DNA of 64,000 nt, taken from positions 101,556,001 through 101,620,000 of the forward strand of contig OX597815.1 of assembly GCA_951406725.2 (NCBI GenBank). Reading direction: 5' to 3'. A model generated the notes under the pieces. It made no database searches. It saw only the letters and a program-made list of their open reading frames with translations, and was not told the DNA's origin. Positions within the stretch are counted from its first letter, which is position 1. Each line of letters begins with the position of its first letter. Source of the stretch: Octopus vulgaris. Taxonomy: Eukaryota. Below are positions 1 through 64,000 of this stretch, in pieces. A program made the position numbers and the translations under genes.

Positions 1-294
1 AACCCAAACCAAAACAAACAAAATACCCCAAAATTACAATTACACACTTTTCTTAGTGGTATTGAAGTTTATTATAACAAAGTGAGTGGCTTGCATCGGT
101 TGCTTTGGCTTTAATCTGGATGGAAACGCAGGACTCAAACTAACCGAAACACCATCTACATAGAATGGGCGGGAAACAGAATCAATTTACGTGTGTTATT
201 AGGTTGGCATCACTCGACTCACTCGCATTTATCTTTTCTTTTCCCATTTTTGTTTTCCTTTTTACAAATGTTTCCCCTTCCTTTCCTTGTGCAG

Positions 295-335
295 GTGGTG
301 ATGAATTGACGAGAGACATCATGCTTTGTAACTAA
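295..335 (+). other. Candidate short terminal coding exon (xGDELTRDIMLCN*)
   Basis: A long polypyrimidine tract (~228-290) ends in TGCAG|G. Only one frame stays open, to TAA at 333-335. No homology recognised. Confidence 0.25.
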
Positions 336-646
336 ACTGATCCCTTATGGTTGCAGTGAGGATGGGGACGCTAACAACAGAGCCTGCAATACCAGTTTAG
401 TTTCTTACTGCTATTACACCAACAGATCATCAAGAACAACTTCATTGTTTTAGAGAATCAATTTCTTTTATTCATTCGTCTGTTTATTTATTATATTTAT
501 CTTTATTTTTATTAATTTCTTTTCCCTTTCTCTGTCACTGTATACACGCACACGTACGCGCGCGCATAAACACACACACATTCATATATGCACACACACA
601 TAAATATGTATGTATATATGTATATATATGTATATCTATCTATCTG

Positions 647-705
<59 letters not shown>

Positions 706-718
706 GTCCATCTCTCTC

Positions 719-777
<59 letters not shown>

Positions 778-815
778 TACATATATATAATATATACATA
801 TATATAAATATATAC

Positions 816-846
<31 letters not shown>

Positions 847-878
847 AATATAAATATATACATACACACACACATATA

Positions 879-952
<74 letters not shown>

Positions 953-1099
953 CATACTTATACATATATATGTACAATATGCATACACTTACAACGCACA
1001 TGCGCTTACATTTGATACGACGTTGTCAATCGCTAGCAATCATAACTGCTTTCCTTGTCATGTGGCCACCAGTTCCCTAATATCCTTCTAGTGGGCTGT

Positions 1100-1865
1100 A
1101 GAAATTCATGACATTCACGTTTATATGTTTTATTTAGTAACTTTCTTTCTATGGTATCTCTCGAACGTAGGTGGAATCGAGTATGGGTTCTTCGCTCTTC
1201 TTGTTGCTATGTATACAAAGATGTGTTTGTGCAATCTTTCATGCTATATTTAGTTAGGCTTTTTTCCTGGTGAGGTGATATTCCAAATTTGGTTATTCTG
1301 CTAGCCGTAGAATTTCACATTTAGAACCATATTTATGATTGAGATCCATCTTGAAGGCATGATATTTCTTTACAAAATTAACATATAACATTTAGGTTTT
1401 TACACCATGCAGTGCATAGGGCGATTTCCCTGCAGATCTTACATTTGAGACTGGTGGAAACGTGATCATTGTCCAGAGGCATAAACATACTTATCAAAAC
1501 GCTATACTTATCTTTGACGTCCTCTTCTATAGCTTAACGGGTATATATATTCGTCTTTTAATACCGTACGACCAGGATATGTAAACACTTGTACAGTTTA
1601 CAGAAAATGCCAGCAACTCTGATATTTCTTCGATGCCATAGAGCTTGGCTGGAATAGTACTTTTTTAAAATTCTTTCCTTTAGGTCAAATATTTTAGATA
1701 TAGTGGAAAATGCATATACGACCGTCTGTGGATGATGAGTGATCAGCAACCTACCATCCGATACAGTGATTATGTTGCTAGAATTTTTATGTGTGGTAAT
1801 TTCGTTTTTGTTTTAAGATAGGCAATATTGAAGTTAGGCGGAGTTATATATACAGTTAGGTGGAG

Positions 1866-1933
<68 letters not shown>

Positions 1934-2870
1934 ATCCTAAAGATCGTGGAAAGCCTGCTCTAACCTTGCTGCAAGGATGATGGAGACAGTGTAGGTACCA
2001 GTACATACCCATGTTTCATACCATTTGTTCCAGCATATATATTGTGCGTTGTTGAGTGTAAGGACAACCATATTTCATCAATATCGAATTATTTAGTAAG
2101 GCCAACGCTTGCCATTTACAGGAACTTGTCCTGTTCTTTACATTTCACCTGCTGTAGCGAGAAACAGAATATTTTGCCTTCTATACTACAGATTTTTGGA
2201 AACTACTCGACATCTAATGTATCATTTCTTGAGTTATGTGGGCTCCGGGAGAATATTTTGTTTGTATTGATGGAAGTGAGCAGATGCTGAAAGTATTAAG
2301 TCCACCTCTTCCATATATTCCAAGTCTTTGAGAACAATCCGTTTTAATCAATTGATTTTCGTATGCTAAGGCTCTTTCTGTAGGGTTTCCTGATTTCTTC
2401 GAGCACGTCACAGAAGGCCTTCATGTTATTTTTTGCCCCCTTTTATCCTGCTGTTGTGTATAACGCAATCAATCACATGTTAATGAGTGGATCTTCTCTG
2501 TCTTGTGTTCAATTTTCGTTATTATGTTTGTAACTCTTAATCAAACTCGTTACAAAAAGCGAAAATATTCTTTGTCTATAGCTACAAGCCAGCTTTTATA
2601 GTCTTTCCCTATCCTTATATTGAAGGCTCCCATAAATAGTTTGACTGTGCCAAGTTCGTTGTGTAATCCATATGAGCTAATTGGTTGTAAAGTACTTTTT
2701 TGCCTTTATTGGAATTTGTTATAGTTTGGGCATACACAATAGTCTCGTAGTTATGATCCTTTTGTTTACTAATGTAGGCATTCCTGATTTTTTTCATTAC
2801 GTTCTTCCATATGGTGATTTCAACTGCTGATTCTCTTTTCAACTTCGGGCTTACCAGTCCAAAGTAATTT
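1100..2870 (-). mobile_element. Highly decayed Penelope-like element fragments, interrupted by (TA)n at 1867-1930
   Basis: The minus-strand peptide ...TIVYAQT...AQSNYLWE (2615-2842) resembles the 'VIYKAT...LSKYIWEL' stretch of Penelope GIY-YIG domains. There are many stops and frameshifts. Confidence 0.3.
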
Positions 2871-4960
2871 GAATTCTATATAGCTACACTTGCTCTAACG
2901 CTCCTCGTTTAATAACAACTAATTATAATTGTCTTTCATTTTAATTCTGTCTGCCTGTCTCTCTGTCTGTCTTAACCTCTCTCAGCTTCGTTAGATACTT
3001 ATTTTATTGAGATCGTAAACAGAAGAAAGGTTAAGACAACCTGATCCGCTATACATGGTATTTAGTCTTGTATGTATGTATGTATGCATGTACGTATGTA
3101 TGCATGTATGCATGCATGTATATTGTATGTCTATCTGTCTGTCCATCCGTGTGCATGTATGTACACATGTATATGTAGATGTATGTACGCATGCTTGTGT
3201 GTTTGCACATATATAAATATACTTTATATGCATTGAACACACACTTCCTTCATCTACTACTTACTATCGAGATTCACTTTTTTACTAGATAGTTAATGCC
3301 TTATTTTGTATTATTCTTTCTTGAGTTACCTTTTGATAGGCGACATGTTTCGTCAGATGCAATTCTGCGTTACAGTACTTGTAGAACCATGTGTAGCCTA
3401 AGGAACACATTTTTCTTTTCAAAGATAAAAGCATTGAATGACTTGATAATCGATTCAAGTTATATGAAAAATGGTAAGGCGGTGAGTGTCAATACATTGC
3501 AGGAATATTGATGGTTTCAGCCTCTCCTTTTGTATATAAAATATAACTCAATAAATGTGTCCTGTACAATTCAGATCAGTCAGTTACAGCAAGAAAAAAA
3601 AAAAAAAGAGAGACGGTTAGATTGTTAAAGCGTTTTTATATACTTGTGTCAATATTATATATATGTAATATGCTTTAAATAGTTATATGCGTTTATCATA
3701 ATACTTCTGAGACTGAGACGTTATATAAAAGCTTGTGAATGGACGTATGTTGGCACACTAAAATTTAACTCCCCTCGTGAGCTTCGTAAAATTAAATGAT
3801 CCTTTAACCAAGATAGCTCTGGTACTGCAGTCTACTGAGTGTCCCATCCGTTCTTTCCATGCTGGGATGTATATCGTCATATGTTACTATTATACTTTTG
3901 GGAGATCTAATCTGCCTCCCGTTTAAGCACAATTACCTGATCCTCTTTCATTAACGTTGACCTTGTTTCAAGCATTTGAATCATGTCTTTAGTTTGAGGG
4001 CAACTCTAACGACACAGTACGCTACAACCTGTGGGATTTTCTTCTCTTTTCCACCAGACCCAGAAGTCATGTGCAATCTGTATGACTAATTAAACCGTAA
4101 AATTTATTTATATTTTAATATACTTATCTTTAACTCGTGTTTAAATTATTTTGGATTTTATATTTTATTTTACGTATTATTTTCTATTCCATTGTCTATC
4201 CATTAAAACCTCAGCATGCAGTTGTCAGTTTGTCTACGTTACTTGAAGACTTAATTGTTCATTCTTACCAATTGTGGGTTGGATGAGATGCGGCCACTGT
4301 TGGGTGATTAGTCATGGCCATAGATAACTAAGTGGAATTTGAACTCACATCGCAAAGAGCCGAAACAGTCACAACATTGTATATAATCCGAGGCAAGCCC
4401 GCCAAATCATCGCCCCGGAGCATTAATATATTTATCAACACCGAAAGAATTAGAGACAAGATTGATCTCGGTGGGATTTTAACACAAAGCGCAGAGAATC
4501 TAAATTAATAATGCAAGGTATTTTAGTCAACTGTCTAAACAATCTGCCAATTTCCCGCCCTGTATATTTTAAACCATTATCAAAAACAAAAAAAGGTAGG
4601 GTAGTGTTTTAGTATATCTTATAACAATAGTTTTTTTTAATACTAATTATATAACCTCAAGGCAAAATGCTTAAATGCCACTCAAATACAAACTGCTTTG
4701 GTGAAACTGTAAACCTTACAAAATCTTAAGAATATTAAATTACTGTCACTATCCTTTTATTAAAACTTTTAAAAGGAATTTAGTTTTTCCAGCATCTGTA
4801 TAGCCCTTCACTAATCTTTGTATGTAGAACTCTGATTGCGCGCGAAGACACGTACTCACGCGCGCACACACACGATCGCGCGCGCAATTACACATACACA
4901 AAGGATCTATTGAAGACACAACTAAGTTCTAGCTGTATTTTTAATAGAACACTACTTTTC

Positions 4961-4991
<31 letters not shown>

Positions 4992-5218
4992 CAAAATAAG
5001 AAAATGGAGAAATACATCCGAATCAAATATCAACTACCAGATAATACCCAATCACATACTTTATTAAACCACTACATAAGAAACTTTAAGGTCAAACATA
5101 ATAATATAGAACAAAACAGTGTACATAAAGGAATGTCCATAAAGGAGTAATATGATACAATAAGTACAATATGTATAAGAGAATATAAATATTAATAAAT
5201 ATAAATATAAATATACAC

Positions 5219-5350
5219 TACATCTTACAGCTGTTTCGGTCATGCAGATAAGTATATCTCATTTTACTTATATTAGCCATGTGTGGTAGGTCAATATGTA
5301 GTTATAAATGAGACATTTACAAAAATATCCTAAGGCCTCTTCGGGGGTAC
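5219..5350 (-). ncRNA. Degenerate minimal hammerhead motif with long stem II, in a ~450-bp element between TA tracts (~4991-5430)
   Basis: Minus strand reads CCGAAGA-GGCC...GACC-GAAA-CAGCTG-TA with palindromic stem III (ACAGCTGT). Stem I is poorly paired. Confidence 0.5.
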
Positions 5351-5811
5351 ATCACTAGCAGTATATTGGATATATGTTATCCCATGGAGGGTTGCATTTA
5401 CAACCCCTATCTTAATTTGTATATATATATAAGAATGCAAGCGGTCACGTACTATAGCTTCCAATGTCTCCTTCTTCAATAATGAAGATCGAACTGCCTT
5501 TGAGACCGAAAGGAAACAGAAAAGAATCATGACAAGAACAACACGGAACCCTGAAAGGAATTTTCTCTCAGGCGTGGCCTTGTCTATCTACCTTTCTCAT
5601 ATGCTTCTTTTTCCTTCTCTCTCTTCATCTCCTTATTCCTTTACTCCTGTCTTGTATGTCGTCATTTCATTAATCTATACCCTTCTCATTCCAATAATAA
5701 TAATGTATATGACTTGAGATATTTACCTTGCCTTAACGTTTGTTATCCTCTCTGACAATTTTGCACACACACACACGCACACACACACACATACATACAC
5801 ACACACACATT

Positions 5812-5843
<32 letters not shown>

Positions 5844-6810
5844 TGTATGTATGTATACATGCATATATGTGTATATGTGTATGTACGTGTGCTTGTGAAT
5901 GCAGTGTGACCGATTGGTTAGCAGTTCGTTTCACAATTTCGAGATCATTAGTTCGTTTTCGCTGCGTGGCATCTCGAGCAAGTTATCTTGAGCAACTTAT
6001 TCAGGAACACTCATCTGATTCTACTACAAGAATTTGGGACAGTCTTTCCCAAAATTCAACAGAAGCTCCACAACCACAAATGGCTCTTAAATGAGCAATA
6101 CAAGCCCTACTGAATTAGGTCGAGAAAAATTATTCAACAGTTGCATGTAGGTGAATTTGTGTAGAAGTGTGTATACACTATTCTAGATCCCAAGCAAACT
6201 GTAAATTTACCTATCACGTTCCTTCCCAGCACGGAGCTACCAAGTGTGTCCATCACAGACTCGTATCAAGAAAAAAAAAATCCCCAATAATCTCCTATCA
6301 TTCTTTTCAGAAACATGGATGACACACATTTGTGCAACAACGCAAGGCTGTTAGACAAACAACTAATTTCACATCCAACTGAAGCAACAACAATTGCCAA
6401 GATGTGATGCAAGTGAGAATATGCCTATCACAAGAGCTACGATCATTCTCTGTAACACCCAGTTTGAGGTTGAAAGCTGTAAAATGTTTTGCGATGTCCA
6501 TTCAGAAATGCCAATAGGAGATATCAAAAGTGACTGGATTACAATTGGGATCCGTTGCTGTTCCTATTGTCAGTTATATGTCAGTGTGTCACGACTCGAT
6601 GCACAAAAAATACATATCTCTATGTAACTGGATAAAAGAATAAATAATATTCATTATTTAGAAAAAAACTTTGTTATAACGTAAATTAACTTGTAACGCG
6701 CATTCACCACAGCATTCATATGTATGTATATGTATTTATGTAGATTTATCTGTGCATATGCATATATACCTACATACATACTTACATATATACATACACA
6801 CACATGCACA

Positions 6811-6850
<40 letters not shown>

Positions 6851-7005
6851 CACAGGCGCACATATGAGTTTGTGTGTGTGTATATATACAAACACAATAC
6901 ACAAATACACGCACGCATATACGTACACACACATATATGTATATATAGATATATGTAAATACATACACATATATATGCATATATATCTTTTTGTATATAT
7001 ATTTT

Positions 7006-7105
<100 letters not shown>

Positions 7106-7709
7106 TGTTTGTATGTTTGTATGCATATTTGCAACATATCCTTTTTGCCTTGTTAAATTATGCATGAACCTGTTTGCACCTGTATCAAAACATTGGGAAA
7201 AACCATGTTCAAATTGAAGAAAGATAAATTAGTGGTACTAGTAAAAATATATTTAAAAAATGAGTGTATTTGTTGCTGTGGCATCACAGGAACTGTATCA
7301 TGTACACAGCATGGAAGAAAATATTGCATGCTATATTCACCTGTTTGCCAGAATACCAGATCAAGTAAGAATATGGAAATGGATGTTTGATAGGATGGGG
7401 AATAAAGCTAGAGAGATAGAGAGAGAAAAAAAAAAAAGAAAGTGAAACAAGAAAAAGGAAATAGAGAAAGAAGGAAAGAAAGAAATTTGGTTAGGAAGAG
7501 AAAAGGACGGAGAGAAAGAAAGAGTGCATTTCAGCACCAATTTTAGGATGATTTCTGTTTTCTAGCACTGAAAACAAAATGAACTAAATCTCGCTCCACC
7601 TCCAGCTCTCTGCTTAACTATCTGTTTAACCATTTGTCTATCCAGCTATCGCCCAATGTACCTCCTCTCTGTCTGTCTCTCTTTCTCTCTCTCCTTCTCT
7701 CTCTCTCTC

Positions 7710-7800
<91 letters not shown>

Positions 7801-8055
7801 GTGTGTGTGTTTGTATTTGTGTGTATGCATAATCTGAAGTACAGAACAGTGTGGTGACAAATTAAAAACAAATTACATGCGCTCATTACATAAACACATA
7901 CTTTGCATTACTGTTTTAAAAGAACTCATCGTTAAACCACCAAGTTCTTTTTCTAGAACGAATCGAAGACCAGCTCGACGTGTATCGCCTGATTATTGCT
8001 AGTTTACGAAGAAGAATTTACTGCATTTATTCTACAGGAACTGTTAAATGCTAAT

Positions 8056-8446
8056 AATATTATTTTCTACTCTAGGCACAAGGCCCGACATTTTTGGGGA
8101 GGCGGTCAGTCGATTAGATCGACTCCAGTACGCAACTGGTACTCAGTTTATCGACTCCGAAAGAATGAATGGCAAAGTCAACCTCGGCGGAATTTGAACT
8201 GAGAATATAAAGACAGACGAAATACCGCTAAGCATTTCGCCCAGCGTGCTAACGTTTCTGCCAGCTCGCTTCCATTTTTTAATAATCTTTTCTACTCTAG
8301 GCACAAGCCCCGAAATTTGGGGGGAGGGGGCCAGTCGTTGAGATCAACCCCAGTACGCAACTGATACTTAATTTATCGACTTCGAAAGGATGAAAGGTAA
8401 AGTCGACCTCGGTGGAATTTGAACTCAGAACGTAAAGACGAACGAA
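8056..8446 (-). mobile_element. Two adjacent tRNA-SINE copies, family A (GGCGGCGAGCTGGCAGAAACGTTAG head; CCTTTCATCCTTTCGGGGTCGATAAA core, resembling the Meta/MESC SINE domain)
   Basis: Reverse-complement matches to the copies at 16755, 45122 and 47336; B-box-like GTTCAAATTCC. Confidence 0.85.
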
Positions 8447-9212
8447 GCTGTTAATAATAATATATCATAATCGATTTACCCCACAGCTACTGATTTTACT
8501 CATTCCCATAACCATACACTCGCTGGCAAGGTGCATCATTAACTAACCATAGTATAGAGGCTGTGTGTGCGCGTATCGGAGTGTGCCTAAATTCTAAAGC
8601 TTTATACACGTCCGTCTGATAAGAGTAAACTTATCCTAAGTAATGGTTACGGTACTAGTCACACGGTCATGAGGAATTGGGTTCGATTAATGAATCGGGT
8701 GGCTAAATGTGTCCTAGAGCAAGTTGCTTTTTATCACATTGATCTCGTCTTCTCAGATGAAAAAAAAACACCTTAGTGCTGGTGTAGCCTTCTCCTCCCC
8801 ACCTCTCTTGCTGTGATATCCTTGATATTCACCAAGTCAAGGGTGAGAGTGTCGAGAAAGTTTCTATGTCTGCCCCCCTCCCGGATACATAGACATTTAA
8901 AACAATTAGTGATGACATGATACATGTTACCATGTCCTGCTGGTTTGTGTATGATGGCTATACTTCTTTATCATAACTGTGTAAACGCACACACACGCGC
9001 GCGCGCACTGATTAAGGGACGTTGTCTTTTTGCACTGTGAAGATAAATTTATGCTTATGAATTATATACAAGTAAACCTATTCACAGTTAAAGTACACAT
9101 AAAGCAAGGTAGCTGACTGTAACTTAGAATTTTTGCCGCAGTTGGGTTTAAAAAGGCATTGAAACGCACACATACACAGACACATACACATATAAATACA
9201 CACACACATACA

Positions 9213-9246
<34 letters not shown>

Positions 9247-9327
9247 CATACATACATACATACATACATACATACATACATACATACATACATACATACA
9301 TACATACATACATACATACATACATAC

Positions 9328-9600
9328 AAATATCAAACTGAAGTGCTCAGGAAGGCTGGATTGAAATCTATGCACCATCTATTTACTGAAGGAGAGAAAT
9401 ATACGTTGGACACGCCACATTGCCAGACTTGGTGATGAGAGACTTCCGAAGAAAGTTCTTTTCTTGCAACTCGCAGATGGTTATCAAAACCTTCATAAAC
9501 CGCAATTGAGATACAAAGAAAATGTTAAGAGGAACATAAGAAATCTATTTATTCCCACTGACAAGTGGTATCAGCTAGCCGGTGACTTAAGGCGTACACA
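9328..9600 (+). mobile_element. RTE/Bov-B-like LINE, ORF C-terminal fragment
   Basis: Translates with a frameshift to EVLRKAGLKS...RWTRHIARLGDERLPKKVLFLQLADG...KPQLRYKENVKRN, a typical RTE C-terminus. Flanked by (CATA)n and (TATC)n. Confidence 0.75.
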
Positions 9601-9612
9601 TGTTTAAAGTAG

Positions 9613-9709
<97 letters not shown>

Positions 9710-9742
9710 GTATTTATATATATTTGAAATATTGTCCAGGTA

Positions 9743-9817
9743 AATCTAGCCGAAGAAAACTAATCAAATTTACGATGACAAACGTATTTGAAGAGTCCGA
9801 AACCTAGGTACTAGATT
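9743..9817 (+). ncRNA. Minimal type I hammerhead motif (CCGAAGA core)
   Basis: aatctag-CCGAAGA-(stem II region with internal hairpin)-GAAA-CCTAGG-TA-ctagatt. Stem I is a perfect 7 bp; stem III is the palindrome ACCTAGGT; the base of stem II is mismatched. Confidence 0.65.
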
Positions 9818-9992
9818 ATCCGATTCTGGGTTCTCCATTTATCTAATGTTCTTCCTGGAGGTAAGACGAAATTTTTTATGTTTGCTACCCTCACGCGTCT
9901 TTGCCAGTATATAAAGCTTTACTATAACATCGTAAATTTATCGACTGCTATTTCCAGTAAACATTGGTGTCTTGCTGTACCACTACTCTATA

Positions 9993-10043
<51 letters not shown>

Positions 10044-11464
10044 GTATATATATATCGAGAGAGAGAGAGAGAGGGGGAGAGATATGTCTTTCGTGATTAA
10101 CAGAAAGAAACTCTTTCAGGGGTTAGACGATGTCAGAACGGCTGAGATCGTCTAGTGGGTCCATGACATCACTAGCAACAATCTTGAAAAATCAATGAAT
10201 ACCAGTGGAAGAATCGACTGTCAGTTATGTGGCTCATTAAACAACAGTTATAAGCCATGCGTGATGAGGACAAGGCAAATCATAATTTTCAGGATGAGGA
10301 TTGGACAATTGAGATTGAAACGTTAATTGAACGAGCTCATGCACCCTTTCGTAACCTTCATAATCTTCTTCGATTAGAAATAATTCCACTCGATAATAAG
10401 TGGAAGAGTATGTATCATACGCGACTCTGAACAGACCAGAGACGTAACACCAACTACTAGGCATAACACCAACTTCTTGTAGGCTATGATGCTTCTTGGG
10501 GCCATTAGCAACGTTATTTCTTTCTGCAGAGATTCAAGGGCAATCTCTTTGCCTACAGCAAGGTGATGAACACATGGTTTAAGCCTTACATCTACCGTAT
10601 TTTTACCTGAGGATTCCTTTCATTCATATCTTACTCACATGGACCAACATAGCCGTTTGATGTTTTAAAACACCCAATGGTATTTTTTGTAATTAAATGT
10701 TATTAGAAATTGTACAACAAATATTCTACGTATGGTAGAAGTAAAACCAAACCCTTGCACATAAATTTTAACAGTAACACCTTATGTGGACTCTAAGGGT
10801 TATGTGGATCCCCAAAGGTCATGTGGGGTCTGGTTGAGGACCAATCATACATCGAAAAGGACGTATTTGTTCTCAAATACAAGGTGCGTGTGCACGCACA
10901 GAATCGCATTCATGCATACATGCATACCTATACACAGATACATATATGCGGAAGTATGTAAATACATAATTAGTTCGTGCGTATGTGTGTGTTGGCCTCT
11001 GGGTGGAATTTGCATTCATACATGCATACATACAAACAAGCATACATATATGAATGTATACATACATGCATACATTAGTACGGTCAAACAAGAGCTATTT
11101 TTTTAAAAAAGTAATCTGCTCCACTGATAAATGTAGATAATTGAAAATGAACACGAGTGTTGAACAAACTGCATTATTAAATATTTTGCCTTTCTGTTGA
11201 AAAAGCGCTAGGATCCTGAATGTGTCAGCGTTTGCAGCAAGATGAAGATCAGTTGAATGTAAAACAAAAATTTAAAGAAAGACGAAAAACATAAAAAGAG
11301 GAATAAACACTGAATGAATAGGGAATGTATAGGTTTCCTAACGATTATATTTTACAAGGGCGGGCAAGGCTGATCGTGTTTGTACCGACTCTCTCTCTCT
11401 CTCTCTCTATTTCTCTCTGTACACACACACACACACACACACGCACACACAACACACACACACG

Positions 11465-11504
<40 letters not shown>

Positions 11505-11584
11505 CACACACACGCACACACACACGTAAATGACCAACAATGAGAACGAGTGCTTGACACTGCATTAGTGGATATAATTTCTTA

Positions 11585-11775
11585 ATTTGTGCATTAAGGC
11601 CACCATTAGTTTCATATCAAGAAAATATCTTAATATTTTAACAGTTGTTCAACCCAATGACATGGAAGAATGGTCTTCATCTCCGTTTTGGATAAAATCT
11701 GATCGGCTTGAAAAATTCTTAAGATATTAAGATACTTCCTTAACATGAAACCAATGGAAGCTTTAATAGGCAAAT
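11585..11775. repeat. Imperfect foldback (MITE-like), arms ~70 bp
   Basis: ATTTGTGCATTAAGGC...TATCTTAATATTTTAA is mirrored by TTAAGATATTAAGATA...GCTTTAATAGGCAAAT. Confidence 0.7.
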
Positions 11776-11938
11776 AAAGTTTATCCTCCAATGCGGTGTT
11801 GAGCACTCATTGTCATTGTTCGACATTTACGTATCTTTCTTTCTTTCTCTCTCTCTTTCTCTCTCTCGCACATACACATGCCTACATACGCGTGGCCATC
11901 CAACCCTCTGTATATATATATATATGTATACATACATA

Positions 11939-12028
<90 letters not shown>

Positions 12029-12132
12029 GCGTATATTTATAAACTATATGTGTGAATATATACATATAAATATAAATTTACATGCCTATAGAAATAAAGA
12101 GACACCCACAACAAATTTAAACATATTACACA

Positions 12133-12205
<73 letters not shown>

Positions 12206-12520
12206 GAACTCTCAACTTTCTCTTATCTCTCTATCCCTCTTCTCAACTTTCATTGTTGTGAACGTTTATCGCTTGATCTTTAAACAATATTACCTTCTCT
12301 TCATTCTCACGATTTTCACGTGTGCTCTATCACCACGTTCATACACACACATACAGACACACACACATGCACATACACTCATAGACACACACATACATAC
12401 ATACATACATACATACATACATACATACATACATACATACATACATACATACATACACAGGCATTTATTGTTTGCATTGTATTATATTTATACGTTGGAA
12501 TATACTTGTCTCCTCCTTGC

Positions 12521-12810
12521 GTGAAGGTTCGTGGTCTAGTGGTTAGAGTGTTACGCTTTCGATCACAAAATCGTGGTTTCGATTTCCGAACCGGGTGATG
12601 CATTGTTTTCTTGAACAAAACCTTTGTGTCACGTTACTCCAGTCCGTTGATCTGTAAATGAGCAACCCTGTGACGAAAAGGTGTACCGTTCGGGTAGGGG
12701 AAATTTTAATCTCGGTCAATTTTACGCCATAGAGGTCGGGTAGCTGGCAGTATGAGGTATAGGCCTCGAGACAGACGTGTCCAGGAGTTAACTTTACTTT
12801 TGTCATACAT
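12521..12810 (+). mobile_element. Old tRNA-SINE, family C (CORE-like)
   Basis: A box TGGTCTAGTGG and B box GGTTTCGATTTCC; body similar to the copies at 37411 and 52554. Confidence 0.65.
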
Positions 12811-13043
12811 CGTTTTATCTATTTCCGCTTCTTCTTTACAATGTTATCAAAATTACCTCCAATAATAACGTCTTACATTCATGCCACTGTTGTTCTCACA
12901 AACACATGCATAAACACACACACGCATATAAATCTTTATCCTTACATATACATCAATTTAACATAAACATACATATATAGAACTACAAATGCATACCTAT
13001 ACACAAGATGTGTGTGTGTGTGCGTGTTTGTACATATACATGC

Positions 13044-13077
<34 letters not shown>

Positions 13078-13173
13078 TATAATAATAACAACAATATTAG
13101 GGAGTAAATCCAAACTTACAGGGAAAAATTAGATTTAGGATTAAACCTAATTTTACAGTATAAATATATATAT

Positions 13174-13330
13174 TTAATTAGAGATAAAACCACTATTAGG
13201 CAAATCAAACAGTGAAAAACATAAACCAAAACATAGAAAAAAATAAACCAAAACATAAAAAAAATTTTTTTCTATGTTTTGGTTTATGTTTTTCACTGTT
13301 TGATTTGCCTATTAGTGGTTTTATCTCTAA

Positions 13331-13334
<4 letters not shown>
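13174..13334. repeat. Near-perfect inverted repeat, ~70-bp arms, adjoining TA tracts
   Basis: 13174-13244 is the reverse complement of 13264-13334 with about one mismatch. The spacer is a partial duplicate of the arm. Confidence 0.9.
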
Positions 13335-13416
<82 letters not shown>

Positions 13417-13422
13417 AGTGTA

Positions 13423-13482
<60 letters not shown>

Positions 13483-15291
13483 GAAGGAAAGAGAGAAGTG
13501 AGAGTGAGATATATATATATATATATATGCATACGCATGTATATGTGCGTATGTTTCTGTATATACGTATGTGTGTACGTGTGTGTGTGTACGTACCTGC
13601 ATAAGTATTGTACTGAAGAAGTGAGTCCTCAACCACAAAGAAATTATATTAATTAATGAGTTCATAGGTATTTAGGACCCTGATGCTGCAGAACCTATCG
13701 CATCTACTTTAAGATGATACGGCATACATATACACAAGCACATATGCAACGGTTTATTTATTCTTACATATATGTTTACATAACGCATACTCATACTATC
13801 TTGTCATTTAATTAGTAACTAGTTGGGTATTCCACAGACATTTGTATCCTTAATGTAATTCTCAGATGAGTATGTGACACGACTGAATCTTTGAATTACA
13901 CGCAATGTTATCAACGATCTTCCGTATAGTTTCGATTTTCACCCGGGCTTTCATCAGTGGTGATGATAAAAATACTTCCCTCAAAATGTTGCGAATCAGG
14001 GTCGAATCTAGGATTTGGTATTGCGAAGCGAACCTCTTAATCATTTGGCCATGCTTCTTTCATTTACATCGGTAAATCCTTCACGTAGGTTCTTGATTGG
14101 TTAGAAACAACAACCAGATATATTACCGGTCCGTCGCACAAAATAGGAAACATAGTAGATAAATTAGAATGTGATATTCCTTAAAAAACAGACGGGATGA
14201 TCGCAATTGGAATATCTTTGGTCATTGCTCTGTTTAATCAGAGTTGAACCATAGATAAACAAGATATACACACACAGTTAATAAATATAGTGCGTACAAG
14301 CAAATAGTTAGATAATATCTAAGGCCTACGCTATGGAAAGTAAACAGATGTAAATACAGCTTGTGATTACTTTCGCACAATGACTAATTACATTAAATTT
14401 ACTCCAGAATTTTTAACATAAAATATAGAATTAGTCTAACCATTTTAGCTAAATCCAAGGAATTTGTTTTACTTACATTAGTTCTAACATTCAAGGAGAA
14501 AGGGGGACTGAACCATGTTTACTTTTGGTTATAATTCTAGTTCGAGGTGGAATACATTTTAACAATTTTGTAAAGCCACTTTAGATCAGGTTGCTATTAT
14601 AGGAAGATGGGATACCTTATTGAAAATCTCTTTAAAGGAAGAGAGGTTAGAGATCCTATTACTATTGCTAGCTAGAAGGTTTATAAAGACGACAGTGGAT
14701 GGCAAAACTGTTTTTGCATATATCTAAGATTTTCATTTCATTTATGGTAGGGTCTGAAGGTGTGTAAAGTGCGTTAAACTGTTTGTTGCATCTGGTGACG
14801 ATCAGATATAGTGTCTGTCTCCTATCTCACTAGCCCCCTTAAACAATTATTTTAGAGGTAAACATTCAACACTAACAATATTCTTGATCTTATAGGTTTA
14901 AGGGACATGGCCTTTATTCCGTTTTTCGCTTAACGTCCATTTTAGTCTCGCTTTTTCTTCGTGATGATTTTAGTTATTTTCTCGCATTTCCCCAAAGATT
15001 AGCCATGTCATTTGAAGTTGGACAATTGCTGGATCGCACGCGGTCCACTACATAAACATGTTCAATTACTGCATTGTCTGAGCATAAAACTTGAAGTAGC
15101 TCACTTGTAATTCTTACATTCATTAAATCACACTTAACTGACGCTGGACTGAGTACTTTTTTGCTGATTCTTCCAAGAAAATAATATATATATATATATA
15201 TATATATGAGTACGTATATGTATGCATATATGTATGTATATGTATGTATATATACATATCTCTATATGTATATATATATATATTTGTAAAC

Positions 15292-15344
<53 letters not shown>

Positions 15345-15402
15345 TACATACATAGATACATAAATATAAAATCAAAATAAGTAACAGAATGTCAAGTAGT
15401 AA

Positions 15403-15488
15403 TGCAGAACGACCGTTTCACGTGGCTCCATTTAATTGAACAATGCAATCATTACATCAATTTAATGACAGCGCTATCTTCAGCTGCA
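15403..15488 (-). ncRNA. Type I hammerhead motif, canonical CUGAAGA core, extended stem II
   Basis: tgcag-CTGAAGA-(long hairpin)-GAAA-CGGTCG-TT-ctgca. Stem I is a perfect 5 bp. It lies near the end of a ~1-kb insert between TA tracts (~15360-16370). Confidence 0.7.
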
Positions 15489-16400
15489 CAAATATGGATT
15501 TTCAACAGACAAGATATATTAATATAATTTTTCTTAAATACTTTAAGAGAGTAAGGATGGAAAAGGACGGAAGAATTTTATGCTTTCACTATTGTAGCAA
15601 GAATAGCTAAGAAAAAAACAAATTACAATTTCTAGAGTGGCATGGAACACAAAGGGGGGGGGGGGTCATAGGGTTGTAATTCATTTCCAATTTATCTATC
15701 TCCTTATCATCAACAAAAACATAAGACTAGAAGACTACTTATATTTAGAATAAAGAGCAAGGTGAGTTGACAGCTCATAGCTGGTTGCTGGTATTAAATT
15801 TCATATTGCCACAGGTACCCCTCAACCCCCAAGAAAAAGAAACAAAACTTTAGGAGTCAATCAGATAGTAGTAAATATAGGGTAGGGGTGACATTAATTC
15901 ATGACGTTGTTACCAGATAAAGGGGAAAACACTATGAAACTTAGGATGCTACAATGAGATTCAGGAAAACATTAGGGGCTCAGTGGGAGAACGTTTATAA
16001 ACAATATTATTGTGCTGTATAAAAATAAAAATAATTTTTTTAAAGAAAGCTAGAAAGAGATATCATAACCAAGTTAACTAAAAGGGATAGATAGATCAAT
16101 TTAAACATTAAAAAGAAGATTACTATCATGTAGACTCAACTTAATACCTCATCTTTAGTTAATTGATTATTAGGTGGTCACTATAAAGAGAACTCAAACC
16201 ACTTACATATGGAATTTATCTGGAAAGGCATACATAGTGTCTATTGATTGAAAGTAAGGAATCAGAAGCAGGATAATAAGATAAATGATAATATATAGAC
16301 ATAATTAAATATAAGTACACAAGTAAACGTATGTACTGATATAAGTAGGTGTAACAGTATTAAAATAATGCATACATATATATATATATGCAAAAAGGGA

Positions 16401-16449
<49 letters not shown>

Positions 16450-16451
16450 TT

Positions 16452-16665
16452 GGTCTTTCAATATGTGACCTCGTGAGTACCGCTGGCGATTTTTATCCTC
16501 TGTCTTCCCTTCTTAGGATCTTTCCTTCTCCTATGTTTCCGACGAAGAGCTCCGCTCGAAACGTTAAACCCTCCTTCTTCCCTTCTTTCCTGAGCGTCCA
16601 ATAAAACTTTATTTGTTCCACGTCCTCGCGTTGTTGTGTTTTTTTTGTTTTCTTGTTTGGATTAA

Positions 16666-16670
<5 letters not shown>
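16452..16670 (+). mobile_element. ~210-bp non-coding HHR-bearing element (Penelope pLTR-like) between TA tracts; HHR at 16535-16569
   Basis: gttt-CCGACGA-a-GAGC tcc GCTC-GAAA-CG-TT-aaac. A homologous copy lies at 61271-61478 on the minus strand. Confidence 0.8.
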
Positions 16671-16729
<59 letters not shown>

Positions 16730-16754
16730 CACACACGCATATTCATATATTCAA

Positions 16755-16986
16755 AGACGGCGAACTGGCAGAAACGTTAGCACACCGGGCGAAATGCTAA
16801 GCGGTATTTCGTCTGCCGCTACGTTCTGAGTTCAAATTCCGGCGAGGTCGACTTTGCCTTTCATCCTTTCGGGGTCGATTAAATAAGTACCAGTTACGCA
16901 CTGGGGTCGATGTAATCGACTTAATCCCTTTGTCTGTCCTTGTTTGTCCCCTCTATCTTTAGCCCCTTGTGGGTAGTAAAGAAATA
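16755..16986 (+). mobile_element. tRNA-SINE, family A, full length
   Basis: Near-identical to the copies at 45122 and 47336. Confidence 0.9.
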
Positions 16987-17284
16987 TATATATATATACA
17001 CGCATATATATATGCATATGTATATATCAAAAATACGGTCAACTGTAAACAGCTTGCAGAATTCTCTGCTCAATCATTGCTTATAAAATTTCAAACACAA
17101 AGTCACCTTGGTTTTCTTTTTTATTAAAATTTTAACCTCCTTCCTGTATTGAGTTCCTTTTCAGCAAATGTTGCCAGGTTACCAGGTGTTCAAAACTTAA
17201 TTTCAAAAAACTCATATATATATATACATGCGCGCGCGCACACGCACACACACACACACACACATATAAATATAAATATATATA

Positions 17285-17329
<45 letters not shown>

Positions 17330-17413
17330 TTATGTTATATATATATATATATATATTTATTTATATTTATATTTATGTTATATATATATATATATTTATA
17401 TTTATGTTTTATA

Positions 17414-17444
<31 letters not shown>

Positions 17445-17546
17445 TTATGTTTTATATATATATATATATATATAACATAAATATAAATATAAATAAGTAT
17501 ATTTATATTTATGTTATATATATATATATATATATTTATATTTATG

Positions 17547-17588
<42 letters not shown>

Positions 17589-18739
17589 ATGTATGTGTGT
17601 GCCTGTTTGAGTATATATGTATATAATGTATGTTATATTTATTAAATATTAAATCTTTTGAATTTGTTATTCCTATCATTATCATTAACATTTTCTACTT
17701 GTTATTGTTGTTACCGTTTGGGTTGTCTTCGTTGTTGCTATTGTTGTTGTTATCCTCCACATTGTTATCATCGAGGTGGTGGTGGTGGTGTGGGTGGAGG
17801 TCGTCATCGTCGTCGTCGTTGTAATTGTTGTTGTTGTTGCACACTTATTTTCTTTAAATCTCTTCAATACGGACCGCCACATCATGAATCCGTGGGAGAG
17901 TTGTTCACTGAACATTCTCATGCAGTATGTTATCGTCAAAAACTTTAACAAGCACTGAAGCGACAAGAGTGTTTGTGTGTCTTCCACCTGCCGCCAGCTT
18001 GACCTCACCGCCCTTACATTTCCTTTCCTCCATACCTTAATTATCTACCTACCCACGTACCTTTTAATTTATTTATCTACCTTCATACCTACGGATCTAC
18101 CTTCCCACCTACTTTCATACATACGTATCTGCTTACTTTGCCTGCTGGCTTTCTCTACCTGTCGACAGACTTACCTCTTTTTTTTCTTTCTTACTTAGCC
18201 AAGACAAAAACTCACCTGGCGTATCTCACTATTTTATAATTCCCCTCTCTTTCTCTCTATATCTTTTCTTTTTGTTGCTCAGTTTTCCCCCTTTCTCTTT
18301 ACTGGTAATACATACTTGTCAGTATGTCTGTCTTTCTTTCCGTACGACTGTGTCTCTCTATCATACTATGTACGGAGAGAGGTGGGTATACATACATATA
18401 AACATGCAAAGAAACACGTATCTGTGTATATACATATACATACATATACATGTATATATATGTATATATGTATGTATATAAAAATGTGTATATATATATA
18501 TGTACATACACAAGCACATATATACATATATAAACACATACGTATATACCTACATATACACACAAATATATATATATAGTAATATATATGTGTGTGTGTA
18601 TATGTGTATGTATATATAGGTGGATAAGTAAAGACAGATGGGTAGATAGATTGTGAGGTTGGTAGATATATGTAACATGCATACCAGCATAGGGGAAGTG
18701 AGTTGGTATGTGCATGTGAGTATGTGTGTTTTTGCATGT

Positions 18740-18770
<31 letters not shown>

Positions 18771-19311
18771 AACACATGCGTACATACCATACATAAACAC
18801 ACCTATATGTATACACACTCAAATAGATTCATACATACATTCATACACACCAGTGGTTAATATATTATATACCAGCCATTCCTCAGGCAACACACTGAAG
18901 CAACTTGTGTATTTATCCTTTATTTATTTATATTGATCTTGTCTTGTTGTCTATTAATTAGTTCGCCAAAAACATTCATGAAACCTATCTATGAAAAGGG
19001 AAATCGGTGAGGAATTAGTCATGGCTATACAAATACACGCACAGGAACATATATATATATATATATGTGTCTGCTTGTATGTGTGTATATGTGTGTGTGT
19101 ATACACACACATGCCCATACATGCGCACGCATATATCTCTGTGGTTCGTGCCTATATGTATGGTTGCACCTGTTTTTACATGTATGTATGACCATATTTG
19201 TCCGTGAATAAAATACGCTTCTTTTCTACATCCTTAAATATGCTTATTCATCCATCCATCCATCCATCCATACATATATACATACATACATATATACATA
19301 TATATACATAA

Positions 19312-19379
<68 letters not shown>

Positions 19380-19389
19380 CATATATTCA

Positions 19390-19912
19390 TATTACACGAA
19401 GAAGGTAGCCTCTATGTGGCACATAAGCTACTGGGAAAGACTCAAGAGATTGGACTCTATTCCCTAGAGCGTAGGCGCGAAAGCTATACCCTAATATACA
19501 TCTGGAAGATCCTGGAGGGTCTTGTTCCAAACTTTTGGCATTGAGAGTTACACTAACGCTATAACAGGGCGTCACTGCATAGTGCCAAAGATTCCAACTT
19601 TGCCATCAAAATATAGGACAAGATATCGCAACAGTCTGGACTTTAAAGGTCTACAGCTCTTCAATATCCGCCCGAAGGACCTGAGAGACCTGCATGGGGT
19701 GGCTGTAGGAGTCTTCAAAACGAAACTAGATCTCTTACTGTTAAGAGTCCCATATGAACCAACTCCACAGCAGGAAGTGCAAATGAGGGTAGCGGCGTCA
19801 AATTCCCTCGTGCACCAAATGGCAAGTTCCAAAATGAATTAGTGAAGTAAAAGTTATGTAGCAACACCAAATTGCGGTGCCCCAGCATGGCCACAGCTAA
19901 TGAGCTGAAACC
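19390..19912 (+). mobile_element. 5'-truncated LINE 3' end (CR1-group-like) with 3' stem-loop tail
   Basis: SYWERLK...LYSLERRRE...[13 protein letters not shown]...FKGLQLFNI...FKTKLDLLL...PYEPT, followed by the tail GCGGTGCCCCAGCATGGCCACAGCT-AATG-AGCTGAAAC. Clade assignment is tentative. Confidence 0.8.
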
Positions 19913-19994
19913 GGTTTAATTCACTTCAATGCCAGTCCAGAAACTGGTCCACGTGAGTCCAAATACTTGAATGTATGCTGAGAGATTTTTTTAA

Positions 19995-20145
19995 TTCTAT
20001 CTCTGTTTATTTCCTCGTGTTCTTTTCTGTCGAAGAGTGTAGGCTTGAAACGTAAAATACTTTCTCACCTTCCCGAGCGTCAAACTAATACACTGATTGT
20101 TGTTTATATACCTGCCTTCGTCTTTTGCTCTTCTGTACATTTATA
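19995..20145 (+). mobile_element. Short HHR-bearing element; HHR-like motif at 20024-20057 (CUGUCGA core)
   Basis: ttt-CTGTCGA-a-GAGT gta GGCTT-GAAA-CG-TA-aaa. A homologue lies at 33064-33272 (minus). Ends in (TA)n. Confidence 0.7.
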
Positions 20146-20447
20146 TATATATATATACATATAAATTTTAAGTACAAAATGATAAAATAGAATACTATGA
20201 ATTCATAAAAGTTGAGCATAGCACATATTTCAGAGCCAATCAGTAATTCATCTTTAGAATATATTGCAATAACACCAAAAGTGAAAAAAAATCCCTCGTG
20301 AATAAAAAATTGCAATAATATTTCAGAGAATGTATGTAATATTTCACAGTAAACACGATCGTTGCCCATTTCCAAACACAAGCTTGCGTTGGACTCTGAA
20401 GTGTAACGCTTTCTCTTCAACAATGAACAATTATAATATAATACATA

Positions 20448-20616
20448 GGCGCAGGAGTGGCTGTGTGGTAAGTAGCTTGCTTACCAGCCACATGGTTCCG
20501 GTTTTAGTCCCACTGCGTGGCACCTTGGGCAAGTGTCTTCTACTATAGCCTCGAACCGACCAAAGCCTTGTGAGTGGATTTGGTAGACGGAAACTGAAAG
20601 AAGCCTGTCGTATATG

Positions 20617-20647
<31 letters not shown>

Positions 20648-20860
20648 TTGTGTGTCTGTGTTTGTTCCCCCCAACATCGCTTTACAACCGATGCTGTTGT
20701 GTTTATGTCCCGTAACTTAGCGGTTCGGCAAAAGAGATCGATAGAATAAGTACTGGGCTTACAAAAAAATAAGTCCCGGGGTCGATTTGATCGACTAAAG
20801 GCGGTGCTCCAGCATGGCCGCAGTCAAATGACTGGAACAAATAAAAGAGTAAAAAAGAGT
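20448..20860 (+). mobile_element. tRNA-SINE, family B, with internal (TA)n(TG)n and LINE-type tail
   Basis: Head GGCGCAGGAGTGGCTGTGTGGTAAG; tail GGCGGTGCTCCAGCATGGCCGCAGTCAAATGACTG. Homologues at 25957, 36181 and 59870. Confidence 0.9.
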
Positions 20861-21266
20861 ATATAACGTTAGTTGACGGCACTGTAATTTATTAAATGAA
20901 TGAAAATAACTAAGAGAGGTTTAATAACAGCATGATACAAACCAGAAAAATCAACACAAAGATACATTACTGTTTTATGATGTTTCAATCCGGCGTTGAG
21001 TAATTTATTTTTTCAAATATAACAGTATTCTGCCAATGATTCTCAGTCCTTTACTGCTATGTTCGCGAACAATGTCAGTCAGGTGAGGAGACTGTGCATA
21101 CGCTAATGGACTAATAGATTCAGAAATGGCATTGTTTTGAAATAAGCAAATAAGTCTTAATAATGAAATTTGAAAGTTTGTTATGTATAAAGCAAAATAA
21201 AAATCTCGAATATAGTCACCTCGTCAGCATATGCTTGAATGAACGGTTCTTCCCCATTTATACAAA

Positions 21267-21299
<33 letters not shown>

Positions 21300-22824
21300 G
21301 CGTATTAGCCAAACGTCGATCTCCGTGCTGATCTTCTTGCGGAAGGCATTTGGGTCTTCGAATCATGAAAGTACAGAATCTATTAAAAAGTCTGAGATAA
21401 CGTTAATGTGTATAAATAAAATTTATTCTGCGAAAATTTGTCAACTCAAAACTCATCCGATCTTCTGGAACTTCTGTATCACTGATCTTTAATTTGTTAA
21501 ATCTGAAACTTCACCCGATCATTCCGAATATAAACTTCAGTGGGACTTTAATCTCCTTTTTACCAGAATTCATAGGTTTTTGTTCTAGCTTTTGATTTAA
21601 TTTTTTGAAGCATTGTTTCCCCACCACTGCCGATCTTGCTTTGCCAATTTCTCATCTTGATATCAATACGCACAACTGTTCTAACATCATTTCAATGCAA
21701 ATAAGTATAATTTCCCAGTTCTTGAATTCCAATTTGACTTCCAAAAAAACATCAAAGATAAATTTAGTTGGCTCATGATATAAAGTAAAACTTTTTCTCC
21801 CTAAAGATTGGACTCAATATAAAGAGACTGATTCTTTTCATGTTCCATGGATTTCGTCCGCAGGGAAAGACTTTGATCAATAACAAAATTTCATATTCTC
21901 TCAAACTATCACGAAAAGTGCTTTATTGTCGGAGCAAAGGAAAAAAGTTAAAAGAATTCTAAAAATATTTAATATTCTCACTGCTTGACATTCAATTCAC
22001 AAATAGTTTAAATATAATTTTTCAACCTATATTCAACTTCTTTGCTCTCAATACTTTTACTTCAATTGTTATACTTCGTTAGTATTGTGGTTGTCGTAAC
22101 AACTGAAGGATTACTTGGTCGTTTCAATTTATGCTGTAAGCCAGTGGACCAACGAAGCGCAGAAACACACCCGAGGCCGCCTTGATTTCAAATGTTTTAT
22201 GTATAGAGTAGACGTCAAGGAGGTTAAGTCTATATGCCAGGGAGCCATGTGAACACACACATCGAAATTCGTATGCATATACTTACAAACAATAGTTATC
22301 ATATACCACAGCATAAACATACTATGTACTACCATATGAGACAAATATTTTACATTTATTAGTACACCACACACACACACACAAACCTACATATATACAC
22401 ACACACACATATATATATACACATACATATGTATATATATACTCACACACATATGTATACATATTTACATTAGTGTGATCGTGTGTGTGTGTGGTGTGTA
22501 TGTGTATGTGTAAAGTGTTATGTGAGTGAAGGTAAGTGTCCTTGTTACGGTTTAGGTTCACGATCGTGGATTCGAATCTTGGAGACCGCGTTGTGTAGTC
22601 TGTCTTTAAGCTAGGCTCTTCATCTTAAGCTAAGCTCTTTATACAGATGCAACCCTTACACTCTCCATCAGCCACAGTCTACGACATTTCATTATGACGA
22701 GGGTAGGAGAGTCGGTTAATGCCTATACCTGCTTGCGCTTACATAAGCATCCAACCTAAAGCCATTAGGGAACACATGTTACTTGCCACCAAGTGTTAAA
22801 TGCTTCCTTGTGACGGCTGTAATT

Positions 22825-22881
<57 letters not shown>

Positions 22882-23519
22882 CACACACACTCAGATATAT
22901 GAAGAGACAGAATTAACGAAATCGTTAAGAATATATTACGTGCTCATTCTGTTGTAGTGCCCAAATCACAGATTCGATACGCCAACATGTATGTGATGTA
23001 TGCGATTTTAAACATTTTCTGCCTCTAAGTGTGAGCTAATTTGCTGACCCGAGAGTTGTTTATGTGTTTGTGTACTCAAGGAATTGATTGTCATGTATTC
23101 AGAAAAGCTGTTGTTGTTGTTAAGCAACAAGGCGGATAAGGGTGATTAGGTGATGGTCTAGGGCTTAGGGGCGGGAGACCCCAGACTTTGGAAAAAAAAC
23201 TTTGGTCGTCTTGTTGTAGTCGAGGGCTCTTCGTTGACGCCCGACACCTCTGGGAGGTGGCCCTCGAAGTCGCTGGAAATGGAAATTTCCAGGTCCAAAT
23301 TCTTGGCCGGCAACTTAGTGATTCGGCAAAAGATTCCGATAGACTTACAAAATATAACTACTGGGGTTGATTCTTTTGTCTAAAAATTCTTCAATACGAT
23401 GCTGCAGCATGTCTGCAGTCTAAGAACTGAAAATATACGAACACACAAACATGAAAGGCTGTGAAAGCTGGTGCTTGAACCTTTCTGTATCCTTGTAAAA
23501 TATCTCATTATGCATGTGA

Positions 23520-24610
23520 TCTGTAATAATGGTCTTTCTACAACTTGTAGTGGTCTGAAGTGCATTGTTATATACATTCTTCGGAAATTAGTGTAGCTTA
23601 TTGCAGTGAGAGTGGGGACCCACGGAAGAACTGCATAATCTATGATAGATCTAATATATTGTTTGTACACAAGTATTGTTGCTTCTATCTATTAGTCAAA
23701 TGTGGTATTTACGAATATAACGTTTTATTTTATTTTCTGTTTCATCTACCTGTTCTGCAAAATTTTGTAGAAGTGTTGTCTGTAATTCAAAATACTTTTG
23801 TCTTTTATGGTAGTATACAGCAGTGCTCCGCAACCGGTATGCTGCGGCACACTGGTGTGCCATGAGACGATGATAGGTGTACCGCAGCGTACCCTAAATA
23901 TAATTTTTCTCTATACCTTTAGTTATATCTTTAGTTCAGATGTGCCGTCGAATTTTGAAAAGAATATGTGTATCGCAAGTGAAAAAAAGGTTGCGGAGCT
24001 CTGTATATAATATGTTTATGTTGTGGGATGTGATGACTATTGTATTTATTTGTCTTTCCATGGTTTTGTTGGCACATAGGAAGATGGTTCATTTGATAGG
24101 TGTTATATTTATTTTATGTGCTTGGAGCCAGATTTCTAGATTACCGTTGTAGAGTTAGAGTAGTTGCACATCTTTATCTAGAGAATAGTGTGATGTGCCA
24201 ACTGTGATATCATCTCTGTACCAAAGTTGTATAAAGAGTTTTCATTTTGGCTTTGAAAACTGCAGTTATTTTAACTATGACTGACGTATTCAGACGTAAT
24301 CAGTTAGACGGTAGTTTTGGAGTTATTTAAAGTAATATTTGAATATTTTATTTATAAGTGAATATTGAATAGTTTGCCGATGTGGATAGAAGTGAAGACG
24401 TTGCTTGTAAGTTTTGTTCTTGCTGAAGTTGACTTAAAATTGCATAGGTTTGTGAATTGCGCTGTCGTTGATTGCAGTAGGTTAAATATACCCTTGGAAT
24501 CCAAAAGAGTAAAGCTAGGAATTTGCCAAGAAAATATAAAATGCACTGTTATTACAACCATGGGTTGGAGAAGTATGTCGCTGCTGTTTAATTCCAAAAC
24601 AATCCTGATC
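23520..24610 (-). mobile_element. Decayed LINE reverse transcriptase region (Jockey/I-like)
   Basis: Minus-strand YKQYIRSIIDYAVLPWVPTL resembles 'YK.FIRPVLEYASPAWSP'. A degenerate RPIS...KTMER motif lies near 24050-24110. Confidence 0.55.
23821..24003. mobile_element. hAT (Charlie/Buster-like) MITE nested in the LINE
   Basis: 15-bp TIRs CAGTGCTCCGCAACC / GGTTGCGGAGCTCTG (14/15 match) and subterminal TGTGCCG-like motifs. An 8-bp TSD is not recognisable. Confidence 0.75.
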
Positions 24611-25956
24611 TAGCAGGCCTATGATCAAATATGTTTTAACTGTAGCCGCTACTTTGCTTTGTAGTAATCGTCTCAGCTTCCTCAGATCTGAATTCAAATA
24701 TTGTCGAGGTCAGCTTTGCCTTTCATCGTTTTGGAGTCGAGAAATGAAGAACCACTACTGTACAGGGGTCGATTGTAACCATCACCACACTATTTCTGTC
24801 TGTTAATCACCCCGTCTCTGTCTGTCTGGTTTTTTTTAATAATTTTGAAGAAATAGGCTGACAATGTTCGAGATACTGTATGTAACAATGGCACCCATAC
24901 ACCCTCATCAAGAAATTGAGGGCCTGAAATAAGGCAAGACAATATGTAGAACTACATTATTTAGTACATGTATTAAAAGACAAACAAACAAAACAGTTGG
25001 TTCTAATTTCTTTACTATTTCCAGTAAGTCTATCGAACCCATAAATATGCTCTTACTAGTCACCTAGAAATATCAACGGTATATATATTTATGCATTAGC
25101 ACGGAACACGTGTGATTGAAAAGTTGCGAAAGGAAAGTACTTACGCACAAAATGCACTCTAGACATAAAATACACATTATATACGAACTTTTCACACACA
25201 GGTTAGTGACATTCTGTTAAATAAAAGCTTTTCTTTTATATCTTTTTCTACTTATTTTAACTGTAACAAGTATTTTTTTTACAAAAGCATGTATATGTAT
25301 GTGTGTGTGTGTGTTTGTGTGTACACATACATGTATATATGCAGATGTAAATCTGGTTCATGACTGTGCTGACATAAGAAAAAATATATTGGTCCCGTGC
25401 AAAATAAAGCTTATAAACTTATAAACACTTCGATAATCAACAAGTGAAGGGATCCGAAAAATAAAAAAAATGTCTCTCACACAAACACATTCCCATGCAT
25501 GCACACACATGTATATATATACATGAACATACACATACACATATACGTATATATGTATGTGTATACTCTCATACACATACATATAAAAATATTGTTTATT
25601 TGAATTTGAATCAATTATTATTCACATTTTATCTTTTTGCTTACTAATTCGGCATTGCAAGTGATAACAAAACATTATGACCATTCGACACGGGTCTATC
25701 TTATCTAAGCATAAACGTATTCATTTTACATTGGTTATGCTTGAGCATCGTTGTATCATTACTTCTGTTTTTAACCAACGGATTTTAACTACTTTATTTA
25801 TACATGCAGCGTGTCTCATAATAATGAAATATGTTTTAAACGCAAAAGCAAGTAACTAGAACTGGAACAGACTTCTTAAGGAAAACTGCATAATGCATAA
25901 TCATGACCGATAGTCTCATCATTAGAATATGATATATCTATTTTCTTTATCTCATA

Positions 25957-26099
25957 GGCACAGGGATGGCTGTAAGGTAAGAGGTTTGCTGCCCAACCAC
26001 ACGGTTCCCAGTTCAGTCCCACTGCACGGCACTTTACTATAGCTTCGGGCCGATCAAAACACTGTGAGTGGATTTTATAGATGGAGACTAAAAGCCGGT

Positions 26100-26136
<37 letters not shown>

Positions 26137-26345
26137 GTGTGTGTGTGTGTGTGTGTGTGTGCCTCACCACCGTTTGACAGTAGGTTTTGGTGTGTTTAAG
26201 TGCCCGTAACTTAGTGATTCGGCAAAAGATACCGATAGAATTAGTATTAGGCTTACAAAATATAACTACTGGGGACGATTCTTTCGTCAAAAATTCTTCA
26301 AGACGATGCTACAGCATGGCCGCAATCTAAGAACTGAAAATATAC
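25957..26345 (+). mobile_element. tRNA-SINE, family B (diverged)
   Basis: Colinear with 20448-20860, including the internal microsatellite. Confidence 0.85.
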
Positions 26346-26354
26346 GAACATACA

Positions 26355-26396
<42 letters not shown>

Positions 26397-26513
26397 AACT
26401 TGGAAAATGATACGTTTGGGAAGGTGATTATGAGTGCACTGCACATGGGAAGATACAGAATATTTATGACTAAAATACTTTTGATTGGAGGTCCAACAAG
26501 ATGGACTTGAATT

Positions 26514-26554
<41 letters not shown>

Positions 26555-27283
26555 TGCCGATTCCACTTGCAGCTACCGACGAGGATAATGCCATCATCAG
26601 CAGTAACAACAGCAGAAGCAACAGCAACATTATCACCACCACTACTACTACCACCCTCTTCATCCCCAAAGATCAACCATAACAATATTTTCACATGATA
26701 CGCAATGGCTGACTTATATCCTTATTTAATTCTTTAATCACCTCCCCTCTTCTATCTATCTCTTTCTCTGGGGATCAATATCACTTTAAGGAAAGACGAA
26801 ACAAAATTCTCAGGAAGGTCTCCCCTTTTTCCTCGCTAACTATCGGCCTTCGCAACCCACTTCCAATATCTCAAAAGTGAAGGAAACAATCGCAAAATGC
26901 GTTCCTTCTTCCTCAAACTTATCTTCCATGTTTAGTGACCATCACAGATTTTTATTACTGTCAGAAATATTCTCTTTTACGTTACGTGCCGACACTCTTT
27001 TTATTTATGTGAATTCCGTCGAAGTCGTGATGTTATCCTTGACATCTGGAAAACTTCCAACAGTGCCTCAAGGTTTCAAATCGAAGGTTTTCTTTTGGAC
27101 TACACTAATGTGCAGCGACACGGTTCCTTCCGATCTACATTTTATCAGCTTTGATGTTTTGAAAATTTCAGTTATATCGACTACCCTTTCTTCTGTACAT
27201 TAATAATCTATTTCCTGATTTTTCCCTCCTCAAGCCACACACACAAACACACACTCACACACACACAGACACACACACACACA

Positions 27284-27324
<41 letters not shown>

Positions 27325-27599
27325 ACACGCACACACACAGACACACATACACAAACAAACACACACACACACACGCGTACACACAAACGCACACGTGCGC
27401 ATAGACACATTTGCTATACATACATACACGTAGACAGAAATATACGCACACATTCGTACGCCCTCTGCTCTTTCTCTCTCTCTCTTTCTCTTTCTCTCTC
27501 TCACATATACACATACATATGTCGATGATAATATTTTCACTTGTCCTTAACTTTTTCCCTCATGCAAGTACCATACACATGTAAACTAAACACTCCATG

Positions 27600-29460
27600 C
27601 TAGACACACAGCTTTCATAAAGAGAGACGTCGATTGTGAACATGACAATTCAGTGAGTTGTGTTTGTTTATGACTGGGTGGATATTGTTTGCTCTTTGAT
27701 ATATAAAAATGACCACTTTTCTCCTTTCTCCGTTCCTTGGTCGAATTATATTCCAACCAATCGCAATGTCAACAACTAATATACATTGAGTAGCAAAACA
27801 AGTAACTGAATTTAGTTCAATACCGATTAACGGGATGAATAGTGACCGCAACATCTGCATATCTCGCCCGGTAGCTTGTGGAAGTATTTCATATTTTCTC
27901 TATGTGGAACTTTTTAAAGTCTAATATTTTCTTATGTTTGTGTAAATCATATTGTGCCTTTGTCATAACCTAACTGCGATTTGAGTAGTTCTGCAAGCTT
28001 AAAGGTTTAAATATCACGTTTGGATTAACTAAGTTTGTACTGGTTAGATTCACACGAATCTGTCTACCATGTGTACATTTTAGGGTGAGCTACAAACCGA
28101 GTTACAACCTGTTGCATAATTAGGTCATCGCTGACTAATAAAGGCATCCCCACTAAATTTGCTTGGTGTGGAAGAGGATTTTGGACTCTTGGCTGAAAGG
28201 CAAGATTTGTCGAAAGGTAGATAAACTCAGGGATGTCAATGTGTACGTGTGCACATCAAATATGTGCATGGTTAGTGGCATACTTTTATTTCATTTAAAC
28301 GTGACAAGGAAGAAATAAATAACCTTCACCAACACATATTTGAAGCTGGCGGCAGTAGATCTGTTAGAGCAATCCGAGCGGGTAGCATCATTCTGTAATG
28401 CTGTGTTAGAAGCCATGATACAGGATAAACATCGGGAACGAAGTTTTAATGCTTTAACACATACCAATTTAAATAATCGGGAGATCTGGCGATAATTTCA
28501 CCCACGTTGGCAATCTACAACATTTTCATACAAGCTTAGTTGTTTTGACTTAATATTTCCCCTCTTAATATTCTTTAATAACCAGAGAGTTAGTCTACTG
28601 CTCTTTAACAATTAAAAAAATACTTGGACTAGTTTAGCATTTGTATCTAGTAAGACTGTTGTGGGACAGATCTCTAGCTAAGAGTAAAATAATCTTGTGG
28701 TGGTAGGAGTATTCCGCACACCTGCAACAATTTGATTGCTGACGGGTGAAACTTTCTGCAGCCACAGACGGTAGTAAATGAAATACATATCTGCGACAGT
28801 GAAATACTTCTGGATCTTCAGGGGTACAAAAGGGTATAGTATAAGCCGACGTAGATTTGATTCTTAGAGGTGCTGTATAAATATGTTTGGTGTATGTATA
28901 TACATCTTTGGTGACTTTTTTATGGTTTCATTTATAATCTGGCTTTTGTGATTTTTGGTGGACCGTAGAAAAGGCTAGGTTTGCATTTAAAATTTGCTAA
29001 ATAGTCAATTTGTTTGGTTGTCAGTTCTTTTCCATGGGTTTTAGTGATGACAGGATTTTCATTATTTTTTGCGAAGTGTAGTTTGTGAATTTTTCGTACT
29101 GTAGACTGTCATTCATCATGGAGATTACTAGATTTCTATAGTATAATGTGTTCATTATTACTAATGCACTTTCTTTATCTGCTTCCTTAATCGTTATATC
29201 TTCATTATTTTGAAGTTCTGTTAGTTCCTTCCATTGGGTAGCGCTAAAGTTTGAGTTAACTGTCTGTTTATGCAGTAGGGAACGTTTTCAATGTGGCTGC
29301 AGAATTCATACTTCTTCCTTTGTGGGGGATGTTTCACTTTGGTTTCTGACTAGTGAGTCATCTTCAGTATTGTAATTGGTTAATGCTTCTGTGAGTCTTA
29401 ATTTTCTACAGAATTCTGTTATACTGTCCTTCACTTCATTTTGGTTGGCTCTGCGTGGCG
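27600..29460 (-). mobile_element. Decayed Penelope-like element, reverse transcriptase region
   Basis: Minus-strand DITIKEADKESALVIMNTLYY (29137-29200; cf. Penelope IKPADKG..VVIM) and LTTKQIDYLANFKCKPSLFYGPPKITK (~28945-29030; cf. FYGLPKIHK). Boundaries are approximate. Confidence 0.75.
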
Positions 29461-29484
29461 TTGGGGTGAATATATGCTTATATA

Positions 29485-29555
<71 letters not shown>

Positions 29556-29595
29556 ACTATCTATATATGAAAGTATATATACACACACACACGCG

Positions 29596-29674
<79 letters not shown>

Positions 29675-29802
29675 TCACATGTGGACATTTAAACCTCTTA
29701 TAGGGATATTTTATCCAAGATCCACTGGTTTAATATATTATATTTTGAAGAGATATTTCTTCAATGAATATATTATATAAAATATTGTAAAATATCAAAC
29801 AT

Positions 29803-30611
29803 TATTATCGAGTTAGAAGACAGAAGGATACAACGGATACAAATTAATTTATTAATTAATGAACATATTCACCTACAATTGTTTCATTTCACAAACAAAA
29901 TTAAAATTACAAAACATATATAAATATATAATTTTGCATTTTAAATACCTTGTATGGAAAATCATCAAGGCGTACAAATACAAGGATTACATTAAGATAC
30001 GTTTGGAATAATCAGAATATAATAGACATGTCGGTATATTCGGAGTATTCCAAACGTATTTTAATGTAATCCTTGTATTGTTCTTTGTACACTCTGATCA
30101 TTTTCCATACAAGGTATTTAAAATGCAAAATTTTATACTTACCTCTGCCTTAGTGAAGGCAGAGGTATTGTTTTCACTCGTCTTTGTTTGTTTGTCCGTG
30201 GAAAGGATATCTCAAGAACCGTTGGATGGATTTGGACGAGACTTTCAAGGATGTTTGACCTCATGACTGGCACGAACCGTTTAGATTTCGGGATCGATCC
30301 GGTACCGGACAAGGATTCTGGATTATTTTAGCTGTCTTGTTACTTAATTTTTGAAAGTAGTCGGGATCATTTTTAGTATTCTCGTTTGTGAGAGCAGTCG
30401 AATTTATTTCAGATATTCTCATTTTAAAAATCATCTCTGGCTAATCGTTGAGAGGACGTTGGTGTTGTCTTGGCAGAGGTTTGCGCTCTCTCTGTGATCT
30501 TGTTATATATGTTTTGCAATTTTAATTTTGTTTGTGAGATAAAACAATTATATGTTAAATAATAAATTAGTTTGTATCCATTAGATCTCTCTGTTTTCTA
30601 ACTCGATAATA
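29803..30611. mobile_element. Foldback of two inverted HHR-bearing arms (~210 bp each); right arm interrupted; HHR-like motif at 29870-29972 (minus)
   Basis: 29803-30020 is mirrored by 30036-30138 plus 30505-30611. The left arm minus strand reads cgcc-TTGATGA-ttttcc...gaaat-GAAA-CAATTG-TA-ggtg; the right arm has CTGATCA at the core. Confidence 0.75.
30139..30504 (+). mobile_element. Helentron-associated non-autonomous element (HINE/DINE-1-like)
   Basis: 5' inverted repeat TACCTCTGCCTT/AAGGCAGAGGTA, then (GTTT)n, and a 3' subterminal copy GGCAGAGGT at 30472-30480. TT at both ends. It cleanly interrupts the foldback arm. Confidence 0.75.
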
Positions 30612-30623
30612 TATATACATATA

Positions 30624-30661
<38 letters not shown>

Positions 30662-30914
30662 CGCACGCGTGTATTTAAGCAGGTCCTGCTTTGCTATATG
30701 ATTTCTATCTTATGGTGGCTTCCAGCTAAATATACAAAATACATGTTATTATCAAAAATTCTGACGGTCACCTTTATCTCAATGTACAATATGTGTACAC
30801 AACTTCACATACTCTATACATGCATGCATGCATACATACATACATACATACATACATACATACATACATACATACATACATACATACATACATACATACA
30901 TACATACATACATA

Positions 30915-30983
30915 CTCTCTTGCTATCTTACTTGTTTCAGTCATTTGGTTGCAGCCATGCTGGAGCACCGCTTTTAGTTAGAC
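30915..30983 (-). mobile_element. LINE-type 3' tail shared with SINE family B, fused to the 5S copy
   Basis: Minus strand reads ...ACTAAAAGCGGTGCTCCAGCATGGCTGCAACCAAATGACTGAAACAAGTAAG. Confidence 0.85.
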
Positions 30984-31101
30984 GCTTACAGGACCTTGGT
31001 TTCCCAAGCGGTCACCCATCTAAGTACTCATTAGGATCAACGTTGCTTGACTTCGGTGATCGGACGAGAACCGGTGCTATCAAGGTGATATGGCCGTAGG
31101 C
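30984..31101 (-). pseudogene. 5S rRNA: Full-length diverged 5S rRNA copy (retrocopy or head of a 5S-derived SINE)
   Basis: GCCTACGGCCATATCACCTTGATAGCACCGGTTCTCGTCCGATCACCGAAGTCAAGCAACG...AGTACTTAGATGGGTGACCGCTTGGGAAACCAAGGTCCTGTAAGC, 118 nt. Helix I ends pair; box A and box C are recognisable; there is no oligo-T terminator. Confidence 0.92.
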
Positions 31102-31217
31102 ATATACACACACATATATGCACACACACACACATATACATATATACCCACACACACATATACATATATACACACACACACATATATATAAATATATATA
31201 CACACTCATATATATAT

Positions 31218-31489
31218 CACGTCACGTTATCACGTGACCGACCAGACCATCAGATGTTGTTATACATCGCTGGTCACAATGCGTTCGCATTGTTTTAGCC
31301 TTCGAATGATGCCATCCCGCTGGCTAAGCGAGCAGGCCAACAGAAGGAAGAGTGAGAGAAAGAGTGGTGAAGGGATCACCACCCACTGCCGAAGCCTCGT
31401 GGAGCTTTTAGGTGTTTTCGCTCAATAAACACTCACAACGCCCGGTCTGGGAATCGAAACCGCGATCCTACGACCGCGAGTCTGCTGCC

Positions 31490-31492
<3 letters not shown>
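31218..31492 (-). mobile_element. tRNA-SINE, family D head with an alternative tail
   Basis: The head matches 51340-51485. The tail (CGCATTGTGACCAGCGATGT...CATCTGATGGTCTGGTCGGTCACG) matches 37205-37302. Confidence 0.8.
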
Positions 31493-31872
<380 letters not shown>

Positions 31873-33063
31873 GCATATATGTGTGGGTATCTTAACTGTC
31901 AGTTGCAAGCAGAGAGAGACACCTTCTCGGACCTTTCATGTATGACCTAGCGGAACGCCATGGATATAACAGCTGGGGGTGGGGGAGAAGGCGGCATCAG
32001 CTGTTAGCTGGTACTAATTTTCTGTTGAACGAAGCTGATTGTGTCAGATGAGACTATCTTGGGGCATTTTTCTATGATCAGATGCCCTTCATGTCACCTA
32101 TCCCCACTTGTTTCCAAGCTAGAGTTGTAATAGTTGTCAAAATGATCCTGGTTGAACGAATTGGTCTAGTAGTGTTTGCTTTAGATTCGCGTGGGCTTCT
32201 TAAACACGAAATTACATATGGAATTTGCGACTGTCCAGCATAATTTACCTAATATTGTAATAAACACTCAAAATATTCACGCCTTCTACGATAGAATTTG
32301 GTTTCTTAAGCTGCTGCACTTTGGTGAGAAGAATCACTCCTGCTTTCAGACAGGTGATTCGTAAAGCGGTAATGATTATACAAATAGCGTATACTGAACT
32401 TTCTTGGATAAGTTGCTTGTCTGGGAATCGGCCCATAAGTGACAACAACGTATGCACGATGATCAATTTCCTTGTCCAATGAAGGGTGGTTGTAGATATA
32501 TAATGTGGGAAGTATCGTTTGTAAACTTCACTCTAGCGTTGGAAGGATATTCATGTAGAATATTTCTTCCATTGAAAACATCTGAAACGAAAAAAGGTGT
32601 CATGACCAAAATATTGTATCTATAAAAAGAAACAAAGAGAAAACAGAACACTGTATGGAAAATTTAAGAAATAAAAAAAGGATTCGTCCATACTTCTCAA
32701 ACATATCAAATGTTAGAAACGTTTTTGACTTCAACTCTACACACAACATGAATGGTAATGCATAAAAAAAAAAAATCAAGCTTTGTTTGCACATAAAAAA
32801 CAACAACCATTTATAACATACTTCGTTATGAGTCGAATGACAGCCTGAATCAGCGATTAAAGAATGTTTTGCCATCCCCGAAAGGAAGAGCGAGATGTGT
32901 TAAGATATTGTAAATCTAGTTGAATGTCTAAACATGTGGGTAGTTTCTGTGAAATGCATGAATGCAGGAAATTCTTGTAATACAAGAAGGACGATAGGCT
33001 CTAGACATGTGTGTAAATATATACACAACACACACACACATATATATATATATGTATATATAT

Positions 33064-33394
<331 letters not shown>

Positions 33395-33616
33395 GAAATA
33401 TTAAAATTACTAAGTCTCTATAAACGAGATTATGTATAGGCATGTGTGTGTGTGTGTGTGTGAGTAATATACAAATATGTGCATACACTCATACACACAT
33501 ATTAATATGTATAACTATATGCATATACATATAAACACATACACATTTCTGCTTGTTTTATAGTCTCTGTGTGCATGTGGGTGAAAGTGTTACTGTGGTT
33601 GTATGTTTATATAAAC

Positions 33617-33657
<41 letters not shown>

Positions 33658-36180
33658 TTCATATGTGTGTGTGTTTGTGTGTGTGTGTGTGCGCGCGAGT
33701 GCGCGCGCATGTGTGTGTGTGTGTGTACACGTGTGTATCTATGTGTTTCAACTAGATATCTGCTATTACTTCAGAATTGTTGACACCAGCTGTCGCCACC
33801 TGTCATAATCTCCGTTTAACAATTAATATCAATAAAAATTGGTTCTAGTTGAGATCTTTTATTAATCTTTAAATATTCTTTATTTTTGCCAACGCACTTT
33901 TCTTTTAATCTTTCTATCTACCCGACTATCTTACGCACTTCCTCACCCACCCATCTCCACCTATTTCCTCTCCTACTTTCTCATCTGCAGTTAACCTGTA
34001 TTATACCATAACTATACGTAAACAATACCTTCCTCTGTTCATATACAAGGACAAAGATCAACTGTCTTTCTGACTAAATATTCTCCCTGGTTTCTTTTGT
34101 TATTATTGTCATTGTTACTGCTGCTGTGCAGTTACTACATAGCAATAGGTCAATCCTGAATGAACAGATCTATGAAGAAATGAAGACCAGCCGTGAACAT
34201 CTCTTCTTTCATATTTAATGTATATCGAACTACATTATCCACGTTGTCTCATTTTTTAAAACCCTAAGTCGACTCTGAACGTACAAACTTGTAATCGAAG
34301 GCATTTATACCATGACGATCACGTCTTATTTTTCCTAAGATACTCGTGTTGTACCTCAGCCACACATAATCCAGTGTCTCCTTTTAAATAAAGATTGTAG
34401 AATAACATCTGAAAGAGCTTCAGGTGTTTCTAGTAGATTAAGACGGTCCCTCCTGGGGCCGTGTCTTGTTCCTTTATTTATATAGGATTCAAACAATTGG
34501 TAAATAATGCTCTGAGCTATCGAGGTTTAGTTTTATAAAAATTAAAGGAAGATTAATGTAAGGTTACACAGGAGGTGTATCACTGACCAGGAATAATTTC
34601 AGCGTCCCATGTGGTTGTTTGCTTTCCGATTCCAGTAGTGATCGCTGCAAAGAGATTTTCGCTTTACTGTATAAATTTAGTAAACGCTGATAGCCAATTA
34701 GGGAGCGTGTTGCACCACCAGTCGAGATATTTTGTAGATAGTTTTCGGTCACTGGTATTGCAATGTGTGTGTCTGTAGTCGAATACACTTGATTCTCAAA
34801 CAACCCAGTTTACTTAGTCACAAAAATTGTAACAACCGATATAGTTAGTGGTAGGTAGTGTAGCATAATTGTCAATCACGTTTGTAGGTCTGAGTTGAAT
34901 TATTTCTATAGCTTGCATAAGCTCGTGATATACATACATATATAGATAAGTGCATGCACGCTTGTGCTTGTGTATGTGTGTGTGTGTGTTTATATATTTT
35001 ACACTGTTAGTTATTTCGAGTGAAAACACGTATTCAGATGGACTGATAAATTAATATCAAGTGATAGACAGAAACGTGACGCACATAAATCTGTTCTTAT
35101 TGCCAATGCAACTCTACGAATCTAATTCACCACTTCAATTCAGAGTCACTTTGGTACTTCTGGAATCCCCAGATTCTCTGTTTCATAGTGTATGGCTCCA
35201 ATATTCCTCCTCAGATGTTTGCGACATATAATTTTTAGGGTTGGTTTGTAGCAAACTATATATTATTCTGCTGTGCTAATCTTTTTGTTGATTTTCTACA
35301 AGTGTTACTAAAATGACAAAACCACCGTGAACCACTCTGACATCATAATATATTACCCAACTACAGTTTTGTCTGATGCTCTCTGCTTAGATCGAACAGT
35401 TATTAAGTCAGGAGTGTTATTGTTGCATGTTGTTAGTTATCTATTCCTACAGTAAGGCTACAGAGAAATTTTGTCTTCATAGTCTGTCAGACATCTTAAG
35501 GCAGCACTTCGACCTATATTTAATTTCTTTTCGTATATTAGGTAAAGATAGAACCAATTATACTTTTATCACTCTGCTATTGTGGGACTAATTGACACCA
35601 CTACCAGGTGGTTTTCTGGATGGTATCTCTCTTGAGGATAACATGCTTGTCCCCCCTGCTCCACCACATCGCATGTGACTATACACAGAGCTAGTTCTTT
35701 TGCTGTCACACATTAGTCTAGCCTCTGTAAACCCGCAGACTCTAAGGGTAGAAAGATGTCCTTCGATCATTTTCGTAGAAACCGACTGAAGTTAAACATG
35801 TCGGATGTTCTATTTCAAACTTAATGTCAATGCGGAGGGCATTGAAAACAGTTCTTATGGCTTTCTCTATGAAGTGGGCTAGAAAAAGAGCATAACGGAA
35901 GGACTTTGAAGTTTAAAGAGAAAGCGGAGTGTATGTATCGCTTTTCCGCAATTAAGACTGATATTAGACCATCAGAAGACATGGTGCCACTGAAATGTGA
36001 CCTATTTCGATATAATCAACCACAATATGCAGACACACACTCACACATACACAAACACACACGCACACTCATGTACGCATACACACACACACACACACGG
36101 ACTCACACGTTTATATATATATATATATATATACATACATATGTATATGTGTGTGTATGCGCGCGAGCATGTGCACTATA

Positions 36181-36583
36181 TACTCTCTCTCTTTACTTGT
36201 TTCAGTCATTTGACTGCGGCCATGCTGGAGCACCGCCTTTAATCGAGCAACTCGACCCCAGGACTTATTCTTTTTGTAAGCCCAGTACTTATTCTATCGG
36301 TCTCTTTTGCCGAACCGCTAAGTAACGGGGACATAAACACACCAGCATCGGTTGTCAAGCAATGCTATGGGGACAAACACAGACACACAAACACACACAC
36401 ATATATATATATATACATATATACGACAGGTTTCTTTCAGTTTCCGTCTACCAAATCCACTCACAAGGCATTGGTCGGCCCGGGGCTATAGCTGAAGACA
36501 CTTGCCCAAGATGCCACGCAGTGGGACTGAACCTGGAACCATGTGGTTGGTTAGCAAGCTACTTACCACACAGCCACTCCTGC

Positions 36584-36584
<1 letters not shown>
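36181..36584 (-). mobile_element. tRNA-SINE, family B, full length
   Basis: Reverse complement of the family seen at 20448-20860. Confidence 0.92.
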
Positions 36585-36649
<65 letters not shown>

Positions 36650-37322
36650 TTGAAGTAGAAGAAACTGTTGCTACTCAGAAGTTTGTCGTACTCACGATGC
36701 TTTAGGCGACGAAAATGATGAACACACACACACACACACACGCACGCACACGCACGCACACAAACACACACACGCACACGCACACGCACACACACATACA
36801 CACACACACACACACACACAAAAACGCACGCACGCACATAGGGTAATATAAATGCACAAAGCGCCTTGAAATTCGAATAGCGAATAGCTGAGTAAAGAAT
36901 GACGGAAAGGACACGACATCCGTTTTACTCTGACTTAATATCCTTTCTTAAGAAACTTTCAAAATAACAGGTGGCCTGACAAAATAGACTTTAAAAATGC
37001 ATTCATATATATATATGCATATACATATATACATACAGATACCTTCAAGATATGCTATTAAGATATTACCTTTCAGTGCAGCATGATAGTATTGCTAAAA
37101 CAATATACAATGACATTCGTAGGGAAAACTGCCACGAGATACCAAAAGTGAAGTAAATAGGTCTTCGTCGGCTTCGACAAGTATCCAACTGTTCGAATTA
37201 CTCTGCGGGGTGGCGTCATTTCAAGGCTAAAACAATGCAATGCGCATTGTGACCAGCGATGTGTAGCAACATCTGATAGCCTGGTCAGTCACGAAGGTCA
37301 CGAATATATACATATATGCATG

Positions 37323-37410
<88 letters not shown>

Positions 37411-37412
<2 letters not shown>

Positions 37413-37747
37413 AAGGCGCATGGCTCAGTGGTTAGAGCGTCAAGCGTGCGATCGTGAAGTTTTGAGTTCGAATCCCGGACAGAGCTGCGTATTGTGTTCT
37501 TGAGCAAGACACTTTATTTCACGTTGCTCCAGTTCACTCAGCTGTAGAAATGAGTTACGACGTCACAGGTGCCAAGCTGTATCAGCATTTGCCTTTCCCT
37601 TGGATAACACTGGTAGCGTGGAGAGGGGAGGTCGGTATGCATGGGCGACTGCTGGTCTTCCATAAATAACCTTGGCGGACTTGTGCCTAGGAGGGTAACT
37701 TTCTAGGTGCAGTCCCATGGTCAGTCATGACCGAACCCCTTCGGGGT

Positions 37748-37748
<1 letters not shown>
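37411..37748 (+). mobile_element. tRNA-SINE, family C (CORE-like), full length
   Basis: A box TGGCTCAGTGG, B box GTTCGAATCC, core TGTGTTCTTGAGCAAGACACTTTATTTC. Homologue at 52554. Confidence 0.9.
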
Positions 37749-37778
<30 letters not shown>

Positions 37779-38269
37779 CACACACATACACACACACACA
37801 TATATATATATTATATACAGTAGTGATAAAGCTTGTTTTTTTCGATAGAAATCAGCTCTTTCCTTATAAGAATTCAAACAAATTACGAAGATAACGCACG
37901 TACACACATACACGCATACATACATACATACATACATACATACATACATACATACATACATACATACATACATACATACATACATACATACATGCGTATA
38001 TGCATACATACATACATTAACATCGAAACGACAAGTGGCGTATTTGGCCTGGGTGACTATCGAAAATACGATGAATACTATATCCAACTTTGAATCCATG
38101 GCTATCAGCCTTGTTAAATGATACCGTATCTGGTGTTTTTTTTTTTTTACTTACTTTGGCAGATACGGTATCAAAAGCTGTTAACGAATTTGATGATGAG
38201 TATTTACAGCAGTGTGATGGACTCACATCCTGGCAGATTAACGCCTGGCTACTACTGTAAAACAGTATA

Positions 38270-41200
38270 TGAATGATATTCAAAAAGTAAACAAAACCGA
38301 AATAACGAAGAAAATACCGTCATGGGTTTTCAAGACAGAGGAAAAGATAACTGGTTTACGGATGACCATCAGTCATGTAATGATGCTTATTGCATGCAAG
38401 CAAGCAAATCACTATACGTCCCACCAACAGAAAGTAAAGAAGGAGGTAGAAATGATGTTTGGAGACAGCAAAAAGAGGACACCCACAAACAGATTACCCT
38501 CAAGCAGGAGCTAAAAGCTGTCAGTGAAAAACTCTGACATCAGAAGAGAAAAGCTGAGAGAACAATAAGCAAACAGTTTAACCGCAACCAGGCAGCAGTA
38601 TACAGAGACATGAAAGGAGGAGCAGTAAACATCACTGAAGCTCCTTCACGAGAAAACATAGACTCCTGGAGGAAAATCTGGAGTGAAGAGAAGGAATTTA
38701 ACCAAGACGCTCTGTGGCTGGAAGAAATCCAAAAAAGTTATTGCTCCTGCATTACATCGAAGGCATACAAGATTGATGGTGAAACTCTTGCAACAATGAT
38801 CCAGAAACTCCAGGGTGGAAAAGCACCTGGAAGAGACTTGATTGCTGGATATTGGTACACGAAGCTAACATTCTACCGACCACATCTTATCAATCTGTAC
38901 CAGCAAGCGTTCATTGGGAACAGTGGGATACCATACTGGTTAGCTCTGGCAGAGACAAAATTGATCTCCAAATGCAGAACCACTTATATGGCAAAAAACT
39001 ACTGGTTAATTGTATGCCAGAATTTAATGTATAAGATATATACAGCATGTTTAAACTTCTTCTTACTGGACCATTGTGAAACCAGTAACATTATCATAGT
39101 AGAACAAGAAGCTGGGAAGAAGGGGTCCTGGGGATGTGCTGAGAAATTGTTAATCAACAAAACTGTGATGCCAGAGGTGCGAGAGCATGGGAGGAACCTA
39201 GTGTCAATGTGGCTAGACTACAAGAAAGCCTTTGATTCTGTTCCCAACTCATGGATGCTAGAAGCCCTTCAACATGCTATGGTTCCAATGATAATTATCA
39301 AAGTCATACATTACCTGACTTCATCATGGGCCACCATCTTGAAATTAAACATAAAGAGCGACTGTATTATCAATCGATAGAATACAGTATCGCCAAGGCA
39401 TATTCCAAGAGTACAGCCTCTCTGTAATGTTGTTTATACTTTCCGCAAACCCCTAGTCATTCATGTTAAGGAAGTCTGAAGGATATCTCACTGGTTCACG
39501 AGTAAACAGAAATACCAAAATTACACGCTATTTCTTTGTGGATGACTTAAAACTTTATGCATAGAATATGCATGAGATGAAAATGAGCCTTGACCTAGCT
39601 ACAACATTCTCAAAAGATGTAGGATTGGAGTTTGGTCAGGATAAATGTTGTTATATGTATGTGAAAAGAGGGAAAACTATAAACCAGACTGGTAACAGCT
39701 CTATGAATGATTTGACTGTTTCCCCTGATCTGACGAGGAATATTACAGGTATCTAGAGGTGGATGAAAATATATCTTACAGTGGCACCTGTAACAAAACA
39801 CGTGTCACTAAAGAATATTACAGCCGAATAAAGAAAATTTGGACCTCAGAACTCTCAATAAAACAGCGGCCCACAATGTGTTTGCAGTATTAGTACTCAT
39901 ACCAACATCTGGGCTGTTTGAACAATTGATGAGATCCGAGCCATTGATGTGAAAACCCGAAAAATACTAACAAGCACACATAATTTCCACATAACAGTGA
40001 ACAAGACCGCCTCTATTTAAAACGAAAAAAGGAGGAAGAGGCTTAAAATCAATCCCAAAAGCCTTTGAATGTCGCATCATATCCCTTCAGCAACATCTTT
40101 TAACCAACAAGTGTCGAAGTGCGTCCCTTGACCAAGTTGCATACATGAAGTTAATTACATCATAAGACTTGGAATGCAGCTCCTTGAGCAACACTCTTTG
40201 TCTGATAACCTAGAATACATGCCCAAAAAAGTAACACGACTCTACAGCAACGTATCATCAGATGAAAGGATGAACCTATATCAAAAGAAGACATGCATGG
40301 ATATGATACTAGAAAGCTTCGTGATGATAGTAACATCGATCATCAAAGCAGTTTATCGTGGACGAATAGCCGGATTACTACCTCCCACATAGAAGGGTAT
40401 GTGTTTGCAATCCAGGAACAGGAAATATCTACCAAGTACCTGATGAACAAAAGGGACAGAGATGCAGATAAAGCCGTAAAGTGTGACAACTTATGCAGAC
40501 TTTGTAGTGTTCACACTGAAGATATCACCCACATCATAAGCAGTTGTTCGAAAATGTCATCAGGGTGTTATCTACCGATGAGACATGACGTTGTAGCTAG
40601 GAACTCTATAATGAAATTCATCGGAAGGATAATCCTAAGGACAAAGAAATAAGAAGCCACATTATGGTAGAAGCTATAGTCACTCATAATAAAAAGGAAT
40701 ACTGATGGAATGTACCAGAGAAGACCTCAATAAAATGTAAGCACAACATACCTGATATAATGATTTGGGATTAGAGAATAGATACTGTGCACAGTTGTGC
40801 AGATTAGCTGCACAGCAGATGTTAACTTAAAGCTGAGGATCAATGAAAAAGAGAATACCTATGCTGAACTCTTGAGAAATCTGCAGTTACCCTATCCTGA
40901 TTACAAGTTCAGGTTTATACCTGTAATTATTGGGGCCCTGGGATACGTAACATACTGCCTAAATTATCAATCTTGAGAAATTATGCTTCTCAAAACCAGA
41001 AAGGAGAAGGCTAATTCGAAGTCTACAGATCCATTCCATCGCTGGAACTGTAAAAATCTGTAAAACTTTCCAGAAGTTTTTCATTTAAATATATATGAGC
41101 ATGTCTAGATATGCAACTATATGCATGAGAATACACACATAAAACATACAAGTCTGCACATACATACTTACAAATCTGCACATGCATACATACATGCATA

Positions 41201-41392
41201 CATGCATGCATACATACATGCATACATACAGGCATACATACATACATAATATATGCACACATACATACATACATACATACATATATACAAAAACACCCTG
41301 TTGTTGATGTTGAAATTTCAATGAAGGAGCATTGGATCTAGGTTAGAAACCGGTTCTTTATTGGCAAGAAATCTTGAAATAAACTGAATAAA
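38270..41392 (+). mobile_element. Decayed non-LTR retrotransposon, R4/Dong-like (RT + CCHC + restriction-like endonuclease), 5' truncated
   Basis: Motifs in order: KAPGRD..GYW, QNLMYKIYT, WLDYKKAFDSVP, QGIFQ..LS, FVDDLKLYA, then CRLC..EDITHIISSC, RHD and PDIMIWD, broken by stops and frameshifts. The presumed 3' UTR contains (CATA)n. Confidence 0.9.
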
Positions 41393-41524
41393 TATATGCA
41401 TGCATACATGGAAACACATACATACATGCAAACATACATTCATATACATATGTGTGTGTATACACATACATGCATGCATAATACATACTCCCCAAACTCG
41501 AGATTGTTAACAACATTGACAGAA

Positions 41525-41955
41525 GTAGTTGGGTCTCCAGAACCTGCTTTTCAGGAATGGGAGATAATAACTAAATATATATGATCAACGAGAGAGATAA
41601 AAATGCTTCTAAACTTCCACGTGGTCTTAGAAAAGTTGAATGTGCTACATCAGTTGAGAAAATGTCACCTTTGTGTAGAACATACAAATACCATCATCTG
41701 TTCAAAAATATTTGCAAAATGTTAATATCTGATGGAACATGACATTGATTCTTACTCTACAACGCTAGACGCAGGAAGGATTGGCATGCCAAGGGCACAT
41801 CAGGACATACCAGAATTTTTCTACTCCTTTAAAAATAAAGACTATTGGTGGAGTATTCTAATAAAAACATCATTCCAGTATAAACTCAATAAGCCAAATA
41901 GGGAGCAAAAATCATGCACATATGTAGATACCAGCTGCCAGCTGATGTAAATTAA
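41525..41955 (+). mobile_element. Second, older R4/Dong-like fragment (CCHC/RLE region)
   Basis: AFQEWEIITKYI parallels AIQEQEISTKYL of the upstream element; AGCTGCCAGCTGATGT parallels 40806-40821. Confidence 0.6.
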
Positions 41956-42689
41956 TTCACATGTAAATAGCTTTGAAAGCCGGCCTCTTTCTTAGTCAGA
42001 AAAATGTTTTCACAAAGGATAATAGTTTTCCAACTTTTGTAATATTAGTTGATTTAAAAAAATAGTACTAAAAAAACATGCTAAAGGAAACAGTGGAAAA
42101 AATATCCAGAGATAACTAAAGTTATTGCTACCATCATCACTACATACATACATCCCTATATAACTGATCTGGCAGAAATAACTGCCGAACGCACACGCTC
42201 GCGAGCGTATATATTGCTTAAGTACGCTCTACAATAGCAAATTGAGGAGTGTTTTCCTATTTTTCTGAAGTATCTTTGGAATGAGTATAACAGGCACGTT
42301 AAACTTTATTAGTGATATACTTAGAGATAATATGAGAAGATGTAATGAACGTTGTTGCCAATAATTATAATTCTGTCTCTCTTTGTCTGAAGCAGTTTTT
42401 AAGCGATACCTAGACATCTGGTAAAAAAGTTATCCAATGTAAGCCACCCAGGTGGTTAACAATATTAGAGAAAAAATACCAATATTCTGCACCGCAGAAT
42501 CAAACATAGACATCATCATAAGGTTCAAGACGAACAATGAGTTCACTTACACCAACTGCATATGAAGGCTGACGAAAATTTCCGGAGATTCTACATTAAA
42601 AAGTTAATAATTATAAAATATGAATTCAAAAGCTTAAGTTCGAAACTGCTTTACGCTAACAAACTATCATTAAATCAAAAAGGAATAGC

Positions 42690-43430
42690 GTAGTAATAGT
42701 CGCCTTTCTCCTGTAGGTACAAGGCCTGAAAATTTGGGGGAAGCTGCCAGTCGATTACATCGACCCGTGCTGGACTGTTAGTTATTTTATCGACTCCGAA
42801 ATGATGAAAGGCAAAGTCGACCTGGGCGGAATTTCAACGCATTATGCAAAGGTGGACAAAATGCTGCTAATCATGTTGCCTGATGTGTTAACGATTCTGC
42901 CAGCTCGCCGCCTAATTAAGTAGTAATATCCTTCCTATAATAGGAACAGGGCCTGAAAGTTTTGGGGAAAGGGGCTAGTCGATTACATCAACCCCAGAAT
43001 TCAGCTGGTTCTTATGTGATCGACCCCGAAAGGATGAAACGTAAAGTTGACCTGGACGGGATATGAATTCAGAAATGTAAAGACAGACGAAAAATTGCGT
43101 TGTAATATTCTTTCTATTATGGGCAAAAGGCCTGGAATTTGGGGTAAGGGCTAATCGATTACATCGACCTCAATACTTGACTAATAGTTATTTCATCGAC
43201 CTCGAAAGGATGAAAAGCAAACTCGACCTCCGCGAAATTTGAACTCAAAATGTAAAGACGGATGAAATACTTCTAAGCATTTTGTCAGGCATGCTAACGA
43301 TTCTGCGAGTTCACCGCCAAATTACGCAGTAATACCCTTTCGACTGTAGGTGCAAGACCTGAAATTTTGAGGTAGGGGTAATGTCGATTACATTCACCCC
43401 AGTGCTTAACTGGTACTTATTTTATAGACC
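42690..43430 (-). mobile_element. Head-to-tail array of four diverged family A SINE copies
   Basis: The GGCCTGAAA..TTGGGG..GTCGATTACATCGACC..TATCGAC..CGAAAGGATGAAA module recurs near 42720, 42950, 43130 and 43355. Confidence 0.8.
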
Positions 43431-43700
43431 CTAAAATATTGAAAAATATATTCAACCAACAGTAAATCATACACTATAACAACGAAAATATTCCAGTAAA
43501 GTTGTGTTGAGAAAGCTTCATAATGGGTGGGAAAGAACAGAAAATATAGAAAGGATTTTAACTATTTGGTACTGTTTACAAGATTTTTATATTTTACAGG
43601 ACGCTTTTCAGTCACGAATTTATAAAAAGAATTGTGGAAATCGTCAAGGGCTAACTGGCTTGTCATAGCAAACAAACACACACACACGCGCGCACACACA

Positions 43701-43756
<56 letters not shown>

Positions 43757-43986
43757 CGCGTACACACACATACTTAGCAGGAAATGCAACAATGTAGTGA
43801 CTGATGAGTAAGCAGGTGGAAAGAGGCGAATATGGAGATGTTTAGGACAACTTTTAATTAATAAACCTGTTCTCTCTAATAAAAAGAAAGCTTGGGAGAT
43901 GATTACAGAGCGAAATATAACTCTATACCCAACTCAAGAGTTGTTGGAATCACTACATTCGGTAAAATTACCCGTTGCTTTAATTA

Positions 43987-44196
<210 letters not shown>

Positions 44197-45121
44197 TTAT
44201 TATTATTTTCAAGTGTTTTCCTTGCTTCCCATTTTTACTTGTCAATTGGACAAAAAGTTCTAAATACAAGCCATAAGAAAGAGTCACAGAACTTCATGAG
44301 ACAAAAGAAAAAAAAGCACAACTAAAAAAACCAAGAGTAGCAACAAAATAAACCATAACAAAAAGAAAAAACAGGGAAAAAAGTCAAAATAATAATACTT
44401 GCTTCCTTCCAAAGAAGAAATTTATCCAAACATACACTTTTCCCTCAAACAACCTGAATGTAACCAAACATTGTAGGAAATTACAATTTTAACAAATTAT
44501 GAGCAAAACACAAATAAAAGTTGTTGACAGTAATTTCTTGAACTATACAAAGAAAAATACTCCAATTTCTTCTAAACGGTTATTTTCTCCGGTGGAATCA
44601 GGACATATCCCACAATCAGCTTGTTTAAAAGATCAAACGGGAAAATGCTTACAAACGCCATGAAGATCTGATGTTGAGGAGATATTTGCTACTAATTGGC
44701 GCTGGTGACAGATTTGGTGCTGAGTGACAAATTCTCACTCACCAACATTATTACAAATGTTTTCTCTCCCGCTTCTTCTACCACAACTTTAAACTAGGAA
44801 ACCACGTACGACCAACATCCAATTCACCGATACACCTGCATCTCTTCTTATCACCTCTTATAATCACTTTGCTCAGTCATTAAACCTCCTCTAGTCATTT
44901 TGTTTATTCAGTCATTCTTGTCCAGACGCAGCCACCTGGAATTCTTTCCCTGTCCACTCTGCTCTTTATTTAAGCTTCACCATCATACTGGTGTTCAGGC
45001 TTCACATCAAGTCCATCGGCCCTGCTACATACTGTAAACCTTCCTCTTTCTCCTCCAATTACGATAACTTTTCTTTAGAAAACAAAGTGTTGATAACACC
45101 ATTGTAATATTTAAACATTCA

Positions 45122-45775
45122 AGGCGGTGAGCTGGCAGAAACGTTAGCACGCCGGGCGAAATGCGTAGCCGTATTTCGTCTGCCGTTACGTCCTGAGTTC
45201 AAATTCCGCCGAAGTCGACTTTGCCTTTCATCCTTTCGGGGTCGATTAAATAAGTACCAGTTACGCACTGGGGTCGATACAATCGACTTAATCCGTTTGT
45301 CTGTCCTTGTTTATCCTCTCTGCGTTTAGCCCCTTGAGGGTAGTAAAGAAATAGGTATTTCGTCCCTCTGAAAGGCGGCTAGCTGGCAGAAACGTTAGCA
45401 CGACGGACGAAATGCTTAGCAGTATTTCGTCTGCCGCTACGTTCTGAGTTCAAATTCCGCCGAGATCGACTTTGCCATTCATCCTTTCGGGGTCGATAAA
45501 TTAAGTACCAGTTACGCACCTGGGGTCGATGTAATCGACTTAATCCGTTTGTCTGTCCTTGTTTGTCCCCTCTTTGTTTAGCCCCTTGTGGGTAGTAAAG
45601 AAATAGGTACTTCGTCCCTCTTTACGTTCTGAGTTCAAATTCCGCTGAGGTCGACATTGCCTTTCATCCTTTCGGGGTCGATAAAATAAGTACCAGCTGA
45701 TAAGTTGGGTCGATGTTATCGACTTACCCTCGCCCTCGTAACCGTGAACCTTGTAACAAAATTTGAAACCAATCT
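45122..45775 (+). mobile_element. Tandem or nested array of three family A SINEs
   Basis: Copies start at ~45122, ~45373 and (headless) ~45605. Both junctions read GAAATAGGTA(T/C)TTCGTCCCTCT. Confidence 0.9.
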
Positions 45776-46585
45776 TTAAACATTCACAGTATTTAACCAT
45801 TCATTTTTCTGCAATAAAAATACTAAATTATTGGAAACTTTTTTCTAAGACCTTTGAAGACACATTTTTACTTGCGGTCACCATATTTGCATATTATTAA
45901 AAAATTAGGAGAGAGAAATTTAGAAAAAAAAAAAAAAAATCCGGAAGTTTTGTTTAAAGTAGTTCTGGAAGAATGACATATTCACACATGTATGTGCGTG
46001 TGTATATGTCCGTGTGTGTGTGTATGCATCTGCGGCATTCTGGGACATGCTCGAACCCAGAGTATAGGTAAAAATTGCTAACGCACTACAGGAGATAAAA
46101 CTACTGAATTTTGACTATGAATTATTCTATTTGTGAAAGTTTGAATATAATAACGAATGGCTATATTTCTACAAACGTGAATATTTTAATATTCTCTAAA
46201 CAGAAATATCAAACATTTTGCAGGTGTTTCATAATTAATACCCACAAGTACGTTATAGCTACGACCCATGCAACTACAGATACATAATTGATATATAAAC
46301 GCATACTTATTTACATGCATACGTATATACACGTGTGTATAGATACTCACACACACACACACACGCACACACACACACACACATATATATTTATATATAT
46401 ATGTGTTGTCCATTCACACATGCATTAATACACGTACATATTTACTCACACACACGCACACGCACATACATACAAATTGTTATGAGTATGTGATGAACTG
46501 AAAGAGAAATACACTCGAAGGCAAATAAAAAGCACGAAATACACAGTATGAGAAAGAAAATGAACGAGAAAAGAAATAAATAAAT

Positions 46586-46680
<95 letters not shown>

Positions 46681-46729
46681 GACAGACAGATAGATTGACA
46701 GATATATATATATATATAGATAGATAGAC

Positions 46730-46784
<55 letters not shown>

Positions 46785-47335
46785 ACATCTACCGGTTCCA
46801 GTCATTTTTTTTAATGAGGCATCATATTTTTTTCTCACTAACAGTCATGGCTGATTAACAGTGCAAACAGCTGTTACTCAACTTAAAATGTTAACTTGAC
46901 GAGTCAAAATACTAAACTTGTTTTCTAAATCAGTGAACCCGAACGCTTTCAGTTTAAAGCAGTTAAACATACTAGCAGGGTGCATTGGCAACCAATCATT
47001 TCAAATTGAAAAAGTTTACTTTTTGGTTCCACATTAAAAGCGAGGAGCCAAATTGTAACTTGTGCTTGAGTAGACAATGAGCAGCCTTAATAGGGGACAT
47101 GTGGGGCCTATGAAGGTTATTTCCAATTATTTTATAACTATGAAACACTGTATTTTTGATGACAGCATAAACGTTTTAACAGGTTAGAGATGATTCATAA
47201 GGGCGTATGAAGAAAAATATCACTAAAGACTCTAAACTGCTAAAATTTGAAAAAAAAACGATTAAATACTTTGTATGTAGGTGAAATAAATATACAAATA
47301 TCCATCCATCTATCCATATATGCATCTGTCTATCT

Positions 47336-47560
47336 GGCGAGCTGGTAGAAACGTTAGCACGCCGGGCGAAATGCTTAGCCGTATTTTGTCTGCTGTTACG
47401 TTCTGGGTTCAAATTCCGCCGAGGTCGACTTTACCTTTCATCCTTTCAGGGTCGATAAATTAAGTACCAGTTACGCACTGGGGTCGATGTAATCGACTTA
47501 ATCCGTTTGTCTGTCCTTGTTTGTTCCCTCTGTGTTTAGCCCCTTGTGGGTAGTAAAGAA

Positions 47561-47561
<1 letters not shown>
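47336..47561 (+). mobile_element. tRNA-SINE, family A
   Basis: Near-identical to 45122-45352; ends in (TATC)n. Confidence 0.9.
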
Positions 47562-47618
<57 letters not shown>

Positions 47619-48694
47619 TACCCGCTGCTTTAGTTGTTTCTTCTTCTTCTTCTTCTTCTTCTTCTTCTTCTTCTTCTTCTTCTTCTTCTTCTTCTTCTTC
47701 TTCTTCTTCTTCTTTCTCCTCCTCCCTCTTCTTCATCGTCGGTGTGTTTATGCCCCCGTAACTTAGTGGTTAAGCAAAAAGACCGATAGCATAAGTACTA
47801 AGCTTAAAAAGAAAATCAAGTACTGGGGGTCGATTCGTCCGGCTAAACTTTTTCAAGTCTAATGACTGAAACAAGTAAAAGGTAAAAGAAAAGATATCGC
47901 TGTTTGTCTGTCTTTCTGTCTCTGTCTCTCTAGCTATCTAACTTCAGCTCTTTTCCATCGATTATTTCGACTGCTTGATGAAACCTTAGCATCCGTTGTC
48001 GACTTATATGTGTAAATTGTTAGTGCACGTATTGTGCCATGGACGGGGTAAGCCCATGGTCAATGAGCAGGACTGGATATCACAACCTACATACCTACCT
48101 ACCTACCTACCTACATACCTACCTACCTACCTACCTATATACAAACACATACACACATATACACACACATACACGCGCACACACAGACACAGGTACACAC
48201 ACACACACACACACACACATCTCAATGTATCGATTAGACTACCTGATGTTGTTATACATTACTGGTCACCATGTAAACTGCATCGTTTTAGCTCTCGAAT
48301 GATGCTACTCCGCTTGTTAGGCTAGCAGACCAATATTGATCAGAAAGCTAGACACCATCGCAGAGTTACCCATTTATAGCGTAGTGGACTATTGCAACGT
48401 GAAATGAAGTCCTTTGCTCAAGAAAACAACGAATAGCCAGTGTGAGAATCGAAATCACGATTACGTGACCGTGAGTATAACACCCCTAATCACTAGGCCA
48501 CGTCTTTCTTTTCCTCTCTCTCTCTCTCTCTCTGTCTGTCTGTCTGTGTATCTGTCTGTGTGTGTCTCTCTCTTTCTGTCTTTCTTTTTTACTAACTACG
48601 TTCGTATTGTTTACATGACGTATTCGTATACATAACCTTTCAGTGCTGGCTCTAATTTCTATACCAGATTTGTAGAGATAGCTTTAATAAGCTA

Positions 48695-48752
<58 letters not shown>

Positions 48753-48761
48753 TGTGTGAGT

Positions 48762-48816
<55 letters not shown>

Positions 48817-49071
48817 AATACATATATACATATATATTCTTTTATTCTTTTATTTTGTTTCAGTCAACTGGAGCACCGGCTTTTAGTCGTAGAAATCGAC
48901 CCCTGGTCTTAATGTTTGTAAGACTTGGTGCTTATTCTATCGGTCTATTTTTCCGAACCGCTAAGTTACGAAGATGTAAACACACTAACACCAGTTGTCA
49001 AGCGATGGTGGGGGGACAAATACAGACTTAAACAAACACACATAAATATATATACATGTGTGTGTGTGTAT

Positions 49072-49579
49072 AAATTAACAGAATGAGATAAAAACCCAAG
49101 GATGTAAAGATTTAAGAACGTTTATAAATAGAAGGTCTTACAGCTGTTTTCGGGATATTTTATATATCCTTTCATCGAAGACGGTGTGAGAAAATGGATA
49201 AGCAATAGTTATTTTAGATAAGATATGAAATAGAGGAGGAATGAAAATACATTAGGCAGAATGGTATACATATAAGATTCCTCTACCTTAAATACTATTG
49301 GAACTTAATTACAAGGTACAGGAATGTTATATATATACCATTCTGCCTAAATAATGGAACTGAAGATGCAATATCCCTGCATATCTCACATGCATTTTCA
49401 TTCCTCCACTTCCCTCTCTATTTCATATCTTATCTAGAATAACTATTGCTTATCCGTTTTCTCACACCGTCTCCGATGAAGGAATATATAAAATATCCAG
49501 GAAACAGCCGTAAGACCTTCTATTTACAATTGTTCTGGAATCTTTACAGCCTTGGATTTTTATCTCATTCTGTTAATTT
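49072..49579. mobile_element. Foldback element with an HHR motif in each arm (49135-49182 minus; 49469-49516 plus)
   Basis: Imperfect inverted arms of ~220 bp. The plus arm reads gtct-CCGATGA-a-GGA(A)TAT...ATATCC-ag-GAAA-CAGCCG-TA-agac; the minus arm has stem III CAGCTG. Confidence 0.85.
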
Positions 49580-49768
49580 TTATATATATACACATGCTGA
49601 TATATGACCTATGTTGAACTCCTCATTCGCATAATCACCAAACCTAGAGCATAACTATAGTCTGTCCATAGCACTTACTCAGCATTACCTGATACATTTG
49701 GGTCTTCTTGACACCATTACCTTTCATAACCTATATATAATATATATATATATATACACATACATACA

Positions 49769-49824
<56 letters not shown>

Positions 49825-49926
49825 AATACCTTGACATTCTTGTTACTTATTTGCTTTTTTACTCACTTCGAGCTGTGCAAATACTACCGGTCAGCCTTGG
49901 TGCATCAACTTAAATACTTATTCAAC

Positions 49927-49969
<43 letters not shown>

Positions 49970-50183
49970 CAATAATAATTCTCTAAACGAGATATAGACA
50001 GTAACTGCTCCATAACATAAGGGACGTTAGCCATCTGAATGTGGCTAGGGACAGGGCAGGGCGGTGGGGGTGTTACTGATGCATTTAGCCCCAGGCGATC
50101 ATCAACGTCACCAGGAGGGCTGACGCCATCACGGCGTCCTCTAGCCTGCAAAGGGAGATCATTCCCCGAAGAAGCGGATGCCA

Positions 50184-50228
50184 CATACGGACCTAGGTTT
50201 CAAGGTGTTTGCCTATTATCAACGTATG
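50184..50228 (-). ncRNA. Minimal type I hammerhead motif, U3-A8 variant; predicted cleavage after GUC (between 50190 and 50189)
   Basis: catacg-TTGATAA-t-AGG caaaca CCT-t-GAAA-CCTAGG-TC-cgtatg. Confidence 0.8.
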
Positions 50229-50749
50229 GCAGGCACCGCTCCTCGACGAACGACTCTCTGTGCAGGCTATATATAAAGATTTTCACAGTAAATACATTTA
50301 CTGATGTAGAAAATCTGTTCGACAGCAATAATAATTCTCTAAACGAGATATAGACAGTAACTGCTCCATAACATAAGGGACGTTAGCCATCTGAATGTGG
50401 CTAGGGACAGGGCAGGGCGGTGGGGGTGTTACTGATGCATTTAGCTCCAGGCGATCAGCAACGTCACCAGGAGGGCTGACGCCATCACGGCGTCCTCTAG
50501 CCTGCAAAGGGAGATCATTCCCCGAAGAATGTATGGCAGGCATCAGTAACACCCCCACCGCCCTGCCCTGTCCCTAGCCACATTCAGATGGCTAACGTCC
50601 CTTATGTTATGGAGCAGTTGCTGTCTATATCTCGTTTAGAGAATTATTATTGCTGTCGAACAGATTTTCTACATCAGTAAATGTATTTACTGTGAAAATC
50701 TTTATATATAGCCTGCACAGAGAGTCGTTCGTCGAGGAGCGGTGCCTGC

Positions 50750-50794
50750 CATACGTTGATAATAGGCAAACACCTTGAAACCTAGGTCCGTATG
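50750..50794 (+). ncRNA. Same hammerhead motif in the inverted copy; predicted cleavage after 50788
   Basis: Identical sequence to the minus strand of 50184-50228. Confidence 0.8.
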
Positions 50795-50962
50795 TGGCAT
50801 CCGCTTCTTCGGGGAATGATCTCCCTTTGCAGGCTAGAGGACGCCGTGATGGCGTCAGCCCTCCTGGTGACGTTGATGATCGCCTGGGGCTAAATGCATC
50901 AGTAACACCCCCACCGCCCTGCCCTGTCTCTAGCCACATTCAGATGGCTAACGTCCCTTATG

Positions 50963-51000
<38 letters not shown>

Positions 51001-51120
51001 CGAGAGAGAGAGAGAGAGGGCATAGATGAAATGAGGAGAAATAACGTCACTCAATAAGGATGTAAGTATGTGTTTATTGTGAATATGTTTTTATTTCGTA
51101 TCAAACTCAGCTGTGGTAAT

Positions 51121-51508
51121 TTAGAAGCACTCCGTCGGTTACGACAATGAGGGTTCCGGTTGATCCGAATCAACGGAACAGCCTGCTCGTGAAATTAACG
51201 TGCAAGTGGCTGAGCACTCCACAGACACGTGCACCCTTAACGTAGTTCTCGGGGATATTCAGCGTGACACAGAGAGTGACAAGGCCGGCTCCTTGAAATA
51301 CAGGTACAACAGAAACAGGAAGTAAGAGTGAGAGAAAGTTGTGGTGAAAGAGTACAGCAGGGATCACCACCATCCCCTGCCGGAGCCTCGTGGAGCTTTT
51401 AGGTGTTTTCGCTCAATAAACACTCACAACACCCGGTCTGGGAATCGAAACCGCGGTCCTATGACCGCGAGTTCGCTGCCCTAACAACTGGGCCATTGCG
51501 CCTCCACT
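51121..51508 (-). mobile_element. tRNA-SINE, family D, full length, with target-site duplication
   Basis: Head GGAGGCGCAATGGCCCAGT.GTTAGGGCAGCG and B box GGTTTCGATTCC. An 11-bp direct repeat GCTGTGGTAAT lies at 51110-51120 and 51509-51519. Confidence 0.92.
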
Positions 51509-52553
51509 GCTGTGGTAATACACTGTTGTGAAATGACTCGCAGCTATGATTTTGGGCAAACATCTAGTATGATGAATTGAAGCCCAGTCTATTCACGAAG
51601 TTACATGATACTGAGAGGTCAAGGAATCCCTTCAGCCACATTGATAATCCCATATTCTTCTTCATGCTCAGTCGCCTTGAGTGTAATGATGAGAGTGACT
51701 CTGATATGCACACAGCTGTTTTTCGCCATAAAAATATAAGAGAAGAAAAATACCCCGAAAAAATAATGACTTCGAGTTGATCTAACAAACCTGCATATTC
51801 ATCGTCTAATTTGACGAATGAGCTGTCATGAGCGCGTACATACGCACAGAGTCACATGTCGAAATGTTATTACTCTAAAGTACTTTTAAGAAGAACAAAA
51901 CATTTACGGTTGATGTGAATCTATACTAATAGTACAGACAAATATATTGTGAAGATCAATTTGACTGGGAGTTCACAATACATACACATATACACAGATG
52001 CACATACATACGTATACATACACACATGCACATACATATGTGTGTGTATGTGTGTGTATGTATGCAAGCACACACACACACACACACACAAATGTAAATA
52101 TGAGGATCTTCCACGTAGTTTCCAATAATCCAATGAAATCCTACTCACACGGTATTAATCAACCAAAGGTTATATTAGAAGACACCTGTCCAACGTCTCG
52201 CGCAGTGGGATCGTATCAGGAAGCAAGTGGTAACGAAGTAAATGTTTGTGTCATATTTGTACTCATATGTTTTAGGGAAATAAACATAATTTATTGGGTC
52301 GGGTCACGATATCTAATTGTTGAACTTCAACTGAGACAACAGCTGAACTTTCCATATAATAAAATGCCTTGACTGGTTATTCATGAAATGTATCTTTACT
52401 ATTACTCTATGAAATATTTAATTTGTATTACTATATGGAATGCATTCGTTATATTACTTTAATTTATACTAAACTAGCTGCAGCTTGTTGTGCAGTCTAT
52501 TCAGTGTTGGCACACTATATTTATCTATTTATTATGGTTTATCTGAAAGTATG

Positions 52554-52884
52554 TGAAGGTACTCAGATGTTAGAGCATCGGGCTTACAATCATGACGTAG
52601 TGAGTTAGATTCCTGGACCGAGAAATGTGTTGTGTTCTTGAGCAAGACACTTTATTTCACGTTGCTGCAGTTCACTCGGCTGTAGAAACAAGTTGCAACG
52701 TCACTGGTGCCAAGCTGTTACGGTCGTTCCTTTGGATTACATCGGTGGCGTGGAGACGGGAGGATGCTATGCATGGCTGACTGGTAGTCTTCCATAAACA
52801 ACCTAGCCCGGACTTTGCCACGGAGGGTAACTTCCTAGGTGCAACTCCATGGTCATTCATGACTGAAGGGGGTCTTTACCCTTT
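52554..52884 (+). mobile_element. tRNA-SINE, family C
   Basis: Colinear with 37411-37748. Confidence 0.88.
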
Positions 52885-54876
52885 ATGGTTAATCTGAAAC
52901 TACAAGATGTCCGCACCATTTTCAAAGGCGTTACCTGCTTTGTAATAGAATATAAATACGCAATATGACATACATTTAGTGGACTTTTGTGACTTTGAAG
53001 AAGATACTTCACCTCATCTCTTGCGTCCGCGGGGAAGGTCGATCAAGTCTCAAACGTCTGAAAGAAAGGGTAGATGAGAAAATGTATCTGGTGTATTGCA
53101 TGTGGGAAAAAATAATAAATAAAAAAAGACGCGATTATAATGGCTTCAATACCTCTGATCATAACTCTCTCTGATGAATGATGATTTGGGATCATGCAAC
53201 AGTAACAAGAACAGATATTTTAGAAACACGTTTGATGTAGAAAATGTTTCTCAGGTTAGTAGATGTTTTTTTTTTACCTGAATGGAATTACTTGTGATCA
53301 TTAGCAGATGGACGAAAAAGATGATAGACTGAATTTCGAGAGGTAGCACAACGCCACCACCAATAAAATAAAATAAAATAAACGGAAAGCCACAACGAAC
53401 AAGATGTAATTAGCTCGATGAACTGGGTATAAATGACAATAGCTGGAGTTATGGAATCCCAAACCGAAAATTATAGACAAAAATTAAGTAAGTCTTATAT
53501 ATAGGAAACAGTAGCCGGTTTGATTGAAAGTGTTAAGTAAAATAAATTAAATTTAAATAGACATGTTCGAATTTGCTTATCTGTTAATAACATTTGTAAT
53601 AACATAAAATTCTAAATAACATAAATCACGTATATAAAGGGGTAGTCTCCATAATGCTTATCCGAGTTTATTACGGTTTGTTATTTTACAGTGTCAGATT
53701 TTACCAGATTTTACCAGATTTTCTTTTAAAATAAAAATACAGTGGGTAGTACGGTAACTGATTCCCTTCATATTTTGAGTTAAAAGGGCTACCGAGTCCA
53801 AGTTTATATTTCATCCGTCTGCAGTCAATGAATAATTTAGTAGTAAAGTACTGGAGATGACTAACCCTAAAAGTATTGTTCCTGGATCATAAACTAGTCA
53901 TTATAAATTCCTCATGCGAGTCTGAATTTCTATAACCTGAGTTCTGTGAACAGTATAATTTATGTGTAAAAAGGATGAAAGAATTTAATTTTTAAATAGA
54001 CCCCTTTAAAGTTGTTAACATTAAAAGTATGATAGGATTTTGAAGGGTTAATTTTTCTGTGATATTCAGGTTAGTTATTACCCTAATTTTCAATACTTCT
54101 TTCGATTGAGATTTATTTACATAAACATTAGTTTTTATATGTTCACATTAAATTAAAGATGAAATAATTATTTAAGTGGCTAAGAACGAATAAGCTGTTT
54201 TAATCATCTTTTGATTAATACAATAAAATAGATTAATTCTATTGAATATAGAATGAAGACTTTAACAGGTGAACATGGGCTCTATATTAATATTACTGCA
54301 TGTGATCTTGTGTGAATGTCTAAGAACTGTATACTGGGTGGCGGAATTAATGGAAAACCAAAGTTCCTTGTTATTTTTATTGATTTACATCCTTTTGATT
54401 CAAACATATTCTTTCATTGGTTTAACTAATGGAAGGAGGTCGTATTTGGGTACAGCCTTCACAATATAGTCGATTATATCAACCTCGTTATTTAATTTGA
54501 CATCCTCGGATGAATGAGCGGCAGAGTGCACCTGGAAGTTTTTGAACTCATTACGAAAGTCCTCAAGATATTTTATAGAACGCTCTAACGTTTCTGCCAT
54601 CACGTGTGTGTATGCGTGCATGACTTCATTAATCATGCACATACACAAATACACACATTATCTATTTACACACGTGAACATATAATGATGATAGGATCAG
54701 TAGATCATCATCAATATCTTGTGTATTGTGATATTTTACGCTATGAGTTCAAATCTTTCCAGTGGCAGTTTGGCGTTCATTTATCCGAGGCTGTCAAACT
54801 ATGTATGATGTATTCGACTTCATTGTAATTAACTATATTGTGTCGACTACATTGCACACACACTCACACACACACG

Positions 54877-54907
<31 letters not shown>

Positions 54908-54994
54908 ATACACACACGTACACACACACGTACACACACACGTACACACACACGTACACACACACGTACACGCACACGTACACACACGCACAGA

Positions 54995-55045
<51 letters not shown>

Positions 55046-55399
55046 GTCCGTCAGTGGCCCACGCTGGCGTGTGCTGTCAGAAAATCAAGTCTTAGAGCAT
55101 ACGAAATAGTAGACGATGGGGTGAAGGAGTTGGTTACCAAGTCAAAACTTGACGAGCGTATTTAATACCTCATTCAATGCAGACTGCATTTAAAGCTTAA
55201 GGATCATGAAAATGCTTTTATCTATATTCCCGAATACAGGTTAATAAATCTCATGAAAACTGAGCCAGGTATAGCTAGCAAGCATATATCAGATTATTAT
55301 TAAACCCAGTTTTAAAACGATAGGATACTAGCAGCATCAGTTTTAAGAAGTTTAATAAGTCTCAGCAATAAACCAAGTTGCAGGTTTCGATCATGGAGT

Positions 55400-55570
55400 T
55401 TTATCGTCTGCCTTTATGTACTAAGTTCAAATTCCGCCGAGGTCGACTTTGCCTGTCATCCTTACGGAGTTGATAAGATAAGTATCAGTTAAAACAGGGG
55501 ATTGATTACATCGACTTAAACCCGCCATCGAGATTGCTGGCCTCGTGCCAAAAATTGCAACCAATATTAA
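55400..55570 (+). mobile_element. Old family A SINE fragment
   Basis: GTTCAAATTCCGCCGAGGTCGACTTTGCCTGTCATCC core. Confidence 0.75.
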
Positions 55571-55791
55571 ATTTAAATAATCTAGATATAACTTTAATTC
55601 TTAATAACGATAAAAATATTATCCACCTCATAAATCAGAAAGGTCATGTTTAAAATAACCATCTCAGACTCTAAAATTAATTTCTTTTTCAATTCACGCG
55701 GTGAAAAAAGGGTATAATTTGTGATATGATTAAAAAAAAGGCAAAATATATTTGAAATGGGATTGAAGGGGAAAAAGGTGTCTTCTTCTTC

Positions 55792-55823
<32 letters not shown>

Positions 55824-57049
55824 CTTCTTCTTCTTCTTCGTCTTCTTCTTCTTCTTCTTCTTCTTCTTCTTCTTCTTCTTCTTCTCTTCCTCCTCCTCCT
55901 CCTCCTCTTCCTCCTTTCTCGATCTCTCTCTAACCTCATCAAATCGTGTCACGCTGATTCGATCTGATACTTACATTAATAGCACACGCATCTGAGGAAT
56001 ACTGAACCATTTGCACGTCAATATCACGAGTAGGAAGGAATTCAGTTGATCCACCACCTGACTGCTCATCGTCGAAACTGATGGAGAATCCATCGCTTAT
56101 GAAATCATGGAATTATGTAGAATCTGCTACTGGTAAAGTCAAACCGGGAAATCAGTTAACGGGACTTTGATGACAGTCTTACATAAGTTCAGTTTTGAAT
56201 TACTCCACTTTATTCATTATTCTATAAATATCATCAATTGTAATTTGACATATGTTATTAAGTCTTGCAACTTTAGTACGAAACTACTCTCATGAGTACA
56301 ATCACACGTGTTTTACAGATTTTAAGACGACTATAAATGGGAGTAGGGCAATATATATACACGAAGTTCTGATTGCCATCTTAGTTCACCCAATGCTATC
56401 AGCTGAAATTGGTTGTGTTTTATTACATGAATTAAAAAAGCGTTATTTTAAACTTTGAATCTGAATATTCTTTATAAAGTAATTACTTCATTATGCTATT
56501 TCATCTCGTCTGTAAAATGTCTACGCAGTACACTACGTATCTTTTTCATTGCACGCAATTACACAACTAGATACACATTTCCTACGGTTCGTCCTAATAA
56601 GCACAATCCTGTTTCTTTAAAAATAGGACCAGGCTCTTGAATAGGAGGCCTCCTCAAGGACAACGACTGCAACAACACAACGACGACATCAATAACAAAC
56701 ACAACAGCGACCACAACAACTGCTGTAATAGCATTAACATGAATGAGCCACCAAAGGGCGAAGTGGTCATAGTTCAAATGTGTTTTGACCCATGACCTGA
56801 TCAAAATGTTTGCTTGGTGTAAACATATTCAATAAGAACAAAAACAGCGTTAATAATAGCAGCAACAGCGATACCACCACCACCACCACCACCACCGCCG
56901 CCGCCGCAGCCGCCGCGCTGCCACCACCACCACTACTGACAACAAAGACAACAAACAACATCTTCAACAACTGTAGCAGCAACAACAACGGCGGCGAAGA
57001 CAATAACGACATCAGAAACATCCAAAGAAAGCATACTCATCACTCATCA

Positions 57050-57660
57050 CACAAACACACTCCCTACATCCATGTGGGGTTGGCAGAAAGAAGCCTCTTC
57101 CAGTGAACAACCTTAGCCATCAAGAAAATAAAATACATAGTTTTTCACAACTAAAACTGACATATCTGCTACACTCGATGTAATAGCCGAACGAAAGCAC
57201 GCACATTCCACATACATATACACACAAGCTCACACACACACACACAAACTGTAGATGTATACCTTATAAGTGTCCACATAAAATTCTAAACATCCCCTCA
57301 CTAACATATCTCAGACATCAACAGGCAGTAACAAACACTACACAGGCACATTCCAAGCACACTGGCCAGACTCAGAACCTTGTACTTACCATTCTCCCGC
57401 TCTAGATATCAACACAAACGATCAAACACTACCCAGGCATAGCCTAATCAAATTCGCCAAACCATATAAATCAAAACAGACATTTGTTACACTATCCTCT
57501 CTGTAAGGCGCCTACGCACGACACCACACACAAACCTACCCTTTTAGATACCCATTTCCTATGTACCGTCCCTGAAGACGCAGCCCAGTTTCTTAATAGG
57601 AATAATCCGTCCGTGAGTGGAGGGGGTAGGAGAGGGTACCCTCAAGGCCAACAGCAAGAA
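57050..57660 (+). mobile_element. Decayed LINE 3' region (I/Jockey-like zinc-knuckle end)
   Basis: TLARLRT...PLCKAPTHDTTH..PTLL..FLCTVPEDAAQFL resembles LINE C-termini of the form LA.LR.G...CP.C...HDT.H...LW..P...A.FL. Confidence 0.45.
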
Positions 57661-58468
57661 AAGGCTAATTTCGGTTTAATTCCAAACAACGTTTAACGCA
57701 CACGAAAAAAAAAAAATGAGTGTACAGTAAAATATATAAAAGTTTTTCGGTAAAAGAATGAAAAATTCAACGTTTCCAATAAATTGTCTTTGTGTATGGA
57801 TAAGTATCAGAAATATTGCGGTTTTCAATCTTTCTGGCAACTCGTTTTATTATCTACGAACTTTTATTGATAAGCTGTTGTATATTTACATGAGATTCCG
57901 AATATAAAATATGTTTGTAATATAGAATATTGGTTAGACGTGGAGTATTTGTTCTCTGCGGTCAGAATACAAATCCCGGTGAGGCCAACTTCGTAATCCA
58001 TTCTTCTGGCGCTAATATGCATCAATTCTGGTGGTAGTTTGGCGGAATTGTTAGAGCGTAGGACATGTTATCCTGTTGTTCCGGTTCTCTGAGTTCTGAC
58101 AGCAACGACTACAAGATTATCAGTGTCAAGTTGCAACGTTCTGACCTTTCTCTTGTACACTATTGCTGGCGTGAAAACGGATGACTTGCATGCATGGAAA
58201 ACCACATACAATATTTGTTATATATGAATCTAGAGTGTTACCCGTCATGTGACGGGTAAATTTACATGTATTTTTTTTTCAACAAAGAATATTTTGATAA
58301 AAGATAGATTATATTATTGTATTTATGTCATTTTTCTTGATTTTACCTATAGTGACACAAGTATGTATGTTAATATTATTGTAACAATTGTAGTGATACA
58401 TTCATTTAGAACAATTTACAATAAATTCCTAATCGATTTTTTAGAATATATATATATATACATATATA

Positions 58469-58880
58469 CCAATTCTACTATATGGCTCAGAAACCTGGAC
58501 GTTATCAAAGAAGCTTGAGAGGCGGTTGGATGGAACCTACACTCGCCTCCTTATGAGAGCTCAAAATCTCTCGTGGAAGCGTCATCCAACCAAAATGCAA
58601 ATATATGGGAAACTATCACCTTTGTCATCTCTTGTGAAAGGTAGGAGAGTCCAGTTTGCTGGACATTGTTGTAGAGCTGAAAACGAAGCAATTTCTACTC
58701 TTCTCCTCTGGAAGCCATCTACTCGCGATACCAGAGGGCGCACACTCTCCTACCCTGATGTAATCTCCAGGGATACAGGCATCTAGCAACAGGACCTCCG
58801 TAATGCTATGATGGACCGTGAAGTCTGGCGTAGCATGGTAAATTCCATTGTCTCGACCACGGTCGAACAATGATGATGAT
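58469..58880 (+). mobile_element. RTE-superfamily LINE 3' end with (TGA)n tail
   Basis: ILLYGSETWTLSKKLERRLDGTYTRLL...RRVQFAGHCCR...MMDREVWR, with one in-frame stop, ending in TGATGATGAT. Inserted in TA-rich repeats. Confidence 0.9.
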
Positions 58881-58905
58881 ATATACATGTATATGTGTAT
58901 ATATG

Positions 58906-58958
<53 letters not shown>

Positions 58959-59869
58959 ATATGTGTCTGTGTGTATGTATATATATATATATATCAGCGC
59001 AAGCTTGTCTATGTGGTGTTGGTCTTAGTCCTTGTCCACTACTGACAACAAAGACAACAAACAACATGTCTTCAAGTATAGCTCCAATGCCTCGTAAGTG
59101 AACTTGGTTGACAGTAACTGTGCAGAAACCCGTCATATAAATATGTATATATGTATGTCTTTGTGTTTTCGTTAGTCTCCCATTGCTTGGCAACCGGCGT
59201 TGGTTTGTGTCCGTCTTCATATCTTACAGGTTCGGTAAAAGAGACCGATAAAATAAGTAACAGAATTCAAAAAGAAAAAGATATATATTATAGTTGATTT
59301 GTTCGACTCAAACCATCAAGTTATCGCCCCAGCATGGTTGCAGTCCAATGACTGATACATGATATATTACATATAAATAATAGATATATAATATACATAT
59401 CTATATAAATTACACTCACGCACACACACGCACATGCACATCAATAATTAAAAACACTGCGCGTGGATAAGCTAGGTTTAAGAAACTTGGTTTTGACAAA
59501 TATTTTAGCCTCGCAGTGAAAACTATATTTCCTTACTGCCATTATTAATTTATTAATTCACATTGTCAATGCTTGTACGGATATGTAAATTAGACACGCC
59601 AGAGTTTCTCTATACTATAAATAGCAATTATATATTTTCTGTTCTCTGGATGTGAATATTTGATGAAGCTGTAATATACACTGAAACTAATTAGATCTCT
59701 CTCTTTCGTTTTTCTCAACAGAGAGGGAAAGAGAAAAAGAGAAAAAAACATTATTTCATCCACAGGTCGAATTTTCACTATCCAACTCAAATGTATGTTT
59801 ACTAAAAACACACACTACATAGTTGATCTGTTTCTGTTTTAATAACTATCCATGTGTGTATATAATCTT

Positions 59870-60132
59870 TTACACGTTTCAGTCATTTGACTGCAGCCAT
59901 GCTGGAGCATCGCCTCATATGGTTTCAGTCGAAGTAATCGATACTTAATCTATCGGACATAAACACACCAACATCGGTGTGGACAAACACACACACATAC
60001 ACATATATATAGACGGGATTCTTTCAGTTTCCGCTATCAAATCCACTCACAATGTTTTGGTCGACCTGAGGCTACAGAAGAAGACTCTTGCCCAACGTGC
60101 TACGTAGTCGGACTGAATCCGGAATCATGTGC
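59870..60132 (-). mobile_element. Family B SINE, internally deleted
   Basis: Tail GTTTCAGTCATTTGACTGCAGCCATGCTGGAGCA plus head-side homology. Confidence 0.8.
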
Positions 60133-60357
60133 TCCAGATTTGTTGTCTATGAACTCTTGCGAGCTATAATGGCTCTTAGCTGAATGTCTTTTCGTTGTAG
60201 TAGGTTTGTATATTCACAACCTTGTTCCTTTATAACGTCTTTGTTTGTGTTTCCATTATTGAAATGTGTTGATAATTTGCCATATATATATATATATATG
60301 TGTATGTATATATATATATGTATATATATGTATATATATATAGCAATTAAGGACAAC

Positions 60358-60477
60358 TACTTAATAAGGAAAACTTAACAAGAAATTGTCAGGTAGATAG
60401 CGTAAGAACCTCATAAGTACTTAATAAGGAAAACTTAACAAGAAATTGTCAGGTAGATAGCGTAAGAACCTCATAAG
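60358..60477 (+). repeat. Exact 60-bp tandem duplication
   Basis: 60358-60417 is identical to 60418-60477. Confidence 0.95.
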
Positions 60478-60667
60478 AGAAAAAAATTCGAAAATAATTA
60501 TTTCTTATTGAATATATTAATTTATATATAGAGGGCATTATATACATGCCAAACGCTAAGAGGGACAATTAGAAAATAATTATTTCTTATTGGAGATATA
60601 CTCGCATTATACATACATGCCAACGTAAGAGGGACAATTAGTGATCTACCAAGTTTCATGTGACTAT

Positions 60668-60699
<32 letters not shown>

Positions 60700-60812
60700 G
60701 CAGAGATATATGGAAGTATATATGTTATATATATATATATATATAAAGGAGATATATAGGAGATGTACTCGCATAGCAAGTAATTTGATCTCACGTGTGC
60801 TCAACAATTCAC

Positions 60813-61077
60813 TGGAAGGTGTTTTAAGCCATTTAAGAAACGCACAAAACCGTTCGATTCAGTTTAATTTGTCAAAATATTTTCGTCGCTAAAATCCGCG
60901 ACCTGTTCACTGACAAAAATCCGTGCTGCATCTCAGCACTGGGATGCAGCACGGATTTTTGTCAGTGAACAGGTCGCGGATTTTAGCGACGAAAATATTT
61001 TGACAAATTAAACTTAAATGTTGAAGTGAATCGAACGGCTTTTGTGCGTTTCTTAAATGGTTTATAAACACCTTCCA
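60813..61077. mobile_element. Near-perfect palindrome carrying two G3-C8 hammerhead motifs (60868-60917 minus; 60958-61007 plus)
   Basis: Hairpin centred on 60937-60938. Motif: tttgtca-GTGAACA-g-GTCGC ggatttta GCGAC-GAAA-ATAT-TT-tgacaaa. Confidence 0.85.
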
Positions 61078-61088
61078 CGCTGCAATTG

Positions 61089-61153
<65 letters not shown>

Positions 61154-61209
61154 AATATCACCCAGTTGCTGTTACATATAGCTGTGTGTGCTATATATAT
61201 ATATATATA

Positions 61210-61270
<61 letters not shown>

Positions 61271-61274
<4 letters not shown>

Positions 61275-61478
61275 TAATCCAAACAAGAAAGCAGAAAAAA
61301 CACAGCAACGCGAGGACGTGTAACAAATATAGTATCATTGGACGCTCAGGAAAGACGGAAAGAAGGACGGCTTAACGTTTCGAGCGGAGCTCTTCGTCGG
61401 AAACATAGGAGAAGGAAAGATCCAGAGAAGGGAAGACAGAGGAAAAAAATCGCCAACGGTACACACGAGGTCACATAC
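61271..61478 (-). mobile_element. Second copy of the 16452-16670 HHR element; HHR at 61370-61404
   Basis: The core CCGACGAAGAGCTCCGCTCGAAACGTTAA is identical to 16539-16567, while the flanks have diverged. Confidence 0.85.
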
Positions 61479-62047
61479 AAATGCACACACACACACACAC
61501 ACACGCACACACACTCACACACACACATACACACACACACACACACACACTGGCACTCCATCGATTACAACGAAGGGGCTTCCTGTTGATCCGATCAATT
61601 GATCAACCTGTTCGTTCAGTTAATATGCGATAGCAGGGCACTCTACACGTTTGATTCAGTGTGACAAGGTTGGCTCTTTGAAATACAGGTACAACTAATT
61701 TATTTCAGTTGGTTGGACTGGAACAACATGAAATAAACGTCTTGCTCAAAGATACAACGTGTCACGAGAAATCGAACTCACGACCTTAGGATCTTGAGCT
61801 GAATACCCTAACCACTTAGCCAAGTGCGCACATATATATTCTAATATCATGACCTTATGATTGATAGCCAGTTGATTATCCACAAGGACAATCGCATTCT
61901 TCCATTTTTTGCTCTCCTACCACTTTTTCCCACTCCAGCTCTCCCTCTTCTTCTTCTTCTTCTTCTTCTTCTTCTTCTTCTTCTTCTTCTTCTTCTTCTT
62001 CTTCTTCTTCTTCTTCTTCTTCTCTCTCTCTCTCTCTCTCTCTCTAT

Positions 62048-62144
<97 letters not shown>

Positions 62145-62368
62145 TGTGTGTGTATGTATAGGTGTTTGACTTAAGGCTTATGGTGTTGACCTCATGAGCA
62201 CATTGTCCCCGTCAGCAAAGACACTATATTTCACGTTGCCGTAGTTGAGGATACACAGTCACTTAAAACAAATAGCAAAACTACGGTACATGCTACCAAG
62301 TCATACAATGTTGCAAATGATGGCTGCAGTGTGTAGTGTGTACCTGTGTCTGTGTATGCGCTCGTGTG

Positions 62369-62429
<61 letters not shown>

Positions 62430-62702
62430 ACAATTATGTGTTTTAGAGCCATTTTAGCTCTTATTTCTTGCATTGTAGGTGTTTCTAATACCCTAGTCTC
62501 ATTTAGTGAGAGGTATAGTTTGCCTTTTTCGTAAAACATTTCATATTGCTGTCTATTTCAATATTATTTATGTATGTATGTATGTATGTATGTATGTATG
62601 TATGTATGTATGTATGTACGGATGGATGCATGCATGCATGTATGTACGTATGTATCAATCTGTCTGTCTGTCTGACTATCTATCTATCTATCTATCTATC
62701 TG

Positions 62703-62760
<58 letters not shown>

Positions 62761-64000
62761 CGAACAGCTACATACGCACACATGCGCACACATGCCCACA
62801 CATGCACGAGTTATACAAACACACACATACACATACACGCACACACACGCACACACATACACACGCGCACACGTAATTTTTAGTACCGAGAATGTGCGTC
62901 ACCGTTAAAAGGCTAGAAAACAGAAAACACTGATCTAAAAGTCCGATGGTAGTCGTTGACACCATTGACATATTAGTTACAGATGACACAGCAGTGTTGT
63001 CTTAAGAGTTATCATCACTTCCATTAGGCACTGATAGTGAGAAACAGCTATTAAGAAATAAATATCTAACATATTGTTTTAACAATGTCTGTATTTTATC
63101 GTTAAAGACTCACTGTATTCACCAAAGTCATTGATAACAAGGCAACAGATTTTTCTCTTAACCTTCACCCTTTATTTACACTTTATAGCCGTAAATTCCC
63201 AAAATAGCCTGCGGTGCAGTTAACTGTGCTTCTTAATGGCTTATCAAATCTTTGAGCTATATGATAAAAGCTGTTGTGAGTCTTTCAGATTTTTAGTTTA
63301 CCTCTCCCTGAAAAAAAAGCACAAAAAAAAAACAAAAAAAAAAAAAACTCAAACTATAACTGATAAGGATGTAAGAATATATGTGTGTTGTAGTAAAATA
63401 ATGTATGTACAGATGTATATACATATGGAATATATGTACTTAATATATATATTTGTAGATGTAAGTTTGTATGGATCATCACTCCTATGAAGTGGGCACA
63501 AAATTAGCCTGTATTCGTATGCACAAATATCCTACATTCAATTACACAAACGCACGCACTAAGACTTATCGATAAATCCACTCCTTTATTTCATACATAA
63601 ATAATGCATGTGCACATCCATACAAGATTTAATATGTAAAGCATGGCAGAATTATTTAACATGTCGCATGTACACATACAAACAATAAACATATAAATAC
63701 GCATGTCTCAGATTCAATTGATTAATAATTTTTTCGCTTGTGGTATTTAGTATTATCTTAACCTCTTAATTATTAATCCAAATCCATGTCGTTAGCCTAA
63801 TTGAGTTATTTCTCATAGCTCATTTTCTTTTCTTTTTAATTATTCAAATTATAGTAACTCAAAATTAGTCATTACTTTTTTAGCTTGAGTAGACAAAACT
63901 TGATTAAACTTGAGTAGACAAAACATTAGAATAATTGGCAAGACCATATTTTGTAAGATGTAAATTTTGTAAGATTTACTGCGTAAATATCAACTTCCTA

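Follow-up and report, generated by a model that had tools for sequence, protein, structure and literature searches.

We propose, with a probability of about three in four, that the insertion at 49968–50966 of the window (the whole stretch of 64 000 nucleotides of Octopus vulgaris DNA that was analysed) is a copy of a non-autonomous non-LTR retrozyme, whose RNA circle arises from cut multimers and is copied into (TA)n by the reverse transcriptase (RT)-endonuclease of a Penelope-like element (PLE). Judged from the sequence, its unit has the features of a non-LTR retrozyme, and self-cleavage and a circular RNA are predicted for it. The unit repeats in tandem with a period of 356 nt, inside the 150–450 bp range of this class, carries one type I hammerhead, is non-coding with a G+C content below 50%, and is highly self-paired.

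Architecture of the insertion

The insert of 1 kb consists of two head-to-head arms of 562 nt and 427 nt within (TA)n. Runs of TA are found at 49930–49968 on its left, where a target-site duplication is unreadable within the repeat, and at 50964–50999 on its right. Arm 1 (49968–50529; 1.58 units) has the minus strand as its ribozyme strand. Its 3′ end at 49968 falls on a position that we call the long site (circle position 222, counted downstream from the ribozyme cut) and its 5′ end on circle position 17. Arm 2 (50540–50966, plus strand; 1.20 units) runs from circle position 108 to the short site (circle position 178). The 44 nt from circle position 179 to 222 form a tail that is found at the end of arm 1 only (49968–50011, minus strand) and is lacking from arm 2; its length in the window is 43–47 nt, allowing for overlap with TA. 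With one end at each fixed site, the insertion is of the long + short type described below. Between the arms lies an insert of 10 nt (50530–50539). The 12 nt at 50531–50542, of which the final 3 also belong to arm 2, match circle positions 311–322 exactly in antisense; a template jump over the long stem is their likely origin.

The first-pass annotation had described a 356-bp period with a direct (~1.6-unit) and an inverted (~1.2-unit) arm, inserted in (TA)n with few differences between copies, and our measurements agree. The period shows 2 differences in 206 nt (49968–50173 versus 50324–50529) and 1 in 71 nt (50540–50610 versus 50896–50966), and the inverted arms (50012–50438 versus 50540–50966) differ at 2 of 427 nt. 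The description of the unit as GC-rich had to be given up: its G+C content is 48.3%, which is high only relative to the 35.7% of the window.

Each arm carries one type I hammerhead with a UUGAUAA core, a GUC site and U–U at the base of stem II, as had been annotated. That of arm 1 lies at 50184–50228 (minus strand, predicted cut between 50190 and 50189) and that of arm 2 at 50750–50794 (plus strand, predicted cut 50788/50789). In the latter, stem I is CATACG/CGTATG, the core TTGATAA (U3–A8) occupies 50756–50762, and the cleavage site is GTC. Stem II has the U·U base, then AGG/CCT with loop 2 CAAACA, followed by GAAA and C-CTAG-G; the 8-nt palindrome ACCTAGGT is located at 50780–50787. Rfam matched no hammerhead at the insert, even with E-values up to 5 and 10, and no ribozyme on either strand of the unit. 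On the antisense strand of the unit, no hammerhead core was found. Because the insert has one hammerhead per strand, no monomer can be released from it in cis; it is a young retrozyme copy and likely a dead end. Monomers would have to come from elsewhere, as had been supposed, and could be supplied by 14 distinct family A units running from cut to cut at other loci.

The hammerhead caps a long interrupted stem (50709–50836, plus strand) with compensatory changes between families A and B. This stem survives from the first reading of the sequence, except for one of its proposed pairs: TGCCA/TGGCA shares bases with stem I, and the covariation agrees better with TGCC/GGCA and a bulge of 3 nt. A TAGCCA/TGGCTA hairpin (50931–50950, plus strand) is located just upstream of the short end and is kept in related families; it may serve the reverse transcriptase as a cis-element. 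Another repeat (L082:1640–2030 and L025), the ends of which we take to be Helitron-like, contains 64 nt that resemble retrozyme positions 109–172, the TAGCCA hairpin included.

An older PLE-end insertion is situated beside the retrozyme at 49046–49731. It has head-to-head arms (49046–49241 and 49410–49605), a decayed hammerhead near 49470–49520 and (TA)n; its tail is about 140 nt long. The repeat has 2,933 candidates in the genome, and its relatives run into GIY-YIG coding sequence. Broken LINE-type reverse-transcriptase fragments were noticed by eye in the ORF list at 38538–40652, 19212–19842 and 58445–58786.

Copies and families in the genome

The genome searched comprises 2.8 Gb in 227 contigs and is rich in microsatellites. 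The 356-nt unit gave 1,360 candidates, of which 40 were scored, with 130 matches. A pattern for the family A hammerhead had 114 exact matches, with U at core position 3 in 100 of 100 among the matches listed, and a clade-wide hammerhead pattern had 2,301 exact matches in the genome, compared with none for the reversed control. Family B is ~77% identical with a unit of 352 nt (146 matches of one motif), and family F has a unit of 353 nt; families C, D and E were chance finds. The distant, retrozyme-like family G (2,724 candidates; L313–L332) has a 362-nt period and a head-to-head layout with two ends ~50 nt apart. Thirty distinct cut-to-cut units of 352–362 nt were collected, the 14 of family A among them, and loci with two to three near-identical tandem units are present. 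The first-pass claim of a recent retrozyme insertion with a variant core is supported; the core is conserved, and other and multimeric copies exist elsewhere in the genome.

The clade is one of ~350-nt non-coding hammerhead units. On the ribozyme strand of the unit, the longest frame starting with ATG has 33 aa. An antisense frame of 104 aa was rejected as coding, since it is not kept in families B, D and F. Two long-period arrays (L251, L252) were rejected as multimers: the retrozyme and its flank were duplicated in tandem as DNA, in four copies of 1.38 kb in one array and two copies of 1.63 kb in the other.

Two fixed 3′ ends

We mapped 112 insertions and kept 104. Of the eight rows dropped, two were segmental duplicates and one a tandem duplicate, three were diverged pieces of L253, and two were 64-nt matches in another repeat. 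No unique central region was seen in the 104 insertions. Of their 173 outward 3′ ends, 148 map to a pair of fixed sites separated by ~44 nt; the windows allowed for the sites make up about 5% of the circle. The short site (~178) accounts for 72 ends, the long site (~222) for 76, and 25 lie elsewhere. Two outward 3′ ends are found in 69 of the 104 insertions: 45 are long + short, one is short + short, none is long + long, and 23 have an irregular end. Where both ends are at fixed sites, one is therefore long and the other short in 45 of 46 insertions. (TA)n borders 113 of these 148 ends; since most ends are embedded in such repeats, a target-site duplication would not be readable there. The 5′ ends are evenly spread round the circle, with 11–20 per 30-nt bin. 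Circularly permuted copies had been expected; instead, the ends are fixed at two PLE-type start sites and are not freely permuted. A minor class of 3′ ends stops ~20–25 nt short of the short site (L003, L010, L012, L250, L264, L267 and the PLE arm of L271).

PLEs are described as having partial tandems, an inverted 5′-truncated copy, a tail of 30–40 bp at one end and a bias for microsatellites (PMC8557442). According to in vitro work, the tail is the stretch between two internal starts of reverse transcription, and both target strands are cut and extended (PMC11167929). The retrozyme works like such PLE cargo: the tail at one end (at 44 nt slightly above the 30–40 bp quoted for PLEs), the inverted arm, the partial tandems and the (TA)n bias are all present. 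The two fixed ends of PLE type and their long + short pairing point to PLE machinery as the driver.

The template

The cut site is crossed by 147 of 174 arms, and 83 of the 174 are longer than one unit, 15 longer than two and three longer than three, with a maximum of 1,093 nt; these crossing counts and lengths are inflated, as loci were chosen as best matches or by motifs. Within 4 nt of the cut there are three of 174 5′ ends versus 3.9 expected. Family B loci were picked by a motif on the downstream side of the cut; of their 29 arms, 25 continue across the site and none ends at it. Since arms cross the cut freely, a cleaved linear monomer read once is ruled out as template. The arms are periodic past the cut for up to three units, in line with the original claim of a circular or multimeric 356-nt template.

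At subfamily-diagnostic sites, the parts of one family A insertion rarely differ, either between rounds (23 differences in 1,151, 2.0%) or between arms (30 in 1,928, 1.6%), in contrast to separate loci (17,170 in 47,595, 36%). Families F and B show the same contrast. Rounds and arms share subfamily alleles; each insertion therefore derives from one RNA sequence. Comparison of 71 head-to-head junctions revealed exact matches only within L265 or between two loci 3.5 kb apart (L012/L045), and one near match, which involves distant subfamilies. Inversion junctions are not inherited between unlinked loci. The end and junction data favour a circular template over a homogeneous uncleaved multimer or repeated template jumps, which genomic copies alone cannot tell from a circle. 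One inversion junction is found twice in L265, the second time in inverted order, and likewise in L045 taken together with L012, with short and long ends on the outside; these double junctions possibly represent a hairpin cDNA intermediate that was copied again.

Contigs of runs X1, X2, X5 (RNA by guess only) and X16 cover the unit, and those of X1 and X2 show the wrap-around joint. As this joint is also given by tandem genomic copies, it says nothing on expression or on a circle. The neighbouring PLE-end repeat is covered as well or better in the same runs.

Conservation of the hammerhead

Among 154 motifs, the core is C3–G8 in 43, U3·G8 in 49, U3–A8 in 59 and non-pairing in three, so that positions 3 and 8 are able to pair in 151. 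Loop 3 reads CUAG, UCGA, UAUA or UGCA in 112 motifs and pairs with itself, G·U allowed, in 146. The retention of the 3–8 pair and of the loop-3 palindrome despite sequence change points to selection for cleavage. Many members of the clade have a mismatch at the base of stem II; this and the wobble cores (U3·G8, 49 of 154) may make cleavage slow. L066, which is outside this count, has a C3·A8 mismatch in both arms, and hence a non-pairing core was mobilised at least once.

Neither the U3–A8 core nor the U·U base of stem II is new: the former is known already from Schistosoma PLE hammerheads (PMC4209133) and the latter from axolotl HHR_Amex2 (PMC7229834). A tree of the motifs (79 rows, rooted at the midpoint, with good support for 23 of 76 inner branches) places U3–A8 in separate clades. 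The tree leaves the order of C3–G8, U3·G8 and U3–A8 unfixed, and we therefore claim no direction of core change. U3–A8 cores turned up in retrozyme families A and G, a D-like clade and two PLE families of Neptune type, which have no flanking sequence in common (L205 3′ end, L274–L303, L313–L332). Its recurrence across PLE and retrozyme families is an unexplained convergence.

RNA folding and covariation

The ribozyme strand of the 356-nt circle gave a predicted fold of −120.1 kcal/mol (z −4.9), and none of 100 dinucleotide shuffles was as low; the other strand gave −116.3 kcal/mol (z −4.1). The unit is thus highly self-complementary on both strands, as had been proposed. The predicted pairing of the circle is 68% and its predicted structure is branched. 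In an alignment of 29 units of families A and B, both sides are changed in 13 of 89 pairs and 97% of the cells pair, compared with 37–51% when the alignment is slid; these figures rest largely on two related families and on the structure derived from them, and are inflated by kinship.

For the linear dimer of family A, the lowest-energy fold is a double hammerhead (probability 0.82). The same fold has a probability of 0.50 in family F, 0.31 in D and a weak 0.045 in B. In the circle, the probability of stem II is 0.003, and the active hammerhead fold costs 5.5 kcal/mol. The dimer is accordingly predicted to be active as a double hammerhead and the circle to be inactive.

A candidate PLE driver

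A GIY-YIG search of the genome gave 6,136 candidates, of which 150 were scored, many with an identical frame of 781 aa. The RT domain, a CxxxxCxxC linker and GIY-YIG are intact (Pfam RVT_1, GIY-YIG) in all 16 copies selected for a frame of this length; the label Neptune for this family rests on the linker as described in PMC8557442. These 16 copies show a median difference of 0.7% and terminate within (TA)n, 12 at a short site and four at a long site ~40 nt away. The element contains a hammerhead-like motif with a UUGAUAA core, and its tail lies just before ORF1. The loci L202–L217 and L304–L312 represent this very young Neptune-type family, which has two ORFs and in which many copies keep the 781-aa frame intact. 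Its 3′ region contains repeated TGACGT and GATTGG boxes and TATAAA, which look promoter-like by eye. The intact young Neptune-type PLE is a candidate driver of the retrozyme. Other PLE tails in the genome measure 42 nt (a related family) and about 32, 140 and 150 nt.

No homology of the unit was found to the neighbouring PLE family or to the L071/L111, L131–L171, 781-aa and L274–L303 families. Searches by blastn and with a clade profile over 168 PLE-containing loci, which sample part of the PLE families of the genome, matched only separate retrozyme insertions. As the unit is without sequence homology to the PLE ends examined, we infer the driver from the architecture. Small CTCG..GAG hairpins in the tails look alike by eye. 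At one locus (L271, the same as L261; 2629–4410), a family F arm, which has its short end in TA, directly adjoins the RT region of the PLE with the 42-nt tail, with no TA between them; the other arm of this PLE ends in TA. This single case resembles a retrozyme–PLE chimera and is suggestive of either a template switch in one event or an insertion by which an older PLE copy lost part of its sequence.

Alternative explanations

The same element and PLE driver might use another template, either an uncleaved linear multimer from read-through of tandem loci or a linear monomer with template jumps, the hammerhead and the circle being by-products. In vitro, an anole PLE accepts uncleaved RNA for insertion and can do without its hammerhead (PMC11167929); template jumps can be recognised at the junction between the two arms described above and in insertions of three and four pieces, and source loci with two to three near-identical units exist. 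However, daughters of a linear template should inherit the 5′ junction of their source, and exact matches among the 71 junctions are confined to L265 and L012/L045. Retention of the 3–8 pair and the loop-3 palindrome argues for selection on cleavage, and without a circle the copy length would be expected to shrink over generations. We regard a linear template as unlikely. Very unlikely, in our view, is that the unit is the pseudo-LTR of a coding Penelope-like element and the insertions are its truncated ends. Tail, inversion, partial tandems and (TA)n are indeed PLE features, and about 110 insertions were read out of more than a thousand. Yet the 5′ ends are spread evenly, the arms are periodic up to 1,093 nt, and 35 single-arm 5′ flanks have no common continuation. 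By tblastn, PLE frames were detected near nine other of 106 loci; those inspected lay beyond (TA)n or apart, except at L261/L271. Real PLE ends in the genome run into their own ORF and carry other hammerheads. The first-pass annotation had itself raised the case of a mere terminal repeat of a coding PLE; in the insertions read, the arms stay on the circle and no ORF is contiguous with them. Since the arms pass the cut, reach three units and never enter coding sequence, the unit is to be classified as a non-LTR retrozyme and not as a PLE terminal repeat.

A viroid-like circular RNA that is infectious or replicates itself, and that now and then enters the genome, would share the size, the 68% predicted pairing and the ribozyme, and the subfamilies do differ by many compensatory changes. 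We consider it extremely unlikely: the antisense strand is without a hammerhead core, the predicted structure is branched, and the genomic copies, which number thousands and form graded subfamilies, are consistent with ordinary retrotransposition. The term viroid-like, used at first, was dropped on the evidence of the antisense strand, and no sign of RNA-to-RNA copying was seen. Amplification at the DNA level without an RNA step, as a minisatellite or fold-back element, is scarcely credible. Direct and inverted repeats are present, and L251 and L252 were later duplicated as DNA together with their flanks, but this origin is contradicted by the polarity of the ends (3′ fixed, 5′ ragged), by strand-specific RNA covariation including G·U pairs and by the dispersal of copies of one to three units.

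Comparison with known systems

The octopus unit shares much with the metazoan non-LTR retrozymes of coral, mussel and axolotl (PMC7229834), which likewise are non-coding units of 150–450 nt (350–390 nt in mussel) with one type I hammerhead of canonical size, G+C below 50%, tandem copies and a predicted self-paired circle. The axolotl HHR_Amex2, which has the same U·U base, works best as a dimer. Unlike the elements described there, the octopus copies are dispersed, have at most ~3 units in our sample, are mostly arranged head to head, show two fixed ends with a PLE tail and have U3–A8 and U3·G8 cores. The octopus hammerhead is predicted to be inactive in the circle, whereas PMC7229834 predicts it to be free to fold in most animal circles.

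Neptune-type PLEs with an endonuclease (EN+), as described in PMC8557442 and PMC11167929, resemble the octopus unit in partial tandems, an inverted 5′-truncated arm, a tail at one end, (TA)n bias and a hammerhead upstream of two start sites. The octopus unit differs from them in having no ORF, in closing on itself and in having no detectable homology to the PLE ends examined; its hammerhead is full-size with loop 2 and a stem I bulge, in contrast to the minimal one of EN+ PLEs. The Schistosoma Cercyon PLE hammerheads (PMC4209133) share core covariation and a palindromic loop 3 for dimer cleavage. They are minimal, whereas the octopus U3–A8 core is found in a canonical-size ribozyme of a non-coding unit, beside C3–G8 and U3·G8 relatives.

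Mobilisation of retrozymes by PLEs has been proposed before (PMC7229834), and the mobilising enzyme of animal retrozymes and the circle as template have been a hypothesis since 2020 (PMC7229834; PMC7761336). A preprint on vertebrate retrozymes as non-autonomous PLE derivatives (bioRxiv 10.64898/2026.07.22.740005) proposes the same partnership. Its text bases this on co-occurrence and pLTR homology, with local tandem expansion, whereas in octopus the evidence is an insertion signature in each copy; the homology between unit and PLE reported for Xenopus contrasts with none at the PLE ends examined here. Our literature search did not find the tail-and-inversion two-start signature for retrozymes, a point on which the supplements of PMC7229834 and of the preprint may bear. 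The main text of a cephalopod repeat annotation (PMC13282606) contains no occurrence of retrozyme or hammerhead.

Proposed cycle and significance

Tandem loci with two hammerheads, which are present in the genome, would be transcribed by read-through. In the transcript, two palindromic loop-3 segments may pair to give the double hammerhead and release a monomer, as folding prediction and conservation suggest. The PLE protein would then nick both strands of (TA)n and initiate reverse transcription internally, at a pair of sites separated by 44 nt; the fixed ends, the long + short pairing and the target are seen in the copies and point to this enzyme. Both cDNAs would run past the cut for up to three units and be joined head to head, as is found in the DNA, with a circle rather than an uncleaved multimer as the probable template. 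A circle has no 3′ end. PLEs are retroelements shown to start internally (PMC11167929). By analogy with other retrozymes (PMC7229834), closure of the monomer, the step between release and insertion, may be performed by a host ligase, and the ribozyme in the resulting circle is predicted to be inactive.

A more far-reaching version, for and against which we see the chances as evenly balanced, is that a ribozyme-made circle of 356 nt hijacks the internal initiation of PLEs by RNA shape alone, that rolling-circle copying regenerates the multimeric source loci, and that a fold switch (dimer active, circle silent) gates the cycle.

The clade offers a natural series of C3–G8, U3·G8 and U3–A8 hammerhead cores. 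The octopus copies provide a two-start signature, start sites to within a few bases and a candidate intact RT-endonuclease, by which the hypothesis becomes a bench test. If the more far-reaching version is true, the whole cycle of an animal retrozyme could be rebuilt in vitro, since the start sites can be read exactly from the genomic ends and the same genome encodes an intact partner protein.

Follow-up and report, generated by a model that had tools for sequence, protein, structure and literature searches.

Penelope-like elements (PLEs) carry minimal type I hammerheads that are marked by a base between positions 9 and 10.1, a G10.1-C11.1 pair and a palindromic helix III, and that occur as pairs on opposite strands 100–700 bp apart (Cervera and de la Pena 2014, PMC4209133). 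These motifs are weak ribozymes even when dimeric (PMC4209133). PLE insertions have been described with strong 5′ truncation, an inverted 5′-truncated copy next to the 5′ end, a tail of 30–40 bp on one side and (TA)n targets, and one listed element, Penelope-13_HM, bears a hammerhead on each strand (Craig et al. 2021, PMC8557442). The hammerhead descriptors in the methods of that study begin from CUGANGA. The hammerhead of an anole PLE cleaves only with its protein: the C3G or G8C changes singly abolish cleavage which is partly restored by the double change, mutation of the hammerhead leaves in vitro insertion unaffected, and RNA-seq revealed no ends mapping to the cut site (Frangieh et al., PMC11167929). 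The C3G/G8C exchange that the original prediction cited as the classic compensatory test of the 3-8 pair is indeed described as such (PMC11167929; review PMC8495972). Natural covariation at positions 3 and 8 in the literature searched is confined to U3-A8 (PMC3088659, PMC4209133), with G3-C8 represented only by engineered molecules. Non-LTR retrozymes are non-coding repeats with type I hammerheads for which a PLE origin has been proposed, and are arranged as head-to-tail tandem repeats with hammerheads of the same sense (bioRxiv 10.64898/2026.07.22.740005). A hammerhead survey of octopods was not found in the literature searched.

The DNA analyzed here is a stretch of 64,000 nucleotides from Octopus vulgaris, termed the window, which is non-coding, AT-rich and rich in microsatellites. 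An inverted repeat at 60858–60936 and 60939–61017 consists of 79-nt arms that are 97% complementary with a spacing of 2 nt, in agreement with the near-perfect palindrome with a 2-nt loop that had been proposed for this locus. Homology between the arms continues outward to 60804 on the left and to 61089 on the right. The right arm (60939–61089, plus strand) corresponds to the 3′ terminus of a family of PLE-like repeats, is 5′-truncated at the center of the palindrome and ends against (TA)n; its 13-nt segment past the hammerhead matches the loose ends of contigs of the family. The left arm (60804–60936, minus strand) was identified by repeat comparison and from family contigs as the same 3′ terminus in inverted orientation; relative to the right arm, 13 nt are missing at 60861 and smaller indels are present. 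The center (60934–60941, with the loop at 60937–60938) is not family sequence as judged from the contigs. A one-sided, high-copy extension of ~45–50 nt lies beyond the left arm (60755–60803, minus strand), and its depth is comparable in magnitude to that of the 3′ part of the element. Runs of (TA)n that are the putative target are located at 60726–60745 on the left and at 61092–61150 on the right. Both copies of the element are truncated ~25 nt upstream of stem I. Repeat comparison revealed no further copies of the element elsewhere in the window, and no reverse transcriptase (RT) or GIY-YIG gene is linked at the locus, as none of the 90 open reading frames that were scanned (190 listed) reached the Pfam cut-off. 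A 60-nt tandem duplication with 98% identity (60355–60474) is situated upstream of the palindrome.

Descriptor matching and folding place a type I hammerhead layout at 60958–61007 on the plus strand with a predicted cut after 61000. Stem I (60958–60964/61001–61007) comprises seven Watson-Crick pairs and is followed by the core GUGAACA (60965–60971) in which G3 is 60965, C8 is 60970 and A9 is 60971. An extra G at 60972 separates A9 from G10.1. Stem II is a helix of 5 bp (60973–60977/60986–60990) that is capped by loop II (60978–60985) and includes the G10.1-C11.1 pair (G 60973-C 60990). The G12A13A14 triplet (60991–60993), the palindromic AAUAUU (60994–60999) and U17 (61000) complete the motif. 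A second, letter-identical layout was matched by the descriptor on the minus strand (60868–60917) with G3 at 60910, C8 at 60905 and U17 at 60875, and the family variation described below was read on this copy. The original prediction of a 7-bp stem I, a GUGAACA core, a 5-bp stem II, GAAA and U17, with the same layout in both arms, is accurate in all of these elements, apart from the extra G at 60972 that its listing of the core left out. The U4, G5, A6, A9, G12, A13, A14, A15.1-U16.1 and H17 positions all match the type I hammerhead. In both arms, as in the family, G3 and C8 take the place of the consensus letters C3 and G8 of CUGANGA, and hence the motif is classed as a hammerhead variant and not as a plain member. 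A Watson-Crick G-C pair between positions 3 and 8 is possible by sequence. The remaining nine core letters and the G10.1-C11.1 pair are canonical, so that the only two changed letters are the pairing partners 3 and 8. Other core registers that restore C3 or G8 were rejected as, by eye, none retains both stems. Contact between loops I and II is not evident by eye, and one subfamily has a different loop II.

The frequency with which such a layout arises by chance was assessed with a PLE-type descriptor in block-wise dinucleotide shuffles of the whole window on both strands. A G3-C8 match with at least 6 bp in stem I and at least 5 bp in stem II was given by none of 1,783 shuffled windows, and a looser setting (at least 4 bp in each stem) produced a single match in 1,783 shuffles.

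The motif in the palindrome possesses all three of the marks of PLE minimal hammerheads and shares with these ribozymes the type I topology, U17, disposition as opposite-strand pairs, and high copy number (PMC4209133). The palindromic helix III with a 2-nt center, which AAUAUU exemplifies, is that of the Drosophila virilis type (PMC4209133). Thus, a free-standing new ribozyme family, as initially envisaged, is not what the locus contains: the motif bears the published PLE marks and in all likelihood descends from a PLE-type hammerhead. The difference resides in position 3. Among 56 aligned PLE examples counted by eye, 53 have C3, three have U3 and none has G3, although the descriptor used in that study selected for a canonical core (PMC4209133). 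The original prediction, which called UUU normally a poor triplet, did not consider that U17 is common in this group, with 24 of the 56 examples, also by eye, and that UUU is found in the oyster row (PMC4209133). PLEs of the Hydra clade that target (TA)n share this target and the location of a hammerhead near to the 3′ end, and several rows of the corresponding hammerhead table carry a G at the extra position like that at 60972, whereas 34 of 34 rows start with CUGA, unlike GUGA here (PMC8557442). Three motifs of the element in the palindrome are absent from the supplement text of that study, in which long runs are shortened. Engineered C3G/G8C molecules have the same swapped pair, but are laboratory mutants and not the natural state of a family (PMC11167929; PMC8495972). 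Hammerheads with U3-A8 likewise show natural 3-8 covariation, and one such family is present in the window (PMC3088659; PMC4209133). Compared with U3-A8, the G3-C8 pair reverses purine and pyrimidine and places C at the position with the catalytic 2′-OH. Identity with the non-LTR retrozymes was considered and rejected because the palindrome is an inverted pair, in contrast to the tandem arrangement of the former, and the window contains no other copy.

A natural G3-C8 hammerhead was not found in the text of the literature searched, a scope that lies outside the 2017 survey of PLE variants by Lunse, Weinberg and Breaker which could contain it. Neither was one found in the available text of PMC6765202, PMC6155905, PMC2837043, PMC2920678, PMC10085705 or PMC13282606. 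Rfam reported no hammerhead among the 40 matches at E ≤ 5 in 55000–64000 and none at the gathering score in the whole window, which accords with the expectation that standard searches miss the motif. However, Rfam also misses the other hammerhead-like tails in the window and the omission therefore cannot be ascribed to the swap alone.

Part of the stretch is contained in 20 of 24 listed public sequencing runs that derive from 13 studies and bear five organism labels; RNA runs were absent among the runs listed. Four runs with four organism labels were compared using the left arm and flank (60748–60950) at 80% likeness, with differences counted from 2%. The numbers of aligned contigs were 3,656, 2,010, 2,895, and 1,317, counts that take in contigs on the left extension and whose summed depth is not a copy number. 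No substitution reached 2% at the core positions, G3 and C8 included, in any of the four runs, bearing in mind that contigs prove presence and not absence and that rare variants are dropped from contigs. Substitutions at or above 2% occurred at five of eight loop II sites and at one of the 42 hammerhead sites elsewhere (Fisher p = 1.5e-4), with the reservation that the sites are not independent. Within 60891–60910 the corresponding values were five of seven loop II sites and one of 13 others (p = 0.007). The sole substituted hammerhead site beyond the loop is a CpG in stem II, and a one-base deletion is listed in family contigs for the U run that lies outermost in stem I. The 16 positions of flank 60918–60933 also are devoid of listed substitutions. 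Thus, of the conservation that had been anticipated for the core, greater constancy than loop II is evident, but constancy beyond that of this equally invariant flank is not. The loose ends in all four runs disclose a subfamily in which the same arms of stem II enclose another loop II, as well as a stem I change that would preserve pairing as U-G. Overall, the proposal of a family with a swapped core fits these data, as G3-C8 is the family state in 1,317–3,656 contigs per run and, as read from these sequences, very probably prevails throughout the family. A scan of metagenomes with the full motif gave no matches. Matching of a 15-mer in metagenomes yielded at least 120 loci, none of which aligned beyond 31 bases among the matches listed, and these are dismissed as chance matches. 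In viral contigs, a G3-C8 pattern and a C3/C8 control each gave at least 120 matches, mostly attributable to chance; among the matches listed neither pattern had an example with at least 3 bp in stem II and at least 4 bp in stem I, and a more permissive filter retained two for G3-C8 versus none for the control.

The doubling of the element was considered separately. At 60933 the family contigs part from the sequence of the window and continue differently, and therefore the center of the palindrome is not part of the family. A second opposite-strand joint with a different breakpoint (60890/60935) is present in three of the four runs. Both arms share one base just downstream of stem I for which the loose ends of the family read another, which implies that the arms arose from one template or were homogenized. 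Accordingly, the identity of the two arms does not serve as a sign of conservation: the center and the shared base are private, and both arms have one origin. Only the left end has the extension, and both ends are at or near (TA)n. The extension is probably the optional tail of a PLE or else a piece of another repeat; no contig of the four runs covers 60944–60950, and none covers 60797–60803 so as to bridge extension and arm, such that its designation as a tail is an inferred one. An inverted 5′-truncated copy adjoining at the 5′ end and a (TA)n target, two features of PLE insertions, are both found here, and the palindrome is ordinary PLE insertion anatomy.

The palindrome is one of several repeats of related build in the window, in which ten hammerhead-like copies belong to five families. 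None of the ten copies has CUGANGA, and the 3-8 pairs are C-G, U-A, and G-C. The four other tail families are of the same build and end 108–254 nt from (TA)n. The first is a larger inverted, partly tandem repeat on both strands (50012–50966) with U3-A8 cores at 50222 (minus) and 50756 (plus), an extra base, an 8-nt palindromic helix III, and a GUC triplet. It has a 46-nt extension at the left end only and both ends are at (TA)n; the repeat is a textbook case of PLE-type insertion that carries U3-A8, a variant already known. A further family bears the U4C change, with the core CCGACGA in both copies (16462–16725, plus strand, core at 16539; 61215–61477, minus strand, core at 61400). These copies are 93.6% alike and the tail ends at (TA)n; the second is located ~140 bases from the palindrome. 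The A6U change is present in both copies of a tail family at 20027 (plus) and 33195 (minus) that shares the ends of stem II and helix III with the U4C family. Each arm of a palindrome at 49046–49605 contains a hammerhead-like motif (cores at 49178, minus, and 49473, plus) with C at position 4 and a palindromic helix III, and the palindrome ends at (TA)n. Altered 3-8 pairs thus are found in two families of the window, and both remain Watson-Crick (U-A and G-C). Palindromic repeats at 11524–11832, 13159–13350, and 29921–30141 lie beside microsatellites without a hammerhead match, and probably are the same kind of inverted insertion in shortened or decayed form. A match to 5S rRNA at 30983–31101 (minus strand; 87 bits versus a cut-off of 38) is a candidate dispersed 5S copy or head of a 5S-derived repeat. 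Weak Pfam matches to RVT_1 and zf-RVT below the cut-off at 38538–40649 (plus strand) probably mark a decayed LINE that is unrelated to the palindrome.

In folding predictions the isolated motif forms stems I and II (z = −3.1 and −3.6) with pair probabilities of 0.7–1.0. The AAUAUU sequence is palindromic as had been claimed, but an intramolecular stem III has a pair probability of 0.0 and does not form within one molecule; only an intermolecular A-U helix of 6 bp is possible. The modeled active dimer has an energy of −28.8 kcal/mol compared to 2 × −14.1 kcal/mol for two monomers, or 2 × −15.4 kcal/mol when the monomers are trapped by a G3-U17 wobble. As the dimer is about level with two monomers, activity is expected to be low. 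The predicted pairing of position 17 with G3 is 0.98 for C17, 0.67 for U17, and 0 for A17. Competition from downstream sequence lowers the probability of stem I to about 0.3 when the right arm is folded as a whole. The 13-nt downstream segment of the family is able to base-pair with helix III and the cleavage site (60994–61026, plus strand), a pairing that is possibly an off-state according to the models. RNA that reads through the palindrome is predicted to fold with −209 kcal/mol and a probability of 0.0 for both stems I and II: either strand carries one antisense copy and read-through RNA therefore buries the hammerhead. A hairpin with its own antisense implies that the copy at the locus is predicted to be silent and, on the modeled structures, this copy cannot dimerize with the partner arm, the latter being antisense.

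The explanation that is considered probable on balance is a single insertion of a PLE family in which two 5′-truncated 3′ ends were joined head to head inside a (TA)n tract, with a family-wide G3-C8 hammerhead that is weakly self-cleaving in the source elements. In those elements the motif would cut after U17 (61000), and would do so only when two same-sense copies pair via AAUAUU. The RT-endonuclease protein of the element probably would aid the reaction as reported for the anole PLE. The copy at the locus would be a silent by-product of insertion whose read-through transcript forms a long hairpin. UUU is a slow cleavage triplet, and its poor character may follow from the 3-8 swap: U17 would be favored over C17 as a G3-C17 pair would lock the site. 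Since U17 is common in the PLE group anyway, selection of U17 over C17 is advanced as a hypothesis. A C3-G17 trap has been described which the predicted G3-C17 pairing mirrors, and a G3-C8 variant is stated there, as data not shown, to work better with G17 than with C17 (PMC3884650). The G3-U17 wobble, still predicted at 0.67, speaks against activity. Cleavage that is measurable in a dimer or protein-assisted format is about an even prospect. That this is a natural reversed-pair (G3-C8) hammerhead at work in a high-copy animal retroelement, with position 17 kept off C, is a tentative proposition that is more readily doubted than accepted.

The same PLE origin is compatible with a ribozyme that is dead: its core would have drifted in a source element for which cleavage had ceased to matter, and the stems would have been retained as a signal for protein binding or folding or simply copied from few masters. 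Continued pairing of positions 3 and 8 then would be luck, estimated as roughly one in four given two changes. This explanation is viewed as unlikely, yet it is a serious rival in light of the U3-A8, U4C, and A6U cores in neighboring families: CUGANGA is missing from all ten window copies in the five families, and U4C, common to two copies that are 93% alike, and A6U, common to two others, are uncompensated. The weakness of PLE minimal hammerheads even when dimeric (PMC4209133), insertion by the anole protein in vitro without cleavage and the lack of RNA-seq ends at its cut site (PMC11167929), and the predicted G3-U17 trap are in keeping with loss of function. Nevertheless, the changes are confined to the pairing letters, with the nine other core letters and G10.1-C11.1 canonical. 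Furthermore, a subfamily has swapped loop II and yet no core change reaches 2%, and both window families with a changed 3-8 pair kept it Watson-Crick (U-A and G-C).

The remaining explanations dispense with the hammerhead or with the repeat itself. A DNA transposon of the foldback or MITE type, with inverted repeats that are hammerhead-like by chance, would account for a short, non-coding, near-perfect palindrome that adjoins TA runs and has no linked RT, but is very unlikely given the absence of a chance match in 1,783 shuffled windows. Moreover, the contigs diverge at 60933 and the other inverted joint has a different breakpoint, and the outer ends are unequal with the extension on one side, such that the fixed, equal terminal repeats and the shared interior of such a transposon are not seen. 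It is highly improbable that the long hairpin is itself the working product, as a dsRNA, small-RNA precursor or editing substrate, with the hammerhead incidental. The read-through fold of −209 kcal/mol and weak matches to microRNA models, for example mir-802 at 43.8 bits, are in its favor, but the latter match is far below the family cut-off of 86 bits and any perfect hairpin scores in this manner. As the center is not family sequence, the hairpin is specific to this locus. Fold-back during assembly might produce inner arms that are nearly identical, as these are; an artifact of this type is scarcely credible, however, when the arms differ by the 13-nt indel, small indels and substitutions, the flanks differ, five other diverged palindromes are present in the window, and the motif recurs in thousands of public contigs.

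The principal novelty is a high-copy animal family in which, as far as the sequences indicate, a natural G3-C8 swap appears to be fixed, U3-A8 being the only natural 3-8 covariation in the text of the literature searched. C3 and G8 are built into the search patterns for PLE hammerheads (CUGANGA, PMC8557442), and a family that is fixed for G3-C8 implies that searches based on CUGANGA miss whole repeat families. The finding touches on the role of PLE hammerheads, given that in vitro insertion proceeds without cleavage (PMC11167929). Cleavage by the swapped core would mean that selection has kept the 3-8 pair; if the core does not cut, PLE tails would retain the fold for another purpose. Were a working reversed pair to hold true, thousands of copies would amount to mutagenesis of the hammerhead core by nature and would directly test the need of PLEs for cleavage. 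Descriptor-based counts of animal hammerheads then would be too low, and the PLE tails of this genome, as exemplified by the copies in the window, would use C-G, U-A, and G-C at positions 3 and 8, none with the textbook core.
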